Of a DNA stretch of 64,000 bases, positions 1 through 64,000 are shown one piece after another. Under the pieces are notes generated by a model. That model saw nothing but the letters and a program-made list of their open reading frames with translations. It made no database searches and had not been told where the DNA came from. A program made the translations under genes and the position numbers. The DNA lies in the IMG/VR virus record IMGVR_UViG_3300028864_000014, positions 62,001 to 126,000 of that record; one strand, 5' to 3'. Numbering within the stretch: position 1 is the first letter of the stretch; the number at the start of each line of letters is the position of its first letter.

Positions 1-2
1 TT

Positions 3-236
3 AAAAATAATAGTGGTAAAATAGTAGCATCAAAAAAATCAGGAGTTGGTGTTACTTATATGATAAAGTATAATAATATACCTGAGTATTTAAAAAAATA
101 TTTTGTTAGTTTTAACTTTACAAATGACGCAGAACATAAATATATGAGAGCAATAAAAAGACATAACACAATTGAATTCATAGGATCAAAAGAAGAATGT
201 GAAATTAAAATATCAACAAAAAAATATAATTTATAA
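3..236 (+). CDS. 5'-truncated small protein ending in STKKYNL; paralog of 22797..23144
   Basis: Frame 3 is open from the window edge to TAA 234-236 (KNNSGKIVAS...MIKYNNIPEYLKKYF...STKKYNL). It is not in the ORF track. The stop overlaps the next ATG. Confidence 0.75.
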   Translation, partial: KNNSGKIVASKKSGVGVTYMIKYNNIPEYLKKYFVSFNFTNDAEHKYMRAIKRHNTIEFIGSKEECEIKISTKKYNL

Positions 237-679
237 TGATAATACATTTCAAGGAATTTATAACAGAAGGATTTTTAAATATATTCAATAAAAAAAAAGA
301 ATCTATTGAAAATGATAATGAGAAAATTCTCAGAATGATTTATGATAAAGAGCCAGAACTACAAAAGTATAAATTTGAAGTAGATTCTTGGAATAGAAGA
401 GGAGATTTATTACCAAGAGAAAAAAGAAATGATGAAATAATAACCAACCTAAATGGAATTGATGTTATTTTTGATACAGTAACAAAAATTTACGAAATTT
501 CTATTGCGCCTAGATACGATTTTGATTTTTCTCTTAGAATACTCAATTTAATTGATGAAAATTATGACACACTTTCTCATAATTTATACAAATCTAGTAT
601 ATCAACAAAATCAATATTATTCACAGAAATGAGTGAAGAAAGAAAATTTGAATTAGACACAAAAAAATATAATCTATAA
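236..679 (+). CDS. hypothetical protein with CTS-like N-terminus and KYNL C-terminus (candidate internal head protein)
   Basis: Starts MIIHFKEFITE and ends DTKKYNL. Confidence 0.7.
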   Translation: MIIHFKEFITEGFLNIFNKKKESIENDNEKILRMIYDKEPELQKYKFEVDSWNRRGDLLPREKRNDEIITNLNGIDVIFDTVTKIYEISIAPRYDFDFSLRILNLIDENYDTLSHNLYKSSISTKSILFTEMSEERKFELDTKKYNL

Positions 680-680
680 G

Positions 681-1073
681 ATGAAAAAATTTGATGAATT
701 TATAAAAGAAGATGCATTTGCAACTATGGGAAACACAGGAGGAATGGGTGCTATTGTAGCTGCTCAACCAGGAAGTATTCCAGGATCTCAAGGAACTACT
801 GGTTCTGGTGATATTAGTCAGCCTCTTGCTACATATTCTAAACCCGTAGTAAATTTAAAAAGACATAAAAAATCTAAGAAAAATAAAATGAGAAAAGTAG
901 AATCATTTGATATTTTCATGAAAGAAGAAAATGAGATAATAGACAATTTCACTGCAAGATATTATGATAATTATGATGATGAAGAAGAACCAAGTTATGA
1001 AGTAAATATTCAAGATATTGAAGAAAATAATATTAAAAAAATTCAAATGTACGAAAAAGATGAAAATAAATAA
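681..1073 (+). CDS. hypothetical protein with CTS-like N-terminus and possible internal start at 888
   Basis: Starts MKKFDEFIKE, has a Gly-rich linker, and carries a second motif MRKVESFDIFMKE at ATG 888. Confidence 0.7.
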   Translation: MKKFDEFIKEDAFATMGNTGGMGAIVAAQPGSIPGSQGTTGSGDISQPLATYSKPVVNLKRHKKSKKNKMRKVESFDIFMKEENEIIDNFTARYYDNYDDEEEPSYEVNIQDIEENNIKKIQMYEKDENK

Positions 1074-1356
1074 ATTTAGCCAACTAAATGAATCTAATGA
1101 AATACCATATAATAAATCATTAGGATATGATATGTCAATGATAGATTATCTAGCCAAAAGTTTTCAATTATGGACAGATGCATAAGATTTATCACCAAAA
1201 TCCGCTGATGAATATAGCATAGATGAATTAACAGATGTTCAGTATGATTATATAAAAAAATTCATAATTTTATGGGATTCAACTGAAGAATTTGAGAGAG
1301 ATTATAATATAAATGGAATTAAATTAGAACAAAAAGCAAAAAAATTTAATATATAA
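1060..1356 (+). pseudogene. CTS-like/KFNI-tagged small ORF interrupted by an in-frame TAA at 1183-1185
   Basis: Hand translation: MKINKFSQLNE...LWTDA*DLSPK...EQKAKKFNI*. Both terminal family motifs are in one frame. Confidence 0.7.
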
Positions 1357-1367
1357 AATAAGAAATA

Positions 1368-1913
1368 ATGGATAGTATAAGATCAAAATATCAGAAATAT
1401 GGAGTTAAAAATTTCTATGAATGGAATTTTGATCAATATAATAATCCGCATGAGCCAATAATACAAAAATCAATAAAATTTGTAAATGATAATTGGAATA
1501 TAAATTTCAACAAATCATTAGATTTGGCTGCAGGTAAAGGAGAAATTTCTAAAACATTAATAAATCTTGGATATAAAAACATTGATGCTTGTGATGCATA
1601 TTCATGTGATTACTACAAAACAAACGACAACACAAAATGTGAAAAAATATCATTTGATGATATCATAAACGGTTCATTAGATAATAAAAAATATAATATC
1701 ATAATTTGCAGTTTTGCACTACACTTATTAGAGCAATCAAAATTACCAACATTTCTATATAAATTAACTCAAATTAGTAACCAATTACTAATATTATCAC
1801 CTCACAAAAGACCAGAAATAAGAGAAGAATGGGGCTGGAAACTTCAAAATGAAATAGTTATAGAAAAAGTCAGAACTAGACTATTTGATAATATTTTTTC
1901 TAAACAATCTTAA
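1368..1913 (+). CDS. class I SAM-dependent methyltransferase
   Basis: Motif I LDLAAGKG, acidic DACD after strand 2, and an IICSFALHL post-motif. Confidence 0.8.
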   Translation: MDSIRSKYQKYGVKNFYEWNFDQYNNPHEPIIQKSIKFVNDNWNINFNKSLDLAAGKGEISKTLINLGYKNIDACDAYSCDYYKTNDNTKCEKISFDDIINGSLDNKKYNIIICSFALHLLEQSKLPTFLYKLTQISNQLLILSPHKRPEIREEWGWKLQNEIVIEKVRTRLFDNIFSKQS

Positions 1914-1953
1914 TAATTTTTTATATAACATTATAAAATAAAATTATAAAATA

Positions 1954-2961
1954 ATGGACTATAAAAAGGATTATTATAAAGAATTAGGATTAAATAAAGA
2001 TTCATCTGAGGAAGAAATAAAAAAGAAATATCGAAAGCTTGCAATAAAATATCATCCTGACAAAAATCAAGGAGATAAAGAAAGCGAGGAAAAATTCAAA
2101 TCAGTATCAGAAGCTTACGAAGTATTATCTGATAATTCAAAAAAACAAGAATATGACACGCGTAGTCCAAATGGAAATTCATTTTCACAATTTGGTGGGC
2201 AAGAATCAAGTTTTTTTGGAGGAGGCATGAATTCTAGTTTTTTCAATCAATTCTTTGGTGGAAATAGTCCATTTGGAAATTTTTCCGGTAAAGAAGAATT
2301 TTCTGAAAACTTAGACATAAACATAAATGTAGATATAGATTTTAAACAGATATATAAAAATGATAAAATTAAAGTAAAATACAACAAATTAATTAGTTGT
2401 GATGACTGCAAAGGTACTGGATTTGATAAATCTGGACATTCAGATGATTGTGATGTATGTGATGGTACAGGAATAAATAATGGAAGAGATTGTGAGTACT
2501 GTCAAGGTACTGGAAAAATTCATAGTGATAAATGCAAAAAATGTAATGGGGAAAAAGTAATATTAAAAGAAACTGAAATAGAATTACAAAACATATCGGA
2601 AATTAGATCCTCCAATAGAAATTTGCAATATGGTTATGGTAGTCAATCAAAATACTATAAAGATAGAGTAGGAAGCTTAATTTTAAATATAAATATTATA
2701 AATAGAAGTAAATGCAGCATAATAAATAATTATGATTTAATTTCAGAATTAGATATACATTTTCAAGATGCCATTGATGGAAGCAAAATATATTATACTC
2801 ATGTTGATGATACTAAATTAGAAATTAAATTACCTAATAAAACCAAGGACAAAGATACAATAAAAATAAAAGAAAAAGGTTTATTAAGACAGAATGGCAA
2901 AAGAGCAGATTTATATCTGAAATTAAATATTGTCATAGACTATGACAAATTAAATATATAA
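1954..2961 (+). CDS. dnaJ: DnaJ chaperone (J-domain, G/F region, Zn finger)
   Basis: KDYYKELG...YHPDKN J-domain, a G/F-rich segment, and [30 protein letters not shown] repeats. Confidence 0.95.
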
Positions 2962-2982
2962 TAAAAATAAAAATAAAATGAT

Positions 2983-3267
2983 ATGAAAAGAAACGATTTT
3001 GATGTTGCTGCAGGATTAATATATAGAATTGATAAACTTGAAAAAACCATTTTCGAATTACAATCAATAACAAAGTGTGATAAATTTAAAATAACAGGAC
3101 AAAGTTCTGATAAATTATTCAACATAAGTGAAGTTGAACTAAATACAGGTGACATTTCAACTGAAGTATTCTCTCAAGATATTCTTGAATATTTCATAAA
3201 TACACTAAATTTGGAATTAAATGAATTAAGAGAAAATTTTGATAAATTATTTTCAAAGGAAGACTAA
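2983..3267 (+). CDS. hypothetical protein
   Basis: 94 aa ORF co-oriented with dnaJ. Confidence 0.65.
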   Translation: MKRNDFDVAAGLIYRIDKLEKTIFELQSITKCDKFKITGQSSDKLFNISEVELNTGDISTEVFSQDILEYFINTLNLELNELRENFDKLFSKED

Positions 3268-3297
3268 TAAATTTAAAATATTTATATAAAAAGAAAG

Positions 3298-3801
3298 TCA
3301 ATCATAAGATTGACTTTCTTTTTCATTATCAAATATTTCTTGTAATTTAAGTTTACGTACAATTCTTTTAGATTCTGATAAAATTTCATCTTTTGATTTA
3401 TAACAAATAATATTATTCAAATCAATATACAATCTATCACTACATATTGAAGTTCTATAATATCTATACGTATCCATAGGAATATAGTCATCATAATATA
3501 TAGGTCTGCGTATTAAATATTTAAGATCATTATCAAGTAAGTATTTAAAATTATGCTGTACCTTTTTTAATATTTCAGAATAAACATCATTCCAATTTTC
3601 ACCAATTTTAGAATCCAAAAAATCAGACAAAGGTTTATTGTCATAATGATGACAATGATAATTGTCTCCATATTTTTTCATTGATTCATGATAAGGTAAA
3701 TCTGAAAACAAATCAATATCATTATTTCTTTTTGTTTTAACATATTGATATTGTCGTCTTGAAAAATTAGATCTTCTATATAAAAATTTATTTTTAAGCA
3801 T
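3298..3801 (-). CDS. hypothetical protein with RxxKL-type tag
   Basis: 167 aa ORF with IVRKLKLQEI near the C-terminus. Confidence 0.7.
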   Translation of the reverse strand: MLKNKFLYRRSNFSRRQYQYVKTKRNNDIDLFSDLPYHESMKKYGDNYHCHHYDNKPLSDFLDSKIGENWNDVYSEILKKVQHNFKYLLDNDLKYLIRRPIYYDDYIPMDTYRYYRTSICSDRLYIDLNNIICYKSKDEILSESKRIVRKLKLQEIFDNEKESQSYD

Positions 3802-3821
3802 AATTAGAAGTCATTAATTTT

Positions 3822-4268
3822 TTATGACTCCTTAATAAGATCTCTATATTTTGCAGCGGTTTCGTAATCTTCTACATTAACACAATCCAGCATTTTCTCA
3901 TTAAGAATTCCTTGTTGTATTCCACGTATTTCAGGATCATCATATTTATAATTTTCTATCAAATCTTGAAATATATTAAAATATTTTTCTGTTTCACGAA
4001 TAACATCTTCTTTTTTAAGATTAGCAACTTTAAACATATCTATCATATCAATATGTTCATTTACCTTTTTCATTTTATTATAAACACCATAAGCATCTAG
4101 CATAAGCTCATCAATATGTAAAACATTAGAATCCACTAAAACACTATCTATTGATATAGATTTATCAAGCAACATTTGATGATTAAATTTTTTGTGCTCA
4201 AATAAATAAAATGTTTGAACCCAAAAAATAAGGGTTCTGATGTCGTTAACATTAATCTTTGTTTTCAT
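3822..4268 (-). CDS. protein with C-terminal UVR (UvrB/UvrC-type) coiled-coil motif
   Basis: C-terminal EKMLDCVNVEDYETAAKYRDLIKE fits the UVR pattern (M..AV..EdYE.AA.lRD.I). Confidence 0.75.
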   Translation of the reverse strand: MKTKINVNDIRTLIFWVQTFYLFEHKKFNHQMLLDKSISIDSVLVDSNVLHIDELMLDAYGVYNKMKKVNEHIDMIDMFKVANLKKEDVIRETEKYFNIFQDLIENYKYDDPEIRGIQQGILNEKMLDCVNVEDYETAAKYRDLIKES

Positions 4269-4281
4269 AATTTCAATATAA

Positions 4282-4674
4282 TTATTTAAATTGTTTTATT
4301 TTTTCTTTTTCAATAATCTCATCAATAATAATCAAATCACTAAGAGATAAACTATTAAGAATATTATTAAAATCATCTAAATTTAGTGATTTTATTTTTT
4401 CTATTAATTCTTCAATAAATGGAATTTTTTCTAATCGTTCAAGTTTATCCGCTCTTTCTTTTTTTATATCTGGACCTGGTTTCAATTTACCTGATTTGTA
4501 TAAATCTATCAAATCTTTACTTTCTTTCAATCCTAATTTAGAATATTCTTTCATCATTTTAACAGACATAATATATTCAGTTCCTGAAATGTATGCTTCA
4601 AATTCAGATTTGTGATCAAATAAAATTTTTGCGCCTAATATTAAATGATCTGCATTAATAATTACTGAATTCAT
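4282..4674 (-). CDS. ribosomal protein bL12 C-terminal-domain-like protein
   Basis: MSVKMMKEYSKLGLKESKDLID resembles the bL12 signature I.VIK.VRE.tgLGLKEAKdLV. Confidence 0.6.
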   Translation of the reverse strand: MNSVIINADHLILGAKILFDHKSEFEAYISGTEYIMSVKMMKEYSKLGLKESKDLIDLYKSGKLKPGPDIKKERADKLERLEKIPFIEELIEKIKSLNLDDFNNILNSLSLSDLIIIDEIIEKEKIKQFK

Positions 4675-4715
4675 AATGAAATATTTTATTTAAAATTATA
4701 CATCTATTTATGCAG

Positions 4716-4746
4716 CAAAGATAATACAATATTTTTAAATAACAAA
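4716..4746 (-). promoter_or_regulatory. Bacteroidota sigmaA-type promoter (-33 TTTG / -7 TATCTTTG)
   Basis: Minus strand TATCTTTG at 4723-4716 with TTTG at 4746-4743 (19 nt spacing), upstream of 4674. Confidence 0.75.
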
Positions 4747-4748
4747 AA

Positions 4749-5060
4749 CTAATTGAATATTTTTTTCAATTTCTTTTTTCTTAGCATTTTTATTCCACCA
4801 ATAATCTCTACATTATCAAACTTAAATTCTTCACGTTCATTTTTTTTAGAAACATACAAAGTACTATACATTACTAACAAAAAGTATTGTTCTTTGAAAA
4901 GTGGATGGTCTTTTTTTATTTTATTTTTCAATTGAAATGTTTTCAATTGAAATAAATATGTAATAAAAGCATCACTTTTTGAAGATAACTCAATAGGATT
5001 TTTATTTTTTATATGAAAATCAATATCCTTAATGAAATCATATAATTGATAATTTGACAT
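4749..5060 (-). CDS. hypothetical protein with RxxKL-type C-terminal tag
   Basis: Ends MLRKKKLKKIFN. Confidence 0.7.
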   Translation of the reverse strand: MSNYQLYDFIKDIDFHIKNKNPIELSSKSDAFITYLFQLKTFQLKNKIKKDHPLFKEQYFLLVMYSTLYVSKKNEREEFKFDNVEIIGGIKMLRKKKLKKIFN

Positions 5061-5065
5061 AATTT

Positions 5066-6268
5066 TTAATCTAAATAAATAGTAGGAACAGATGATAAAT
5101 AATACAGATTTAAATTTTGATTAATTAATATAGCATCTGATGGCTGATAGCCTAATTCTCCATCATTAAATACAACATCATTAAATAATCCACAAATAAA
5201 CAATCCATTGTTAATTGTTCCTCCTGACCAAAATCCATTCCACCAAGTTCCATTATTGAATGTTCCATTTTCCCATATTCCTTCTAACCAAGTTCCATTA
5301 TTAAATGTACCATTTAAATGAGTACCTCCATACCAAGTACCATTATTCCATGTTCCTCCTGACCAAATAGTTCTATTATGATTATCTGACAATGATGTTA
5401 AACCTGATTGAATATTCAATCCTGAATGAAATTCTCCTTGATAAAATATACCATCATGCCAAATAACAGAAGGGAAAGCCAATTCTGTTGTACCAGACAC
5501 AGGCCATGAACCAAATCTACTTCTAACATTAATATCTGTTTGATTAAATTCACCATTCCACCAATGACTAGCAGAAGAGCCCAATGATTGAACAACTTCA
5601 GTATTACCAATAAAATCTCCTCCATTAAATTTTCCATTCCACCATTCATACCCTTGAAATGTTCCATTTAAAAATGTTCCATTAACCCACTCACTATTAT
5701 AAAATATACCATCTTTAAATATACTATCATTAACATAATAGCTCAACCAAACAGCATTTCTAAAAATACCATTATTAAATATACCAGTTTCCCATCTAGT
5801 ATGATAATAAATAATCTCACTATTTAACATTTGATCCCAAGTATCAACGTCTTTATCAGTACCTTGATCAATTCCTGGTCCGAAATATCCATTAAAAAAT
5901 TCGCCTCTTCTCCAAATACCACGTCTAAATTGTGAATATATTGGATTATTTTTTTCTATAATTCTTATATTTCTTTGTAATAATTGATTAGTATCAAAGC
6001 GATAAGAATAGAATTTTCCATTTTTCCATTCACCATCTTCCCATATTCCAGAATACCAAGTACCATCTTCCCATTCTCCTGCTTTCCAAGTACCTGAATA
6101 CCAAACCAATCCATAATCATCCTGTCCTATTATTGCATTCTCAATAATTGCATTTAATAACCAAATATATTTTCTTTTGATAATATCTGGTGTTAATCCA
6201 TCAATCATAACACAATTTAATAATGCATCAGAATAATTGGTTATATTATAAATTTTTGTTGTTGCCAT
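5066..6268 (-). CDS. (W/F)xxGx pentapeptide-repeat protein, probable beta-solenoid virion protein
   Basis: Many repeats such as WYSGTWKAGEWEDGTW and FNNGTWLEGIWENGTF; preceded by a TTTTTTTATATATAG motif. Confidence 0.7.
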   Translation of the reverse strand: MATTKIYNITNYSDALLNCVMIDGLTPDIIKRKYIWLLNAIIENAIIGQDDYGLVWYSGTWKAGEWEDGTWYSGIWEDGEWKNGKFYSYRFDTNQLLQRNIRIIEKNNPIYSQFRRGIWRRGEFFNGYFGPGIDQGTDKDVDTWDQMLNSEIIYYHTRWETGIFNNGIFRNAVWLSYYVNDSIFKDGIFYNSEWVNGTFLNGTFQGYEWWNGKFNGGDFIGNTEVVQSLGSSASHWWNGEFNQTDINVRSRFGSWPVSGTTELAFPSVIWHDGIFYQGEFHSGLNIQSGLTSLSDNHNRTIWSGGTWNNGTWYGGTHLNGTFNNGTWLEGIWENGTFNNGTWWNGFWSGGTINNGLFICGLFNDVVFNDGELGYQPSDAILINQNLNLYYLSSVPTIYLD

Positions 6269-6274
6269 ATTAAC

Positions 6275-6289
6275 CTATATATAAAAAAA
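6275..6289 (-). promoter_or_regulatory. candidate phage late promoter T(n)ATATATA
   Basis: TTTTTTTATATATAG 6 nt upstream of ATG 6268; the same motif precedes many structural and CTS-like genes. Confidence 0.55.
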
Positions 6290-6353
6290 CTTCATTTAAA
6301 ATAAAACATATAAAAAAATAATGACTAAAAAATAAAAATTAAATTGAATTAAT

Positions 6354-6710
6354 ATGGATATGAAAAAAACAATATTTCTTGATATTGATGGTACATTATT
6401 TAAACACAAAGGTAATTTATCAAATATACTATTTGAAGAGTCTGAAATTTTACCAGGAGTTATTGAAAAAATAAATAAATGGAATTCAGATGGACACAAA
6501 ATAATATTAACTACTGGAAGAACAGAATCTATGAGAAAAAGAACAGATGAACAATTACAAAAAAATGGAATATTTTATGATCAATTAATAATGGGATTAA
6601 CAAGAGGAGAAAGAATAATTATAAATGACAAGAAGCCAGACAATGACATGATTACTGCATCTGCTGTTGAAATAAATAGAAATGTAGGCTTAATAAATAT
6701 TAATATTTGA
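6354..6710 (+). CDS. HAD-superfamily phosphatase-like protein
   Basis: IFLDIDGTL motif I, LTTGR motif II, and YDQLIMG...INDK. Confidence 0.8.
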   Translation: MDMKKTIFLDIDGTLFKHKGNLSNILFEESEILPGVIEKINKWNSDGHKIILTTGRTESMRKRTDEQLQKNGIFYDQLIMGLTRGERIIINDKKPDNDMITASAVEINRNVGLININI

Positions 6711-6766
6711 TTTATATCAATGTAATTAAAATATTTTATATTACATTTACAAAAAATTAATGAATT

Positions 6767-7051
6767 ATGAAATTTTTTAGTATATTCAAAAAGAAAAAAG
6801 AAGAAGATAAAAAAGAAAAAAAGAAAAAATTCATACTTGATGACTCATCAAATATTGAAAAATTCAATTATTGGTTTTGTCATGAATATGAAGGTTATGA
6901 CGGAAGAAAAGGTGCAATTGGAATATTCAAAAGACTAGATAAACTATCACCTAACATGATAGAAGATTGGTTTAAACATTTGAATGTTTATTATGAATTC
7001 ACAGATATATCCAGAATGATAGATTTAATTAGATTAAATTGGAGAAATTAA
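6767..7051 (+). CDS. hypothetical protein
   Basis: 94 aa ORF followed by a terminator hairpin. Confidence 0.6.
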   Translation: MKFFSIFKKKKEEDKKEKKKKFILDDSSNIEKFNYWFCHEYEGYDGRKGAIGIFKRLDKLSPNMIEDWFKHLNVYYEFTDISRMIDLIRLNWRN

Positions 7052-7087
7052 AATAAAACCAAAACTTAATTGTTTTGGTTTTATTTT
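7050..7087. terminator. bidirectional intrinsic terminator
   Basis: AAAATAAAACCAAAAC-TTAATT-GTTTTGGTTTTATTTT between convergent genes. Confidence 0.75.
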
Positions 7088-7088
7088 A

Positions 7089-9434
7089 TTAGGCTATTGC
7101 ATCTACTATCGTGGTTGCATCAAATACTAATTTATTAACTCCTGTTGAACTAACAAATAAAATTTTTGTGTATGTAAGATAAACATAAGTTGATATTGTA
7201 AAATTAGAATGTGAAAAATTATTATTAACCTGATTTGACTGAAAATTACTACCAATAACATTAAACATAAAGTTACATCCGATATTATTTCCAGTAAAAT
7301 TATTTCCAACAGTATTTTGTGTATATTCATTTCCTATTATATTAACACTAAAATCACTTCCGATTACATTAGTAACAAAATTGTCTTCTATTGAGTTAGC
7401 TTGAAAATTCGAAATAATGTTATTATTACTGAAATTGGTTCCAATTCTATTACCTGCAAAATTGTCACCTGATATGATATTAATTTGAAATCTATCACCA
7501 ACAATATTAGACGTAAAATTATTATCTATAGTATTCTGATAAAATCCATTACCAATATCATTTGAATCAAATCCAGATTTAATATTATTCTGATAAAATC
7601 CATTTTTAATTGAATTAGAATTAAAAAGATTTGTGATTATATTATATCGAAAATTATACCCAATAATATTAATTTTAAAATTGTCACCAATTTTATTATA
7701 TTGAAAATTATCACAAACAATATTATTAATAAAATTAATACCAATAATATTATGATGATGCAGATTATTCATTATATTATATTGAAAATTAGACTTAATA
7801 ATATTGTTAAAAAATTGAATTTTAATATTATTATACATAAATGTTGCTCCAATTGAATTAGTATAAAAAGAATATTTTATCACATTAAGTACAAAATTCT
7901 TTGAAATTATATTTTTTGAAAAATTTTGTCCAATTGAATTTTGACTAAATCCATAACCAATTGAATTACCTTCATTAATATTTCCGTTATAATAACCAAA
8001 ATAATTACCAATTGAATTATTATTAAAATTGGATCCAATTGAGTTGTGCATAAACCCACTTCCAATTGAGTTATTATAAAAACTTTCACCAATTGAGTTA
8101 TTAGTAAAATTAAATCCTATCGTGTTACCATAAAATATATTTCCAAAAATAACACTAGTACAATTATTAAGAATATTATTATATCCATTATAAGATCCTA
8201 TATGATTATTATAAATATTACTAGTATATGACACAAACATAGCATAGTCTGAATATAATGTTGTACAAGGTATATTTGAGTTTATGTTATTATAATTAAT
8301 TGCAGTTGTACTCACATAACTTAAATTATTCCATTCAAATAATTTCCAAACATTGTCATTATCAGAAGATGGATTAATTCCAGTCACTCCACTATTTAAA
8401 CAAACATAAATAGTTACTCCACTATATAAAACTACATCATTATTGTTATATGTAGTTGAAGGATCCCAAATATTAGTAACATTTATTTGCCATCTACGAA
8501 ACTTAACATTTCTAAAATCAAAAGGAATATTATTATTCTGAAGAGTATCAATTCTTCTATAAATATAACCCTTTGTACAACCAGGTACAATTGCTTGATC
8601 ACTTACTGAATTATAATAAATTATATCTTTAGGATATAAAACTGAATAAGCTTCAGGTTTTAATGTGTTTGAGCTACTTGCAGTTACTAATAAAGGTTCT
8701 GTTATTCCACTATTGATATCAGAAGTACCTACAATAGTATGAACTGTCTGATAATCTGTAATCGAATAAGTTCTATTAATATTTAATCCATTAGAAAGGA
8801 TCAAAGCTCTCAAATCTGCATATAATATATTAGTGACACCTGATGTAGTATTTATTCCATTTATTCCATTTATTCCATTTATTCCTGATGTTCCATTTGT
8901 ACCACTCGCACCTGATGATCCATTAGTTCCATTTGATCCATTAGTTCCATTTATACCTGATGTACCAGTTTGACCATTTATACCTGATGTACCAGTTTGA
9001 CCATTTATACCTGATGTACCTGATGACCCAGCTGGTCCAATTGGAATATTAGTATATGACAGCACTCCATCAACATCTGAAACTAATATTTTACCTACTC
9101 CATATCCAGGAGATAAACAAGTAATACCAGATTCAATATTTATATTTTTAGTGTGTAGAGTATCAGTATCTGAGTCAAAATATAAAGTATCAGTTGTTGT
9201 ACCAGAATCTTCAAAAAAATACATTTGTTTTATTGTATTTTCTCCTACTCTCATCCACACATTTTCATCCGTTTCATTAAGAAAAAACTCTCCGATATAA
9301 ATATCAGTTGTTCTCCATGATGGTAGCAATGTATGATCATCATGTGATCCTCCCAACGCTGGAATTGTTGCAACATCACCAGAAACAGTATTTCGTTTTA
9401 CAATAACTCTACTATATTTTTCAACTTTAGACAT
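7089..9434 (-). CDS. tail fibre-like protein (GxxG low-complexity stalk plus N-x-IG-x-NF beta-helix repeats)
   Basis: GSSGTSGINGQTG repeats, then a long run of NNxIGxNF repeats. Likely start is ATG 9434 (MSKVEK) rather than TTG 9476. Confidence 0.7.
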   Translation of the reverse strand: MSKVEKYSRVIVKRNTVSGDVATIPALGGSHDDHTLLPSWRTTDIYIGEFFLNETDENVWMRVGENTIKQMYFFEDSGTTTDTLYFDSDTDTLHTKNINIESGITCLSPGYGVGKILVSDVDGVLSYTNIPIGPAGSSGTSGINGQTGTSGINGQTGTSGINGTNGSNGTNGSSGASGTNGTSGINGINGINGINTTSGVTNILYADLRALILSNGLNINRTYSITDYQTVHTIVGTSDINSGITEPLLVTASSSNTLKPEAYSVLYPKDIIYYNSVSDQAIVPGCTKGYIYRRIDTLQNNNIPFDFRNVKFRRWQINVTNIWDPSTTYNNNDVVLYSGVTIYVCLNSGVTGINPSSDNDNVWKLFEWNNLSYVSTTAINYNNINSNIPCTTLYSDYAMFVSYTSNIYNNHIGSYNGYNNILNNCTSVIFGNIFYGNTIGFNFTNNSIGESFYNNSIGSGFMHNSIGSNFNNNSIGNYFGYYNGNINEGNSIGYGFSQNSIGQNFSKNIISKNFVLNVIKYSFYTNSIGATFMYNNIKIQFFNNIIKSNFQYNIMNNLHHHNIIGINFINNIVCDNFQYNKIGDNFKINIIGYNFRYNIITNLFNSNSIKNGFYQNNIKSGFDSNDIGNGFYQNTIDNNFTSNIVGDRFQINIISGDNFAGNRIGTNFSNNNIISNFQANSIEDNFVTNVIGSDFSVNIIGNEYTQNTVGNNFTGNNIGCNFMFNVIGSNFQSNQVNNNFSHSNFTISTYVYLTYTKILFVSSTGVNKLVFDATTIVDAIA
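8851..9020. repeat. in-frame tandem repeats (9, 18 and 27 bp units)
   Basis: TTTATTCCA about 4 copies (8851-8886), GATCCATTAGTTCCATTT x2 (8917-8952), CCATTTATACCTGATGTACCAGTTTGA about 2.7 copies (8947-9020). Confidence 0.9.
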
Positions 9435-9490
9435 TAATAATTTATTATTTTTATTATATATTATTTTATTAAACAAAAAATATACACTTT

Positions 9491-11644
9491 TTATATATTA
9501 GAATTTTTACCACCGTCAATTAATGTATATAATAACGGAGGATTATTTGGTCCAGGTAAACTAACATCTAATCCAGAATCCATAATATCTCCTAATTCAT
9601 TTCCTTTCATACCATTCAAAGAATCTTCATCACCTCCATTCAAAACATTCCAATAAATTTCAATGGTAGAACCAGACAATACTGTTAAAGGAACTGGTAA
9701 TCTTGATTTTCTATCAGAACCAATATATACCAATTCAATTGTAGAAAAATATAAAAGAGGATCAGCATTTTTATCAATATTAGATCCTAAATTGAATAAC
9801 TTTAATATGAATTCATTATTTTCATTTTCATATAATAGTCCAGTAGCGTACAATCTAAAATACTTATCTAATACTAAAATATCAGCATATGATTTACAGA
9901 TATATTTTCTTTCATTATCATTTTTTTGAATATACCAATCATATGGAACATTCATATAAACTTGATATAATATATCTGATATGTTTAATAAACCATCTAT
10001 ATTTTGAATTGATATTATATCAGTAGCAGGATAAAAAGGAAATGATGAAGGTTTTTCAATTATCATTTCTGTATCATGAACACTATAAATTAAAGACTTA
10101 CCATTAATTATTACTCCTGATATATTAATATATGTATATTCTTTAAATTTATTTAATAATCCTCCTTGTGCATAAATAATTCTTATTCTATTATTATCAG
10201 TATATTGATATGTGAATCCAGTAAGTAAAAAATTATTATAAAGAGAATAATCTTCTTTGAATCCATTAGGTTCTAGTCTATTCAAATTATCGAATAACTT
10301 ATAACTAACATATTGATTATATGTAATAAAAGAATGATCAATCCAATTATTATTATCATTTAACGATATTTTCAATCCATCATAATCAAAATATTTATCA
10401 TATTCACAAATTTTTGCAGTAAATCTTATATCTAAATAATTTGTATTATAAGTTCTAACTTTTATATCATAATAATCAGAATATGGTGAGTTAAAAGACA
10501 ATTTATCAAGAGCATCTTCCCAACTTATTCCAACATTTAGATTTTCCACCGAAAATGAATTGGGTTTTAAATCATTCATTATTCTATTTGGAATAGTTTC
10601 TTCTAAAATTAAATAACCTGATTTAATATCCTTTATAAAGGTATTTAATTTTAGAATACTTATTGAATTTAAATCTAATGTATCACCACTATAAATATTT
10701 AACTCAATATAATCTCCTATCACACAATCAAAATATTGTGAATAAGGAATAGCAGTAAATCCTTTTAATATATTATTACTAATTTTATTGGTAATACCAG
10801 TAAATTCTGAACTAATAGTTAATCCTGATCTAATAATATATGAATTGTGATGATAATCTATTTTAGCAATTTCTGAAGATAAATACAAACTATTAATATC
10901 AAAATCTATTTCGTTATATTTTTCTGCATTAGTATTTAATTGTTTTCTTGCAACATCATAATCTGTAAAAAAAATTTTAGATGTACTTCCAGAATCCGAA
11001 TATAATCTTTCTAAATCATATTTAACTAAATTTTTAAGTATAAAAGATTTACCTTCAATAAAATATTTAACTTCTCCTGTAATTGGAAAAGTAGAACCTG
11101 CATTAGATAAAAAGAATTGTTTATCAGAATTATTACCTAATTTAACACTACAACTAAATTTATCAGATTTTTCTCTATTATTTAAAACATTAGAATTTAT
11201 TAAAAAATTTTTATTTGTTACAGTATAAATATCATTTTCTGACTCACTACCTATATTTTGATTTTTTAACAAAATTAAATGTCCTGGCTTGATATTAACT
11301 CCATTAATTTGAGTCCATTGTTTAGATATGTCAATGTGGGTATCTGCTGCTACATCTACAAATATTATATTTTTAAGTACTCTATCAATAACATCATATT
11401 CATTATACATATTAACAATAGAATAACCATCTCCTGTTAATAGATTTTCTTTATTATAAATATCATCTAAACTATTAATATATGTATATGTGACTCCTGT
11501 TAAATATTTATTAAATCTAAAATAAATATCTCCAACTGCAATAAATTTATCTTCATCATATTTAACAGAACGAGTTTTCTGAACAAATGTTCCATCATTT
11601 TGTTTAATCCAATCAAATTTTCTAGATTTTCTATTTTTTTGCAT
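9491..11644 (-). CDS. putative virion structural (tail/baseplate-associated) protein
   Basis: VDVAADTHIDI...INGVNIKPGHLILLKNQ...ENDIY resembles a recurrent phage tail-protein motif (IDGV.L..GDRVLVKNQ...ENGIY); preceded by TTTTTAATATATAC. Confidence 0.6.
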   Translation of the reverse strand: MQKNRKSRKFDWIKQNDGTFVQKTRSVKYDEDKFIAVGDIYFRFNKYLTGVTYTYINSLDDIYNKENLLTGDGYSIVNMYNEYDVIDRVLKNIIFVDVAADTHIDISKQWTQINGVNIKPGHLILLKNQNIGSESENDIYTVTNKNFLINSNVLNNREKSDKFSCSVKLGNNSDKQFFLSNAGSTFPITGEVKYFIEGKSFILKNLVKYDLERLYSDSGSTSKIFFTDYDVARKQLNTNAEKYNEIDFDINSLYLSSEIAKIDYHHNSYIIRSGLTISSEFTGITNKISNNILKGFTAIPYSQYFDCVIGDYIELNIYSGDTLDLNSISILKLNTFIKDIKSGYLILEETIPNRIMNDLKPNSFSVENLNVGISWEDALDKLSFNSPYSDYYDIKVRTYNTNYLDIRFTAKICEYDKYFDYDGLKISLNDNNNWIDHSFITYNQYVSYKLFDNLNRLEPNGFKEDYSLYNNFLLTGFTYQYTDNNRIRIIYAQGGLLNKFKEYTYINISGVIINGKSLIYSVHDTEMIIEKPSSFPFYPATDIISIQNIDGLLNISDILYQVYMNVPYDWYIQKNDNERKYICKSYADILVLDKYFRLYATGLLYENENNEFILKLFNLGSNIDKNADPLLYFSTIELVYIGSDRKSRLPVPLTVLSGSTIEIYWNVLNGGDEDSLNGMKGNELGDIMDSGLDVSLPGPNNPPLLYTLIDGGKNSNI

Positions 11645-11695
11645 CTATAAACTTTATTTCTTTAGTTGTATATATTAAAAATAAATAAGGTAATT

Positions 11696-11944
11696 ATGAA
11701 AGTCATAAAAAAAGGTAGCATTGTAACTCAGGATAAAAATTTTTTTTATTATTGGACATGTCCAAAATTTAAATTAGAAGTAATTAAAATTGATGGACGA
11801 ATAGCTTATTTTAAATATGACATTATAATGAAAAATTCAAATAATATAATGCAATCAACTAAAAGCATAAACATTGATTATATAAAAATAGACATATCAG
11901 AAACAAGAAAACAAAAATTATTAAAAATAAATGAGCGAATTTGA
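11696..11944 (+). CDS. hypothetical protein with RxxKL-type tag
   Basis: Likely start ATG 11696; ends ETRKQKLLKINERI. Confidence 0.7.
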   Translation: MKVIKKGSIVTQDKNFFYYWTCPKFKLEVIKIDGRIAYFKYDIIMKNSNNIMQSTKSINIDYIKIDISETRKQKLLKINERI

Positions 11945-12263
11945 TGAAATAAATTCCTTAAAAGAAGGAACAGAAAAAATAGATAAACTAATAAATTTCT
12001 ATAAAGTAACGGTAAAAATTAATGAATGGTTAAATGGGACAAATAAAAATTCTATTATACACTTCAAAGATAGAATTGAATATAAAAGAAATAATCAATA
12101 TCATAGACTAAATGGACCTGCTATTGATTATGAGAATGAAGACAAAAATAAATATTACTATAAGGGAATATTATACAATTCAAAAGATGAATGGTCGAAG
12201 ATTACACAAAAAGAAGTAAGAAAAACAAAACTAAAAAGAATAAAAAAAGAAAGTTCAGAATAA
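11931..12263 (+). CDS. HRxxGPA-motif protein with RxxKL-type tag
   Basis: YHRLNGPAIDY...YYYKG motif common in phage and giant-virus small proteins; ends EVRKTKLKRI. Confidence 0.7.
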   Translation: MSEFDEINSLKEGTEKIDKLINFYKVTVKINEWLNGTNKNSIIHFKDRIEYKRNNQYHRLNGPAIDYENEDKNKYYYKGILYNSKDEWSKITQKEVRKTKLKRIKKESSE

Positions 12264-12278
12264 TCTGAACTTTCTTTT
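12245..12278. terminator. bidirectional intrinsic terminator
   Basis: AAAAGAAAGTTCAGA-ATAA-TCTGAACTTTCTTTT between convergent genes. Confidence 0.8.
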
Positions 12279-12549
12279 ATTTTTTATAAATTATACAAAA
12301 TGGAGTATTATCACATATCTCTAAATAACTTTGATATTTTTTTCTCACCAATTCTGGATCAGGATTAGGATTAGAATCTGACAATGGAATTATCTTCTTT
12401 AATAATTTATAATTTATATCATTAGGCTCTCCTTTATATAAAACTTTATCTATTTTATCTGATAATATAAAATCAACAATATCTTCATTTAATTTTACTC
12501 TTTTATCATATGTTTTAAAATAAATATTTTCTTTAATATTAATTTCCAC
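12277..12549 (-). CDS. hypothetical protein
   Basis: 90 aa ORF with a GTG start. Confidence 0.55.
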   Translation of the reverse strand: MEINIKENIYFKTYDKRVKLNEDIVDFILSDKIDKVLYKGEPNDINYKLLKKIIPLSDSNPNPDPELVRKKYQSYLEICDNTPFCIIYKK

Positions 12550-12629
12550 AATAATTTCATTTTTTCTTAATATATAACTATTTAAGAAAAAAGTTTATAT
12601 TTCAAATGTTCATATCTAAATCAAATATA

Positions 12630-13691
12630 TTATACTATAAACCAATTATATCCATCAGTTATAAATGTTACAGTTTTATAAGCTGGTATAGAATACGGCG
12701 GAGCTACTCCATCAATATTACCGCCTAAAGAACCTACTGTTATAATTGATGAAGATGTGTTGATATATCTATATAAAGTTTTTATTACTCCATTTCCAGG
12801 ACTCATAAGGGATTCAGAATGAGTAGAAAATGTCGTTACTACAGTTTCAAAATTGCTCACTATATTTCTATTATAAAGTTGGTTATTAGAAATACAATTC
12901 TCAATTTTAAGCAATGGTAAATTTCCAGTAATTGTAATTTGAAATGTTCCACAATTCAATCCTTTTATAAATACATCATTTCCTGTAATATTTATTCCAT
13001 CTATCATCACATCAGCATTACCTGTAAGAGAAACAATATCAATCCACTGTCCATCAACTGTAAATTTATTTGTACCAAAAGTATAATTTGAAGGTGGTAC
13101 AATTATAGTGAATCTATTAGTTGCATCCGAGCTATAATCTCTGGCATTGGTATATGCATCTTGTAATTCAGCAGCATTAACATTAGAATCATAGCTATCA
13201 CCTTTTAATAGAATATAATTACTTCCCTGAAGACCACTCTTTGGTTCTTCAATCATCATTCTTAATACAGTACCTTGTGAAGCATCCAATGCGGTTCCAG
13301 TAGAACCCATAGTAAGATTGTTAGTTAACGTAATAGCTTCAATAAGATTTGATCCAGTACCACACCATAATTTATAATCTAAAATATTTACATATAATTC
13401 TCCTTTAATAGGACTGCCTTTTACAATCCATCCGGAACCAGTTTTTTTGTATATTAAACTTTGTGTAGTATTATAAGTTAAATCATTCAAATTACCTGCT
13501 TGAATAGGAAGATTAGTTGGACCAAAACTAATCAATTTATTGACCCTTCCAGACAATAATGGAGATTCCCAAAGCTGACTCACTGGTATTAAGTTATTCT
13601 CATAATTAGGATTTACACCGTCTATAGCACAAAACATTGTTGTATTGTCTATATTTATAATAGGTTTCTGAGACCATTTTTCATTTGCCAT
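12630..13691 (-). CDS. putative virion/tail-fibre-associated protein
   Basis: Rich in T, N, G and I; LQDAYTNA...TIIVPPSNY resembles the start of pectin-lyase-like folds; C-terminal DGYNWFI motif. Confidence 0.5.
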   Translation of the reverse strand: MANEKWSQKPIINIDNTTMFCAIDGVNPNYENNLIPVSQLWESPLLSGRVNKLISFGPTNLPIQAGNLNDLTYNTTQSLIYKKTGSGWIVKGSPIKGELYVNILDYKLWCGTGSNLIEAITLTNNLTMGSTGTALDASQGTVLRMMIEEPKSGLQGSNYILLKGDSYDSNVNAAELQDAYTNARDYSSDATNRFTIIVPPSNYTFGTNKFTVDGQWIDIVSLTGNADVMIDGINITGNDVFIKGLNCGTFQITITGNLPLLKIENCISNNQLYNRNIVSNFETVVTTFSTHSESLMSPGNGVIKTLYRYINTSSSIITVGSLGGNIDGVAPPYSIPAYKTVTFITDGYNWFIV

Positions 13692-13723
13692 ATTTTTTAT
13701 TTATTTTTTATACATTAAAAATA

Positions 13724-14626
13724 CTAATCAAATTTTTTCTTCAATTTTATATCTATATTACTCAAATATCCAGTTTTTATATGAACGTCATTTTCATCAT
13801 CATCAATAATATCATCAGTATCATATTCAAAATCAAAAATAAATAAGTCATAATCTTCTCTTTCTTTTGGTAATTTATCAAAATCATTATTCTTACTCAA
13901 ATACATATCATCATAATTCCAACCAACTACCAATTTATCTAATTCTTTATTTTTAATATTTAGTGGTTGATTATCTTCTATCATACCAGAATATTTAGAT
14001 GATTTATCTTTTTTGTATCCTCTCCAATATAAACAATAACCATGATTTATTTTTTTAATCGGATAATTAATAATACTATTAATCCATTCATCATCCTTTA
14101 TAATTTTAAATCCATCTTGAACATATATTTCTCCAAATAGTTCTTTTATTTTAGGTATGAATTTTTTAAGAAATTCAGGAATTGTCAATCTAACTCCATT
14201 ATAATATCCACCATCACTATCAAACCATCCAGAGTCTTTCAATCTTTCTATTTTTGATTTAATTATTATAAATTTTTTAGTATACTTACTAATATTTTTT
14301 ATTTTTTGAGTTTTTATCAATTCTTCATTTTCGTGAAACCATATTCGTTTTCTTGATCCATAACTTCCTACTTCAATTGAAGGGAATGCAAAAGGAGAAA
14401 TCTTATAATTATCACTTATTTTATCTCCATCTAATTCTAACTTAAATAAGGTAACAGGAGAATCACCAACATAATGATTCATACTTTTATTTCTTGTAGT
14501 TGAAATATTTGTAAATTTATAAGATGATATTGAATTTGTATTTAATATATATTCACACTTACTCAAATCAAATATATGATATAAACTACCCAATTGCTTA
14601 CCTTCATAACATTTTAAATACTTCAT
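13724..14626 (-). CDS. CTS-like protein with possible ADP-ribosyltransferase-like fold
   Basis: Starts MKYLKCYE; LYH, ISTTRN and ENEE occur in ART-like order. Confidence 0.45.
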   Translation of the reverse strand: MKYLKCYEGKQLGSLYHIFDLSKCEYILNTNSISSYKFTNISTTRNKSMNHYVGDSPVTLFKLELDGDKISDNYKISPFAFPSIEVGSYGSRKRIWFHENEELIKTQKIKNISKYTKKFIIIKSKIERLKDSGWFDSDGGYYNGVRLTIPEFLKKFIPKIKELFGEIYVQDGFKIIKDDEWINSIINYPIKKINHGYCLYWRGYKKDKSSKYSGMIEDNQPLNIKNKELDKLVVGWNYDDMYLSKNNDFDKLPKEREDYDLFIFDFEYDTDDIIDDDENDVHIKTGYLSNIDIKLKKKFD

Positions 14627-14648
14627 TTAGTTATTTATTTAATTTATA

Positions 14649-15074
14649 TTAAATATTGAATTTGCCTGCTATTGAATATAACTCAATATCAGATTCTTTC
14701 AAATTACGAATAATTTCAATCGCATCATTATAATATTTAACATCAAATGTAACAGAAAAATAATCCCAATAATTATCAATATGAGATTTATATGGCTCAA
14801 TTATAATATTATTTTCTATCAATTTATTTATAATTAAATCTGAAATAAATTCTATTTTAGGATCAAAATCATATGCAGTGAAACCTATACAAATTTTATT
14901 TTTATTTTTATTAATACTTATATAATTTTGATTTTTTTTATAATCATTACCTTCAAATTTAATTTCATTTTTTGATATGAAACAAGAAAAGTTATTATTT
15001 AATTTAAGACGCAAAGTATTTAATAATTCTGCTGAAAAAAATTTACTTTCGAATATTTTAAAATTTTTAATCAT
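14649..15074 (-). CDS. CTS-like/KFNI-tagged small protein
   Basis: Likely start ATG 15074 (MIKNFKIFES); ends AGKFNI. Confidence 0.75.
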   Translation of the reverse strand: MIKNFKIFESKFFSAELLNTLRLKLNNNFSCFISKNEIKFEGNDYKKNQNYISINKNKNKICIGFTAYDFDPKIEFISDLIINKLIENNIIIEPYKSHIDNYWDYFSVTFDVKYYNDAIEIIRNLKESDIELYSIAGKFNI

Positions 15075-15084
15075 ATTTTTCTTT

Positions 15085-15438
15085 TTATTCGTAAATTGAT
15101 TGTCCATGTTTATCATTATGTAAATCATGAATAGCAACAAAGTAATCACCACTAATATACAATGAATCCAATTTTATATACATATTAAAAATTACAGGAG
15201 TTTTAGATCCTGTCATCAAACTATATCTTCTGGCAATATCTATATCAGGAGAAAACCAAGTTCCATTTTTAAATTTACCTGTTCTTATTATTTTTTTTGA
15301 ATTCTCTCTATTTGTACCATGATACAATAAAATATATACATCACCGTCGATATACATTTTTTCAATTCCTCTATCAGTAACATTTTTTAAGTATTCATCT
15401 GACAAATGATTCTCATATATTTTAAATTCTATTATCAT
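15085..15438 (-). CDS. CTS-like protein with PARP/ART-like catalytic motifs
   Basis: Starts MIIEFKIYEN; LLYHGT...IIRTGKF..GTWFSPDIDIARRY. Confidence 0.55.
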   Translation of the reverse strand: MIIEFKIYENHLSDEYLKNVTDRGIEKMYIDGDVYILLYHGTNRENSKKIIRTGKFKNGTWFSPDIDIARRYSLMTGSKTPVIFNMYIKLDSLYISGDYFVAIHDLHNDKHGQSIYE

Positions 15439-15475
15439 AATATGTTATATATTATTTTTTACATATAAGAAATTG

Positions 15476-15490
15476 TTTTTTTATATATAT
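15476..15490 (+). promoter_or_regulatory. candidate phage late promoter
   Basis: TTTTTTTATATATAT 18 nt upstream of GTG 15509. Confidence 0.55.
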
Positions 15491-15508
15491 AAGAAAAAAC
15501 CAATTTCT

Positions 15509-18500
15509 GTGGACAATTCAAAGTATATTTTTTTCAATAAAGAAGGGTTTCCTCACAATTTTACATACAATAAATATTCTGAAAGTTGGAATGGTAAAAT
15601 AATATTTGATGAAAATTCAGATCAGACATTTAAAACACAAAGTTTATATATGTTTGAAAGTGTTAATCCAATAGATTTTACTGTTCCTGCAAATTTACTA
15701 TCAATGAACTATAACAATAATAGTGGAATGACAATTTCAGGATTATCTAAATCTGGTGATACTATTTATCAAAATGAAACAATAACCAACATAACAAAAG
15801 TCAATGATTCTACTGATTTTTATTCTAAGTGGATATATGGAATAGATTTTCATAAAAAATTCCCAGTAGGTACAGTGATTAATTTTTCAGGTATAACAAA
15901 CTCATCAGATTTTAGTAATGATAAATACTTCAATGTATTATCAGTTAAAAAGAACGCTTTTTTAATTATAACAAATACAAGTAATGACATTTTCAATTAT
16001 ACATTTTCATCTGGTACAACAAGTTCATTAAACATGATTTCTATTAATGATTATAATAGAAAATTATCAGATAATAATTTATTAATTCAAAATTTATATT
16101 CAGGAAAAGTTTTTTCATTAATAAACACTACACATAATGATGGAATTGTTAGTGTAATAGAATCTGGAACAACTAAATCATATTTAAATGAAATACAAAT
16201 TGATGATGAAATAGATAAAATTTTTACATTAACAATAGAATTATTCACTGAAAGACCAACTATTTTACAAAATAATATCATATTAAATTCTTCTTCATAC
16301 AATACTGGAACTCTTAATATTGGTAAATATGCATATTTATTAGCTCCTACTACAATTTATACAGAATCAGGAATAGAGCAATCTAAAATGAACGTAATAT
16401 TTGAAGATGATTTAGGTAATAAATTATTCAGTGGATATACTTTTACAATTGAATCATTAGTGACAGACAATATTTTAGGCGATAAATTTTTGAATTTCAA
16501 GACATTTTACGATTCATCTAATGTAAAATATAAATCATATAGTGTAACTAGTAATACAACACAATGGAACACTATTCAATTTGAAGGAACATTAGATATT
16601 AAAATTGGTAGTATAATACAACTAAATGGAGTAAAAGACATTAATAATACAGGTTCTACATTTTTAATGGATAATAGAGAATTTAGTGTCATAAATGTTA
16701 GTTATGATTTAAGTTCAGATACAACTATGTTATTTGTATCTGGGTATATTATAGATGAAAATAATTCAACTTATACAATAACACAGAAACTACAATCAAA
16801 TCAAATAAAAAATGTATATTTCACATCATCTGGTGACATATCTGAATTTAACAGAACTACAATTAGTAATGCATATTGTTATTCAACATCAAATATTATA
16901 AATTTATCACAAATGTATATTAGTGGAAAAACTAATAATATATCATATGATACTATAACAGTTTTTCTAAATAAATATAAAAACATATTAAATAGATATG
17001 GTATAGATGCTTATTATTCAAATAGAAATAATATTGATTATTTGTCTATTGAAAGTCTATATGGCACAAATAGTAATTATTTTTCAGTTTCTGGCTATTC
17101 AAATAGTGTTAAAATAAATGATAATTTTTATTTAACGAACAGCGGAACAACTACAAAATATGACATTATAATAAATGAAACTTTAATACAAGAAAAAACA
17201 AATAAATCTGATTTAGATTTATATAAAACTGATGCGCATTCAGAAATAGTACTAAGATTACAAAATGATAATGATAGATTTGGATTCAATTTAAAATTAA
17301 ATGGAAATGAATATAGCATAGGTTTTTCTATTGATTCACAAACTACTATTAATAATTTCATTAATACATACGGTGATATCATGTATAGTAATGGTTATAC
17401 TATATATAGTGGATATAGTATTAATCACACAGGTTATACTTTAAATATCAAGTCAGATAACGATATTTGGGATTTAGGCGTAATAATAAATATATTATCT
17501 ACATATGAAATAATTGAAAATCAAAGAAATAATGCGATATTATTATCTGGAAATGAAATAAAAACAGATACAAATCTATTTGATTTAAACTTGGCTACAG
17601 GAATGTTATTAAAAATTACAGGCAGTACATATGAAATTAATAACAAAGAATATAATATATTATATTTATCTGAATCAGCTATAATATTATCATATCAAGG
17701 AGTATTTAACACTGAATATAATTCAATAATTGGAGGAACAACAAGAGAGTTCATCAGAAAGCCAAGAGGAGAATATAATAAAGATGTATATTTAAAAGCA
17801 TACTGGGAAGTACCATATCAAGATGAAATTGATGAATCAATATTCTTCTATGATATATCTGGGGATCAACTAACTCCTTTTAATGACATTGATAAATTAA
17901 AATACACAGGACAAAAACCATTAATTGATTTAACTAATAATATAGTATTTCTTAATAATATACCAAATACTAATATTACACAGGTGAAAAATCCTAAATA
18001 TCAGCAAACAGTTTTTACTGGATTGACGTATAAATTAGAACAATTAGATTCATCAATTTCTCATAATTATATACCAGAGCCATTAGAAATTTTCATAGGA
18101 TATAATTCTACTGAAGAAGGTGTAAATACTAGAACATTAAAAATTGATAAAATTATAACTCCTGTGAATAATACTAATTATTTATCATTAAGTGGATATA
18201 CAAACTCTGGAAATACACTTTCATTGAATAATTTTACATTAAGTGGAAATGTTATTAATTTTTTATCTACATTTGATTTTAATTTTAAAAATTATTTTGA
18301 AATAGATCAACTAATAACAATAAAATTTGAAGACAAAAATAATAAAAATCAAATAATAAATGAAAATATAAACATCTATAAAATATCAGATTTAACAAGA
18401 AATAAAATATTTATTGACACTGGTTATACTTATGTAAATGATTCAAGTGGTTATACATATGATGACTCTGGATTTACATATTTTAATACTACTGGATCAA

Positions 18501-19762
18501 CATTTTATTATGACATTGAAATTCAGCCTAAAGAAATATTATCTTGTGTATTATATGGACAAACTGAGATCGAAGACATTAGATTTAAAGTAAATCTAAA
18601 TAATGTAGGGGTACAATTAGAAGATGATGTTTATAACATTTTATATCTATCTGATATTGAAGATAACGCAATAGATTATACTCTATTCAATCGCAAAAGA
18701 AAAGAAATGTTATTAAATTATAGAGAGGTTTATGATTATATTGGTTCATATAAAGCATTAATAAATGCTATCAATTTCTTTGGTTATAATGATTTATATT
18801 TATCAGAATATTACAGAAATATAGATAAATCATCAACACTTTACGGTAGTTTGCATAAAATATTAATTCCTGATATATTTGATAATAGTGTTCCTGGTTG
18901 GAATGAAACAGATTTTATAAGTAGTAAATATCAAAATAAAATATCATGGAAAAAAACAAATTTATTCAATCTATCATATTCAATAACTGATTACGATGGA
19001 AACAATATTTTAATCTATTCATTAGATGAAGTTCAAACAAAATTGACTAAATTAAAAACTTGGTTGAGAAGACATATAGTACCATTATCCACCAATTTAG
19101 TTGATATAACAGGAGTTTCTGATACTAGTCAAACACTATATCAAAATTATGATGAATCAAATCAAGTTAAAAAATCAGTAGTAGACAGAAGTTCATCAGT
19201 AGTAAATTTCAATTACACGGCAACTTTAAATTTTGGTTCAGATTATTTAGTTACTGTTAATTTCTATACTTTATTCGGTGCAACAGGCACTACAATAGAT
19301 AATAATGAAATACCTAATGAGTTTTCTGTTAAAATAAAAACTTTCTATCTTTCTGGTACAACATTTATTGAACCAACAGAAACTTTAATACCTGTTCAAT
19401 ATTTTAAATTACATAAAAATGATTTATCATCATTTAGTTTTAGTTTAAATAAAGATGTTGATCCATATATTTATGTTGAAACAACTACTTATGATAATGG
19501 AGGAAGTGGAATTGGATATGTTAATAATAAATTATTCTATTATGATGAGCCAAGAAATTATTGGTTAGTTAATAATAATTTTGATTTAACAAAAATGAAA
19601 TATTATCAAACTACTGATCATATAACAAATACTGTTCAATATTGGGACAATTCAAATGCTACTTATAATAATAGCAGCACAATTATTTCATCACCAGTGG
19701 AAACTATCGTAAAAGTAAATTCTTTAAATAAAACATACATATCTAAAATAATACCAAAATAA
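15509..19762 (+). CDS. large virion structural protein, probably baseplate wedge-type
   Basis: About 1417 aa, rich in N, S, T and Y. The GSYKALINAINFFGYNDLYLSEY segment resembles baseplate/tail-I-type domains. Likely start is GTG 15509. Confidence 0.55.
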   Translation: MDNSKYIFFNKEGFPHNFTYNKYSESWNGKIIFDENSDQTFKTQSLYMFESVNPIDFTVPANLLSMNYNNNSGMTISGLSKSGDTIYQNETITNITKVNDSTDFYSKWIYGIDFHKKFPVGTVINFSGITNSSDFSNDKYFNVLSVKKNAFLIITNTSNDIFNYTFSSGTTSSLNMISINDYNRKLSDNNLLIQNLYSGKVFSLINTTHNDGIVSVIESGTTKSYLNEIQIDDEIDKIFTLTIELFTERPTILQNNIILNSSSYNTGTLNIGKYAYLLAPTTIYTESGIEQSKMNVIFEDDLGNKLFSGYTFTIESLVTDNILGDKFLNFKTFYDSSNVKYKSYSVTSNTTQWNTIQFEGTLDIKIGSIIQLNGVKDINNTGSTFLMDNREFSVINVSYDLSSDTTMLFVSGYIIDENNSTYTITQKLQSNQIKNVYFTSSGDISEFNRTTISNAYCYSTSNIINLSQMYISGKTNNISYDTITVFLNKYKNILNRYGIDAYYSNRNNIDYLSIESLYGTNSNYFSVSGYSNSVKINDNFYLTNSGTTTKYDIIINETLIQEKTNKSDLDLYKTDAHSEIVLRLQNDNDRFGFNLKLNGNEYSIGFSIDSQTTINNFINTYGDIMYSNGYTIYSGYSINHTGYTLNIKSDNDIWDLGVIINILSTYEIIENQRNNAILLSGNEIKTDTNLFDLNLATGMLLKITGSTYEINNKEYNILYLSESAIILSYQGVFNTEYNSIIGGTTREFIRKPRGEYNKDVYLKAYWEVPYQDEIDESIFFYDISGDQLTPFNDIDKLKYTGQKPLIDLTNNIVFLNNIPNTNITQVKNPKYQQTVFTGLTYKLEQLDSSISHNYIPEPLEIFIGYNSTEEGVNTRTLKIDKIITPVNNTNYLSLSGYTNSGNTLSLNNFTLSGNVINFLSTFDFNFKNYFEIDQLITIKFEDKNNKNQIINENINIYKISDLTRNKIFIDTGYTYVNDSSGYTYDDSGFTYFNTTGSTFYYDIEIQPKEILSCVLYGQTEIEDIRFKVNLNNVGVQLEDDVYNILYLSDIEDNAIDYTLFNRKRKEMLLNYREVYDYIGSYKALINAINFFGYNDLYLSEYYRNIDKSSTLYGSLHKILIPDIFDNSVPGWNETDFISSKYQNKISWKKTNLFNLSYSITDYDGNNILIYSLDEVQTKLTKLKTWLRRHIVPLSTNLVDITGVSDTSQTLYQNYDESNQVKKSVVDRSSSVVNFNYTATLNFGSDYLVTVNFYTLFGATGTTIDNNEIPNEFSVKIKTFYLSGTTFIEPTETLIPVQYFKLHKNDLSSFSFSLNKDVDPYIYVETTTYDNGGSGIGYVNNKLFYYDEPRNYWLVNNNFDLTKMKYYQTTDHITNTVQYWDNSNATYNNSSTIISSPVETIVKVNSLNKTYISKIIPK

Positions 19763-19774
19763 ATATATAACAAC

Positions 19775-20080
19775 ATGACAGATTATGATACTCTTTATAT
19801 AAGAAGTTTTAGCGGTATGACTGGATCTACAATGAATAGTGGTATCACATCAAGTGGTACCACTGATTTTCATCAGTTTATAGATGAAAACGGTAATGTA
19901 TCTCAAATACCAAAAATTAAAAAAATAAGATATAAATATTACATTGACCCTGATACTCCTGATAGAATAATAACTGAATCTTGTGTAATAGGAGTAGATG
20001 ATGAAGAAAGTGGTCCATGTAGCTTCGGCGTAGCACTGGGCATTGGTGACGATACAATGTGCTTAGCTAAATATGATTAG
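19775..20080 (+). CDS. hypothetical protein, probably structural
   Basis: Rich in S, G and T; directly downstream of the large structural gene. Confidence 0.6.
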   Translation: MTDYDTLYIRSFSGMTGSTMNSGITSSGTTDFHQFIDENGNVSQIPKIKKIRYKYYIDPDTPDRIITESCVIGVDDEESGPCSFGVALGIGDDTMCLAKYD

Positions 20081-20384
20081 AAATATATTCTAAATATAAA
20101 TTATTCATAAATCTTTCAATATTAATACATATTGAAAATTTGCCATAGATATCATCTTTCTCATTATAACATCTGAATCCAACATTATCTACAAAAAACA
20201 ATCTAATAAGTTTATTATCAATTAATAAGCCTTGTCTTTTTGATAACATCTTAAGTTGTTCATCATCAAATTTAATCAATAAATTATCAATAGTATTATC
20301 AATGCTAATATCATATTTTTTGTTTTTAAGTTTTTCTAAACTATCTTTAAGTGAAAAAAAATCATTCATCATTTTTATCATCAT
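20067..20384 (-). CDS. hypothetical protein
   Basis: Part of an overlapping three-ORF minus-strand run. Confidence 0.6.
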   Translation of the reverse strand: MMIKMMNDFFSLKDSLEKLKNKKYDISIDNTIDNLLIKFDDEQLKMLSKRQGLLIDNKLIRLFFVDNVGFRCYNEKDDIYGKFSICINIERFMNNLYLEYISNHI

Positions 20385-20730
20385 TTTTTGAATCTGATAT
20401 GCATGTTTTTCCTACAATATTCAATTCTCCTTTTTTTATCATATCTAATAGAGTAGGAATTGTATATGTAATAACATCACTAATTAATATAAATGTATCA
20501 TATTTACCGTATTTATCACCATGTATAAATTCATCTAAATCCATTTTTGAGATTTCTTCTGTGCCATCTTTGAAAATTGTATTAACTACAACTAATTGAT
20601 TTTTTTTTAATTTATCATAACATTCATGAGTAGAAATATTTACACCATCTGTTAAATTATTTGTATCTGGATTAAGAACAAATAAAAATAAATTACCATC
20701 TATTCTTAATACCACGCCATCATACTTCAT
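20362..20730 (-). CDS. hypothetical protein
   Basis: 122 aa ORF overlapping both neighbours. Confidence 0.65.
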   Translation of the reverse strand: MKYDGVVLRIDGNLFLFVLNPDTNNLTDGVNISTHECYDKLKKNQLVVVNTIFKDGTEEISKMDLDEFIHGDKYGKYDTFILISDVITYTIPTLLDMIKKGELNIVGKTCISDSKNDDKNDE

Positions 20731-20971
20731 ATATCTTTATTAATTTTAAATATCTACTTAACTTTTTATTATTTTCTACTAATCTGTTTATATCTATTAT
20801 AACATCATTTATTGATAAAAAATCAATATTATTTAAATTATATGCAAAAAATTCTATTACATCAATTCTTTTTTCAAAAAATTTATTTTTTGGACTTCCA
20901 CATTTTTTAGCATAAACTAAGTGAAAACCATCAAAACTATCTATCTTATCATCAATTATTCCTTTTAACAT
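20720..20971 (-). CDS. hypothetical protein
   Basis: 83 aa ORF. Confidence 0.55.
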   Translation of the reverse strand: MLKGIIDDKIDSFDGFHLVYAKKCGSPKNKFFEKRIDVIEFFAYNLNNIDFLSINDVIIDINRLVENNKKLSRYLKLIKIYEV

Positions 20972-21023
20972 CTATTTTAAGAACTTGTTTTTATTTATAT
21001 ATAAAAAAAAATCAAAACAGTTT

Positions 21024-21737
21024 ATGATATTTATAGGATTAGATGTATCAAAAATTTCAACTGCACTATGTATTGAAAAAAATGGAATCACTAAATTATT
21101 TAGTTATTCTACTCAAAAAGATAATAATATATGGGTTAAAGATACCAACTCTATTATTAATTACAGACATATTAAATATTCATATCTAGATGAAGATGAT
21201 TATAGTAAATCTGAAATACTGAAGTTACAAAATTTTGATGAAGTTACAGATTTAATAATAAATGATATTTTTAATAATGTAGGAATATTAGATAGTATTA
21301 GAATAGGAATTGAAGGATTTTCTTATAATTCAAAAGGTCCAATATTTGATTTAATAGAATTTACAACTCTACTAAAATATAAATTATTACATAGAATAAA
21401 TAAATACGGGGAAATTCAAATTTTTTCACCAATAACACTTAAAATGGAAGCTTGTAAAATGGCATATAAACCTAGAATAGAAACTAAAGGAAAAAAGGTA
21501 ATTAAAGAAATAATACACAATGAAAATGATGAAGGTAAAAATGCTAAAGACTTTGATAAATGGGACATGCTTTACGCTTTAATTAAAAGTGATGTGAAAT
21601 TAGAACTAAAGGATTGGTGTGTAGAAAATATGGAAAAAATATCTAAGATAAAAAAAGTACCTAAGCCAATAGATGATGAGATTGATGCTATATTTCTATC
21701 ACAAATAATAAAAAAACAATATAATCAAAGAAAATAA
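21024..21737 (+). CDS. RuvC-like (RNase H fold) Holliday junction resolvase
   Basis: IFIGLDVS (Asp), IGIEGFSY (Glu) and DDEIDAIFL (Asp pair). Likely start is ATG 21024. Confidence 0.75.
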   Translation: MIFIGLDVSKISTALCIEKNGITKLFSYSTQKDNNIWVKDTNSIINYRHIKYSYLDEDDYSKSEILKLQNFDEVTDLIINDIFNNVGILDSIRIGIEGFSYNSKGPIFDLIEFTTLLKYKLLHRINKYGEIQIFSPITLKMEACKMAYKPRIETKGKKVIKEIIHNENDEGKNAKDFDKWDMLYALIKSDVKLELKDWCVENMEKISKIKKVPKPIDDEIDAIFLSQIIKKQYNQRK

Positions 21738-21890
21738 TTAATATATAATCATTGTATATTTCAAGCATTTAAGTGGGGGAAATATATAATATATATAGTA
21801 TATATATCATGATCTTGCATCTTTTTTATAAATGATTGATTATTAATAATATACAAACTAAGAAAATTATACAAAATTTAAAATTTAAAT

Positions 21891-22793
21891 ATGTTTGAAG
21901 ACGGTAAAGAATACAAATTTAAAAATAAAGACATAAAAGTATTTGGTCCAAAAGCTAATGAGGCTCAGCAGATTGATCCTAATATCATACCAAAATTTCC
22001 TATCAATAAACCTGTTAAATTTGATGTAGAACTAATGAAAAAGGCAATTAAGTATGGATTAGTTATACTTATTAATTATAGAGGTGAAGAAGATCGTTGG
22101 AAAGGTGGTAGAGAAAGAACTATTCAGCCTATGGTACTTGGTGTTAATAAAAATACTAAAAATATGTTGGTGAGAGGGTTTCATCTTGAAGGATGGTCAG
22201 TGTCTCAAAAAGCAGAAACAAAAAAAGTGTGGAGATTATTTAAAACTGATAATATTGTATCAATGACATTCACAGGAAACTTTTTCCGTTTACCTCCTAT
22301 TGGATATAAGATGAATGATAGGGTAATGACAGAAAAAATATTAGCCAAAGCAGATTTTAATGAAATAAGAAGAAACCAGAACACTTTATTAAAAGGTGGA
22401 CAGATACAATCAGAAGAAGAAACAACTATCTCCACCCCAACGGGAGGAGTAGTGAGCATTGAAATAACCAACTCTAATAGTCAGATAGATTTAAAAACAC
22501 CGTCAAAGAATTTACTTATAAACAAAAACAATTATGATCCTAATAGATTTTTGAGAGATTCAAGTACAAAATCTATGAAATTTTCAGTTATGAAAAGTAT
22601 GTTTGGTAATAATTATCTTGTATTAGTAGGTGCGATGGGTACAATTAATAGACAAATTAAAGTATATGATGGTAAAAAATTAATAGGTAATTATAGATGT
22701 ATTAAAACATTTTTAGGATCTGATTTAAGTAATAATAAAATTGTAGATGGTAAAAATATATTTGACTTATACGTATTTAATAGAAAAATTTAA
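21891..22793 (+). CDS. WYL-domain protein
   Basis: INY...RERTIQPMVLG...LVRGFH...WRLFKTDNI matches the WYL pattern (Y...R.I.P..L...L.a...R.Fr.drI). Confidence 0.7.
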   Translation: MFEDGKEYKFKNKDIKVFGPKANEAQQIDPNIIPKFPINKPVKFDVELMKKAIKYGLVILINYRGEEDRWKGGRERTIQPMVLGVNKNTKNMLVRGFHLEGWSVSQKAETKKVWRLFKTDNIVSMTFTGNFFRLPPIGYKMNDRVMTEKILAKADFNEIRRNQNTLLKGGQIQSEEETTISTPTGGVVSIEITNSNSQIDLKTPSKNLLINKNNYDPNRFLRDSSTKSMKFSVMKSMFGNNYLVLVGAMGTINRQIKVYDGKKLIGNYRCIKTFLGSDLSNNKIVDGKNIFDLYVFNRKI

Positions 22794-22796
22794 AAT

Positions 22797-23144
22797 ATGA
22801 AGCACTTAAGATTATTTGAGAATGAGTTATCGTATAAATATAAAGTAGGTGATTATGTATTAATTAACTATGATACTAAATCTAAAACATTATCAAAGTT
22901 GAAGGATTTTGTAAATATTCATATAGGAAAAATACTGTTTATTGACGATAAAAGTTTAATTATTCAATATAATAATCCACCAGATAAATTGAATCATTTT
23001 TTTTCTGATAAAGTAGTAGGCAATAAAAATATTAAAAATTCTGTGTTTTTTTGGAATAAAATAAATACAATAAGAAGATTGGCAACAGAAGATGAAATAT
23101 CAGAATATGAAGTAGTTAAAAATACAAATAAATTTAATATATGA
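22797..23144 (+). CDS. CTS-like/KFNI-tagged small protein (KVGDYV, SH3/KOW-like)
   Basis: Starts MKHLRLFEN, contains KYKVGDYV, ends NTNKFNI. Confidence 0.75.
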   Translation: MKHLRLFENELSYKYKVGDYVLINYDTKSKTLSKLKDFVNIHIGKILFIDDKSLIIQYNNPPDKLNHFFSDKVVGNKNIKNSVFFWNKINTIRRLATEDEISEYEVVKNTNKFNI

Positions 23145-23482
23145 AACATTTGAAATTATATGAATCTAATCTCATACCTAAATATAAAGTAGGTGATTAT
23201 GTTCATTTAGGTATGGAGCCAGATTTTACTTATGATGATTGCTTAGGACAAATACTTAAAATAGATAAAAACGGATTCATAAAAGAACCTGAAGAAACAG
23301 ATTCAGATAAAAATCATGATTATTATATTAATACATTAAATCCTTACCCATATAAAGTTAAAATATTAGATGGTAAATTCGATGCAGAAGAAGGTTTAAT
23401 AGATAGATATCTGAATAAAGATGAAATAGAATATTTTGAGTATTTATTAAAGAATAATGATACTAAAAAATTTAATATATGA
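23141..23482 (+). CDS. CTS-like/KFNI-tagged small protein (KVGDYV)
   Basis: Starts MKHLKLYES, contains KYKVGDYV, ends DTKKFNI. Confidence 0.75.
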   Translation: MKHLKLYESNLIPKYKVGDYVHLGMEPDFTYDDCLGQILKIDKNGFIKEPEETDSDKNHDYYINTLNPYPYKVKILDGKFDAEEGLIDRYLNKDEIEYFEYLLKNNDTKKFNI

Positions 23483-23739
23483 GTAAATTAATTAATGATA
23501 TACATAAAATGTTGGGGTATATTAAAATCATACAACAATATAATTTTTTTTCACAATTAGGAAACGAAGAAGAAATTGATTATTTAAGAGATAAAGTAGA
23601 TAACCTTTATTATATCGATGATACAGATAAACTCATAAAAGATTTTGAATGGTGTGCTGATATGGTTAATCAGCTTTACAATGAAGTTGATCCTGAATTC
23701 AAAAAGAAATTATTAAAAGAAGAACAAGAGCAAGATTAA
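23479..23739 (+). CDS. hypothetical protein
   Basis: 86 aa ORF with an ATGA overlap with the upstream gene. Confidence 0.65.
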   Translation: MSKLINDIHKMLGYIKIIQQYNFFSQLGNEEEIDYLRDKVDNLYYIDDTDKLIKDFEWCADMVNQLYNEVDPEFKKKLLKEEQEQD

Positions 23740-23740
23740 C

Positions 23741-23772
23741 AAAAAAACTCAGATTAAATCTGAGTTTTTTTT
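23741..23772. terminator. bidirectional intrinsic terminator
   Basis: AAAAAAACTCAGAT-TAA-ATCTGAGTTTTTTT between convergent genes. Confidence 0.85.
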
Positions 23773-24244
23773 ATCTACCATATCTATCACCAGGATATTT
23801 CTTATCAATTTCTTTCCACATTTCAAATGAACGTTTAAATAACTCAAATTTATTTTCAATGAAATCAGTTACCCCGTCATCTGTTGTACTATCTATATTA
23901 AAATGTTCAATAACATTTGATGGTAAATTCTCAAGATTGTTTTTTATTCCTAAAAAATAATATTTACTTTTTTCAGTTAAATAATAATTTATAGATTCAA
24001 TTAATTTTTTAATATAATCTGATTCACCATAATCCGATAATGTATCACCCATTAGACTTATTTTTCTTTCATCATTTTTCTCTCTTTCCACTGTATATGC
24101 ATCACTTGTTATTCCTTTTTGACTAGGATTTTTATCAAAGTCTTCATCTGAAATTGGTTTTTTATGTTCGCCATCAATTTTTCCACCATATGGAAATTTT
24201 ATATATTCTTTTATATATTCTCCATAGTCTACTATTTTTTTCAT
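23771..24244 (-). CDS. hypothetical protein with CTS-like N-terminus
   Basis: Starts MKKIVDYGEYIKE. Confidence 0.7.
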   Translation of the reverse strand: MKKIVDYGEYIKEYIKFPYGGKIDGEHKKPISDEDFDKNPSQKGITSDAYTVEREKNDERKISLMGDTLSDYGESDYIKKLIESINYYLTEKSKYYFLGIKNNLENLPSNVIEHFNIDSTTDDGVTDFIENKFELFKRSFEMWKEIDKKYPGDRYGR

Positions 24245-24262
24245 GCCTTTTATATTTTTTTT

Positions 24263-24607
24263 TTATATATTAAATTTATTAGTTGATATTAATAAATCCA
24301 AATCATCTCTTGTTATTATTGACCAATTATCCTTATTATTCCAATCATAATCTGGATATTTGTCTAATATATAATCTAATCTACGCTCTGCTTGTTTTGT
24401 TGTAAAAAAACAAGCTGTGTTATTAATATTATAAATTGTATTTGAATTAAATTTATTAATATCAATAGAAGATATTACATCACTAGATTCATATGGAAGA
24501 TTCATCAATATCAATTTATCACCTTTAGTTGGTCTATTCAAAATTAATAAATATTTTTGTTTATTTTCTTCTTTCTTTTTAAATATGTTAAATTTTTCTA
24601 CTATCAT
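24263..24607 (-). CDS. CTS-like/KFNI-tagged small protein, paralog of 24610..24948
   Basis: MIVEKFNIFK...YLLILNRPTKGD...STNKFNI. Confidence 0.75.
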   Translation of the reverse strand: MIVEKFNIFKKKEENKQKYLLILNRPTKGDKLILMNLPYESSDVISSIDINKFNSNTIYNINNTACFFTTKQAERRLDYILDKYPDYDWNNKDNWSIITRDDLDLLISTNKFNI

Positions 24608-24609
24608 AA

Positions 24610-24948
24610 TTATAAATTAAATTTATTTGTAGTGAATAAAAAATTCAACTCGTCAAAAGTTTTTATCATCCAATTATTTCTATTAGTCCATTGAGAATCA
24701 CTATATTTATGTAGTATATTATCTAATCTATCATTGGCTAATTCAATTGTAGGAAAACTTTCAATATTATTATTTTTCCCTTTTAGAATATTTATATTAC
24801 TTGAATTTATTTCATCAGTAGTAATAAAATCCTCAATTCCGTGAGTAAGTTTATATAATATAGAATAATCTCCTTCATTTGGTCTGTGTAAAATCAAGAA
24901 ATATTTTTCTTCTTTGTTTTTAAATATATTAAATCTTTCTATTATCAC
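24610..24948 (-). CDS. CTS-like/KFNL-tagged small protein, paralog of 24263..24607
   Basis: MIIERFNIFK...YFLILHRPNEGD...TTNKFNL. Confidence 0.75.
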   Translation of the reverse strand: MIIERFNIFKNKEEKYFLILHRPNEGDYSILYKLTHGIEDFITTDEINSSNINILKGKNNNIESFPTIELANDRLDNILHKYSDSQWTNRNNWMIKTFDELNFLFTTNKFNL

Positions 24949-24963
24949 ATTCTAATATTATTT

Positions 24964-25395
24964 TTATAAATTAAATTTCATAGTAGATTTTATCCATGTT
25001 GGAGTATAATTTACCGCATTTAGAAATAAATAGAATGAAAAAATGAAATATGAACTCTTCCAATCCATTGATGTTTTATTCGTATATTCTTCTATTTCAT
25101 AATATAATTTAGGAGTATTTTCTATTTTTGTTATTATAGAATTTAATGTATATTTTTTTATTTCTCTTTGAGTTTTTTTATCTTTCTTTTTATCCTCTGT
25201 TTTCCAGACATCAGGATGTTTATACATAAATATTAGCATAGAAAATTCATCATAACAAGAAATTGGTATATTTCTATATGTGTAATTATCAGTTATTTTT
25301 TCACCATATTTATTCTTATATATTTTTTCATAATTATTTATAAAAATTTCAGTATCAGAGCTAATTTTTATGACTATATTATTTTTTTCTATCAT
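24964..25395 (-). CDS. KFNL-tagged hypothetical protein
   Basis: Ends STMKFNL but lacks the CTS-like start; TAATTTTG box on the minus strand at 25430-25423. Confidence 0.7.
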   Translation of the reverse strand: MIEKNNIVIKISSDTEIFINNYEKIYKNKYGEKITDNYTYRNIPISCYDEFSMLIFMYKHPDVWKTEDKKKDKKTQREIKKYTLNSIITKIENTPKLYYEIEEYTNKTSMDWKSSYFIFSFYLFLNAVNYTPTWIKSTMKFNL

Positions 25396-25486
25396 ATTAA
25401 ATTTGTTTATAAGTACAATTTACAAAATTATAAAAAATACTCACAAAATATTAATAAATTGCATATTATTATATTTTTTTATATTA

Positions 25487-25924
25487 TTACAAGTTAAATT
25501 TGTTCGCATTTCTTATTAAATTCAATTCTTCAATAATAATTTTTTGTTTTTCTGTTATATTTCCATAAATAGTAAATGGTGAATTGACATTAATTCTATA
25601 TTCAATATTAGGATAATTTTTTAATATTAATGATAATATCACAAATTCTTTTTCTTTGTGTTGTAGTGTTCCTTTATATCCAACAGTACATTCATGAACT
25701 TTATCAATAATACCTGTACATCCTTCTACAATTGGTATGAATTCAAATAAACTATTATCATAACCATAATTAAAATTAAATTTAACTACTTTACCAGGAG
25801 CTAACAAATCTGTAATAAATTTTTTTATTTTATTCTGGTTTCCATTATAATAAATCATCAAATCATTTAAAATTAATGTTGTTTCATTTTCTACATTCTC
25901 AAATACTTTAAAATTTGTTATCAT
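25487..25924 (-). CDS. CTS-like/KFNL-tagged small protein, paralog of 25921..26343
   Basis: MITNFKVFEN...ILNDLMIYYNG...NANKFNL. Confidence 0.75.
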   Translation of the reverse strand: MITNFKVFENVENETTLILNDLMIYYNGNQNKIKKFITDLLAPGKVVKFNFNYGYDNSLFEFIPIVEGCTGIIDKVHECTVGYKGTLQHKEKEFVILSLILKNYPNIEYRINVNSPFTIYGNITEKQKIIIEELNLIRNANKFNL

Positions 25925-26343
25925 ATATTAAATTTTTTTGCTTCTCTTTTTATATTTATATCATTAACAATTTTTTTAATTTCATCAGGAACATAGCCAT
26001 AAATAGTAGTTGGAGAATTTGTGTCTACATCATGATCATATTTTATTCTTTTTAATATTATTGTTAAATATATATAATGAAATTCATTACTAAATCCATA
26101 TGATCTACCTCGTATTACACCTTTGTGATGTTTATTTGAATGCATAAAATTGGTTACTCCATTAATCATCATGGTACATTTTTTACAATCAAATTCAACT
26201 ATATTGTTATCATTATAATCAAGTAATTTAAATATGAAATTTCTTATTGAGTCATCATCACCATCGAAATAATCTATTACGTCATTTAAAATTATTGTAA
26301 TCTTATCTTCTGAGTTCTCAAATATTTTGAATTCTGTTATCAT
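25921..26343 (-). CDS. CTS-like/KFNI-tagged small protein
   Basis: Likely start ATG 26343 (MITEFKIFEN); ends EAKKFNI; ATTATATATATAC upstream. Confidence 0.75.
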   Translation of the reverse strand: MITEFKIFENSEDKITIILNDVIDYFDGDDDSIRNFIFKLLDYNDNNIVEFDCKKCTMMINGVTNFMHSNKHHKGVIRGRSYGFSNEFHYIYLTIILKRIKYDHDVDTNSPTTIYGYVPDEIKKIVNDINIKREAKKFNI

Positions 26344-26455
26344 GTAGGTATATATATAATTATTTTTCAAAAAATATAAACAATTTAAATATTTTTCTAT
26401 AATATAAAAAGTATAATTTTTTCAAATAATTATACAATATTTCAAATTAAATTGT

Positions 26456-26463
26456 TATCTTTG
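26456..26463 (+). promoter_or_regulatory. Bacteroidota-type -7 box TATCTTTG
   Basis: Intergenic, 40 nt upstream of the SbcCD fusion gene. Confidence 0.6.
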
Positions 26464-26503
26464 TAAAAACCACATAAGATAAAAAATAATATTCAATAAA
26501 TAT

Positions 26504-29500
26504 ATGAAAATTGCACACTTAGCTGATGTTCACATTAGAAATCTAGAAAGACATGAAGAATATGATAAGATTTTTCAAAAAATTATAAAAAAATTACAAG
26601 AATTACAACCAGATAGAATAGTTATTGTAGGAGATTTATTTGAAAGTTACATTGAAATTTCAAATGAAGCTGAAATTATCGCTGGAGATTTCTTGAATAA
26701 GTTATCAAATATTGCGAAAGTAATAATAGTCAGAGGTAATCATGACATAAGAAAGAAAAGTTTAAATAGAGTTGATAGTATAGAAACTGTAGTTAAACTT
26801 ATGAATAATCCAAATGTAACTTACTATGATAAAACTGGTTTTTATGATGATGATAATGATAATTTCGTTTGGGTTGTGTATGAGCACTCAGATAAAGATA
26901 ATGATCCATGGTTAAATAATAAAAAAACTGATGATAAAATTCATATTGGATTATTTCATGATCCAGTTTTAAATGTAACATCAAATACAGGAAAAGTATT
27001 TAATGATGCTAATAAATATAAAAATATAAATTATTTTAATAATAATGATTTTGTTCTTATTGGTGATATTCACAAGCGTCAATATTTAAGAAACGATAAA
27101 TCTGCAGCATATTGTGGTTCAACAATCCAACAATCTTATGGTGAAACTGTTGAGAATCATGGTTTTTTATTATGGAATATTAAATCACCTTCTGATTTTA
27201 ATGTTACTGAATATGATATTGAAAATGATCATACATTTATAAATTTATATATTGATGAATCATCAGACTATGATAATTTAAATTTATCTGCTAATAATAT
27301 TGGAAAAGACACTGAGATTAAAGTTCATTGGAAAGAATACTCTTCAATCATTAATACAGTAAATGAAAAGAAGATACGAGATTATATTAAAAATAAATTT
27401 AACACAATTAAGGTAGTTTTTGAAAAAAATTATTTATATACAGATATATTATCATCTAAGATGTTATCAGAATCTATTGATTTGACTGATACTGAAACTC
27501 AAAGAGAAATATTTAATGAGTATTTAGTAGAACAGAAGTATAAAAAAGATGACATTGAATCTATACTTAATATTGATGATATCATCAATAGTAGAATACA
27601 ATTAGTAGATGTTTTGAAGAATACAGAATGGAGTATTGATAAATTCTGGTTTAGTAATTTTAAGTCTTATGGAGACGACAATGTAATAGAATGGAAAGAT
27701 ATTAATGGAATTGTACAGATTCATGGTGAAAATCAGGAAGGAAAAACTACGATTCTTGATGCTCTTACTTATATTCTATATGGTAAAACTACAACAACAT
27801 TAAGTCCTGAAAAATTTGGAGACTCTAGATACATAAATAATAAAAGAGAATTAGATTTTGTTAATGGTGGAGCAGTAATTAATTCAAATGGTAATAAATT
27901 TGTAATTCAGAGAAAGACTGAAAGAGTTTGGAATAAGGCACACACATCTTTAACAAGTTGTCCTACATCTTTAGATTTCTATAAGAGTGAAGATATTTGT
28001 GAAAAAAATAAATTAACTGATGAAGTTAAAAGTAAAACTCAAAAAGAATTAGATTCTATTTTAGGAGATTTGAAGGATTTTATTAGACTATCATTCACCA
28101 ACGCTGATAATTTAAATGATTTATTATCTGAAAATAGAAGTATTTTCATGGATAATATTATTAGAGATGCTGGATATGATATATTTGAAACTAAATCAAA
28201 TGAATTTAAAGAATATAAAAAAGAAATTATAGAAGAAAAATTAATTGTAAATATTCAAGATTCAGAAGAAAATATAAAAGAATTAAATTCTGATATAGTT
28301 GATATTAAAGCAATAGTAGATACTAATATTTCTGAAATTGAAAGAATAGAAAAAGAATTATTATTGTATAATATCACTAGAGATGAATTAAATAAAAAAT
28401 TAAGTAATATTGATTTATCAATGTTAACTTTCAATGAAGATTTGAATTTAAATACAATTAAGAATTATAATACTAAAATTGAAGAATCTAAAATACAAAG
28501 AGTTAATTTAGAAAAAGAAATTGATAAATTACCTACTGAGTTTGATTCATCTAAACTTGATGATTTTAAAATTAAATTGAAGCAAACAAATTTAAAAATT
28601 TCAGAGTTAAAAGATAAAATTTCAACTTTAAAAAATTCATTGTTAGAATCAGATGGAAAGATTGATAAAGTTAATGTTAAGATTGAAGAACTGAAGCAAA
28701 ATGAGATTAAAAAAATACTATCAAAAATAACAGCAAATGATTTGCAAATTGAAGTTATTAAAAATAAAAAATCTAATATTATAAAAGATGAGATAAAAAA
28801 AATAACTTCTCAAATTCAAGTTTTTGAATTAGAATCCATAGAATTAGCATCGAATATAAAACTTTTACAAAAAGATGGTATTAATGCTAAAAAATCAAAT
28901 GATGAATTAGATAAAGAAATTGAAACATTTAAAAATTCAAAATCATGTCCTAGTTGCGGTAGAGCTTATGATAAAAATGATCCAAATTACTCAGAACACT
29001 TAGCTCATTTAGAAGATAAAATTAGAAGTCTTGAAATTAAAAAAGAACCAAATTTATTAATAATAAAAGATTGTTTATTGAAATATAAAGAATTGAAAAA
29101 TGATTCAATTGATTGTAATTCAAATATCTTTAATTATGAAGATATGAAAAAAAGATTAGAACAAGGTGATTATAATGAAGATATATTATCAAAATTAAAA
29201 GATGTCGGTAGTAGCAAGACATTGAGACAAGATAATATAGAATTGAATATATCAATTGAAAATATTGAAAATAATAACTTTGATAATTATTTAACATTAA
29301 ATGAAAATATTGATAAGGGTAAAACTCTAATAACAAACATAGAAAAAGGAAAAGATAATACTTTACAATTAATAAAAAACATCGAAGTAGAATTAAAAGA
29401 AATCAATATCGATGATATTGAAAATAATATTACAATAGAAGAAATTAAGAAAGATAATTTTGATTTGAGAAATAAAAAAATATCGAATAGAGATAATATT

Positions 29501-30256
29501 ATTTTGACACTTGAAAATTTTAATTTTAAAATTAAAGAATTAAAATCAGAAATTGAAAAATACCAAGAATATAAAGTTAAAATTGATGAAAATAAAAAAA
29601 TTCAAATTTCAATTGATGATGTAGATTATAATATTAAAAATTATAAAGAAAAAATAAAAGATTTTTCAAAAATAAATATTGATTTAGAAAAAAACATTCT
29701 TCTTAAAGAAACTGACATATTTAATATATCTACTAAAATAAAAAAATATTTAAAGCAAAAGAAACGAGATGAGTTATTAAAGGAGTATCAAAAATGTATT
29801 AGTCGTGATGGATTACCTACATTTTTATTAAAAAAATCCATTCATTTAATAAATAAAGAATTGAATGATTTACTGAGTAATGTTGATTTTACATTATTCT
29901 TTGATGAAAATTTGAATTTGAGACTTAGTGCAGATGATAGACTTGATACTAGTCAAAATGCTATTGAAAGCTCTGGTAAGGAAAGGACATTTTGTGCCCT
30001 TGCTTTGAAAATATCTTTGAGACAAATAAATGTAAAATCCAAATCTACTTTCATTGTTTTAGATGAAATTATGGGTAAATTAATTGATGGTAAGAAAACA
30101 AAATCTGTTCAACAATTTTTAGAATTTATTGATGAATTGAAATATAAAGTAAATAAAATAGTAATTATTGAGCAAGTGCATAATATAAATTTTGATGCTT
30201 CAATTGAAGTTGATAAAGACGATGAATTAATTTCTCACTTAGAATTAGTTTATTAA
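26504..30256 (+). CDS. fused SbcD-SbcC (Mre11-Rad50; T4 gp47-gp46-like) nuclease-ATPase
   Basis: Phosphoesterase motifs ADVH, VGDLF, RGNHD and GDIH; Walker A GENQEGKTT; coiled coil with CPSC Zn hook; SSGKE signature; Walker B IVLDE. Confidence 0.92.
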   Translation: MKIAHLADVHIRNLERHEEYDKIFQKIIKKLQELQPDRIVIVGDLFESYIEISNEAEIIAGDFLNKLSNIAKVIIVRGNHDIRKKSLNRVDSIETVVKLMNNPNVTYYDKTGFYDDDNDNFVWVVYEHSDKDNDPWLNNKKTDDKIHIGLFHDPVLNVTSNTGKVFNDANKYKNINYFNNNDFVLIGDIHKRQYLRNDKSAAYCGSTIQQSYGETVENHGFLLWNIKSPSDFNVTEYDIENDHTFINLYIDESSDYDNLNLSANNIGKDTEIKVHWKEYSSIINTVNEKKIRDYIKNKFNTIKVVFEKNYLYTDILSSKMLSESIDLTDTETQREIFNEYLVEQKYKKDDIESILNIDDIINSRIQLVDVLKNTEWSIDKFWFSNFKSYGDDNVIEWKDINGIVQIHGENQEGKTTILDALTYILYGKTTTTLSPEKFGDSRYINNKRELDFVNGGAVINSNGNKFVIQRKTERVWNKAHTSLTSCPTSLDFYKSEDICEKNKLTDEVKSKTQKELDSILGDLKDFIRLSFTNADNLNDLLSENRSIFMDNIIRDAGYDIFETKSNEFKEYKKEIIEEKLIVNIQDSEENIKELNSDIVDIKAIVDTNISEIERIEKELLLYNITRDELNKKLSNIDLSMLTFNEDLNLNTIKNYNTKIEESKIQRVNLEKEIDKLPTEFDSSKLDDFKIKLKQTNLKISELKDKISTLKNSLLESDGKIDKVNVKIEELKQNEIKKILSKITANDLQIEVIKNKKSNIIKDEIKKITSQIQVFELESIELASNIKLLQKDGINAKKSNDELDKEIETFKNSKSCPSCGRAYDKNDPNYSEHLAHLEDKIRSLEIKKEPNLLIIKDCLLKYKELKNDSIDCNSNIFNYEDMKKRLEQGDYNEDILSKLKDVGSSKTLRQDNIELNISIENIENNNFDNYLTLNENIDKGKTLITNIEKGKDNTLQLIKNIEVELKEINIDDIENNITIEEIKKDNFDLRNKKISNRDNIILTLENFNFKIKELKSEIEKYQEYKVKIDENKKIQISIDDVDYNIKNYKEKIKDFSKINIDLEKNILLKETDIFNISTKIKKYLKQKKRDELLKEYQKCISRDGLPTFLLKKSIHLINKELNDLLSNVDFTLFFDENLNLRLSADDRLDTSQNAIESSGKERTFCALALKISLRQINVKSKSTFIVLDEIMGKLIDGKKTKSVQQFLEFIDELKYKVNKIVIIEQVHNINFDASIEVDKDDELISHLELVY

Positions 30257-30279
30257 AATAAAAATGATCATAAAAGTAA

Positions 30280-30519
30280 ATGGGAGTTGTAAGAACTATT
30301 AAAGGAGATGATGGTAAGCCATATATATCATTGGAGGATTTGATTGGTGAAGTTGAAGAAGCCAGGAATTTTAGTATAGAATACAATAAAGAGGGTAAGA
30401 GAAAAATTGATTTTGTGGAGATTATATTATCAACATTACATAATATGGAAAAAGATTATTATGAGAAATATCTATTTAGAAGAAATGATGACGAAAAAAA
30501 AGATAATGATAAATTATGA
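30280..30519 (+). CDS. hypothetical protein
   Basis: 79 aa ORF. Confidence 0.65.
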   Translation: MGVVRTIKGDDGKPYISLEDLIGEVEEARNFSIEYNKEGKRKIDFVEIILSTLHNMEKDYYEKYLFRRNDDEKKDNDKL

Positions 30520-31085
30520 TAACAATCGACAGTAATTTTATTAATCGTGCGATCATTAAATGGAGTCCTATTATTAATACTTTAAATATCGATAAAAGAT
30601 TTGAAGAACCTATTTCTATTTTTTCTGAATTGTGCTCATTTAATCACAATAATTTACATATATCAAATAGTATTTATGATGATAATATTTTACCGATTTC
30701 AATAAGAACGTTATCAAAATTAAAATTAGAAAATGTCAAATTAGTTATAGGCACAAAAAATTATTATGAATTTAATACATATCAAATAAAAATTAAATTT
30801 TCTATTAATCAAGAAGAAGAATTTAAAATGATATCTGGAACAGATGTTATTACCATGTTATCATCATCATTTGTAGAAGAAATTTCCACCAATATTAATG
30901 ATAAAATAGAAAAAGAAAAACTTAACATTCTTATAATAGATAGTAATTTTATTAGTAATATTGAAAGATTTCCAGAGTGTGTTTTATTGTCATATAGATT
31001 TATATTAACCAGCATAAAAAAAGAAAGATGTGATAAGATAAATAAGATAAATAAGATAAATAAATATAAGCCTGGTGACTTATAA
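30516..31085 (+). CDS. hypothetical protein whose N-terminus resembles that of T4-like major capsid proteins
   Basis: IIKWSPIINTL versus T4 gp23 LNKWKPLLEG; loose RxxK-type tail ERCDKINKINKINK. Confidence 0.5.
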   Translation: MITIDSNFINRAIIKWSPIINTLNIDKRFEEPISIFSELCSFNHNNLHISNSIYDDNILPISIRTLSKLKLENVKLVIGTKNYYEFNTYQIKIKFSINQEEEFKMISGTDVITMLSSSFVEEISTNINDKIEKEKLNILIIDSNFISNIERFPECVLLSYRFILTSIKKERCDKINKINKINKYKPGDL

Positions 31086-31141
31086 ATTATATTATAAGCC
31101 TTATGACTTATAAATTATGTTTATAAGCCTTATGACTTATA
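31037..31141. repeat. 9-bp tandem repeat x3 followed by three ~29-bp dyad-symmetric direct repeats
   Basis: GATAAATAA x3 (31037-31063); TATAAG-CCT(GG/TA)TGA-CTTATA cores at 31065, 31093 and 31122. Confidence 0.9.
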
Positions 31142-31146
31142 TTTTA

Positions 31147-31407
31147 TTAATATATTTTCCAATTTTTGCTATTAACTTCATCTCTTTTTTTAGGATAATA
31201 TAAATTGCAGCAGCCATCAGAACTAACTTTGGATTTAACTTTTACATTTTTACAATAGTCATGCTCATAAAAAGAGCACTCATTACAACGAAATTTACTT
31301 TTCATTAATTCCATATATGATACATCTGGAGATTTCAGACGTTTTATGTTTTCATTATCATAATTTTCATTATCATAATTTTCAAATACTATAATATTAT
31401 TCATCAT
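31147..31407 (-). CDS. CTS-like small Cys-rich protein, HiPIP-like
   Basis: SY...RCNECSFY...CKNV...VSSDGCCNLY has HiPIP-like Cys spacing; N-terminal IIVFEN. Confidence 0.5.
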   Translation of the reverse strand: MMNNIIVFENYDNENYDNENIKRLKSPDVSYMELMKSKFRCNECSFYEHDYCKNVKVKSKVSSDGCCNLYYPKKRDEVNSKNWKIY

Positions 31408-31596
31408 TATTATTACTCAGTTATTTTTTATAACTGTATATATTAATTATAAAAACCTTGTTTTTAGCTTAATTTTTAAGTATTTAATGATTTTCACTGA
31501 TTAATATATACATATCATAAAATATAAAATATGTATTTTTTATTTTGTTTATAATCAGATAGTTAAATATATTATTGAAATATTATTATAATAAGT

Positions 31597-31627
31597 TTTG
31601 ATATTAGGAAAAAATGTTGTAAATTTG
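31597..31627 (+). promoter_or_regulatory. Bacteroidota sigmaA-type promoter (-33 TTTG / -7 TAAATTTG)
   Basis: TTTG at 31597-31600 and TAAATTTG at 31620-31627 (19 nt spacing), upstream of clpS. Confidence 0.75.
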
Positions 31628-31693
31628 CATTATCAATTACAATAAATAATTAAATGAAACTTTACAATAAAGTTTATATACATATAATAAGTT

Positions 31694-31987
31694 ATGGAGA
31701 AAACAAAAACAAAATCATTAGATGAAATTTTATCAGAAAATGGAATTTCTACTAATACTGAAGAAGAATTTAAATTGATATTATGGAATGATGATGTAAA
31801 TTCATTTGAATGGGTTATCACATGCTTAATGGCTTATTTAAAATTTCCACCTAAAAAAGCAGAAGCATCAGCCTATAATGTACATCTTATTGGTAAAGAT
31901 GTTATTAAAACTGGTTCAAGAGAAACATTAGAGCCTTATAAAAAATTATTAGAAGAGAGAGGATTATCTCTCACAATAGAACAATAG
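31694..31987 (+). CDS. clpS: ATP-dependent Clp protease adaptor ClpS
   Basis: KLILWNDDVNSFEWVITCL...AYNVHLIGK; the WNDD form is typical of Bacteroidota ClpS as I recall it. Confidence 0.9.
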   Translation: MEKTKTKSLDEILSENGISTNTEEEFKLILWNDDVNSFEWVITCLMAYLKFPPKKAEASAYNVHLIGKDVIKTGSRETLEPYKKLLEERGLSLTIEQ

Positions 31988-31988
31988 A

Positions 31989-32267
31989 ATGAAAAAATTT
32001 ACAATAGATTATATATTATATATTTATAAAACTTTTATATTAAAAAATAAAAGCGGAGATATTTATAAAAAATGGGCGAAATCATTAATGAGATTATTAG
32101 AATATACATACGATTTGTATATTTGGATTTTTGCCTTGATGTTATTTTTACCAGTTTTATTAATTTCTGTTACAATTGGTAAAAAAATAAAAATGAAAAA
32201 ATTTCAATTAATGAAAGCGTTCATTAAATACACTAACGATTACAATAACAATAATAAAATTAATTAA
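31989..32267 (+). CDS. small membrane protein
   Basis: Hydrophobic segment LYIWIFALMLFLPVLLISVTI. Confidence 0.6.
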   Translation: MKKFTIDYILYIYKTFILKNKSGDIYKKWAKSLMRLLEYTYDLYIWIFALMLFLPVLLISVTIGKKIKMKKFQLMKAFIKYTNDYNNNNKIN

Positions 32268-32276
32268 TTAAAGCCT

Positions 32277-34811
32277 ATGAATTACTCAAAAGAAGTAGAA
32301 GAAGTCATTAAAAAAAGTAAGGACATTGCTATTAAGATTAAGTCTAAATCAATCAGACCTGAACATTTATTTCTATCAATGATAGATGATGAATATTCTG
32401 ATGCATCTCAAATTATGAGGGATCTTAATCTAAATATTGATGCCATTAAGAAAACAATATCTGAGTGGTCTTCTGTGATGCAAGAACAAATTGGAGTAAA
32501 TTCACTCAGAAAAAATGCTTCAATTCCACTGGAATTAGAAACTGAAAAAATTCTAAAAGATTCTGTTGTTTTTGCGAAATCAATGGATTCAGATGAAGTT
32601 TGTATTGAACATGTTTTTTATTCAATATTGGATAATAGCAATAATCTTGTTTCAGAGTTATTTAATAAATCACCTGAAATTTTAAGAAGTTTGAAAAATA
32701 GATTGAAGAATGAAGAAGAAGAACTTAATATTAATGATGAATTAGAAAATGTTAATAATATGGACGAAGAACAAGAAGAAGTAACAGGAAGTTCAAAAAG
32801 TAAGTCAAAAACTAAATTGATTGATCAATTTGGTACAAATCTTACAAATCTCGCAAAAGAAGGAAAACTTGATCCAGTAGTTGGACGTGCAGATGAAATT
32901 AAAAGAATTACACAAATTTTATCCAGACGTAAGAAAAACAATCCTGTATTAGTTGGAGAACCTGGTGTAGGTAAATCAGCAATTGTTGAAGGATTAGCTC
33001 AATTAATCGTAGATGGACTTGTTCCTGAAAATTTACAAAACAAGAAAGTTATCACTCTTGATATGGGTTCATTAGTAGCAGGAACTAAATATCGTGGTGA
33101 ATTTGAGCAACGATTAAGAGGTATTGTAAAAGAGATGGAAGAAAATCCTGATATCATTCTATTTATAGATGAAATTCACACTATTATTGGAGCTGGAGGT
33201 GCTCAAGGATCACTTGATGCTTCTAATATGTTGAAACCAGGATTGGCAAGAGGAACATTCAGATGTATTGGTGCTACTACTCTTGAAGAATATCGTAAAT
33301 ATATTGAAAAAGATGCAGCATTAGAACGTAGATTTCAGAAAGTTGTTGTAGAAGCAACTAGCAAATCAGAAACATTAGAAATTCTTAAGAATATCAAAAA
33401 ACAATATGAAGATCATCACAAAGTTACTTATACTGATGATGCATTAGAAGCTTGTGTCAATTTATCTGACAAATATATATCAGAAAAATTCTTTCCTGAT
33501 AAAGCAATTGATGTTCTAGATGAGGCTGGTGCTATGGTTCATGTGAATGGTACAAGTGCTATTCCTGAAAAAATTGTTGAGCTTAGTAAGAAAATAAAAA
33601 TATCTATAGTAGAAAAACTTGATTGTATTTCTTCACAAAAATATGAACTTGCTGCTGATCATAGAGATAATGAAAAACAATGGAAAGCTGAACTTGAAAG
33701 TGAAAGAGAAGTATGGAGTCAAGAGCACTCAGATAATCGTGCAATGGTAACAGAAAAAGATATTGCTGAGGTTGTCGCTCTTATGACAAAAATTCCAGTA
33801 GATAATGTTTCTATTGATGAAAACAATAAGCTTAAATTTATGGCTGATAAAGTAAAAACTATTGTAATTGGACAAAACGAAGCTGTTGATAAGATAGTTC
33901 AATCAGTCAAGAGATCAAGAGTTGGAATTAATAGTCATGATAAGCCAGTTGGATCATTTATTTTCTCTGGTCCTACAGGAGTAGGTAAAACCTATCTTGC
34001 AAAAATTATGGCAAAAGAATTATTTGGTTCTGAAGATGCGATGATTAGAATTGATATGAGTGAATTTATGGAAAAATTCTCCGTATCTAGATTAGTAGGA
34101 GCACCTCCAGGTTATGTTGGATATGAAGATGGAGGTAAATTAACTGAAGCAGTAAGACGTAAGCCTTATTCTATTATTCTTCTTGATGAAATAGAAAAAG
34201 CTCATCCTGATGTTCAAAATATTCTACTTCAAGTATTGGATGATGGGGTATTAACTGATAGTAATGGCCGTAAAGTGGATTTTAAAAATACTATCATTGT
34301 TATGACAACAAATGCAGGTTCAAGAAAATTGAAAGATTTTGGAACTGGTATTGGATTTGGACTTTCTAAAAACAATCAAGATTCTAAAAATTCTGTTCTT
34401 AAAAAAGAATTAGAAAAAGTGTTTAGTCCAGAATTTTTAAATCGTGTTGATGAAGTTATAAATTTCAATTCATTAAGTAAAGAAAATATTTGTGGTATTA
34501 TTGATGTTGAATGTAAATCATTAATCTCAAATCTTAAAGAAAAAGGATATGATGTAATTATATCTCAATCACTTAAAGATTATTTATTTGAAAATGGTTA
34601 TGATGAAAACTATGGTGCAAGACCATTGAAGAGAGCTATTCAGAGTAATATTGAAGATAAACTTACTGATGCGATTATTGATCAAGAAATCTCAGTTGGT
34701 GATACATTATCATTAATATACGACAAAGATAGTTCATCTGTAAAAATTTCAAAATTATCATCTAAAGAAATTAAAAGTGGTAATATTTTAACTGAAAATA
34801 CCACAGTTTAA
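32277..34811 (+). CDS. clpC: ClpC-type AAA+ chaperone/protease ATPase
   Basis: Clp-N repeats (PEHL, IEHV); Walker A GEPGVGKS and GPTGVGKT; FIDEIH; UVR-like [10 protein letters not shown]; GAPPGYVGY; [10 protein letters not shown]. Confidence 0.95.
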
Positions 34812-34813
34812 TA

Positions 34814-35137
34814 ATGTCTAAATGGAAAGATTTAAATATAAATGATGAAATATTCTATGTTATCTTAAATAAAGATAACATAGAATCTTTTCTTAATAGT
34901 GAAATGAAAATAAAGGAGCTTAATATACTCAATATTACTAACAACAATGAAATTGTTATATTTGATACTGATATATTTGGTGATATTGAATTAACAATTC
35001 ATGAGTATAATTATGATAGCTATATTACTTCATATTTAGAAGAATCACTTATCATTTTATCCATAAATCACACTGGAATAATAAATGAATTAACAAAAAT
35101 ATTAGCAGAATTAAGAAAAAATAATTTTTATTCTTAA
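34814..35137 (+). CDS. hypothetical protein
   Basis: 107 aa ORF. Confidence 0.6.
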   Translation: MSKWKDLNINDEIFYVILNKDNIESFLNSEMKIKELNILNITNNNEIVIFDTDIFGDIELTIHEYNYDSYITSYLEESLIILSINHTGIINELTKILAELRKNNFYS

Positions 35138-35138
35138 T

Positions 35139-35170
35139 AAAAAACCTCTGATTTTTCAGAGGCTTTTTTT
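35139..35170 (+). terminator. intrinsic terminator
   Basis: CCTCTGA-TTTT-TCAGAGG followed by a T-run. Confidence 0.8.
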
Positions 35171-35188
35171 ATTAAAATTGAATTGATA

Positions 35189-35203
35189 TTTTTTTATATA
35201 TAA
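35189..35203 (+). promoter_or_regulatory. candidate phage late promoter
   Basis: TTTTTTTATATATAA upstream of 35248. Confidence 0.5.
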
Positions 35204-35247
35204 TGTTTAAAATTTGTTAAATAATTAGTATAAAAAATATCAAAAAT

Positions 35248-36351
35248 ATGTCAGATAAACATTATAAAATATATTTCCAGAGAAATTTTAAAACTTGTAA
35301 AAGATATAATGATTTTTACAATACATTACTAGACTTAGATATAAAAAATTTATTTGAAGTTCTACACAAATTAAGATTACCAAATGGTTTTTATAAAGCA
35401 TCAGTATCGACTGATTATAGTTATAGTTGGTTAAGAGATAATTTTTTTTGCTCATTTCCAGAATTATGGAATGATACAGAAAAATATATTCAAACATACC
35501 AAACATGGTTAGATTATTACAAAAATATAGAAGATCAGTATGGAAAATTTTCATCTTTGATTAAAAAAAAGAAAATAGATTTTGATTGGGAATTTCCAAA
35601 TCCAAGAATAAATCCAGATTTGACAGAGATTCATTCTGGTTGGAATCACATACAAATAGATCAAATAGGCTATTTTTTGTATGGTATTTCAATAGGAGAA
35701 AATAATGGATTGAGAATAATTAGGAATGAATCTGATATTAATATTATATCAAAAGTTATTCAATTACTAGATGCCATTGACTATCAAACTGTACCTGAAT
35801 CAGGTGCTTGGGAAGAAGGTAAAGAAGCTCCTAGAGCATCCACAATAGGAGTAATAGTTTCTGGCTTAAAATCAATTAAAATGTGTGATAATATTGATGT
35901 AGAAATTCCTGAGCATTTAATAGAAAATGGAATCAAAGCATTAAATAGTATATTACCAAATGAAACTCCTACCAGAAAATATGACTTAGCACAATTATTT
36001 CTTATTTATCCATTTAATTTATTGACAATTGAAATGACAAAAACAATATTAAAAAATATTGAAGATAATTTATTGGATGATAATGGAGTGTATAGATATT
36101 TAGATGATAAATATTATAATCATAATGGAGAAGCAACTTGGATATTTGGATTGAGCTATTTAGGATTAATATATTGTCAATTAGGAGATAAAGAAAAAGC
36201 AAGATATTTTTATGAAAAAATTATTAACGAATCAATTGATTATGAAATACCAGAGTTATATTATCATGGAACAAAAACTCCAAATGATAATAATCCTTTG
36301 AGTTGGAGTATTGCAATGACTATTGAATTGGCTCACATGCTCAAATCATAA
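35248..36351 (+). CDS. glycoside hydrolase family 15-like (alpha/alpha)6 protein
   Basis: YSWLRD, QIDQIG, GAWEE, GVYRY..D.Y, PELYY and PLSWS motifs. Confidence 0.8.
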   Translation: MSDKHYKIYFQRNFKTCKRYNDFYNTLLDLDIKNLFEVLHKLRLPNGFYKASVSTDYSYSWLRDNFFCSFPELWNDTEKYIQTYQTWLDYYKNIEDQYGKFSSLIKKKKIDFDWEFPNPRINPDLTEIHSGWNHIQIDQIGYFLYGISIGENNGLRIIRNESDINIISKVIQLLDAIDYQTVPESGAWEEGKEAPRASTIGVIVSGLKSIKMCDNIDVEIPEHLIENGIKALNSILPNETPTRKYDLAQLFLIYPFNLLTIEMTKTILKNIEDNLLDDNGVYRYLDDKYYNHNGEATWIFGLSYLGLIYCQLGDKEKARYFYEKIINESIDYEIPELYYHGTKTPNDNNPLSWSIAMTIELAHMLKS

Positions 36352-36422
36352 TATTATAAAAAATGCATCATTATCAATGATAATGATGCATAATATTAAT
36401 ATTTAATTTTGATACACAATTA

Positions 36423-37052
36423 TCAAACAACGTTATCATTATATCTTTCCTTATTAGAGCATTCTGGAATGACTCTTATTTTAGGTATTATAGGTATTTT
36501 TAGTTCTTTTTCTTCAGATTCTTTAATCTTAATTAATCCAAAAATTGCATAATTAATCATATCAAAATAATTTGCATCGATACCTTCCGATATTATTGTT
36601 TTTCCATCATTATCTTCAATTTGTTTAGTTCTATAAATTTTCATTAAAATCAAATCTGTATAAGATTCCATTCTCATTGATCTCCATGCCTCACCATAAT
36701 CATGATTTTTATTCATCATCAATTCCTTAGATTTCTGTATATATTTATCGTATAATTTTATTCCATCATCATATGATAAATCATCTGAATTTGAATATCC
36801 TAGTTCTAATTGAATTAACCCCATTATTCCATAATTTACAATAGCTATCAACTCAGAATTTATTCCTTCATTTATTTTTATTACCGATTTGGTTTCAATA
36901 CTTCTGATTCTATTCGCTTTTATGAATATCTGATCTGTAACAGAGGTAGGTCTTAATATTCTCCAAGCTGCACCATAATCTTTCATTTTTTTAGCGTAAA
37001 TATCAGAGCAATTGTTTATTATTTGATTAAATTGTTCATTTGTTTTATTCAT
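36423..37052 (-). CDS. DUF1599 (nucleotide-modification-associated domain 1) protein, two repeats
   Basis: KKMKDYGAAWR...DQIFIKANRI and NKNHDYGEAWR...DLILMKIYRT, each followed by NY.I.GLI. Confidence 0.85.
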   Translation of the reverse strand: MNKTNEQFNQIINNCSDIYAKKMKDYGAAWRILRPTSVTDQIFIKANRIRSIETKSVIKINEGINSELIAIVNYGIMGLIQLELGYSNSDDLSYDDGIKLYDKYIQKSKELMMNKNHDYGEAWRSMRMESYTDLILMKIYRTKQIEDNDGKTIISEGIDANYFDMINYAIFGLIKIKESEEKELKIPIIPKIRVIPECSNKERYNDNVV

Positions 37053-37662
37053 TGTTTTTTAATATTTTATTTAGTTTATCTGATCTTTTTTCCTTCACTG
37101 ATAATCTTTCATTATCATATAGAATTTTATCAAATTTGAATTTTACTTTCAATTTACTTAAACTACAGTACCCATTATTGAATTTGAAATTATTTTCAAT
37201 GTCAATAAATTGAAATTTTGTGTAACATAATGTTAATAAGTCAGATATCACAATTTTTACTGATATTTCTTTTTTGTCACTTATTAATTCCATTAATTTT
37301 TCATACGGTTGCATTCTATTGCCAATCATCTTACAATTAAAAACAAAAGTATTATCATTAATTTCACATATAGTATCAGATAATATTTTATCATCATCAT
37401 CTAATTCAAAATAAACAGAATAAGACAAATCATCTAACTCATCTTTTTTTTCACTTGATTTCCACATGGAACCATATGAGCTAACAGGTACTCCAGTATA
37501 AACACCAGGAGAACCATTATAAATAGTAGAATAATATGGATTTGTATTTGTATTTGTATATGTATCAGAACATGCACTAAAAATACCTGATGATATGTTT
37601 GATATTGAAGTAGCTGCAGATTTTGATTTACTTGATGCGTATGAACTTGTGTTTAATGACAT
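37045..37662 (-). CDS. hypothetical protein with RxxKL-type tag
   Basis: Ser-rich N-terminus; ends EKRSDKLNKILKNNE. Confidence 0.7.
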   Translation of the reverse strand: MSLNTSSYASSKSKSAATSISNISSGIFSACSDTYTNTNTNPYYSTIYNGSPGVYTGVPVSSYGSMWKSSEKKDELDDLSYSVYFELDDDDKILSDTICEINDNTFVFNCKMIGNRMQPYEKLMELISDKKEISVKIVISDLLTLCYTKFQFIDIENNFKFNNGYCSLSKLKVKFKFDKILYDNERLSVKEKRSDKLNKILKNNE

Positions 37663-37706
37663 TTTATTTTTTATTATTTTTATTATTTTTCTATTACAAA
37701 GTTTAA

Positions 37707-37720
37707 TTTTTTATATATAG
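37707..37720 (+). promoter_or_regulatory. candidate phage late promoter
   Basis: TTTTTTATATATAG 22 nt upstream of ATG 37743. Confidence 0.55.
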
Positions 37721-37742
37721 AAAAAAATATAATAACGACAAT

Positions 37743-39629
37743 ATGTCCAGTACTAAAAAAATGATAAAGATTAATCCAAATGTCTTAATGGAATGGACAT
37801 TTGATAATGAAAATAATGTAACAGAAAATTATAAAGTTATAACTAATCTTAATGAAAACAAAAAGAGAAGTTTTCTTTCTACTATAAGCAATAATAATAT
37901 AAATAATAATTTATTTTTATTAGATACTGTTCTTAGAAAATATACTACAATTAATACTGAAAAGTATAATTTTTTACAATATCAAGATTATAATACTGCT
38001 CCTATACCATATGATAATGTAAAATTATATTTACCTACAAATTATAATTTTGTTTTAAATGAATATGTTGGATTATATGTTAAAATTTATACATACGATT
38101 ATTATAATGAGAGTATGTATGAGTTAGCTAATATTTTTTTCGATTCAACAACAAAATCAACTTCAGGTATGACTTTATCTGTTCCATTTTTATATGATGG
38201 ACAAGAATGGGGTAAATATTATGAATTTCAAATACCTTCAATTGATTATGTTTCTAATCAAAGAACAACTACATTAACAGATAATTCTGTATTAAGTAAT
38301 ACAATCAATGATAATTTTACTCTTGGAATAGGATTAAGTCAAACATCTCCAATATTTGTAGATTTTAAATATTTAGTAACAAAAGAAAATGTTCTAGGTA
38401 CTACATATTATTATTCATCTGAATCTTATAATACGTCTTTTTCAAAAAGCGCAGATTATAATACATTAGCTGTTAATATTAAAGAATCTACTGAAGGTGA
38501 TTTCTTTGAAATTAATGGTACATATGGTAATTCAAATCAAAATTTAGATAATTTTATAAGAGAAATGGAAAATAAAGGTCGTAGAATGAGAATAGAATAC
38601 GATATTTATTTATTAGAAGAAAATATTCAAACTAATATGCAAACCGTTGTTGTTTCAGGAATAGGAATAAATGATGATTTTACAAAAACTATATTATATA
38701 GACCTATTTTAACTTTTTCAAATACCACTGCTGCAATAAGAGTTGTTATGAGGGTTATTGATTTGGTTGATATGAGTACCATTGAAAGAACATCAACATT
38801 AGGATTAGATAATAACATTCAAAAATACGGCAAAAAATTAATTAGTTTAAATATACAAAATTTGAATAAAATTAAAATTTATAATGCCAAACCAGATGAA
38901 ATTGTATTAGGAAATGATTATTTATCAGGAAATATAACAACAGAAATTGTTAAAGTAAATTCTCCTCAATTAATAGAAGTTGGAAAATTGATAGTTAATA
39001 GTTCTTCTAATAGTTCTTCTACTGCTTTAACAAATAATGATTATAAAACTATGGGATTATTGAATATTGTAATTACTCCATTTGATAATATTATTCAATT
39101 TAGATTAGCATCTCTTCAATCAACAAATAGTACAACAAATCAATTAGTTATATATGATTTATCTACAATCTTAAATAATTCTGAATTAGTTCTAATATTT
39201 AAATCTGATTCTGAAACTATAGAAAAATCAATATATAAAGAAGCTACAAACGATTATGTAAATGGTATAGTCAATTTTAAAATTTTAGAAAATGATTTAA
39301 CGGTATTGAAATCAATTTATAATAAAGGATTTACAAATTTTTATTTAACATTAGTTTCAAATAATCAATCATCAACTAGCTCAAGTCAAGTTATCGGATT
39401 AGATAAAGTAAGAACTTTATTATATTCTGGTACATTTACTTTATTTGAAGATATTACATTTGTTGATAATAGTGTTAATTATATATCTGATTCAAGTAGC
39501 TCTGTTCCTATATCATCAAGTATAACATCAACTGACACCACGACATCATCAGAGTCAATATGGCCTATGGCAGGAAGAACAGTTATAATTTATACTAAAT
39601 ATAAAGATACATCTTCTACATCAAATTAA
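37743..39629 (+). CDS. putative virion structural protein
   Basis: 628 aa, beta-rich composition high in N, S, T and Y; heads a late-motif operon containing Ig-domain and tube-fold genes. Confidence 0.55.
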   Translation: MSSTKKMIKINPNVLMEWTFDNENNVTENYKVITNLNENKKRSFLSTISNNNINNNLFLLDTVLRKYTTINTEKYNFLQYQDYNTAPIPYDNVKLYLPTNYNFVLNEYVGLYVKIYTYDYYNESMYELANIFFDSTTKSTSGMTLSVPFLYDGQEWGKYYEFQIPSIDYVSNQRTTTLTDNSVLSNTINDNFTLGIGLSQTSPIFVDFKYLVTKENVLGTTYYYSSESYNTSFSKSADYNTLAVNIKESTEGDFFEINGTYGNSNQNLDNFIREMENKGRRMRIEYDIYLLEENIQTNMQTVVVSGIGINDDFTKTILYRPILTFSNTTAAIRVVMRVIDLVDMSTIERTSTLGLDNNIQKYGKKLISLNIQNLNKIKIYNAKPDEIVLGNDYLSGNITTEIVKVNSPQLIEVGKLIVNSSSNSSSTALTNNDYKTMGLLNIVITPFDNIIQFRLASLQSTNSTTNQLVIYDLSTILNNSELVLIFKSDSETIEKSIYKEATNDYVNGIVNFKILENDLTVLKSIYNKGFTNFYLTLVSNNQSSTSSSQVIGLDKVRTLLYSGTFTLFEDITFVDNSVNYISDSSSSVPISSSITSTDTTTSSESIWPMAGRTVIIYTKYKDTSSTSN

Positions 39630-39640
39630 ATTAATTAATA

Positions 39641-40906
39641 ATGATAAATAATACTAATATAATATCAAATAGTAAAACCGATTTACTTAATGCATTAAAT
39701 ATGTCATCAGGTACAACCTTGAGTTATAATTCATCAATAGAAAATATTATAAATACGCAAGGAGGTACTATTTTATATTCATATGATAATATTATTATTG
39801 CTTCTGAAATTACAGAATCTTTTTATAATGAATTAAGCAAAAATCCTTATATTGAATATATTGATTCATTGCCTCTAAAAAAATATGGAGATATAAATTA
39901 TGATCTTATAAATCAAATTCAAACAAATACAGGAGGTACTTCAAATTTGAGTTCTATTCCTGCATCAAATTCAGGATCAACTCTTAATGGTCCAGGTAGT
40001 CAATACACTAACATATTCACAACTGGAATAAATGTAACAGGATTCACAAATGATATAACAAATTCAATAAATACTTTAAATACACTTACTACCACACTTC
40101 AAGATGGAGTATCAGGTAAGACTACTTTATCGAATAGTGGTGATATTCATCCAACTATAACAAATGAAATTTTTTCATTAAGTGCTGAAACAAATAGTTC
40201 ATTTAACTACATTATAACGGCAACAGGAACATTTCCTATTAAATATGAAATAATACCACCAAGTAATTATACTGGTACAATAGGAATTAATTTAAATAAA
40301 ATAAGTGGTGTCACATCTATGAATGGAGTATATAATTTTACATATAGTGCAATAAATTATTACGGATCAGCATCAAAAGATTTAGTTCTAACTGTTGTCG
40401 AGTATGTTAAAATAACTAACACAAATCTTATAATTAATAGTAGTTTTGGATCAAATATTACATACCAAATATTATCAAATGGTAATCCAATTTCATATGA
40501 TGCAAAATCTTTACCTGATGGATTAAGTATAAATCATTCAACTGGAGTAATTAGTGGAATTTGTAATTCTACTGGTAGTACAATTTCTGATATATCTGCA
40601 TCAGGATTAACAGGGAGTGATTCTAAACCATTATCTATTAATTCTGGATATTATCCTATCATTTCTAGTTCTGGCTCAGTTTCAGGTAGTCCATACACAC
40701 AATTTAGTTATGTTATATTATCAAATGATAGTAAATCTACATATAAAATCATAGGAAATTTACCATCAGGATTAAATTTTAGTAATAATACTATAAGTGG
40801 AACACCTAATTCTCCTGGAATAACAAATGTTTCAATTAAAGCGATTAACTCATTTGGAGAATCTACTAAAAATTTGACAATTACAATTTCAAATATTGTT
40901 ATATAA
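39641..40906 (+). CDS. putative Ig-domain (He_PIG-like) repeat protein
   Basis: YDAKSLPDGLSINHSTGVISG and GNLPSGLNFSNNTISGTP; N-terminal module shared with 40923..41171. Confidence 0.75.
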   Translation: MINNTNIISNSKTDLLNALNMSSGTTLSYNSSIENIINTQGGTILYSYDNIIIASEITESFYNELSKNPYIEYIDSLPLKKYGDINYDLINQIQTNTGGTSNLSSIPASNSGSTLNGPGSQYTNIFTTGINVTGFTNDITNSINTLNTLTTTLQDGVSGKTTLSNSGDIHPTITNEIFSLSAETNSSFNYIITATGTFPIKYEIIPPSNYTGTIGINLNKISGVTSMNGVYNFTYSAINYYGSASKDLVLTVVEYVKITNTNLIINSSFGSNITYQILSNGNPISYDAKSLPDGLSINHSTGVISGICNSTGSTISDISASGLTGSDSKPLSINSGYYPIISSSGSVSGSPYTQFSYVILSNDSKSTYKIIGNLPSGLNFSNNTISGTPNSPGITNVSIKAINSFGESTKNLTITISNIVI

Positions 40907-40922
40907 AATAATAAAATAATAA

Positions 40923-41171
40923 ATGGCAACATCGACTCAAAGTTCTCTATTCCAAGGATTAACATATAATGATGATATAACAAATGAAATAATATCAAGT
41001 GGAGGAACTATTGTTTTCACTAAGGATAATGTAATAATGGCATCTGAAATATCAGAAGCTGAATATAGATCATTATTAAGTAATCCAAATATATACAAAT
41101 TAGATGTATTACCATTAAAAAGATATGGAAATCAAGGAATTACTTCTACTGAAATAACAACAACACCATAA
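40923..41171 (+). CDS. stand-alone copy of the N-terminal module of 39641..40906
   Basis: GGTIVFTKDNVIMASEISE...LPLKRYG versus GGTILYSYDNIIIASEITE...LPLKKYG. Confidence 0.75.
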   Translation: MATSTQSSLFQGLTYNDDITNEIISSGGTIVFTKDNVIMASEISEAEYRSLLSNPNIYKLDVLPLKRYGNQGITSTEITTTP

Positions 41172-41193
41172 AACATAAAACATAAAATATAAA

Positions 41194-41583
41194 ATGAACT
41201 ATTTAAAAACATTTGAAAAATATGATAACTCTGATATTGATGATATTTTAAATCAGATTTCAAAATTCATAAAATCTAATTTGCGAAATCTATGGATATC
41301 TAATGATGAAATAAAAATATATATTAGAAAATCTAAAAGAAATTTTAAAGGTAATATGTATGATTTTTTTGATTTTGCTAGTATAGATGTAACTGAACCA
41401 AATAGTGGATTGTTCACAAAAATACTTAAAAAATTTGAAGAAGAATACCCAGATAAAAAAATATTTATTGAATCTGTATTAACTGAAAGATTTGCAGATT
41501 ATATTAAAAATGTTTTAAAATTTGAAGAAGAAACTCCAAATTATAGCAACAATTTTTATAAAATAAAAAGTAATATAATATAA
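41194..41583 (+). CDS. CTS-like protein with possible GNAT-like fold
   Basis: Starts MNYLKTFEK; FASIDVTEPNSGLFTKIL...IFIESV resembles GNAT motif A/B. Confidence 0.45.
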   Translation: MNYLKTFEKYDNSDIDDILNQISKFIKSNLRNLWISNDEIKIYIRKSKRNFKGNMYDFFDFASIDVTEPNSGLFTKILKKFEEEYPDKKIFIESVLTERFADYIKNVLKFEEETPNYSNNFYKIKSNII

Positions 41584-42230
41584 TGAGAATAAGTTCGCAA
41601 AACAATCAGGTACTTTTTCAATTACCAACAGATATTATATCTAAGGATGTTAATGATAGAATGAGTAAATATTTATATAAAAATTGGATACCATATTTAG
41701 ATCCAATATCATACCTTAACTCTACAATAAAAGAAGTTGTCTTTCCAAGTATTACATATGAAGGTTCTGAACAAACACTTAAATTTGGAAAGAAATTTGA
41801 GCACAAACCATCAACTAATGTTTATGATACTTATAATAGTACATTAGATATTACATTTAGAAGTGTAGATTCTCATTCTAATTATTTTATGATGCAACAG
41901 ATATTCAATGAATATTATAATAATACTAGAAAATATTATTTGCCACATATTAATTTATTTATTTTAGATAAAGATGGTGATTTTTTATATTCAGTAGTAT
42001 TCAGATCAGCATTATTTAAATCATTATCAGAGGTTAGATTTATGTATCAATCAATGGATGTGTCTGAGCAAACTTTTACTGTACAATTCAAATTTAATTT
42101 TATGGATGTTTATTGGGATATAAGTGAAACTCCTGATTATAAGCAAGATAATATATTTTCTTCTGAAACTTGGGATCACACCAAAGAAATATTGCCAATG
42201 ACTAGACCCCAGAATAATTATAATTTATAA
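41583..42230 (+). CDS. T4 gp3/gp19-like tail tube-fold protein
   Basis: KEVVFPSI, LDITF..VD..NY, LFILD, FKSLSEVRF and FTVQFKF occur in gp3/gp19 order. Confidence 0.65.
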   Translation: MRISSQNNQVLFQLPTDIISKDVNDRMSKYLYKNWIPYLDPISYLNSTIKEVVFPSITYEGSEQTLKFGKKFEHKPSTNVYDTYNSTLDITFRSVDSHSNYFMMQQIFNEYYNNTRKYYLPHINLFILDKDGDFLYSVVFRSALFKSLSEVRFMYQSMDVSEQTFTVQFKFNFMDVYWDISETPDYKQDNIFSSETWDHTKEILPMTRPQNNYNL

Positions 42231-42283
42231 TAAATAAAACTTTTTATCTCATATGGTATATAATCTATCATAACAGTTATATT

Positions 42284-42508
42284 ATGGTATATAAGAATTA
42301 CGGTAATTGGAATTTAGAAAATTCAATAGAGATTGATGATTTAGCTTATAAATTATATCTTATTGAGTTTGATAAAAAATATTTAAAAGGAAGTCCATAT
42401 TTAGATCAAAAAACTTTTCGTATGTATTATGTAAATGAAGATAAATATTACAAAAATGCAAAAAGAAAAATTAGACTTAAAAAAATAAAACAATTAGAAA
42501 AAAAATAA
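42284..42508 (+). CDS. small RxxKL-type protein, paralog of 56618..56881
   Basis: GNWNLENSIEIDDLAY; ends RKIRLKKIKQLEKK. Confidence 0.7.
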   Translation: MVYKNYGNWNLENSIEIDDLAYKLYLIEFDKKYLKGSPYLDQKTFRMYYVNEDKYYKNAKRKIRLKKIKQLEKK

Positions 42509-42581
42509 ACTTTCTAATATTTATAATATACAATAAAAACAAACAAACAAATAAATTATTAACTTTTTAAAAAAAAATAAA

Positions 42582-43736
42582 ATGAATACAGAATTAATAG
42601 TAGGTGTAAATATTGGTAGTTTACCTGATCCATTTCCAGAATTGAATAATAATAAAATTCGAAAAATAAAGAGTACTGGAGACTTGAATCAAGAATATCG
42701 AGATATGTACGAACAAATGGAGAAATCTTTATCAGGAATTAAAGAGGTTAAAGAAAATCAAGTTGTTACAGGTACAATATCATCAATTAATCAAAAAGAA
42801 ATCTTAATTGATTTTGGATTTAAAGATTTTATCTATGTAGAAAAACCTAAATTGAATACAGTTGTAACTGAATTACTAGTTGGTGATTCAATTGATGTTT
42901 TAATTACATCAGTTTCAGATAAACCATATTTAATCAAAGGCTCAATTACAGAACTCATCAAACAAAATGTTCATAATAAAATGAAAGAATATTATGAACA
43001 AAGATTACCACTTATTTCTGAAGTTAAATCAATGATACCAGCAGGTTATATGATGGACATTCTTATGGATAATGTTAGAGTTGAAGCATTTATGCCTAAT
43101 ACATTAGCAGATGTTAATAAATTATCTGATTCAGAATCTATATTGGGTGTAACATTTGAAGTAATGTTAGAAACATTACAACAAGAAAAAGGTGTTTATG
43201 TAGTATCAAGAAAGAAATATTTACAATCATTAATTCCAGATGAAGTAAGAAAATTGAAGCATGATATTACCTATGAAGGTGTTATCACAGGTACAACTCC
43301 ATTTGGTGTTTTCGTTCAATTTAAAGCCACTGAAAATGGTCCTAATTGTTTAACTGGAATGGTACATAAAGCTAATATTGGTGAAAAATGGCAAGAAAAA
43401 TGGAATGAAATATTACCTGGTATGACAATTGAATTCTATGTTAAGGAAGTTATCAAAAATAATAAAATTATTCTTACTCAAATTTTAAAAGAATCTATGT
43501 GGGATAGCATTAAAGTTGGTAAAGTATTAACAGGAAAAATCAGAGACATTAAAAACTTTGGTGCTCTTATTACTTTGGATGATGAAACAACTGGACTAAT
43601 TCAAACTGCATATATTAACAGAAATGAGAAAAAATATAATGTTGGAGATGAAGTCAAAGTGAAAGTAATCTCATTAATTAAAGATGATAGAAAAATTTAT
43701 CTAAACTTTGCTGATGTGAAGACAAAATTAGATTAA
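42582..43736 (+). CDS. rpsA: ribosomal protein S1-like protein (about four S1 domains)
   Basis: VTGTISSI...IDFG; VKSMIPAGY; GVITGTTPFGVFV...GMVH; GKIRDIKNFGALI...GLI...VKVKVI. Confidence 0.8.
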   Translation: MNTELIVGVNIGSLPDPFPELNNNKIRKIKSTGDLNQEYRDMYEQMEKSLSGIKEVKENQVVTGTISSINQKEILIDFGFKDFIYVEKPKLNTVVTELLVGDSIDVLITSVSDKPYLIKGSITELIKQNVHNKMKEYYEQRLPLISEVKSMIPAGYMMDILMDNVRVEAFMPNTLADVNKLSDSESILGVTFEVMLETLQQEKGVYVVSRKKYLQSLIPDEVRKLKHDITYEGVITGTTPFGVFVQFKATENGPNCLTGMVHKANIGEKWQEKWNEILPGMTIEFYVKEVIKNNKIILTQILKESMWDSIKVGKVLTGKIRDIKNFGALITLDDETTGLIQTAYINRNEKKYNVGDEVKVKVISLIKDDRKIYLNFADVKTKLD

Positions 43737-43753
43737 TATCACAATACATTAAT

Positions 43754-43785
43754 AAAAAAAGAGAATCAAATGATTCTCTTTTTTT
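43754..43785. terminator. bidirectional intrinsic terminator
   Basis: AAAAAAAGAGAATCA-AA-TGATTCTCTTTTTTT. Confidence 0.85.
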
Positions 43786-43792
43786 ATTATAA

Positions 43793-44302
43793 TTATTTTT
43801 CAAGAACATAAGTTTTTATTTCCTCTTTAAATTTATCATTCCATTTTTTTAAATATTCATCATATAAATTTTTATATGGTTGTAAAGTTTTGATATAAGG
43901 AAAATTTTTTCTCATATCTCTCAATAGTTTTGTTGATGCCTCAAAATTTGAAGGTTTCAGTGCTGCAATTAAAGCTGATCTTAACTCATCAATTGATATA
44001 TAATCTTTTTCTACTGTATAATCAACATTTTCAAATGTTCCTTCTGGTTTATATAAATCTAAATCTACTTTAAATTTATTATACCATTTTTTCAAAAATG
44101 CCATATAAATTTCTTTGTATGGAGATTCTGTTTTAATATAAGGATGATCATTTTTAATACTTCTAAGAAGTTTTACTGATGCCTCAAAATTATTAATCTG
44201 AAATATAGAATCTAACTGTTCTTCTAATTCTTCTGTTGATAAATATTCTTTTTGAATTATATTATCAGCATTATTCTCATTGAATGTTTTTAATTTTCTC
44301 AT
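43793..44302 (-). CDS. CTS-like protein with two copies of a helical repeat
   Basis: Starts MRKLKTFNE; EASxKLLR...PYIKT..PYK..Y..(F/Y)LKKW..KFK occurs twice. Confidence 0.75.
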   Translation of the reverse strand: MRKLKTFNENNADNIIQKEYLSTEELEEQLDSIFQINNFEASVKLLRSIKNDHPYIKTESPYKEIYMAFLKKWYNKFKVDLDLYKPEGTFENVDYTVEKDYISIDELRSALIAALKPSNFEASTKLLRDMRKNFPYIKTLQPYKNLYDEYLKKWNDKFKEEIKTYVLEK

Positions 44303-44406
44303 GTTTTTTATAATATATATATAATATCACATAATAATGTGCTATCATTTATATATTTTATATGTTAATTAACACATTTTATATTTTTATTATTATTTTA
44401 TTGTAT

Positions 44407-44446
44407 AAAAAAACCCTTGAAATGTATTTCAAGGGTTTTCTTTTTT
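44407..44446 (-). terminator. intrinsic terminator
   Basis: AACCCTTGAAAT-GT-ATTTCAAGGGTT with an A-run on the left (U-tract on the minus strand). Confidence 0.75.
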
Positions 44447-44705
44447 AATGTTCATATGAATTTATATCTTCTATAAATTTATCATGCCATTTATTTGTAT
44501 ATTCATTCCATAATTCTGAATATGGAGATTCAGTTTTTACATAAGGATATTCTTCTTTAATTCTTCTCAGAATATTCAAAGATTCTTCAAAATTGTTTGT
44601 TTGTATCACAGAGTCCAATTCGTCTCTTAGTTCTTCAATTGATACATATTCTTTTTGTAATATATCATCAGAAATGTTTTCATTAAATGTTTTTAATTTT
44701 CTCAT
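44445..44705 (-). CDS. CTS-like protein, single-repeat paralog of 43793..44302
   Basis: MRKLKTFNENISDDILQKEY...PYVKTESPY...KWHDKF; TTTATATATAC at 44730-44720. Confidence 0.75.
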   Translation of the reverse strand: MRKLKTFNENISDDILQKEYVSIEELRDELDSVIQTNNFEESLNILRRIKEEYPYVKTESPYSELWNEYTNKWHDKFIEDINSYEH

Positions 44706-44730
44706 TATTGTTTTTTTTTGTATATATAAA

Positions 44731-45243
44731 TTATTCTGAATCTTTTATAAATTGAGAATAAGTTAAATCTAAAATTACTTCTCTATCAAAAACGTTAACT
44801 GATACTTTAGATTTTTGCTTAGAATTATCCAATGTCTTAATGATTCCTTTGAACGTACTAAAAGGTCCATCTATTATTTTAACTTTTTCTTTGATATAAT
44901 ACATATCACCATTAACAAAAACTTCTTCTGTTGTCTTTTTTTCAAGTAATCTATCAACTTCAGATTGTCTCAAAGGTTTTTTTAATACTCCTTGAACTCC
45001 ACTAATATATTTAATATATCCTTCAACATTATCTATTGATTCACATTCAATAAAAATATAGCCAGGAATATTTATTTTTTCAATGTTAATTTTTTTGCCA
45101 TTCCTTAATTGCTGTGTTTTTACTGATGGTACTAAAATATTAGAAATTATATTTTCAATAGGATTAACTTTCAATTCAGTTTCTATTAATTCTTTGACTT
45201 TTTTCTCTTTGCCATTAGCAACTTTTATTACATAGTATTTCAT
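44731..45243 (-). CDS. nusG: transcription termination/antitermination factor NusG
   Basis: NGN domain (YYVIKVANGKEKKV...PGYIFIE) and KOW domain (VKIIDGPFSTFKG...VSVNVFDRE). Confidence 0.9.
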   Translation of the reverse strand: MKYYVIKVANGKEKKVKELIETELKVNPIENIISNILVPSVKTQQLRNGKKINIEKINIPGYIFIECESIDNVEGYIKYISGVQGVLKKPLRQSEVDRLLEKKTTEEVFVNGDMYYIKEKVKIIDGPFSTFKGIIKTLDNSKQKSKVSVNVFDREVILDLTYSQFIKDSE

Positions 45244-45300
45244 TTTTTAAAATTATTTTTATAATTAGTATATTAACATTTAATTAAAAAGTTCAAATAA

Positions 45301-45334
45301 AAATTCCTTATATTTTTATATAAGGAATTTTTTA
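45301..45334 (-). terminator. intrinsic terminator-like hairpin
   Basis: AAAATTCCTTATAT-TTTT-ATATAAGGAATTTT at the 3' end of 45332..45802. Confidence 0.65.
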
Positions 45335-45802
45335 AAATCTTCTAATAATAGTTTTTCTTTTTTGAGGTTCTATTGCAGGTTGTGAATAAGGTTCAAAAGA
45401 TTTATTGTCATTATATTCATCAGGAAAAAATTTATCATTGTCTGTATTATGATGTCTTTTTTTAGGCTCAAAGAAAGAATCATTACTCTCTCCTTTTTCT
45501 TCATCTCTCTTTAATCTTTGATTTATAAATTCTCTAACATAATTGTGTGCATCTTTCAAATCATCTTTCTTTTTATTTCTCAATCTTACACTTTCTCCAT
45601 CTTTATTTTTTTTGAAAATTTTACATATAAAAAAACCGCCTTTTTTCTGTATTCTTGCGAAGTAATATGGCTCAGAATTTCCTGATTTATATTTTATAAT
45701 TCCACCAAATACTGTTGGATCATATTTAGCTTTGCCACTAGTGAATAATTTATCATCTATAATATTGTCTTTCCAAGTTTCAAATGTTTTAATATTTTTC
45801 AT
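45332..45802 (-). CDS. hypothetical protein with CTS-like N-terminus
   Basis: Starts MKNIKTFET; TTTTATATATAAC at 45819-45807. Confidence 0.7.
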   Translation of the reverse strand: MKNIKTFETWKDNIIDDKLFTSGKAKYDPTVFGGIIKYKSGNSEPYYFARIQKKGGFFICKIFKKNKDGESVRLRNKKKDDLKDAHNYVREFINQRLKRDEEKGESNDSFFEPKKRHHNTDNDKFFPDEYNDNKSFEPYSQPAIEPQKRKTIIRRF

Positions 45803-45865
45803 ATGTGTTATATATAAAACTTTTTATATTATTTTTTATATATTATAAAAAATGAATAATATTCA

Positions 45866-46000
45866 ATGGGCAAAACTAGAAAAGTAAAAGTAGCGAAAGT
45901 AAAAAGAAATAATCAAAATTATTATAAAAATAGAAAAAGAATGCAATCTAATATTATAATAATTAATGAATTAAAAAAGATTAATGAATTAGAAAAATAA
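45866..46000 (+). CDS. small basic protein (44 aa)
   Basis: Hand translation MGKTRKVKVAKVKRNNQNYYKNRKRMQSN...ELEK*; below the ORF-track cutoff. Confidence 0.5.
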   Translation: MGKTRKVKVAKVKRNNQNYYKNRKRMQSNIIIINELKKINELEK

Positions 46001-46017
46001 TAAATAAAATAATTAGA

Positions 46018-46293
46018 ATGAAAAATTCTTTCTTAAAATTGAGAATAGATGATGATGAATATCAAAAATTTCAAGATGTATGTGAAAATAAAGGAAAATC
46101 TATGAGTGAAGTCATGAGATCTTTCATCAGTTCATATAACAATGGAAAAAATATTATTTTATTAGATATAGACAATGAAACATTTAATCAAAGTTTAGAA
46201 ATGTGCAAAAGTAAAAAAATTAAGCTTAATGATGTTGTAAAATATTTATTAAATAAAGCAATTAAAAATAAAGACAAAATATCATTCAAATAA
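46018..46293 (+). CDS. tandem ribbon-helix-helix DNA-binding protein
   Basis: LKLRIDDDEYQKFQDVC...SMSEVMRSFI, followed by a second RHH-like unit. Confidence 0.7.
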   Translation: MKNSFLKLRIDDDEYQKFQDVCENKGKSMSEVMRSFISSYNNGKNIILLDIDNETFNQSLEMCKSKKIKLNDVVKYLLNKAIKNKDKISFK

Positions 46294-46381
46294 ATCTGAA
46301 TAATATAAAAAAAATCATGAAAAATTTTATTTTTTCAAGATTTTTTTGTATCTTTGCATTTGAAATAAATTAAAAAATATT

Positions 46382-46416
46382 AAAAAAAGAGTTCTGTTTT
46401 CACAGAACTCTTTTTT
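46382..46416. terminator. bidirectional intrinsic terminator
   Basis: AAAAAAGAGTTCTGT-TTTC-ACAGAACTCTTTTTT. Confidence 0.85.
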
Positions 46417-46621
46417 ATACCCATTCTTCTTCTTCAAGAAGTTCTGGCTCATATCTTAATCCAAGTTCAAATATTTTTTCATAAATCTCATTTTTACTTT
46501 TTGCTTCAAAAATCTCATTTACTGTTTCAAAATCTCCTTCAATTTGTTTTAGTAATAAAACATCTTTGGTTTCATAATCCCAAACCAATTTCCATACATT
46601 GTTCTTTTCAATTTTTTTCAT
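46415..46621 (-). CDS. hypothetical protein
   Basis: 68 aa ORF ending at the terminator. Confidence 0.6.
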   Translation of the reverse strand: MKKIEKNNVWKLVWDYETKDVLLLKQIEGDFETVNEIFEAKSKNEIYEKIFELGLRYEPELLEEEEWV

Positions 46622-46845
46622 AGAGAATTAATTTTTTTTATTGTAAATTAAGTTGAATATTATTCAACTTTTTAAAAAATTTTGATATATAATTATAGTA
46701 TTTCTTACCCAAGTATATATTAATTAACATCTTTCAGATATTTCTATTTTTTATAAGTAACTTATTATCATATACTTATAAGTATCTGATTATTAGATAT
46801 TAAAAAAATAATTAGAAATAATTAAAAACAATTAAATATAAATAA

Positions 46846-47436
46846 ATGGCAAAACTCTATTTTAGATATTCCACAATGAATGCAGGAAAAAGTATAGATT
46901 TAATAAAAACAAACTTTAATTATACTGAGAATGGAAAAAAAACAATGTGTTTCACATCTAGTAAGGATGTTAGATATGGTTTAGGTAAAATAACATCAAG
47001 AATAGGATTATCAATTGATGCTATACCAGTTAATGATGATACAAATATTTATGATATAGTTGAAAAAGAATTAGATATATCTTGTGTTTTTGTAGATGAA
47101 GTTCAGTTCTTAACTAAGAATCACATTTTTCAATTGACAAATATAGTGGATGAATTAGATATTCCTGTGATTTGTTACGGATTGAGATCGTCCTATCTTC
47201 TTCAACCTTTTGAAAGTTCGAAATATTTAATGTCACTATCAGATTCAATTGAAGAGATTAAAACTATTTGTAGTCATTGTAAAACTAAAAAAGCAATAAT
47301 CAATGCTAAAATAACTGATAATAAAATAATTACAGAAGGTGAAGAAATTATAATAGGAGGTAACGATAGTTACAAACCTTTATGTAGAAAATGTTATAAA
47401 AAATTATTAAAAGAACAGAAATGGAAAAAAATTTAA
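46846..47436 (+). CDS. tdk: thymidine kinase (type II)
   Basis: YSTMNAGKS, VFVDEVQFL, CYGLRS, CSHC and YKPLCRKC. Confidence 0.95.
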   Translation: MAKLYFRYSTMNAGKSIDLIKTNFNYTENGKKTMCFTSSKDVRYGLGKITSRIGLSIDAIPVNDDTNIYDIVEKELDISCVFVDEVQFLTKNHIFQLTNIVDELDIPVICYGLRSSYLLQPFESSKYLMSLSDSIEEIKTICSHCKTKKAIINAKITDNKIITEGEEIIIGGNDSYKPLCRKCYKKLLKEQKWKKI

Positions 47437-47624
47437 AAGAAAAAATAGAAGAAGGATATAAAAGACTTTGTATAGTAAATGTGATTTGGTCATTAATATT
47501 ATTTCCTTTTGTTTTTTTATTCAGTGAAAATAATATACCAATATTTACAATTTTGTGGATGATTTGGGTTCTTATAGGATTATATTTATCACCTAAAATA
47601 ACTAAGAGAATATGGCGAAAGTAG
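47421..47624 (+). CDS. small two-TM membrane protein
   Basis: Two hydrophobic stretches. Confidence 0.6.
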   Translation: MEKNLKEKIEEGYKRLCIVNVIWSLILFPFVFLFSENNIPIFTILWMIWVLIGLYLSPKITKRIWRK

Positions 47625-48022
47625 ATTTTATAACACTTGCTAATATTATATTTAAAGATAAAGAAAAATATAAATTTGTAACTGATGATGAGAAAAAAGA
47701 TGCATTTTTTGTTCTCAATAGAAAGTTTGCATATAAAGATTTAAGAAAAGCTCAATTCTTTAATAATAAAAATATTAATAAATCATCTTCATTAGACATT
47801 TGGAATCAGTTTTTTTATGGATCAACTAATGGAACACCTGATTGGTGGTGGAAAACAAAAAATCCTTCAAAAAACAAAATAAAATCAGAATTTAGTAATA
47901 ATGATATTACATTAATTAAAGATTATTATGAAATTAAAAATAATGATATTCAATTCTTAATTAAATATTATAGTCAAGATTTGAAAGATGATATTAAAAG
48001 ACTGAAGAAATTTAAAAATTAA
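47612..48022 (+). CDS. hypothetical protein, possibly T4 gp62-like clamp-loader subunit
   Basis: FFVLNRKF and LIKDYY loosely resemble gp62 motifs; the function call is weak. Confidence 0.35.
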   Translation: MAKVDFITLANIIFKDKEKYKFVTDDEKKDAFFVLNRKFAYKDLRKAQFFNNKNINKSSSLDIWNQFFYGSTNGTPDWWWKTKNPSKNKIKSEFSNNDITLIKDYYEIKNNDIQFLIKYYSQDLKDDIKRLKKFKN

Positions 48023-48023
48023 T

Positions 48024-48059
48024 AAAAAAAAGAGTAGATTTAAAATCTACTCTTTTTTT
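48024..48059. terminator. bidirectional intrinsic terminator
   Basis: AAAAAAAGAGTAGATT-TA-AATCTACTCTTTTTT between convergent genes. Confidence 0.85.
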
Positions 48060-48900
48060 AGTTTTTTTTGTTTATTTTATTAGTTATATAATTATTACCT
48101 TCAATTTTTATTTTATCCTTATTTGTTCCATTTTGTAATATTATTATATCGTATGTATATTTTTTATTGATGTTTATTTCTTTGTATAGTACCAAATAAT
48201 GAGTATTAAATGACATTGATCCATTAGAACAAATTTCAAGATTATCTTCATTATACGTCTTCGATATAAATGGTTTTACTTGAACTGTGAATGTTTGATT
48301 GTTGAAAATGAATGAACCATCTATTCCATTAAAATCCTCTTTTGCGTTTTTTGGATAATTAACTTTAATCAAATCAGTCATGTTAATGTTTGGATTTGTT
48401 ATTTTTTTTGTTTCTTCATTGATATGTTTAATTTCTTTATATTTGTCATTTATAAACATTTCAAAATTACCTCTAGCGTATATTTCTGCTCTTGATCCTT
48501 TTGTAGAGCACTCTTCAACCGTATTATAATTATGAAAAAACATTTTACCAGAATAATGATATTGATTGAATAACTCACCATATCTTAAAAACCTAATGAA
48601 TGATTCTTTGTCTCTTATATCATTAATTTTCATCATATTCTCATATGTTTTTCTATTATTTGTGAATTTATTAATATATTCTGTATGATAATAAAATCCA
48701 CCAATCTCTAATAACTTATCATCAATATCACTACTATATAATGGATTTTTATAACCATGACTTTGGTATACTCTATATACATAATTACCAACCATATTTT
48801 TTATTTTCTTGAATTCTTCAAACGGTATATTAACCTGAACACATATATTATTATCATCTTTCCAACAAAATAATATATCACTTTTATCATTTTCTATCAT
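48058..48900 (-). CDS. putative PD-(D/E)xK-type nuclease
   Basis: AE...G..E, EDFNGID and FTVQVKP motifs; TATATTTG box at 48961-48954. Confidence 0.5.
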   Translation of the reverse strand: MIENDKSDILFCWKDDNNICVQVNIPFEEFKKIKNMVGNYVYRVYQSHGYKNPLYSSDIDDKLLEIGGFYYHTEYINKFTNNRKTYENMMKINDIRDKESFIRFLRYGELFNQYHYSGKMFFHNYNTVEECSTKGSRAEIYARGNFEMFINDKYKEIKHINEETKKITNPNINMTDLIKVNYPKNAKEDFNGIDGSFIFNNQTFTVQVKPFISKTYNEDNLEICSNGSMSFNTHYLVLYKEININKKYTYDIIILQNGTNKDKIKIEGNNYITNKINKKN

Positions 48901-48963
48901 TTATTTAAAAAACCTTAATTATTGTATTTTTAACTGTTTATTTTTTACTATTACAAATATAAT

Positions 48964-49094
48964 AAAAAAAAGTGAAACAACCTAATGTTCCACCTTCTTT
49001 CTTTTGTAAAATTGAAAAAAGAGAGATAGCTTACACACACCTAATGTAATTTTTTATATTACTTAGTCAGGACATTAACCTGAATCTCTCATTT
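48964..49094 (-). ncRNA. candidate structured small RNA (three-way junction) with its own terminator
   Basis: Stems GAGAGAT/ATCTCTC, TCAGG/CCTGA and CTAA-GTAAT/ATTAC-TTAG. GTGGAACA/TGTTTCAC hairpin plus U-run downstream; TATTTATATAA just upstream. Confidence 0.45.
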
Positions 49095-49110
49095 GTTATA
49101 TAAATACAAA

Positions 49111-49144
49111 AACCTAGCAAACTTTAAAAAAGTCTTACTAGGTT
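49111..49144 (-). terminator. terminator-like hairpin downstream of 49234..49785
   Basis: AACCTAG...CTAGGTT with a T-run on the minus strand. Confidence 0.55.
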
Positions 49145-49233
49145 ATTTTCATTTAATATTTTTATTATTAGATTTTTACTCATAATTATATACCTTATAT
49201 ATAAATATTTTTTATCTATTTTTCTATATATTT

Positions 49234-49785
49234 TTATTTACACAAACGATCAGATGCTGAACTAGACGCAAAACTATCTGGCTTACTCATTACTTTATAT
49301 TTATCTCCACATAACCAACCCATAACAGCAGTATAAACTTTATTTGATTTATTGTCTGATAATTTTGCTCCGTTTCTTGTATTTTTACTGGCATTTAAAT
49401 CAACATGAATTTCAACTAACTTATTGGGAGTAGATCCATCATAAAGATTAGTATCAAATTTATGTTTATAATCAATTTCAATTAATTTTTCATTTATAGA
49501 TTCCGCAACAGAATGAGCCAAATATACTTCATTCCACAATTTAGTTACAAGATCTTTAACCTTTGGCTCAGTATATGTTGCATAAACAACATGGGCACCT
49601 TTTTTTTTGTTCTCATTATAAAAAACTACAGTTACCGCATATTTAGTTCTATGCATATGACTATCTGAATCACATCCAACTATTACTTTGGATCCATTAT
49701 CAATGTTTTTTACATAATTTAGAACATAATCATTAATGTTTTCAATTTTTTCTCCATTTACTTTCTTCCATGCTAACTTTTTCAT
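49234..49785 (-). CDS. YkuK/DUF458-like RNase H-fold protein
   Basis: VIVGCDS, KLWNEV, VEIHVDLN and KPDSFASSSASD. Confidence 0.85.
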   Translation of the reverse strand: MKKLAWKKVNGEKIENINDYVLNYVKNIDNGSKVIVGCDSDSHMHRTKYAVTVVFYNENKKKGAHVVYATYTEPKVKDLVTKLWNEVYLAHSVAESINEKLIEIDYKHKFDTNLYDGSTPNKLVEIHVDLNASKNTRNGAKLSDNKSNKVYTAVMGWLCGDKYKVMSKPDSFASSSASDRLCK

Positions 49786-49965
49786 TTCTGTTATAATTTT
49801 TTGTTTTTTATATTAATGATAATGTATTTTATATTTTCAAATAAGTTTATTTTTATTTTAAAAAAGATAATGATTTATAACTTTATTTAAGTACAAATTA
49901 TAAACTTATCTATCAATTGTAAGTATAAACATCAATTCTATATGTAATAATTAAAATATAATGAT

Positions 49966-50679
49966 ATGTCTAAGATAAAAATTAATAATGAGTACGCTGT
50001 AAGAATAAATCATCCAGAACTTGGAGTTTTCTATTTCTCATATTGCGGGCTCAATGAAAAATTTAATCCGTTTGTTTTTACTAAAATTTTATCTAAAGTT
50101 CAAACTTGGAAAACTATAAAATTTGCAGAAAAACAAATAAATATAATTATATCACAGTTGGAATCTAATGAAGGTAAAATTTATTTATCTCTTGGAACAA
50201 ATATAGAGTGTGAATATACATCTAAAATTTTTCAATCCAGAAAAAAATATTATTATCTTATTGACTCGATACAAAATGTTAGATCAAAAATAAATTTAAT
50301 AACAGCAAATAAAAACGTTAACAATTTAAATGTTACATTAATTGAAGATTCAGAAGAAATTTGTAATGTTTATAAAAATATAAAAAATAATTTTTTCATA
50401 AATAAAATTAAAAAACTAGATAATTGTGATGTTGATTTTGATGAAATATTAAAATATTCAAATGATACATTATTATCTATAAATACATACAATGCAATTC
50501 AAAATGAATTAGTACTTAAAGTGAATAACTATCTTGAAGATATCTCATTATATAAAAAAGATATTTCAATCTTAGAAGATTCTAAAACTTATAAAGGATT
50601 ATATTTAGATATTATAGATGCATCTTATGGATTTAGAAGATTAAAATTAAATACACTTAATTTATTACAAGATAATTAA
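49966..50679 (+). CDS. hypothetical protein with RxxKL-type tag
   Basis: Ends FRRLKLNTLNLLQDN. Confidence 0.7.
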   Translation: MSKIKINNEYAVRINHPELGVFYFSYCGLNEKFNPFVFTKILSKVQTWKTIKFAEKQINIIISQLESNEGKIYLSLGTNIECEYTSKIFQSRKKYYYLIDSIQNVRSKINLITANKNVNNLNVTLIEDSEEICNVYKNIKNNFFINKIKKLDNCDVDFDEILKYSNDTLLSINTYNAIQNELVLKVNNYLEDISLYKKDISILEDSKTYKGLYLDIIDASYGFRRLKLNTLNLLQDN

Positions 50680-51899
50680 TTATACACTAATCCTGCCTGC
50701 CAATAAGTTTTTCCAGACACAGTTATATATTCATAGTCACTTAATCCATCAACAGTAATTTCATCTATTTCTGTTTCACTTGAATAATTAACTGGTTCTC
50801 CATTCCATGCTGATATATTAATTAAACTTGAAATTCTATCAATTCTGCAAGCCAAACCTACTTTATCAGAACCAGAAAAACATAATCCTATTATTTTTTT
50901 AGTTCCTGAAAAATCTGCAATTAACGCAGAACCAGAATCTCCATGCCAAATAGGATAATCACACATATCACTTATTGGTTGAGTTGTACCAGTTGTTGCT
51001 ACAAAAACTATAAGATCAGAAAACACAATAGGAGTACTAACTCCTTGAATATTATATGATACTGTTGCTACTGCAGGAGATTGATAAACTAATAATTTAG
51101 TGATATATTCACCTTTAGCTCCTGTTGTTCTACCTGCACTATATAATAATGGATTATATGATATATTACCTGGTTTTAATAAGTTATTTATTTCGTCTGT
51201 TGTTGCAAATGAGTAAGAAGATGATTCTAATCCTTCTTGATTATATGATGTTTTTTTATTTATGTAAGTTTGTCCAGAATAAATTGTTGTCAATGAAACC
51301 TCTGCATAATTATATTCAGTTTGCCTTATAGGATAATATCTTTTAACTATTCCAATTGGAAACATATCATTTGGTGTTTCATGTTTTTGTCCTACTATAT
51401 TACCTTTGATATTATATATTTCTCCATCTATTGATCTTTCTGAACATATAGAAGAATCATCAGAAAATACATGATTATTTGATACTCCAACTAATGAATT
51501 TGTTTCATTATCTATAGCTAAAAATCCCAATGTACCAGAATAATTATACATTGATGTAATATTACTACAAGAAACTCCACATTTCAATGGACGAAATGTA
51601 TTTCTGTTTGATGGGGGAATTGTTTCCCAATCATAAAAAGAATCATCACAAAATTTTTCATAGCTACCAATTACTACATCAGTTTTTATTGTTTCATCAC
51701 CAATAACTAATGAATCTGGTAATAATTGTTCTGGTTTCAATTTATCATTATCAATTTTATCTTTAACAGTAAAAACTATTGATAACTCATCAGATATTAT
51801 TCCACTAGTGGTTTTATACCCATATCCAACTCCAATTATATTATCATCAGTATTTTTATGATACTCTTCTAATTTTTTTAATAACTCTTCTTGATTCAT
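50676..51899 (-). CDS. trypsin-like (S1, Nal1-like) serine protease
   Basis: N-terminal GVGYG...VFTV...TDV; GTLG; SNNHV (His); AGRTTG; GDSGS (Ser); Glu at the expected Asp position. Confidence 0.8.
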   Translation of the reverse strand: MNQEELLKKLEEYHKNTDDNIIGVGYGYKTTSGIISDELSIVFTVKDKIDNDKLKPEQLLPDSLVIGDETIKTDVVIGSYEKFCDDSFYDWETIPPSNRNTFRPLKCGVSCSNITSMYNYSGTLGFLAIDNETNSLVGVSNNHVFSDDSSICSERSIDGEIYNIKGNIVGQKHETPNDMFPIGIVKRYYPIRQTEYNYAEVSLTTIYSGQTYINKKTSYNQEGLESSSYSFATTDEINNLLKPGNISYNPLLYSAGRTTGAKGEYITKLLVYQSPAVATVSYNIQGVSTPIVFSDLIVFVATTGTTQPISDMCDYPIWHGDSGSALIADFSGTKKIIGLCFSGSDKVGLACRIDRISSLINISAWNGEPVNYSSETEIDEITVDGLSDYEYITVSGKTYWQAGLVYN

Positions 51900-52492
51900 A
51901 TTTTTTTTATTTCATTTGGTATATGTATAAACAATGTCTTAACTTTAAGTTTTTTGTCAATTATCTCGAATGCATTATTTGTTATTGTGGTTGTTGTGGT
52001 TGTAGTGTATATATCATTTGATATAGTTGATGTGATAATTATTACCGTTGTATTGGCTGTACTTGTATTTATCTTTGATTCTAATTGTGAAACATTTAAT
52101 ACTTGTTCATTTGATTGATATAACGGATGACTAGATATTATTTTAGTGTTTTTCCATGTACTACCATTTGATATTCTAAAAACCAATTTATCTTCTGATT
52201 CGTATCTTATATCTAATATTGATGTTATAAAATATTGTAAAAATTTCTTTGTTGAAGTATTGTCAAAATTATAAGATAAATACTCATTTAAAGTATTTAT
52301 TTTTTTATTGATAAATTCTATAGGAATATTATTAATATTCAATTTCATATCTGCTAAAAATGAAATATTATTTATATTTAAAAAATCTTTTATGTTTTTG
52401 GACTCTCCTATATGAAGACTAAATGTCACCCAATGATCAATAAACCAGCATTTCGCAATTGGTAATTTTGAATATTCAACTGATTTTTTCAT
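51896..52492 (-). CDS. hypothetical protein with Thr-rich segment
   Basis: 198 aa ORF. Confidence 0.6.
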   Translation of the reverse strand: MKKSVEYSKLPIAKCWFIDHWVTFSLHIGESKNIKDFLNINNISFLADMKLNINNIPIEFINKKINTLNEYLSYNFDNTSTKKFLQYFITSILDIRYESEDKLVFRISNGSTWKNTKIISSHPLYQSNEQVLNVSQLESKINTSTANTTVIIITSTISNDIYTTTTTTTITNNAFEIIDKKLKVKTLFIHIPNEIKKI

Positions 52493-52498
52493 TTTATT

Positions 52499-53119
52499 TT
52501 ATTTTTTTATCAAATCATTTACTTTATCTAATTTACTTAATGGAAAAATCCATCCAGCCTTTTTTTCGCCAGTTTTAGGATCAGTCAAAAATTTATTATA
52601 TCTACATCCTAATTCTAATAAATCTTCTTTAATTTCTTTTGTTCCTTTTCCAAAAATAGCATATGCTTTATCTGAATATTTAACTAATTCAATATCAGAG
52701 TATTCTTTTTTATCAAATGTGGATATTGATTTTATGTGTTTTAATTCTGATATCTCTTTTTTTGGTTCTTTCAAAATATCCTTTTTATGTAGCATAAATA
52801 ATTCAGATAAAAGCATTTGATTTCCTTCTTCATCTTCCCAATGTTTAGAAAATTTGTGCTGAGATATCACATATTTTTTAAGCAGTGAATTTACTAAAAC
52901 AGAATCTATTTTTGTTTTTAAATTTCCTATTTTTATAAATTCCAAATCATCTTTCCACTCTCCTTTACCTAATCCTGTTTTAGCTTTAAAGCTATTTAAT
53001 TTAAGATATAAATCATCGTTACTCATATCTAATAATATTTTAGCCTCAACAGACTTATAATCATAATCCCATGAGTAATAAGACTTATTTGTTGCTAATA
53101 ATTTAAGATTTTCATTCAT
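52499..53119 (-). CDS. hypothetical protein with conserved C-terminal YSxKA...LG.RYN...GWIFP domain
   Basis: KYSDKAYAIFG..TKEIKEDLLELGCRYN...AGWIFP is a recurrent uncharacterised domain. Confidence 0.65.
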   Translation of the reverse strand: MNENLKLLATNKSYYSWDYDYKSVEAKILLDMSNDDLYLKLNSFKAKTGLGKGEWKDDLEFIKIGNLKTKIDSVLVNSLLKKYVISQHKFSKHWEDEEGNQMLLSELFMLHKKDILKEPKKEISELKHIKSISTFDKKEYSDIELVKYSDKAYAIFGKGTKEIKEDLLELGCRYNKFLTDPKTGEKKAGWIFPLSKLDKVNDLIKK

Positions 53120-53214
53120 TTTATATAAAATATGTTTTTTATTACTATTAATTAAATTATATATAAATAAAACTTTTTTTATTTTTTCTTTTATAATTAA
53201 AAAAACAAATTAAT

Positions 53215-53529
53215 ATGATTAACTTAGATATAAATATTGGTGTAGGTAATGGAAGTAATAAACTTACTATAAATGTAGAATCAATTAAATCATTCAATAG
53301 AAAAAAAGTAGAAATTGAAAAAATGTTAAGTTATTATTTTTTTGAATTTGATACAGAAAATGTCAGAAATGAGATAAAAGAAAATGTATTGAGAATTCTG
53401 AGTAATGATTTAATAAGTACCAGAATAGAAAAACTTAAAAAATTAAATGATATTTGTGAAGGTGATAATAAATTAAAAAATTATCATCAATACAATATCA
53501 TCAATAATATTGAAATAATAAAAAAATAA
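53215..53529 (+). CDS. tail-sheath C-terminal-like fragment with RxxKL tag
   Basis: YYFFEFDTENVRNEIKENV versus T4 gp18 YRLFELNNAFTRSSFR; TRIEKLKKL. Confidence 0.5.
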   Translation: MINLDINIGVGNGSNKLTINVESIKSFNRKKVEIEKMLSYYFFEFDTENVRNEIKENVLRILSNDLISTRIEKLKKLNDICEGDNKLKNYHQYNIINNIEIIKK

Positions 53530-53534
53530 TTATA

Positions 53535-54002
53535 ATGGCAATAGCACAGTTTTCTAATAGTTTGAATAGCTTACATGATGTAGAGCCTATTTATCTAACA
53601 CAATTTGAAGTTAGATTTAATAATACTTTTTTGACTGATAATTGTAGTTCTATAAAAAACGATATTATGATTTTTAATTTATATACTGTTAATGATGAAT
53701 TACAACCATTTCAGATTATAAATAATATGATTAATAATAATACTATTATAAATTATTTAGAAATTATAAATAGTAAAAAAGATGGTACTATAAAATATTG
53801 CTCTTTTTTGAAAAATTTCTCATTTGTCGAAATTTTAGGATTTCTTGATTTTGATTGGGATTCATGGGATAAAAGTGATTCAAAAATTAAAGATTTACGT
53901 GTAAAATTTAAATATGATAAAATGGATGTAGTCACATCAAAAAATTATAACAATTTTTTAAGAAAAATTAAACTTGAGTGCATAACTAAAAAAGATTCAT
54001 AA
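53535..54002 (+). CDS. tail-tube-like degenerate protein with RxxKL tag
   Basis: MAIAQFSNS...EPIYLTQFEVRF resembles N-termini of jumbo-phage tube proteins as I recall them; ends LRKIKLECI. Confidence 0.5.
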   Translation: MAIAQFSNSLNSLHDVEPIYLTQFEVRFNNTFLTDNCSSIKNDIMIFNLYTVNDELQPFQIINNMINNNTIINYLEIINSKKDGTIKYCSFLKNFSFVEILGFLDFDWDSWDKSDSKIKDLRVKFKYDKMDVVTSKNYNNFLRKIKLECITKKDS

Positions 54003-54018
54003 TATATGAATCTTTTTT
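53988..54018. terminator. bidirectional intrinsic terminator
   Basis: AAAAAAGATTCATA-AT-ATATGAATCTTTTTT (stem AAAAAAGATTCAT/ATGAATCTTTTTT). Confidence 0.75.
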
Positions 54019-54022
54019 ATTT

Positions 54023-54427
54023 TTATTCTTCTTTTTCTTCTTCTAAGAATTCAATCTCATCATCATCATCAATATTTATCAATTTTATATTATCATCATA
54101 TACTACAAATTCTTTCAATTCTTCTATCATATCATAAAAATCTGATTCATCTAAACTATCAAGAAGGTCTGCCAATTCATCTTTTGATGGTTCATAATTA
54201 TCTTCATCTTTATATCCATCTAAACTATTTATACCTTGATTATCTAGAATTTCTAATATCTGATCAATAGCATCATGTTTATATTCCCAAAATGATTCAG
54301 TATTGTCATTCACTCTAACTTCCCATTTATTTTCTATTTCTTCATCATTAGTGGTATTTTCTATTTCCTCGTCATCAAGAATATTTTCTTTTATATATTC
54401 AAATTCATTAAATTTTTTAAGAGCCAT
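54023..54427 (-). CDS. highly acidic protein with CTS-like N-terminus
   Basis: Starts MALKKFNEFE; TTTTTATATATAC at 54455-54443. Confidence 0.75.
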   Translation of the reverse strand: MALKKFNEFEYIKENILDDEEIENTTNDEEIENKWEVRVNDNTESFWEYKHDAIDQILEILDNQGINSLDGYKDEDNYEPSKDELADLLDSLDESDFYDMIEELKEFVVYDDNIKLINIDDDDEIEFLEEEKEE

Positions 54428-54503
54428 AATTTTTCTTTTTTTGTATATATAAAAATATAACTAACTATTTTTTATTTTCTTCTATTATATCATTTTTTAT
54501 TTG

Positions 54504-54511
54504 TATCTTTG
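54504..54511 (+). promoter_or_regulatory. Bacteroidota-type -7 box TATCTTTG
   Basis: 27 nt upstream of ATG 54539, at the head of the run of RxxKL-tagged genes. Confidence 0.65.
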
Positions 54512-54538
54512 TAATTCAAATAATTTAATAAAATTTAT

Positions 54539-55045
54539 ATGAAAAAATTTGAAACCGTATTTAAGACTTGGATAGGGAAAAATACGAATTCACAAATCAA
54601 AGCAATTGATAAAATTTCATCTGAAACAGGAATTGACGCCGAAGATTGGTTCTTTAATAATTTCTTACGTTTACAAACTGGTGATTTTAGTGGAACTGAT
54701 TTTTTAGAGGTACTACTTGAAAATTATTTATGTAATTTGACTCATAAATTTGAAAAAATTGTAGGAGAATATTTAGAAAGCACAGGAACTAGTTTTTATG
54801 GTGAGCCAATATATGATATAGATATTACATTGGATTATGATTATAAAAAAAATTGTATAGTTATTGACGAACAATATGGAAATAAATCTGATATTGAAAA
54901 AATAATAAAATCAATATCTCTTGATAATAAAATACTATTAACTAAAAATAAAATATTTACATACGTCATTAATGAAACAAAATTAAATATATTCTCAGAA
55001 AAAGAAGCAAGAATATTAAAATTGAAACAATTGAATGAAATATAA
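54539..55045 (+). CDS. hypothetical protein with RxxKL tag
   Basis: Ends EARILKLKQLNEI. Confidence 0.75.
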   Translation: MKKFETVFKTWIGKNTNSQIKAIDKISSETGIDAEDWFFNNFLRLQTGDFSGTDFLEVLLENYLCNLTHKFEKIVGEYLESTGTSFYGEPIYDIDITLDYDYKKNCIVIDEQYGNKSDIEKIIKSISLDNKILLTKNKIFTYVINETKLNIFSEKEARILKLKQLNEI

Positions 55046-55256
55046 AATTGGCGATATTATCATTTTTAATAAATCTAAAAAATCAAAATCAATCATAATA
55101 GAAATTATTCATCAACATTTATTTCATTATTATAGATTTAGATTTATTGATGAAAATAATACTCACATTATGAGTTGTGAAAATGTAGATAATTCATCAG
55201 AATTCTATATTAATTATATAAGAAAAGAAAAATTAAAAAATATAAATGAAATATAA
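55035..55256 (+). CDS. MKYKIGDI (SH3/KOW-like) cassette protein with RxxKL tag
   Basis: MKYKIGDII...IRKEKLKNINEI. Confidence 0.75.
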   Translation: MKYKIGDIIIFNKSKKSKSIIIEIIHQHLFHYYRFRFIDENNTHIMSCENVDNSSEFYINYIRKEKLKNINEI

Positions 55257-55471
55257 AATAGGTGATATTATCATTTTTGAAAGTTTCAAAACAAAAATAG
55301 TAAGAATTATTAATAGTAATAATTGTTATGAAATACATACATTTTTTAATAATCAAACATACACACAAGTTGTTCAATCTGAATATGTAGATAGATGCTC
55401 AAAAATAGATATTAAATCTATGAGAAAAGAAAAATTAAAAAATTTAAATGAAATATAAAATAGGTGATATT
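55221..55471 (+). repeat. two 49-bp direct repeats spanning gene junctions (one mismatch)
   Basis: AGAAAAGAAAAATTAAAAAAT(A/T)TAAATGAAATATAAAATAGGTGATATT at 55221-55269 and 55423-55471. Confidence 0.9.
55246..55458 (+). CDS. MKYKIGDI cassette protein with RxxKL tag
   Basis: MKYKIGDII...MRKEKLKNLNEI. Confidence 0.75.
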   Translation: MKYKIGDIIIFESFKTKIVRIINSNNCYEIHTFFNNQTYTQVVQSEYVDRCSKIDIKSMRKEKLKNLNEI

Positions 55472-55669
55472 GTGGTTGGCGAAATTTTAAAAATTAAAAT
55501 AGTAAGTATTTTAAATAATAAATATGAATATCGTTTAATGTGCTGTAAAAATCCAAAAGTCACAAATTGGACTACTGAATCAATAGACAATAAAACAGAA
55601 TTAGATAAACAATATTTAAGAAAAGAAAAATTAAAAAAATTATATGATACTTCAGCAATGGCTAAATAA
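55448..55669 (+). CDS. MKYKIGDI cassette protein with RxxKL tag
   Basis: MKYKIGDIV...LRKEKLKKLYD. Confidence 0.75.
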   Translation: MKYKIGDIVVGEILKIKIVSILNNKYEYRLMCCKNPKVTNWTTESIDNKTELDKQYLRKEKLKKLYDTSAMAK

Positions 55670-56225
55670 TCCTGATTTTTTGGATAAAAATCAGTTTGAA
55701 AAAAGAAAAGTATTAAAAAGAAGCATATTATCAGATAAATATTGTTTAGTAGGTAAAACATATATATGCTTTGATAATGAAAACTATTGCTCAAATATGA
55801 GATTTTATAGTTCTAATAGCTATTGTAATTTGACTATAGGTAAATCATATGAAATATTAGATCATAAAATTGGTAAGGTAAGAATACTAAATGATAGCAA
55901 CAAAAAAATTTGGACTACAATTAATAGATTTATATATTCAATAAAATATGAAAGAAAAGATAAATTAAAAAAAATATCTAAATCAGATGATGAAATTTTT
56001 ATTGACATATCAGAAAAAAAATTGATTTGTGTTTTATGCGGACAAGAATGGGGAATAGAAAATAAATTCACAAATACATGTGAAAATGTTGAATGTAATG
56101 GCTTTTGTACATGGGGATATTATCCAATGATACCAGAAAGTTTCACAATTGATGATAATGGATTTTGGCATTTAATACCTTTTCCTAAGGATTTAAAAGA
56201 ATTATATAATTATAAAATTAAATAA
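55644..56225 (+). CDS. hypothetical protein with internal RxxKL tag and C-terminal Cys-rich (Zn-binding-like) domain
   Basis: Internal ERKDKLKKI, then CVLCG...CENVECNGFC. Confidence 0.7.
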   Translation: MILQQWLNNPDFLDKNQFEKRKVLKRSILSDKYCLVGKTYICFDNENYCSNMRFYSSNSYCNLTIGKSYEILDHKIGKVRILNDSNKKIWTTINRFIYSIKYERKDKLKKISKSDDEIFIDISEKKLICVLCGQEWGIENKFTNTCENVECNGFCTWGYYPMIPESFTIDDNGFWHLIPFPKDLKELYNYKIK

Positions 56226-56227
56226 AT

Positions 56228-56617
56228 ATGTTAGATAAAAAATCAACTCAACGTATAAAAGACTATGTTATCAGCACAGGTAAAAAGATAACAGTAAAAA
56301 GTGGTAGATGTAGATATAATTTTAGATGTCAAATGAATGCAGTAAATGATGCATTATGTAGTGGTCAAACAACAGTAGGAATGTGTGTTTGTATTAATAG
56401 TGATAATTGTTTTATTCATTTTGTTAATATTTCAAAAAATAACACATTCATTGATAATACATTGGGACAATGGTCAGTTAAATATAAATATTATTTAGTA
56501 AAAATTATTGAAAAAAAAGATTTTTTAAATATAAATGATATTTTTCTTAAATATAGAAAAGAATTGCATCAAAAATTACCTTTATACTTGAGAATGGTAA
56601 ATACAATTGAATTTTAA
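56228..56617 (+). CDS. hypothetical protein with possible Cys-His-Asp triad
   Basis: FRCQMNA, FIHFVN and FIDNT in papain/transglutaminase-like order. Confidence 0.4.
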   Translation: MLDKKSTQRIKDYVISTGKKITVKSGRCRYNFRCQMNAVNDALCSGQTTVGMCVCINSDNCFIHFVNISKNNTFIDNTLGQWSVKYKYYLVKIIEKKDFLNINDIFLKYRKELHQKLPLYLRMVNTIEF

Positions 56618-56881
56618 ATGATAATTGATAAAGGTTGGGGATATTGGGATTTGAAAAATTCCACAAGACTTGATGATATTGCATATTATTCATTTGTTCA
56701 AGATTATGTGAAGGACTATAAAGATTCAATATCATTTATGTCAAATATGGATTATGAACCACCTGATCAAACTTGGTTTTATTATCAAAGAAATAAAAAT
56801 AGTCATTATTCTTATCATTACAATAGTGCAAATAATTTTTTAAGAAAAGAAAAACTTGTTAAATTAAAAGAAATACAATAA
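56618..56881 (+). CDS. small RxxKL-tagged protein, paralog of 42284..42508
   Basis: GYWDLKNSTRLDDIAY...LRKEKLVKL. Confidence 0.7.
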   Translation: MIIDKGWGYWDLKNSTRLDDIAYYSFVQDYVKDYKDSISFMSNMDYEPPDQTWFYYQRNKNSHYSYHYNSANNFLRKEKLVKLKEIQ

Positions 56882-56884
56882 ATA

Positions 56885-57562
56885 ATGAAAAAGAAAATAG
56901 TAATATTCACTGGTGCTGGAATAAGTGCAGAAAGCGGAATTCAAACTTTCAGGGATTCTGACGGACTTTGGGAGCAATATGATGTAAAAGACGTTGCAAC
57001 TATTGATGGTTGGAGAAAAGATAGACAATTAGTTTTAAAATTTTATAATGAAAGACATAAACAATTAGATACTGTAGAACCTAATTCAGCTCATTACTTT
57101 CTTGCTGAATTGGAAAAAAAGTATGATGTTCAGATAGTTACTCAAAATGTCGACGATCTCCATGAGAGAGCAGGAAGTACAAATGTTCTACATCTTCATG
57201 GACAATTAACAAAGATGAGAGCATTTAATAATTTTACTGTTTATGATTGGCCAAAAGATTTTGACATACAAACAGATAGTGTGGATGAAAATGGCGATAC
57301 ATTAAGACCACATATTGTTTGGTTTGGAGAAGCTGTTCCAAATATGGGTAAAGCTGAAAAAATAACAAAAGAAGCAGATATACTTATTGTAATTGGAACA
57401 TCATTACAAGTTTATCCTGCAGCAAATTTATTATATAAAGCAAATTTTAGAGCACCTATATATTATATTGATCCTTCTGATTCTGATATTGGTATAGATA
57501 TTAAAAATTTTACTCATATAAAAGAAACAGCAACAGAAGGAGTTAAAAAATTAAAATTGTGA
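56885..57562 (+). CDS. cobB: Sir2-family NAD-dependent protein deacylase
   Basis: GAGISAESGIQTFR, TQNVDDLHE, LHLHG, RPHIVWFGE and GTSLQVYPAA. Confidence 0.95.
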   Translation: MKKKIVIFTGAGISAESGIQTFRDSDGLWEQYDVKDVATIDGWRKDRQLVLKFYNERHKQLDTVEPNSAHYFLAELEKKYDVQIVTQNVDDLHERAGSTNVLHLHGQLTKMRAFNNFTVYDWPKDFDIQTDSVDENGDTLRPHIVWFGEAVPNMGKAEKITKEADILIVIGTSLQVYPAANLLYKANFRAPIYYIDPSDSDIGIDIKNFTHIKETATEGVKKLKL

Positions 57563-57879
57563 TGATAGAAAATAAAAGTGAAAAATACGGAAAATATTAT
57601 GGAGAGTTAGTTGATTTTGACTACACTGCAAATATGATATATTCAGATTGGAGCGAGAGAGAGACTTCAATGTTTTGTGAACAACTAGAAGAATACGGAG
57701 TAACAGAAATAATTTTTGACGTTGAAGATGGGGAAAATGAAAATAAATACTCATCAACATTATATATTGAAACAACAGATGAAACAGATTACAAAAAACT
57801 TATGATGTTAATTTTATCAAAACATCCTGATGAGTTTTCAGAAGAAACAAATAATCACTTTAGATTTTGGGTTGATTAA
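57559..57879 (+). CDS. acidic hypothetical protein
   Basis: 106 aa ORF overlapping the cobB stop. Confidence 0.65.
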   Translation: MMIENKSEKYGKYYGELVDFDYTANMIYSDWSERETSMFCEQLEEYGVTEIIFDVEDGENENKYSSTLYIETTDETDYKKLMMLILSKHPDEFSEETNNHFRFWVD

Positions 57880-57909
57880 AAACATTAAACAAATTAAAAA
57901 TATAATATT

Positions 57910-58350
57910 ATGCCAAGTGTTACAGAAAAATTAGAAGAATATTTAAAATTTTTAAAAACTCCTGAGGGAGAAGAAAGCATTCTTGAATTTCAAAAAGTAA
58001 TTCAATTGGAAGAAGATATCAAAAATATAAACATTGAAAGAGTAAAAAAAATGTTCAATGATCAAGAAACTTTTGATTCTTTAGTCAATAGAATAATAAG
58101 AAAAAATGGAGAAGAATGGAGGGACAAATGTTACAAAAATGGTTGTACCCCATATCCAACTCAACTATTATACTCGTTGTTTGATTTAGCAGAAAAAGAA
58201 GGAACTGAAATAACAGAATCTATTGATGATTTTACAAGTCATTTTCCGTCTGACATCTGTGAATATAACGGTTGGCAATTTGCTTTGACATATGGTCAAG
58301 GTACATGTAGTAGTATATACTACAATAAAAAATTAATGTATAGAGATTGA
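57910..58350 (+). CDS. hypothetical protein
   Basis: 146 aa ORF. Confidence 0.65.
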   Translation: MPSVTEKLEEYLKFLKTPEGEESILEFQKVIQLEEDIKNINIERVKKMFNDQETFDSLVNRIIRKNGEEWRDKCYKNGCTPYPTQLLYSLFDLAEKEGTEITESIDDFTSHFPSDICEYNGWQFALTYGQGTCSSIYYNKKLMYRD

Positions 58351-58604
58351 ATTCAATTAAAACAGTAAAATCAAGATATAGTATAACTACAATTTCACCA
58401 AATTTTTATAGTAATTTGTCATTAAGTGGCAATACAAATGATATTATTTCTGGTTCAACTGGATTATTAGAGCAAGGTTATATATTTGTTCCTTATATAA
58501 TGGCTACAACAACATCAATTATTACTGAATCAAGAGAACGTAAGATAAACAGACTAAGAGAAGAAAGAGTAGAAAAACTTAAAAAATTAGGATGGAATGA
58601 CTGA
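58347..58604 (+). CDS. small protein with gp23-like G-Y-x-x-x-P-Y motif and RxxKL tag
   Basis: LLEQGYIFVPYIMAT versus T4 gp23 DAGIYYAPYVALT; ERVEKLKKL. Confidence 0.55.
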   Translation: MNSIKTVKSRYSITTISPNFYSNLSLSGNTNDIISGSTGLLEQGYIFVPYIMATTTSIITESRERKINRLREERVEKLKKLGWND

Positions 58605-58875
58605 TAAAAAATATAAACAAGGAGATGAAGTTGTATGTATTAATAATGATGGAGGTTATGATAAATATTTAACAATTGGAAAAAAATATAAAATTCATTA
58701 TATTTATAAAGGAAAATTAACCAATTTAGATCATTTTAGGATAAAATCTGACAAAATAAATTCATTTTTTATAAGTCCATTAGGAATAATTTTTTTATCA
58801 CCAAATGAGTTTAAAATTAAGAAAAGAAAAGAAAAATTAGAAAAAATCAATAAATTAATTTTTAATGATATTTAA
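58597..58875 (+). CDS. GDEVVCI (SH3-like) protein with RxxKL tag
   Basis: QGDEVVCINN...LTIGKKY...RKEKLEKI. Confidence 0.75.
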   Translation: MTDKKYKQGDEVVCINNDGGYDKYLTIGKKYKIHYIYKGKLTNLDHFRIKSDKINSFFISPLGIIFLSPNEFKIKKRKEKLEKINKLIFNDI

Positions 58876-59113
58876 TCAAGGAGATGAAGTTGTTTGTATT
58901 CAAAATGTTGGTTATACTGATTTTTTAACAATTAGCAAATCATATAAAGTTTTACTTTCCTACTATGGAAGTGTAACAGAAACTGAACATATACGTGTTC
59001 AGAAAGATGATAAAAATGGTCATGTTGATATATTTAGTAGTAGATTTATATCTATCAAAGAATTCAAAAAAATAAAAAGAAAAGAAAAACTAAATATATT
59101 AAATCTAATATAA
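58865..59113 (+). CDS. GDEVVCI (SH3-like) protein with RxxKL tag
   Basis: QGDEVVCIQN...LTISKSY...RKEKLNIL. Confidence 0.75.
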   Translation: MIFNQGDEVVCIQNVGYTDFLTISKSYKVLLSYYGSVTETEHIRVQKDDKNGHVDIFSSRFISIKEFKKIKRKEKLNILNLI

Positions 59114-59141
59114 CATATAAATAATAAAAATAAAATAGGAT

Positions 59142-59363
59142 ATGAAAATTTTAAGAAAAAAAGACACTTTTAAGAAAGTACCTGACGCAAGCATTAATGA
59201 TGTTGTAGCTATCAAATCTTATATTGAACAAGGATGGAAGCATTGTTCAAAAAAAGAATATAAAGATTTTTTCAAAACTGCAGTTTCTGAGAAATTAGTT
59301 GAAAAGAAAATTGAAAAAGAAGAAATTAAAGAAAAAAAGAAAGAAAAGAAGCACGGCAAATGA
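59142..59363 (+). CDS. basic hypothetical protein
   Basis: 73 aa, Lys/Glu-rich. Confidence 0.6.
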   Translation: MKILRKKDTFKKVPDASINDVVAIKSYIEQGWKHCSKKEYKDFFKTAVSEKLVEKKIEKEEIKEKKKEKKHGK

Positions 59364-59794
59364 TTTTAGATATAATCAAATATGATGATTCTAACTCAGG
59401 AAAATTAAGAAAACTAAATGTAAATGTAAAAAAGGAAAATCCTTTTTTGCTTTCACTTATTAAAAATATGTTTGAAACTCTTAATTATCACAAATTTGAA
59501 TTTGGGTTATCTGCTCCACAAGTTGGACATAACTTAAATTTATTTGTTATTAATAATCCTGATTTAAAAGAAGTATTTATTAATCCAGAAATATATTTAG
59601 AAGGACTTTTTATTCAAAACAAAGAAAGATGTTTAAGCTTACCAAATTTAGAATTTCCTATAAATAGGAGATCAATTGTTAAGATTAAATATTATGATAT
59701 AAATTGGAATTATAAAATGTCTTCGTTTAAAGATTTAAATGCCATAGCTATTCAACATCAATTTGATCATATTAACGGAAAATTAATTATTTGA
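59360..59794 (+). CDS. def: peptide deformylase-like protein with degenerate active site
   Basis: GLSAPQVG, VFINPEI, ERCLS (canonical EGCLS) and QHQFDHING (canonical QHEMDHL.G). Confidence 0.85.
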   Translation: MILDIIKYDDSNSGKLRKLNVNVKKENPFLLSLIKNMFETLNYHKFEFGLSAPQVGHNLNLFVINNPDLKEVFINPEIYLEGLFIQNKERCLSLPNLEFPINRRSIVKIKYYDINWNYKMSSFKDLNAIAIQHQFDHINGKLII

Positions 59795-60177
59795 TGAATA
59801 TATTTAATAGAAAAAAAAGGGAATTAAAAAGGGAACTAAAATACAATGAACTGAACAAATTATTCAGGATTAAACATGGTATAATTTGTAATTGGAGGAT
59901 TAAAAAATATACTTTGCATCCAACTACAGTTGAAGGACTTGTTTTTGATGAAAAGTTTAATTCATTTTTTTTGAGAGAATATGGAATATTTCCACATTCC
60001 TTTAATGAGTTTGCTTGTATTAACTATTCCTTTGATCCAAAATTTGATAATTTTCCAGTTGATAAATTACAGGAATTATATAATAAAATTGAGTCTGTTT
60101 TTCCTGATCCATTTATTAAAATTAATAGATTAAAAAAATTAAAAAATATTAATTCTGTTAAATATGAAGAACGGTGA
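59791..60177 (+). CDS. hypothetical protein with RxxKL-type tag
   Basis: Ends INRLKKLKNINS. Confidence 0.7.
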   Translation: MMNIFNRKKRELKRELKYNELNKLFRIKHGIICNWRIKKYTLHPTTVEGLVFDEKFNSFFLREYGIFPHSFNEFACINYSFDPKFDNFPVDKLQELYNKIESVFPDPFIKINRLKKLKNINSVKYEER

Positions 60178-60394
60178 TAAAATTACTTATATTAGTAACG
60201 ATATTTGTGTTTTTGATAAATATAAAACATATACTATTATTAATATACACAATGATATTATAACATATGTGAGTTATCTTGATAATTATAAAAAGTTATG
60301 GTATATAGGTTGTAGTTATACTATGAATAAATTCATAACATATAATCAATATAGAAAATTAAAATTAAATAAAATTAATGAAAAAATATGTTAG
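60164..60394 (+). CDS. SH3-like small protein with RxxKL tag
   Basis: MKNGDKITYI...YRKLKLNKI. Confidence 0.7.
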   Translation: MKNGDKITYISNDICVFDKYKTYTIINIHNDIITYVSYLDNYKKLWYIGCSYTMNKFITYNQYRKLKLNKINEKIC

Positions 60395-60570
60395 TAAAAG
60401 AATTAATAGAAAAAATAGAAGAATTAAGAGTAATATATCCTAATATTGATGATATTGAAATTGGACCACTTTTTAATGGTGATTTAGTGATGATGATTAG
60501 TGATTTGACAATAGAAGAAGGCTCAGGATGGGAAACTGACGATGCAATTGGCATTATTTGGAATTGTTAA
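60388..60570 (+). CDS. hypothetical protein
   Basis: 60 aa acidic ORF (MLVKELIEKIEEL). Confidence 0.6.
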   Translation: MLVKELIEKIEELRVIYPNIDDIEIGPLFNGDLVMMISDLTIEEGSGWETDDAIGIIWNC

Positions 60571-60597
60571 GTTTTTATAAAAAATAATAAATATTAA

Positions 60598-60840
60598 ATG
60601 TTAGAAGAAATCATAAATAACTATCCAGATGAAGGAATTTTATCTGCTGATGGATTGGATGATGCAGTAATTGGATTAGAAATGAATTCAATGAGGTTAA
60701 TATATTCAGTATCTAAATGTATTGAAATTTTTATCAATGATGGAATGACAGAAGAAGAAGCATTAGAATTCTTTGAATTTAATACAGCAGGATCTTATAT
60801 GGGTGAACACACTCCAATATGGTGCTACGATGATTTTTAA
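60598..60840 (+). CDS. conserved phage hypothetical protein
   Basis: ADGLDDAVIG...YS..KC...GMTEEEALEFFEFN..GSYMGEHTPI is a family I recognise from environmental phages. Confidence 0.75.
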   Translation: MLEEIINNYPDEGILSADGLDDAVIGLEMNSMRLIYSVSKCIEIFINDGMTEEEALEFFEFNTAGSYMGEHTPIWCYDDF

Positions 60841-60900
60841 TTGATATAAAAATAAATAATTTTTTTATATCAATTATTTTCATTATATTTGTAAAAAAAT

Positions 60901-61101
60901 ATGAAAGATAAAAAATCAGATGAAATATATTCAAATTGGGTCAAAGAATCAGGAATAAAAGATTTAACTGGTAACCAATCAAAATTTGTCAAAATGATTA
61001 TATCAAATAGAAAAATTATCTGTGAAATCGGAAGTTTTAATAAAGTTTTTGTTAGCATTTATAAATATTTGAAAAATAATCGTGAAAAATTAGAAGATTA
61101 A
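60901..61101 (+). CDS. hypothetical protein
   Basis: 66 aa ORF. Confidence 0.55.
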   Translation: MKDKKSDEIYSNWVKESGIKDLTGNQSKFVKMIISNRKIICEIGSFNKVFVSIYKYLKNNREKLED

Positions 61102-61103
61102 AT

Positions 61104-61361
61104 ATGAAATCAATACTTTACAAAAAAGGTGAAAAATTTGTTTGTATAGATAATACATCTAGATATACTGGAGTAGAATTAGGCTATTCTTCTTTGACGT
61201 TATTGAAAATTGGCGGTGTTTACACATTTCGTGATATTAATAGTTATGGCGAAATGAATTTTTTGGAACTACGCGGATATAGTTTCAGAAAGCAAAGGTT
61301 TGTGAAATATTCAGAGTTAAGAAAGATAAAATTAGAAAAATTAAATACTATAAACATATAA
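61104..61361 (+). CDS. SH3-like small protein with RxxKL tag
   Basis: KKGEKFVCIDN...LRKIKLEKL. Confidence 0.75.
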   Translation: MKSILYKKGEKFVCIDNTSRYTGVELGYSSLTLLKIGGVYTFRDINSYGEMNFLELRGYSFRKQRFVKYSELRKIKLEKLNTINI

Positions 61362-61363
61362 TC

Positions 61364-62251
61364 ATGAGTCTAAAAGCATATGACGGTATGATGACCAGAA
61401 ATGGTTTAGCATACATACAAGAAGAAATCTTAAAAAGAATTGATAGATTTGAAGATGCATCACAAAATGAATTAGCAAAATGTTATGCTAAAGATATTAT
61501 ATTACATGTAGATGAAAAATGTGACATTATTCATCAAATGGAATATTTATCAATTAATGATAGTGAAGAATTAAAAAATAAAATAAAAGAAATTAGTATA
61601 AAAGAAGATACTACTTTGATGTCTTATTTATTTCAATCAGGTAAAATATTATCAAAAAGTCAATATAAAAATGATTTTATGGTTGATCTTAGTTTATCAA
61701 TTGATTGTAGAGATGATAAAATACTAATTTTTCCAAATATAAATGTAGGCGAGCATAGAACAATCCTTTTAGAATTTCTAAATGATTGGTATTGTCAAAA
61801 CCAATCTGATCCAGATGAAAATGTAAAAGAAGATGAATGGGATGAAAGAGAAAAAGATTGGTATGTATTTAATGAACATAAAGGATTATCAATGAAGATT
61901 ATGATATTTGATACAAATAATTATTCTAAAAATTTAAATGAACATTTTAGAGGTGAAATATTATATCAAAAAATACTCGAAAATATTCCTTCAGATGATA
62001 TTAGAAAAAGGAAAATAGTAACTAATATTTTAATTAGTGAGAAATTAAAAGATAATGATGATTATTCAACTGTTTGGAATATATTGGGAGAGTTAAAGAA
62101 AGATGACAACTCAGAAATAACTGAATATATAAACTCACATGATATTCAATTATTTAAAATTGATAAAGAATTTCTTGATACTGAATTATTAAAACCTAAA
62201 ACAGAACTTGATGAGTATATAAAAACTCATAATATTGAATTAAAAAAATAA
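61364..62251 (+). CDS. hypothetical protein
   Basis: 295 aa ORF. Confidence 0.7.
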   Translation: MSLKAYDGMMTRNGLAYIQEEILKRIDRFEDASQNELAKCYAKDIILHVDEKCDIIHQMEYLSINDSEELKNKIKEISIKEDTTLMSYLFQSGKILSKSQYKNDFMVDLSLSIDCRDDKILIFPNINVGEHRTILLEFLNDWYCQNQSDPDENVKEDEWDEREKDWYVFNEHKGLSMKIMIFDTNNYSKNLNEHFRGEILYQKILENIPSDDIRKRKIVTNILISEKLKDNDDYSTVWNILGELKKDDNSEITEYINSHDIQLFKIDKEFLDTELLKPKTELDEYIKTHNIELKK

Positions 62252-62257
62252 CAATTT

Positions 62258-62294
62258 AAATCCATCTATTTAAGATGGATTTTTTTATATATAA
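62258..62294 (+). terminator. intrinsic terminator whose T-run is also the start of a late-promoter-like motif
   Basis: AAATCCATCT-ATTTA-AGATGGATTT, continuing into TTTTTTTATATATAA (62280-62294) before 62318. Confidence 0.7.
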
Positions 62295-62317
62295 TAATAA
62301 ATAAAAAATAATTTATT

Positions 62318-62647
62318 ATGACAGTATATAGTTTTGATGAATATTATGGCAAGAAATATCAAGTAGATAGATATTATGATAATATGATGAGAGTAGTTGA
62401 TGATTATGTAAATACTAATGATGAATTTAGAAAAAACCACAAAGTTCAAAATTCACCTTATTTTGTTATAAAATCAGATAGTATACATAAAAGTTCACTT
62501 AAACCAGGAGGATATAATATAAATTACACTTTGAAAAAAAATTATCAAAAGGGAACAATAAATATAACTGATGAAGAATATAATGATTTAGTTGAATATA
62601 TGAAAGATACAGAATTATATAAATCTACAAAAAAATTCAATTTATAA
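62318..62647 (+). CDS. CTS-like/KFNL-tagged small protein
   Basis: Starts MTVYSFDEY; ends STKKFNL. Confidence 0.7.
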   Translation: MTVYSFDEYYGKKYQVDRYYDNMMRVVDDYVNTNDEFRKNHKVQNSPYFVIKSDSIHKSSLKPGGYNINYTLKKNYQKGTINITDEEYNDLVEYMKDTELYKSTKKFNL

Positions 62648-63447
62648 TGAGCAAAAAAGTCAAAGATTGGAATTCATTTATTTTAGAACAACAGAGTATA
62701 GAAAACTCTATATATTCAATATTTGATATTGATGATAATTTACTTATCATGAATACTCCTTTACACTTTCAACATTTTGAAAATGGTAAATGGATAAATA
62801 AAGATATATCAATTCAAGATTTTTCTAAAATAAGACTTGAATATCCAGATAATTATATTGATAATAATGAATGGAAATCAGACACTAAATATACATTTTC
62901 TGAATTTGGAGACAACGGTCCAAGATTAGATAATTCACTTGTTGATGATATTAAAAAATCAATAAAGAATAAAAATTTTGGTCCATCATGGGAGTCATTT
63001 TTAACAACTCTAAAAGAAGGTAGATTATTTGCTATCATTACCACAAGAGGACATGAACCTAATACTATACATTCATCAGTAAGATATATAATAGATAATG
63101 TATTAGACATAGATGATAAAAATATAATGATAACAAATATAGAAAAATATAATAAATTATTCAAATTTGAATCAACTGATAAAATAGAAAATTATTTAGA
63201 CTGCTGTTATTTTATTGGATTAATGTCTCAAGCATTCAAAGATGAGTTTTATTTTACTCCAACAATGAAAACAAGACATTTAGCTATACAAGATGCAACT
63301 AACAAATTTTCAAATTACGTTAAAGAAATTTCTCCTGGTACAATAGATTCATTCATTAGTAATGAGAAATCATTAGACTTTCCTGAATTTTATAGCATTT
63401 CTAATTCTGTCACCAATAAAACAGAACAAGTAAAAGTTAAAATATAA
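62647..63447 (+). CDS. HAD-like protein with CTS-like N-terminus
   Basis: Starts MSKKVKDWNSFILE; IFDIDDNL (motif I) and AIITTRGH (motif II). Confidence 0.65.
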   Translation: MSKKVKDWNSFILEQQSIENSIYSIFDIDDNLLIMNTPLHFQHFENGKWINKDISIQDFSKIRLEYPDNYIDNNEWKSDTKYTFSEFGDNGPRLDNSLVDDIKKSIKNKNFGPSWESFLTTLKEGRLFAIITTRGHEPNTIHSSVRYIIDNVLDIDDKNIMITNIEKYNKLFKFESTDKIENYLDCCYFIGLMSQAFKDEFYFTPTMKTRHLAIQDATNKFSNYVKEISPGTIDSFISNEKSLDFPEFYSISNSVTNKTEQVKVKI

Positions 63448-63507
63448 TAAATATCAAATATTTAATAAATATATCTTGAATAATTTTTTTATTCAAGATA
63501 TTTTTTT

Positions 63508-63515
63508 TATCTTTG
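63508..63515 (+). promoter_or_regulatory. Bacteroidota-type -7 box TATCTTTG
   Basis: 26 nt upstream of the ligA ATG at 63542. Confidence 0.65.
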
Positions 63516-63541
63516 TACTTCATAAACAAAAAATATAAAAA

Positions 63542-64000
63542 ATGAAAATATCAGAAATTTATCAATTATTAGAATATGGTATGTTTAAATCTGCTTCAGT
63601 TGAAGTTAAGAAACTAAATCAGAAATATCGTGATGGAGAACCTGAAATAAGTGATCCAGAATATGATAAATTGATTTCAACATTTCAAAATTTGGATCCA
63701 GACAATGAAATATTTGAATCTGGTGTAATTGAAGATAGTGGAACTGTCAATCCAGACAGAAAAGAAAATTTAAAATTTCCAATGTATTCATTGAATAAAT
63801 TTCATACTATTGAGGAAATTCACAAATGGTTATCAAACAAAGGAATATCATTAGAAATAGAATTGGTTTGTACATCGAAATATGATGGAATGTCAATTCT
63901 TAAAGATGAATATAAACAACTTGCTTGGTCAAGAGGTGATGGCATAATTGGAGAAACTATGCATAAGCATTATGAAATGATAAATGATAATAGTAAAAAA
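63542..64000 (+). CDS. ligA: NAD-dependent DNA ligase, N-terminal part (3'-truncated by the window)
   Basis: Hand translation: YRDGEPEISDPEYDKL, PMYSLNK, adenylation motif KYDG (Lys at 63878-63880) and SRGDG..G. Not in the ORF track. Confidence 0.92.
   Translation, partial: MKISEIYQLLEYGMFKSASVEVKKLNQKYRDGEPEISDPEYDKLISTFQNLDPDNEIFESGVIEDSGTVNPDRKENLKFPMYSLNKFHTIEEIHKWLSNKGISLEIELVCTSKYDGMSILKDEYKQLAWSRGDGIIGETMHKHYEMINDNSKK

What the first reader, a model, noticed from the sequence alone, without database searches (positions are those of the whole stretch)
59360..59794. Peptide deformylase with metal ligands kept but the catalytic Glu replaced
Seen: Cys (ERCLS) and both His (HQFDH, 59756-59770) are retained, but HExxH is HQxxH, EGCLS is ERCLS, and the first Gly of motif 1 is absent. 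The C-terminal helix is missing. Known: the HExxH Glu is required for efficient catalysis. Inference: a pseudo-enzyme that might bind formylated N-termini or occupy the ribosome exit site, shielding proteins from deformylation and hence from downstream N-terminal processing and N-degron (ClpS) exposure.
Basis: partly seen in the sequence, partly recalled or inferred. Interest (0 to 1): 0.6.

Follow-up and report, generated by a model that had tools for sequence, protein, structure and literature searches.

The report
Megaphage deformylase lacking its catalytic glutamate
A giant peat-bog phage carries a short peptide deformylase gene whose catalytic glutamate is replaced by glutamine; the gene is still strongly conserved, so it is probably a working protein that binds rather than efficiently deformylates new protein ends.

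Summary
ORF 59360-59794 (+, 144 aa) is a clear Pfam peptide deformylase (PF01327, 1.5e-31) with a confident PDF fold (pLDDT 94.9, TM 0.91 to PDB 1lme). It keeps Cys91, His133, His137 and Gln54. It reads HQFDH where HExxH is expected, ERCLS where EGCLS is expected, and has Glu in place of the first Gly of motif 1.

The window lies in a 235-kb fragment of a roughly 0.7-Mb phage from peat metagenomes.

- **Not an error.** The same CAA codon occurs in at least four diverged lineages from many samples, and in independent run contigs.
- **Not decay.** Those lineages differ by dS 0.5-0.9 but have dN/dS 0.05-0.13, lower than most neighbouring genes.
- **One origin.** The HQxxH clade arose once, nested among about 85 short phage PDFs that all keep HExxH.
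- **Not special to HQxxH.** The missing C-terminal helix is a trait of the whole family, as in the active Vp16 PDF. The motif 1 and motif 2 changes are shared with HExxH sister phages.

Best reading: a selected, catalytically crippled deformylase homologue that still binds metal and formyl-Met ends. A slow residual enzyme cannot be excluded. The genome does encode ClpS, a ClpA-like ATPase and ClpP, but so do relatives with canonical PDFs.

The parts
59360..59794 (+). Short peptide-deformylase homologue (144 aa, P0001) with HQxxH in place of HExxH
   Evidence: ORF. Pfam PF01327 at 1.5e-31. PHROG 2890. AF2 pLDDT 94.9. TM 0.91 and rmsd 1.6 A to PDF 1lme.
59498..59521 (+). Motif 1 (E47-F-G-L-S-A-P-Q54). 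The first Gly is replaced by Glu, Val/Ile by Phe, and Ala by Ser. Gly49 and the oxyanion Gln54 are kept.
   Evidence: Alignments. The same changes occur in HExxH sisters P0006-P0008.
59624..59638 (+). Motif 2 (E89-R-C91-L-S). The metal-ligand Cys is kept and Gly is replaced by Arg.
   Evidence: This position is R or K within the clade and G/S/A/N/E/T/M across the family.
59756..59770 (+). Motif 3 (H133-Q134-F-D-H137). Both His ligands are kept. The catalytic Glu is replaced by Gln (CAA at 59759-59761).
   Evidence: CAA in all four Q lineages, GAA in the sisters. One search shows no variant in contigs of independent runs.
59142..59363 (+). Conserved upstream 73-aa protein. It has an N-terminal domain starting MKILRK, with conserved GW.YC and YKDF, and a Lys/Glu-rich tail. 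Its stop overlaps the PDF start (ATGA).
   Evidence: It sits directly upstream of the short PDF in every locus examined down to 59% PDF identity. It is absent next to the 182-aa PDF of G002 and next to P0087. It has no Pfam or PHROG family.

Best explanation
The gene encodes a folded, metal-binding member of a family of minimal phage peptide deformylases carried by giant (about 0.7 Mb) AT-rich phages. In one lineage of these phages the general acid/base Glu of HExxH became Gln by a single GAA-to-CAA change. This followed earlier remodelling of the residues that close the Met-binding S1' pocket: G47E, V48F and I130A, which correspond to AtPDF1B Gly41, Ile42 and Ile130. The Cys-His-His metal site, the oxyanion Gln54 and the rest of the cleft are kept under strong purifying selection. 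The protein therefore most likely still binds a metal and formyl-Met N-termini but turns them over very slowly or not at all. In effect it would be a natural substrate-trap-type pseudo-deformylase that the phage uses as a binder of formylated protein ends.

Shown: homology, fold, residue states, single origin, and selection.
Inferred: loss of catalysis, retained formyl-peptide binding, and the role in infection.
For: - **Family and fold:**
- **Rarity of Gln134:** Glu is present in 79 of 79 other short-family members and in all distant PDFs sampled. It is also present in all 86 viral PDF loci outside the clade (85 scored HE; the one scored 'HV', L086, reads QHEYDH). A metagenome-wide scan for the pattern Q-H-Q-[FY]-D-H found only this clade plus 4 chance hits that are not PDFs.
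- **Single origin:** the Q clade is monophyletic (SH-aLRT 98) and sister to HExxH proteins P0006-P0008 (joint support 99), deep inside the family.
- **Orthology:** synteny from Sir2 through the small genes, the 73-aa gene and the PDF to DNA ligase is conserved.
- **Selection after the change:** among the four Q lineages dS is 0.53-0.89 and dN/dS is 0.05-0.13. That is as low as or lower than Sir2 and most flanking genes (0.07-0.63). Of 31 variable residues in the clade, only 3 conservative ones (R90K, L94F, N139K) fall within the three motif windows (residues 47-56, 89-95, 132-140).
- **Literature:** B. subtilis DefA E133A is enzymatically inactive yet functional as an inhibitor of the kinase PtkA (PMC11194573). 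AtPDF1B G41Q and G41M lower kcat/Km about 1000-fold, mainly through kcat, and block full closure (PMC3101196). AtPDF1B numbering Cys91/His137 coincides with this protein's numbering.
Against: - No activity or binding measurement exists for this protein, or for any natural HQxxH PDF.
- The same conservation pattern is expected of a slow enzyme.
- PDFs are very fast enzymes, so a large drop could still leave useful turnover.
- A stoichiometric binder of all nascent chains is quantitatively implausible, so the actual target is unknown.
- The G41 result comes from a plant enzyme. The first Gly varies in this family and is left out of the updated motif in PMC12690207.
- Only 33% of this phage genome is in hand, so a second, canonical PDF cannot be excluded.
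Confidence: 0.5

Rival explanations
1. It is still a working deformylase. Catalysis survives with Gln134 at a reduced but sufficient rate, or another group takes over proton transfer. Candidates are solvent or the nearby carboxylate of Glu47, which arose before the Glu-to-Gln change. On this reading the gene keeps the family's ancestral role of adding deformylation capacity during infection.
For: All other catalytic elements are kept (Gln54, Glu89, Cys91, Leu92, His133, His137) and are under strong constraint. The order of events, G47E first and E134Q later, is compatible with a hand-over of the catalytic role. Related phages carry one PDF each, so the gene may be the lineage's only copy. PMC12690207 reports that exact motif conservation is not required for PDF activity.
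Against: Glu at this position was invariant in every other PDF sampled here. E133A is used as a catalytically dead DefA (PMC11194573). Gln cannot shuttle protons (established mechanism of HExxH metallohydrolases). A bulky residue at the first Gly of motif 1 itself cost about 1000-fold in AtPDF1B (PMC3101196).
Confidence: 0.3
2. It is a non-catalytic protein whose selected function no longer involves formyl-Met ends. It would be a moonlighting protein-protein interaction, as when B. subtilis DefA inhibits the tyrosine kinase PtkA independently of catalysis. The conserved upstream 73-aa protein or a host factor could be the partner.
For: There is a precedent for a catalysis-independent PDF function (PMC11194573). 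The gene pair is conserved and translationally coupled. The S1' pocket residues are remodelled.
Against: Strict retention of the metal ligands, the oxyanion Gln and the substrate-binding strands is not required for a surface interaction. The small-protein partner is also present next to canonical HExxH PDFs, so it does not explain the Glu-to-Gln change. No partner was identified.
Confidence: 0.15
3. It is an artefact or a decaying gene: a sequencing or assembly error, or a recently inactivated gene drifting neutrally.
For: The clade is shallow (90-92% protein identity), and the change is a single base.
Against: The same codon appears in many independent assemblies and samples. dS is 0.5-0.9 with dN/dS of 0.05-0.13, and no lineage has a stop or frameshift. 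The gene is more constrained than most of its neighbours.
Confidence: 0.03

Closest known systems
Vp16 phage PDF (137 aa, PDB 5MTC; type 1B minimal PDF; PMC5591237)
   Same: Both are phage-encoded. Both have the PDF core only and lack the ribosome-binding C-terminal helix. Both end in a hydrophobic Ile a few residues after the second His. Sequence match E = 3.3e-10.
   Different: [quoted passage not shown] It ends one residue later than Vp16, and one residue earlier than its own HExxH relatives, which end in Asp.
The 142-146 aa short PDF family of giant AT-rich phages (P0006-P0088; G001, 501 kb)
   Same: The members are orthologues with the same length, 49-78% identity, the same gene neighbourhood and the same upstream small protein.
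   Different: All of them keep HExxH. Most keep GVGLAAPQ and EGCLS.
Inactive accessory PDFs of S. aureus and S. pneumoniae (type 3; Margolis 2000/2001, as cited in PMC12690207)
   Same: They are natural PDF homologues with substitutions in catalytic motifs and no detectable activity.
   Different: They are bacterial paralogues that sit beside an active PDF, and their substitutions are reported in motifs I and II. Here the gene is a viral orthologue, apparently single-copy in related phages, and the substitution is the motif III Glu.
Engineered variants B. subtilis DefA E133A and AtPDF1B G41Q/G41M
   Same: The same two positions are altered. E133A is inactive but retains a non-catalytic function (PMC11194573). 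G41Q and G41M cost about 1000-fold in kcat/Km (PMC3101196).
   Different: Those are laboratory mutants. This is a natural combination, fixed and maintained by selection.
Cyanophage S-SSM7 PDF (PDB 3UWA; PMC3660681)
   Same: It is a phage auxiliary PDF with a short C-terminus (E = 1e-7).
   Different: It is an active enzyme with canonical motifs, from a different clade and a different host ecology.

Membership tests
Peptide deformylase (Pfam PF01327, EC 3.5.1.88) | Sequence match above the curated family threshold | tested here: met
   109.6 bits against a 22.8 cut-off, profile positions 2-147 of 156.
Peptide deformylase (Pfam PF01327, EC 3.5.1.88) | NCBIfam equivalog TIGR00079 score above its cut-off (functional equivalence) | tested here: not met
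   83.2 bits against a cut-off of 103.95.
Peptide deformylase (Pfam PF01327, EC 3.5.1.88) | PDF alpha+beta fold | tested here: met
   AF2 pLDDT 94.9. Foldseek TM 0.86-0.91 to many solved PDFs.
Peptide deformylase (Pfam PF01327, EC 3.5.1.88) | Metal ligands: the Cys of motif 2 and the two His of motif 3 | tested here: met
   Cys91, His133 and His137 align with the ligands.
Peptide deformylase (Pfam PF01327, EC 3.5.1.88) | Motif 1: Gln, second Gly and Ala-Ala core (updated motif PhiGPhiAAXQ, PMC12690207) | tested here: inconclusive
   F-G-L-S-A-P-Q keeps Gly49 and Gln54. Ala51 is Ser, a change shown to be tolerated in Vibrio integron PDFs (PMC12690207). The classical first Gly is Glu47.
Peptide deformylase (Pfam PF01327, EC 3.5.1.88) | Motif 2: EGCLS | tested here: not met
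   The motif reads ERCLS. The Gly position is variable in this phage family, and a 184-aa HExxH PDF (P0094) also has ERCLS.
Peptide deformylase (Pfam PF01327, EC 3.5.1.88) | Motif 3: the catalytic Glu of HExxH | tested here: not met
   The motif reads HQFDH. Codon CAA at 59759-59761.
Peptide deformylase (Pfam PF01327, EC 3.5.1.88) | Deformylase activity on formyl-Met peptides | not testable with these tools
   This needs an enzyme assay or complementation.
Minimal phage PDFs without a C-terminal helix (Vp16-like) | Phage-encoded, core only, chain ends within about 6-8 residues of the second His on a hydrophobic residue | tested here: met
   The gene lies in an IMG/VR virus record. The protein ends G-K-L-I-I, 7 residues after His137. 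Compare PMC5591237.
Pseudoenzyme (a catalytically dead homologue retained by selection) | A key catalytic residue is lost while the gene stays under purifying selection | tested here: met
   E134Q, with dN/dS of 0.05-0.13 at dS 0.5-0.9 across four lineages. The gene is more constrained than most of its neighbours.
Pseudoenzyme (a catalytically dead homologue retained by selection) | Demonstrated absence of catalytic activity | not testable with these tools
   This is inferred only from the E133A precedent (PMC11194573) and the general HExxH mechanism.
Inactive accessory PDF paralogues (type 3-like) | Coexists with an active PDF in the same genome | tested here: inconclusive
   One PDF match in the 235-kb record, which is 33% complete. 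Related phages G001 (70% complete) and G002 (complete) each have a single PDF. The 711-kb contig could not be scanned.

The most novel reading that the evidence does not exclude
This is the first natural 'reader' of formyl-Met: a viral PDF turned into a non-hydrolysing binder of formylated N-termini. Together with its conserved Lys-rich partner gene and/or the phage's own ClpS, ClpA-like ATPase and ClpP, it would decide the fate of selected nascent proteins during infection, through retention of the formyl group, blocked Met excision, or targeted stabilisation or degradation.
Probability: 0.15. Interest if true: 0.8.

Novelty: new variant of a known kind. Interest (0 to 1): 0.55.

Why it matters
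Phage PDFs are among the commonest auxiliary genes, and those tested so far are active enzymes. A naturally fixed HQxxH version under strong selection would be a ready-made substrate-trap form of PDF. It suggests that some giant phages use the PDF scaffold for something other than bulk deformylation. It also offers a natural matched pair, the HQxxH clade and its HExxH sister orthologues, for testing what the catalytic Glu and the closure residues contribute. That the same genome encodes ClpS, a ClpA-like ATPase and ClpP makes N-terminus-dependent proteostasis in megaphages directly testable.

Tried and rejected
- **Complex prediction.** Complex prediction of the PDF with the upstream 73-aa protein scored 0.26 against a mark of 0.32, which gives no verdict. 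It is not used as evidence either way.
- **Phage record searches.** A DNA search of phage records with 5 kb around the gene found no close relative, only short Sir2 matches to huge uncultured phages. A tblastn search of phage records found only PDFs at or below 37% identity.
- **Neighbouring small genes.** Pfam, PHROG and ESM Atlas gave no family for them or for the 73-aa protein.
- **Literature.** Searches for E133 and E133Q mutants mostly hit unrelated uses of 'e133'. No paper on a PDF pseudoenzyme was found. The primary enzymology of Glu-133 (Rajagopalan et al. 2000) is seen only as a cited title, so the size of the expected activity loss rests on E133A being described as inactive (PMC11194573) and on general knowledge.
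- **Other N-terminal processing genes.** Fmt and the Leu/Phe transferase were sought in G000, G001 and G002, and Met aminopeptidase in G000 only. None was found.
- **Tree.** The careful treekit search did not finish in 300 s, so the quick IQ-TREE tree was used.
- **Other genetic code.** The apparent 'two TGA inside' flag was considered and rejected. The TGA codons are the stop and the next codon, the downstream gene starts at the TGATG overlap, and long ORFs read cleanly under table 11.
- **Inhibitor sponge.** Considered and judged unlikely, because bulky residues at the first Gly of motif 1 weaken actinonin binding in AtPDF1B (PMC3101196).
- **Big representative-protein search.** Not run. The word search, the viral locus survey and the metagenome pattern scan already bounded the clade.

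Full report
**What is there**

The ORF at 59360-59794 (+) encodes 144 residues. It matches Pfam Pep_deformylase end to end at 1.5e-31, 109.6 bits against a cut-off of 22.8, and PHROG 2890, peptide deformylase. It falls below the NCBIfam equivalog cut-off, 83.2 bits against 103.95.

HMMER alignments to solved PDFs put H133-Q-F-D-H137 on HExxH, E-R-C91-L-S on EGCLS, and E47-F-G-L-S-A-P-Q54 on motif 1. The chain ends seven residues after His137. An AlphaFold2 model built on 76 homologues has pLDDT 94.9.

**Where it lies**

The window is bases 62001-126000 of a 235,318-bp IMG/VR virus record that CheckV rates 33% complete. GC content is about 23%. The nearest protein cluster (P0002, 92% identical) occurs on a 711,471-bp contig. 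Related records are 501 kb (70% complete) and 640 kb (complete, with terminal repeats). This is therefore a phage of about 0.7 Mb. The runs that hold this DNA are peat metagenomes.

**Not an error**

- Proteins identical to P0001 are encoded on other IMG/VR and JGI contigs from different samples.
- Logan contigs of three runs not flagged as the possible source of this DNA (X7, X8, X11) cover 59756-59770 with no differing letter. No variant is listed at 59759-59761.

**Evolution**

A word-based search found about 90 short (142-146 aa) relatives. In an alignment of them, only P0001-P0005 and the fragment P0060 read HQFDH. Every other member reads HE[YF]DH, apart from a few Asp-to-Asn variants and one His-to-Asn variant.

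Glu is present at this position in 79 of 79 other family members and in all 32 more distant PDFs. It is also present in all 86 viral PDF loci outside the clade: 85 were scored HE, and the one scored 'HV' (L086) reads QHEYDH, so that score is a scripting artefact. A metagenome-wide pattern scan for Q-H-Q-[FY]-D-H-[LI]-x-G-K returned only this clade plus four chance hits outside PDFs.

In a quick maximum-likelihood tree the five HQxxH proteins form one clade (SH-aLRT 98). That clade is sister to P0006-P0008 (joint support 99) and is nested deep in the family. Gene order is the same around the HQxxH genes and their HExxH sisters: Sir2, several small genes, a 73-78 aa gene, the PDF, more small genes, and then NAD-dependent DNA ligase. 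They are therefore orthologues.

**Order of changes**

- Shared by the HQxxH clade and its HExxH sisters: G47E/Q, V48F, A51S, F69L and I130A, plus a non-Gly residue in motif 2.
- Specific to the HQxxH clade: E134Q (GAA to CAA), G9D, M97L, R/K114I, L138I and loss of the terminal Asp.

AtPDF1B numbering coincides with this protein's numbering at Cys91 and His137. Residues 47, 48 and 130 therefore correspond to AtPDF1B Gly41, Ile42 and Ile130, the residues shown to drive closure of the S1' pocket. G41Q and G41M lowered kcat/Km about 1000-fold, mainly through kcat (PMC3101196).

The first Gly also varies elsewhere in this family (S, V, E, K), and so does the motif 2 Gly (S, A, N, E, T, M). PMC12690207 drops the first Gly from its updated motif.

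**Selection**

The four HQxxH lineages with DNA in hand differ by dS 0.53-0.89 but by dN of only 0.044-0.068, giving dN/dS of 0.05-0.13. This is similar to the HExxH sisters compared with each other (0.10).

In the same genome pairs the gene is as constrained as Sir2 and more constrained than the other flanking genes, which have dN/dS of 0.07-0.63. Of the 31 variable residues in the clade, only R90K, L94F and N139K fall within the three motif windows (residues 47-56, 89-95, 132-140). No copy has a stop or frameshift. Decay is excluded, so the Gln form is maintained by selection.

**What it most likely does**

The Glu of HExxH is the proton shuttle of PDF. B. subtilis DefA E133A is used as an inactive enzyme, yet it still carries out a non-catalytic function (PMC11194573).

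With Gln134, a bulky residue at the closure Gly, and everything needed to hold a metal and a formyl group retained, the most economical reading is a protein that binds formyl-Met ends or a similar ligand but hydrolyses them very slowly or not at all. I put this at about 0.5. A residual or compensated enzyme is at about 0.3, and an unrelated moonlighting role at about 0.15. Sequence data cannot separate a trap from a slow enzyme.

- **Exit-site occupation.** The anatomy does not favour it. The C-terminal helix that docks E. coli PDF on the ribosome is missing. It is missing in the whole family, as it is in the active Vp16 PDF (PMC5591237).
- **ClpS.** The genome does encode a canonical-looking ClpS (31694-31987, with the N-D-D and His binding residues present). 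It also encodes a ClpA-type ATPase with an IGF loop (32277-34811), and ClpP 4.5 kb beyond the window end. Relatives with canonical PDFs also have ClpS. No Leu/Phe transferase or Fmt was found in G000, G001 or G002, and no Met aminopeptidase in G000. This is context, not evidence for a link.

**A conserved partner gene**

A 60-78 aa protein, with a conserved N-terminal domain and a Lys/Glu-rich tail, sits immediately upstream of the short PDF with overlapping stop and start. This holds in every locus examined down to 59% PDF identity. It is absent beside the 182-aa, helix-bearing PDF of the complete 640-kb phage and beside P0087.

It might replace the lost ribosome-binding helix. This is speculation: the complex prediction gave no verdict, and the protein has no known family.

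**Limits**

- Only a third of this phage genome is available, so a second PDF cannot be excluded. Related phages have one each.
- The tree is the quick version.
- dN/dS is a pairwise Nei-Gojobori estimate in a very AT-rich genome.

Noticed in passing
window 31694-31987 (+), 31989-32267 (+), 32277-34811 (+); ClpP at G000:C1:130534-131052 (locus L115, beyond the window end): The phage encodes an apparently complete N-degron proteolysis set. It comprises a ClpS homologue (97 aa, PF02617 at 9.5e-17, N-D-D and His binding residues present), an 844-aa ClpA/ClpC-type ATPase (Clp_N plus two AAA modules, an IGF-type ClpP loop, no full ClpB middle domain), and ClpP. ClpS is also present in the related 501-kb and 640-kb phages.
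   Followed up: partly
window 59142-59363 (+); also L002 5783-6004, L014 5768-6004, L028 1935-2147 (-), L111 2298-2501, L113 2322-2504: A small protein of unknown family is conserved directly upstream of the short PDF and is translationally coupled to it. It has an N-terminal domain starting MKILRK, with conserved GW.YC and YKDF, and a Lys/Glu-rich tail. It is absent where the PDF has its own C-terminal helix (G002). It could be a partner or a ribosome tether. The complex prediction gave no verdict.
   Followed up: partly
whole window / G000: The record is a 235-kb fragment rated 33% complete, and a near-identical gene lies on a 711,471-bp contig. Relatives are 501 kb and 640 kb (the latter complete with terminal repeats). 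This is a phage of about 0.7 Mb and 23% GC from peat metagenomes, near the upper size limit known for phages.
   Followed up: partly
window 42582-43736 (+): A 384-aa protein with several S1 RNA-binding domains resembles ribosomal protein S1 (NCBIfam rpsA models at about 1e-34, far below their cut-offs). It is another translation-related gene in the phage.
   Followed up: no
window 56885-57562 (+): A Sir2/CobB-type NAD-dependent protein deacylase (225 aa, 1.8e-62) is conserved 1.8 kb upstream of the PDF in all related phages, with dN/dS of 0.07-0.18.
   Followed up: partly
window 26504-30256 (+) and 7089-9476 (-): A 1250-aa fusion of a calcineurin-like phosphoesterase with an SbcC-like AAA domain, resembling SbcCD in one chain. 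Separately, a 795-aa protein with collagen triple-helix repeats, possibly a fibre.
   Followed up: no
proteins P0077, P0027/P0071/P0075, P0044 (relatives, not in the window): Other members of the short phage PDF family show isolated motif changes. P0077 has Asn for the second metal-ligand His (HEFDN), seen on a single 509-bp contig. Three have HEYNH. One has EGCSS. None was checked for error or conservation.
   Followed up: no
window 58597-58875, 58865-59113, 60164-60394, 61104-61361 (+): Several small neighbouring ORFs of 76-92 aa share a similar pattern: G-D/E-x-V/F-V-C-I near the N-terminus and a K-rich stretch with K-L-x-K-I/L near the C-terminus. This suggests a locally expanded paralogue family of unknown function.
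   Followed up: no
L111 3189-4409 (-), next to the PDF of a related phage contig: An IS605 OrfB / Cas12f-like TnpB gene lies immediately downstream of the PDF module in a related 96-kb contig.
   Followed up: no
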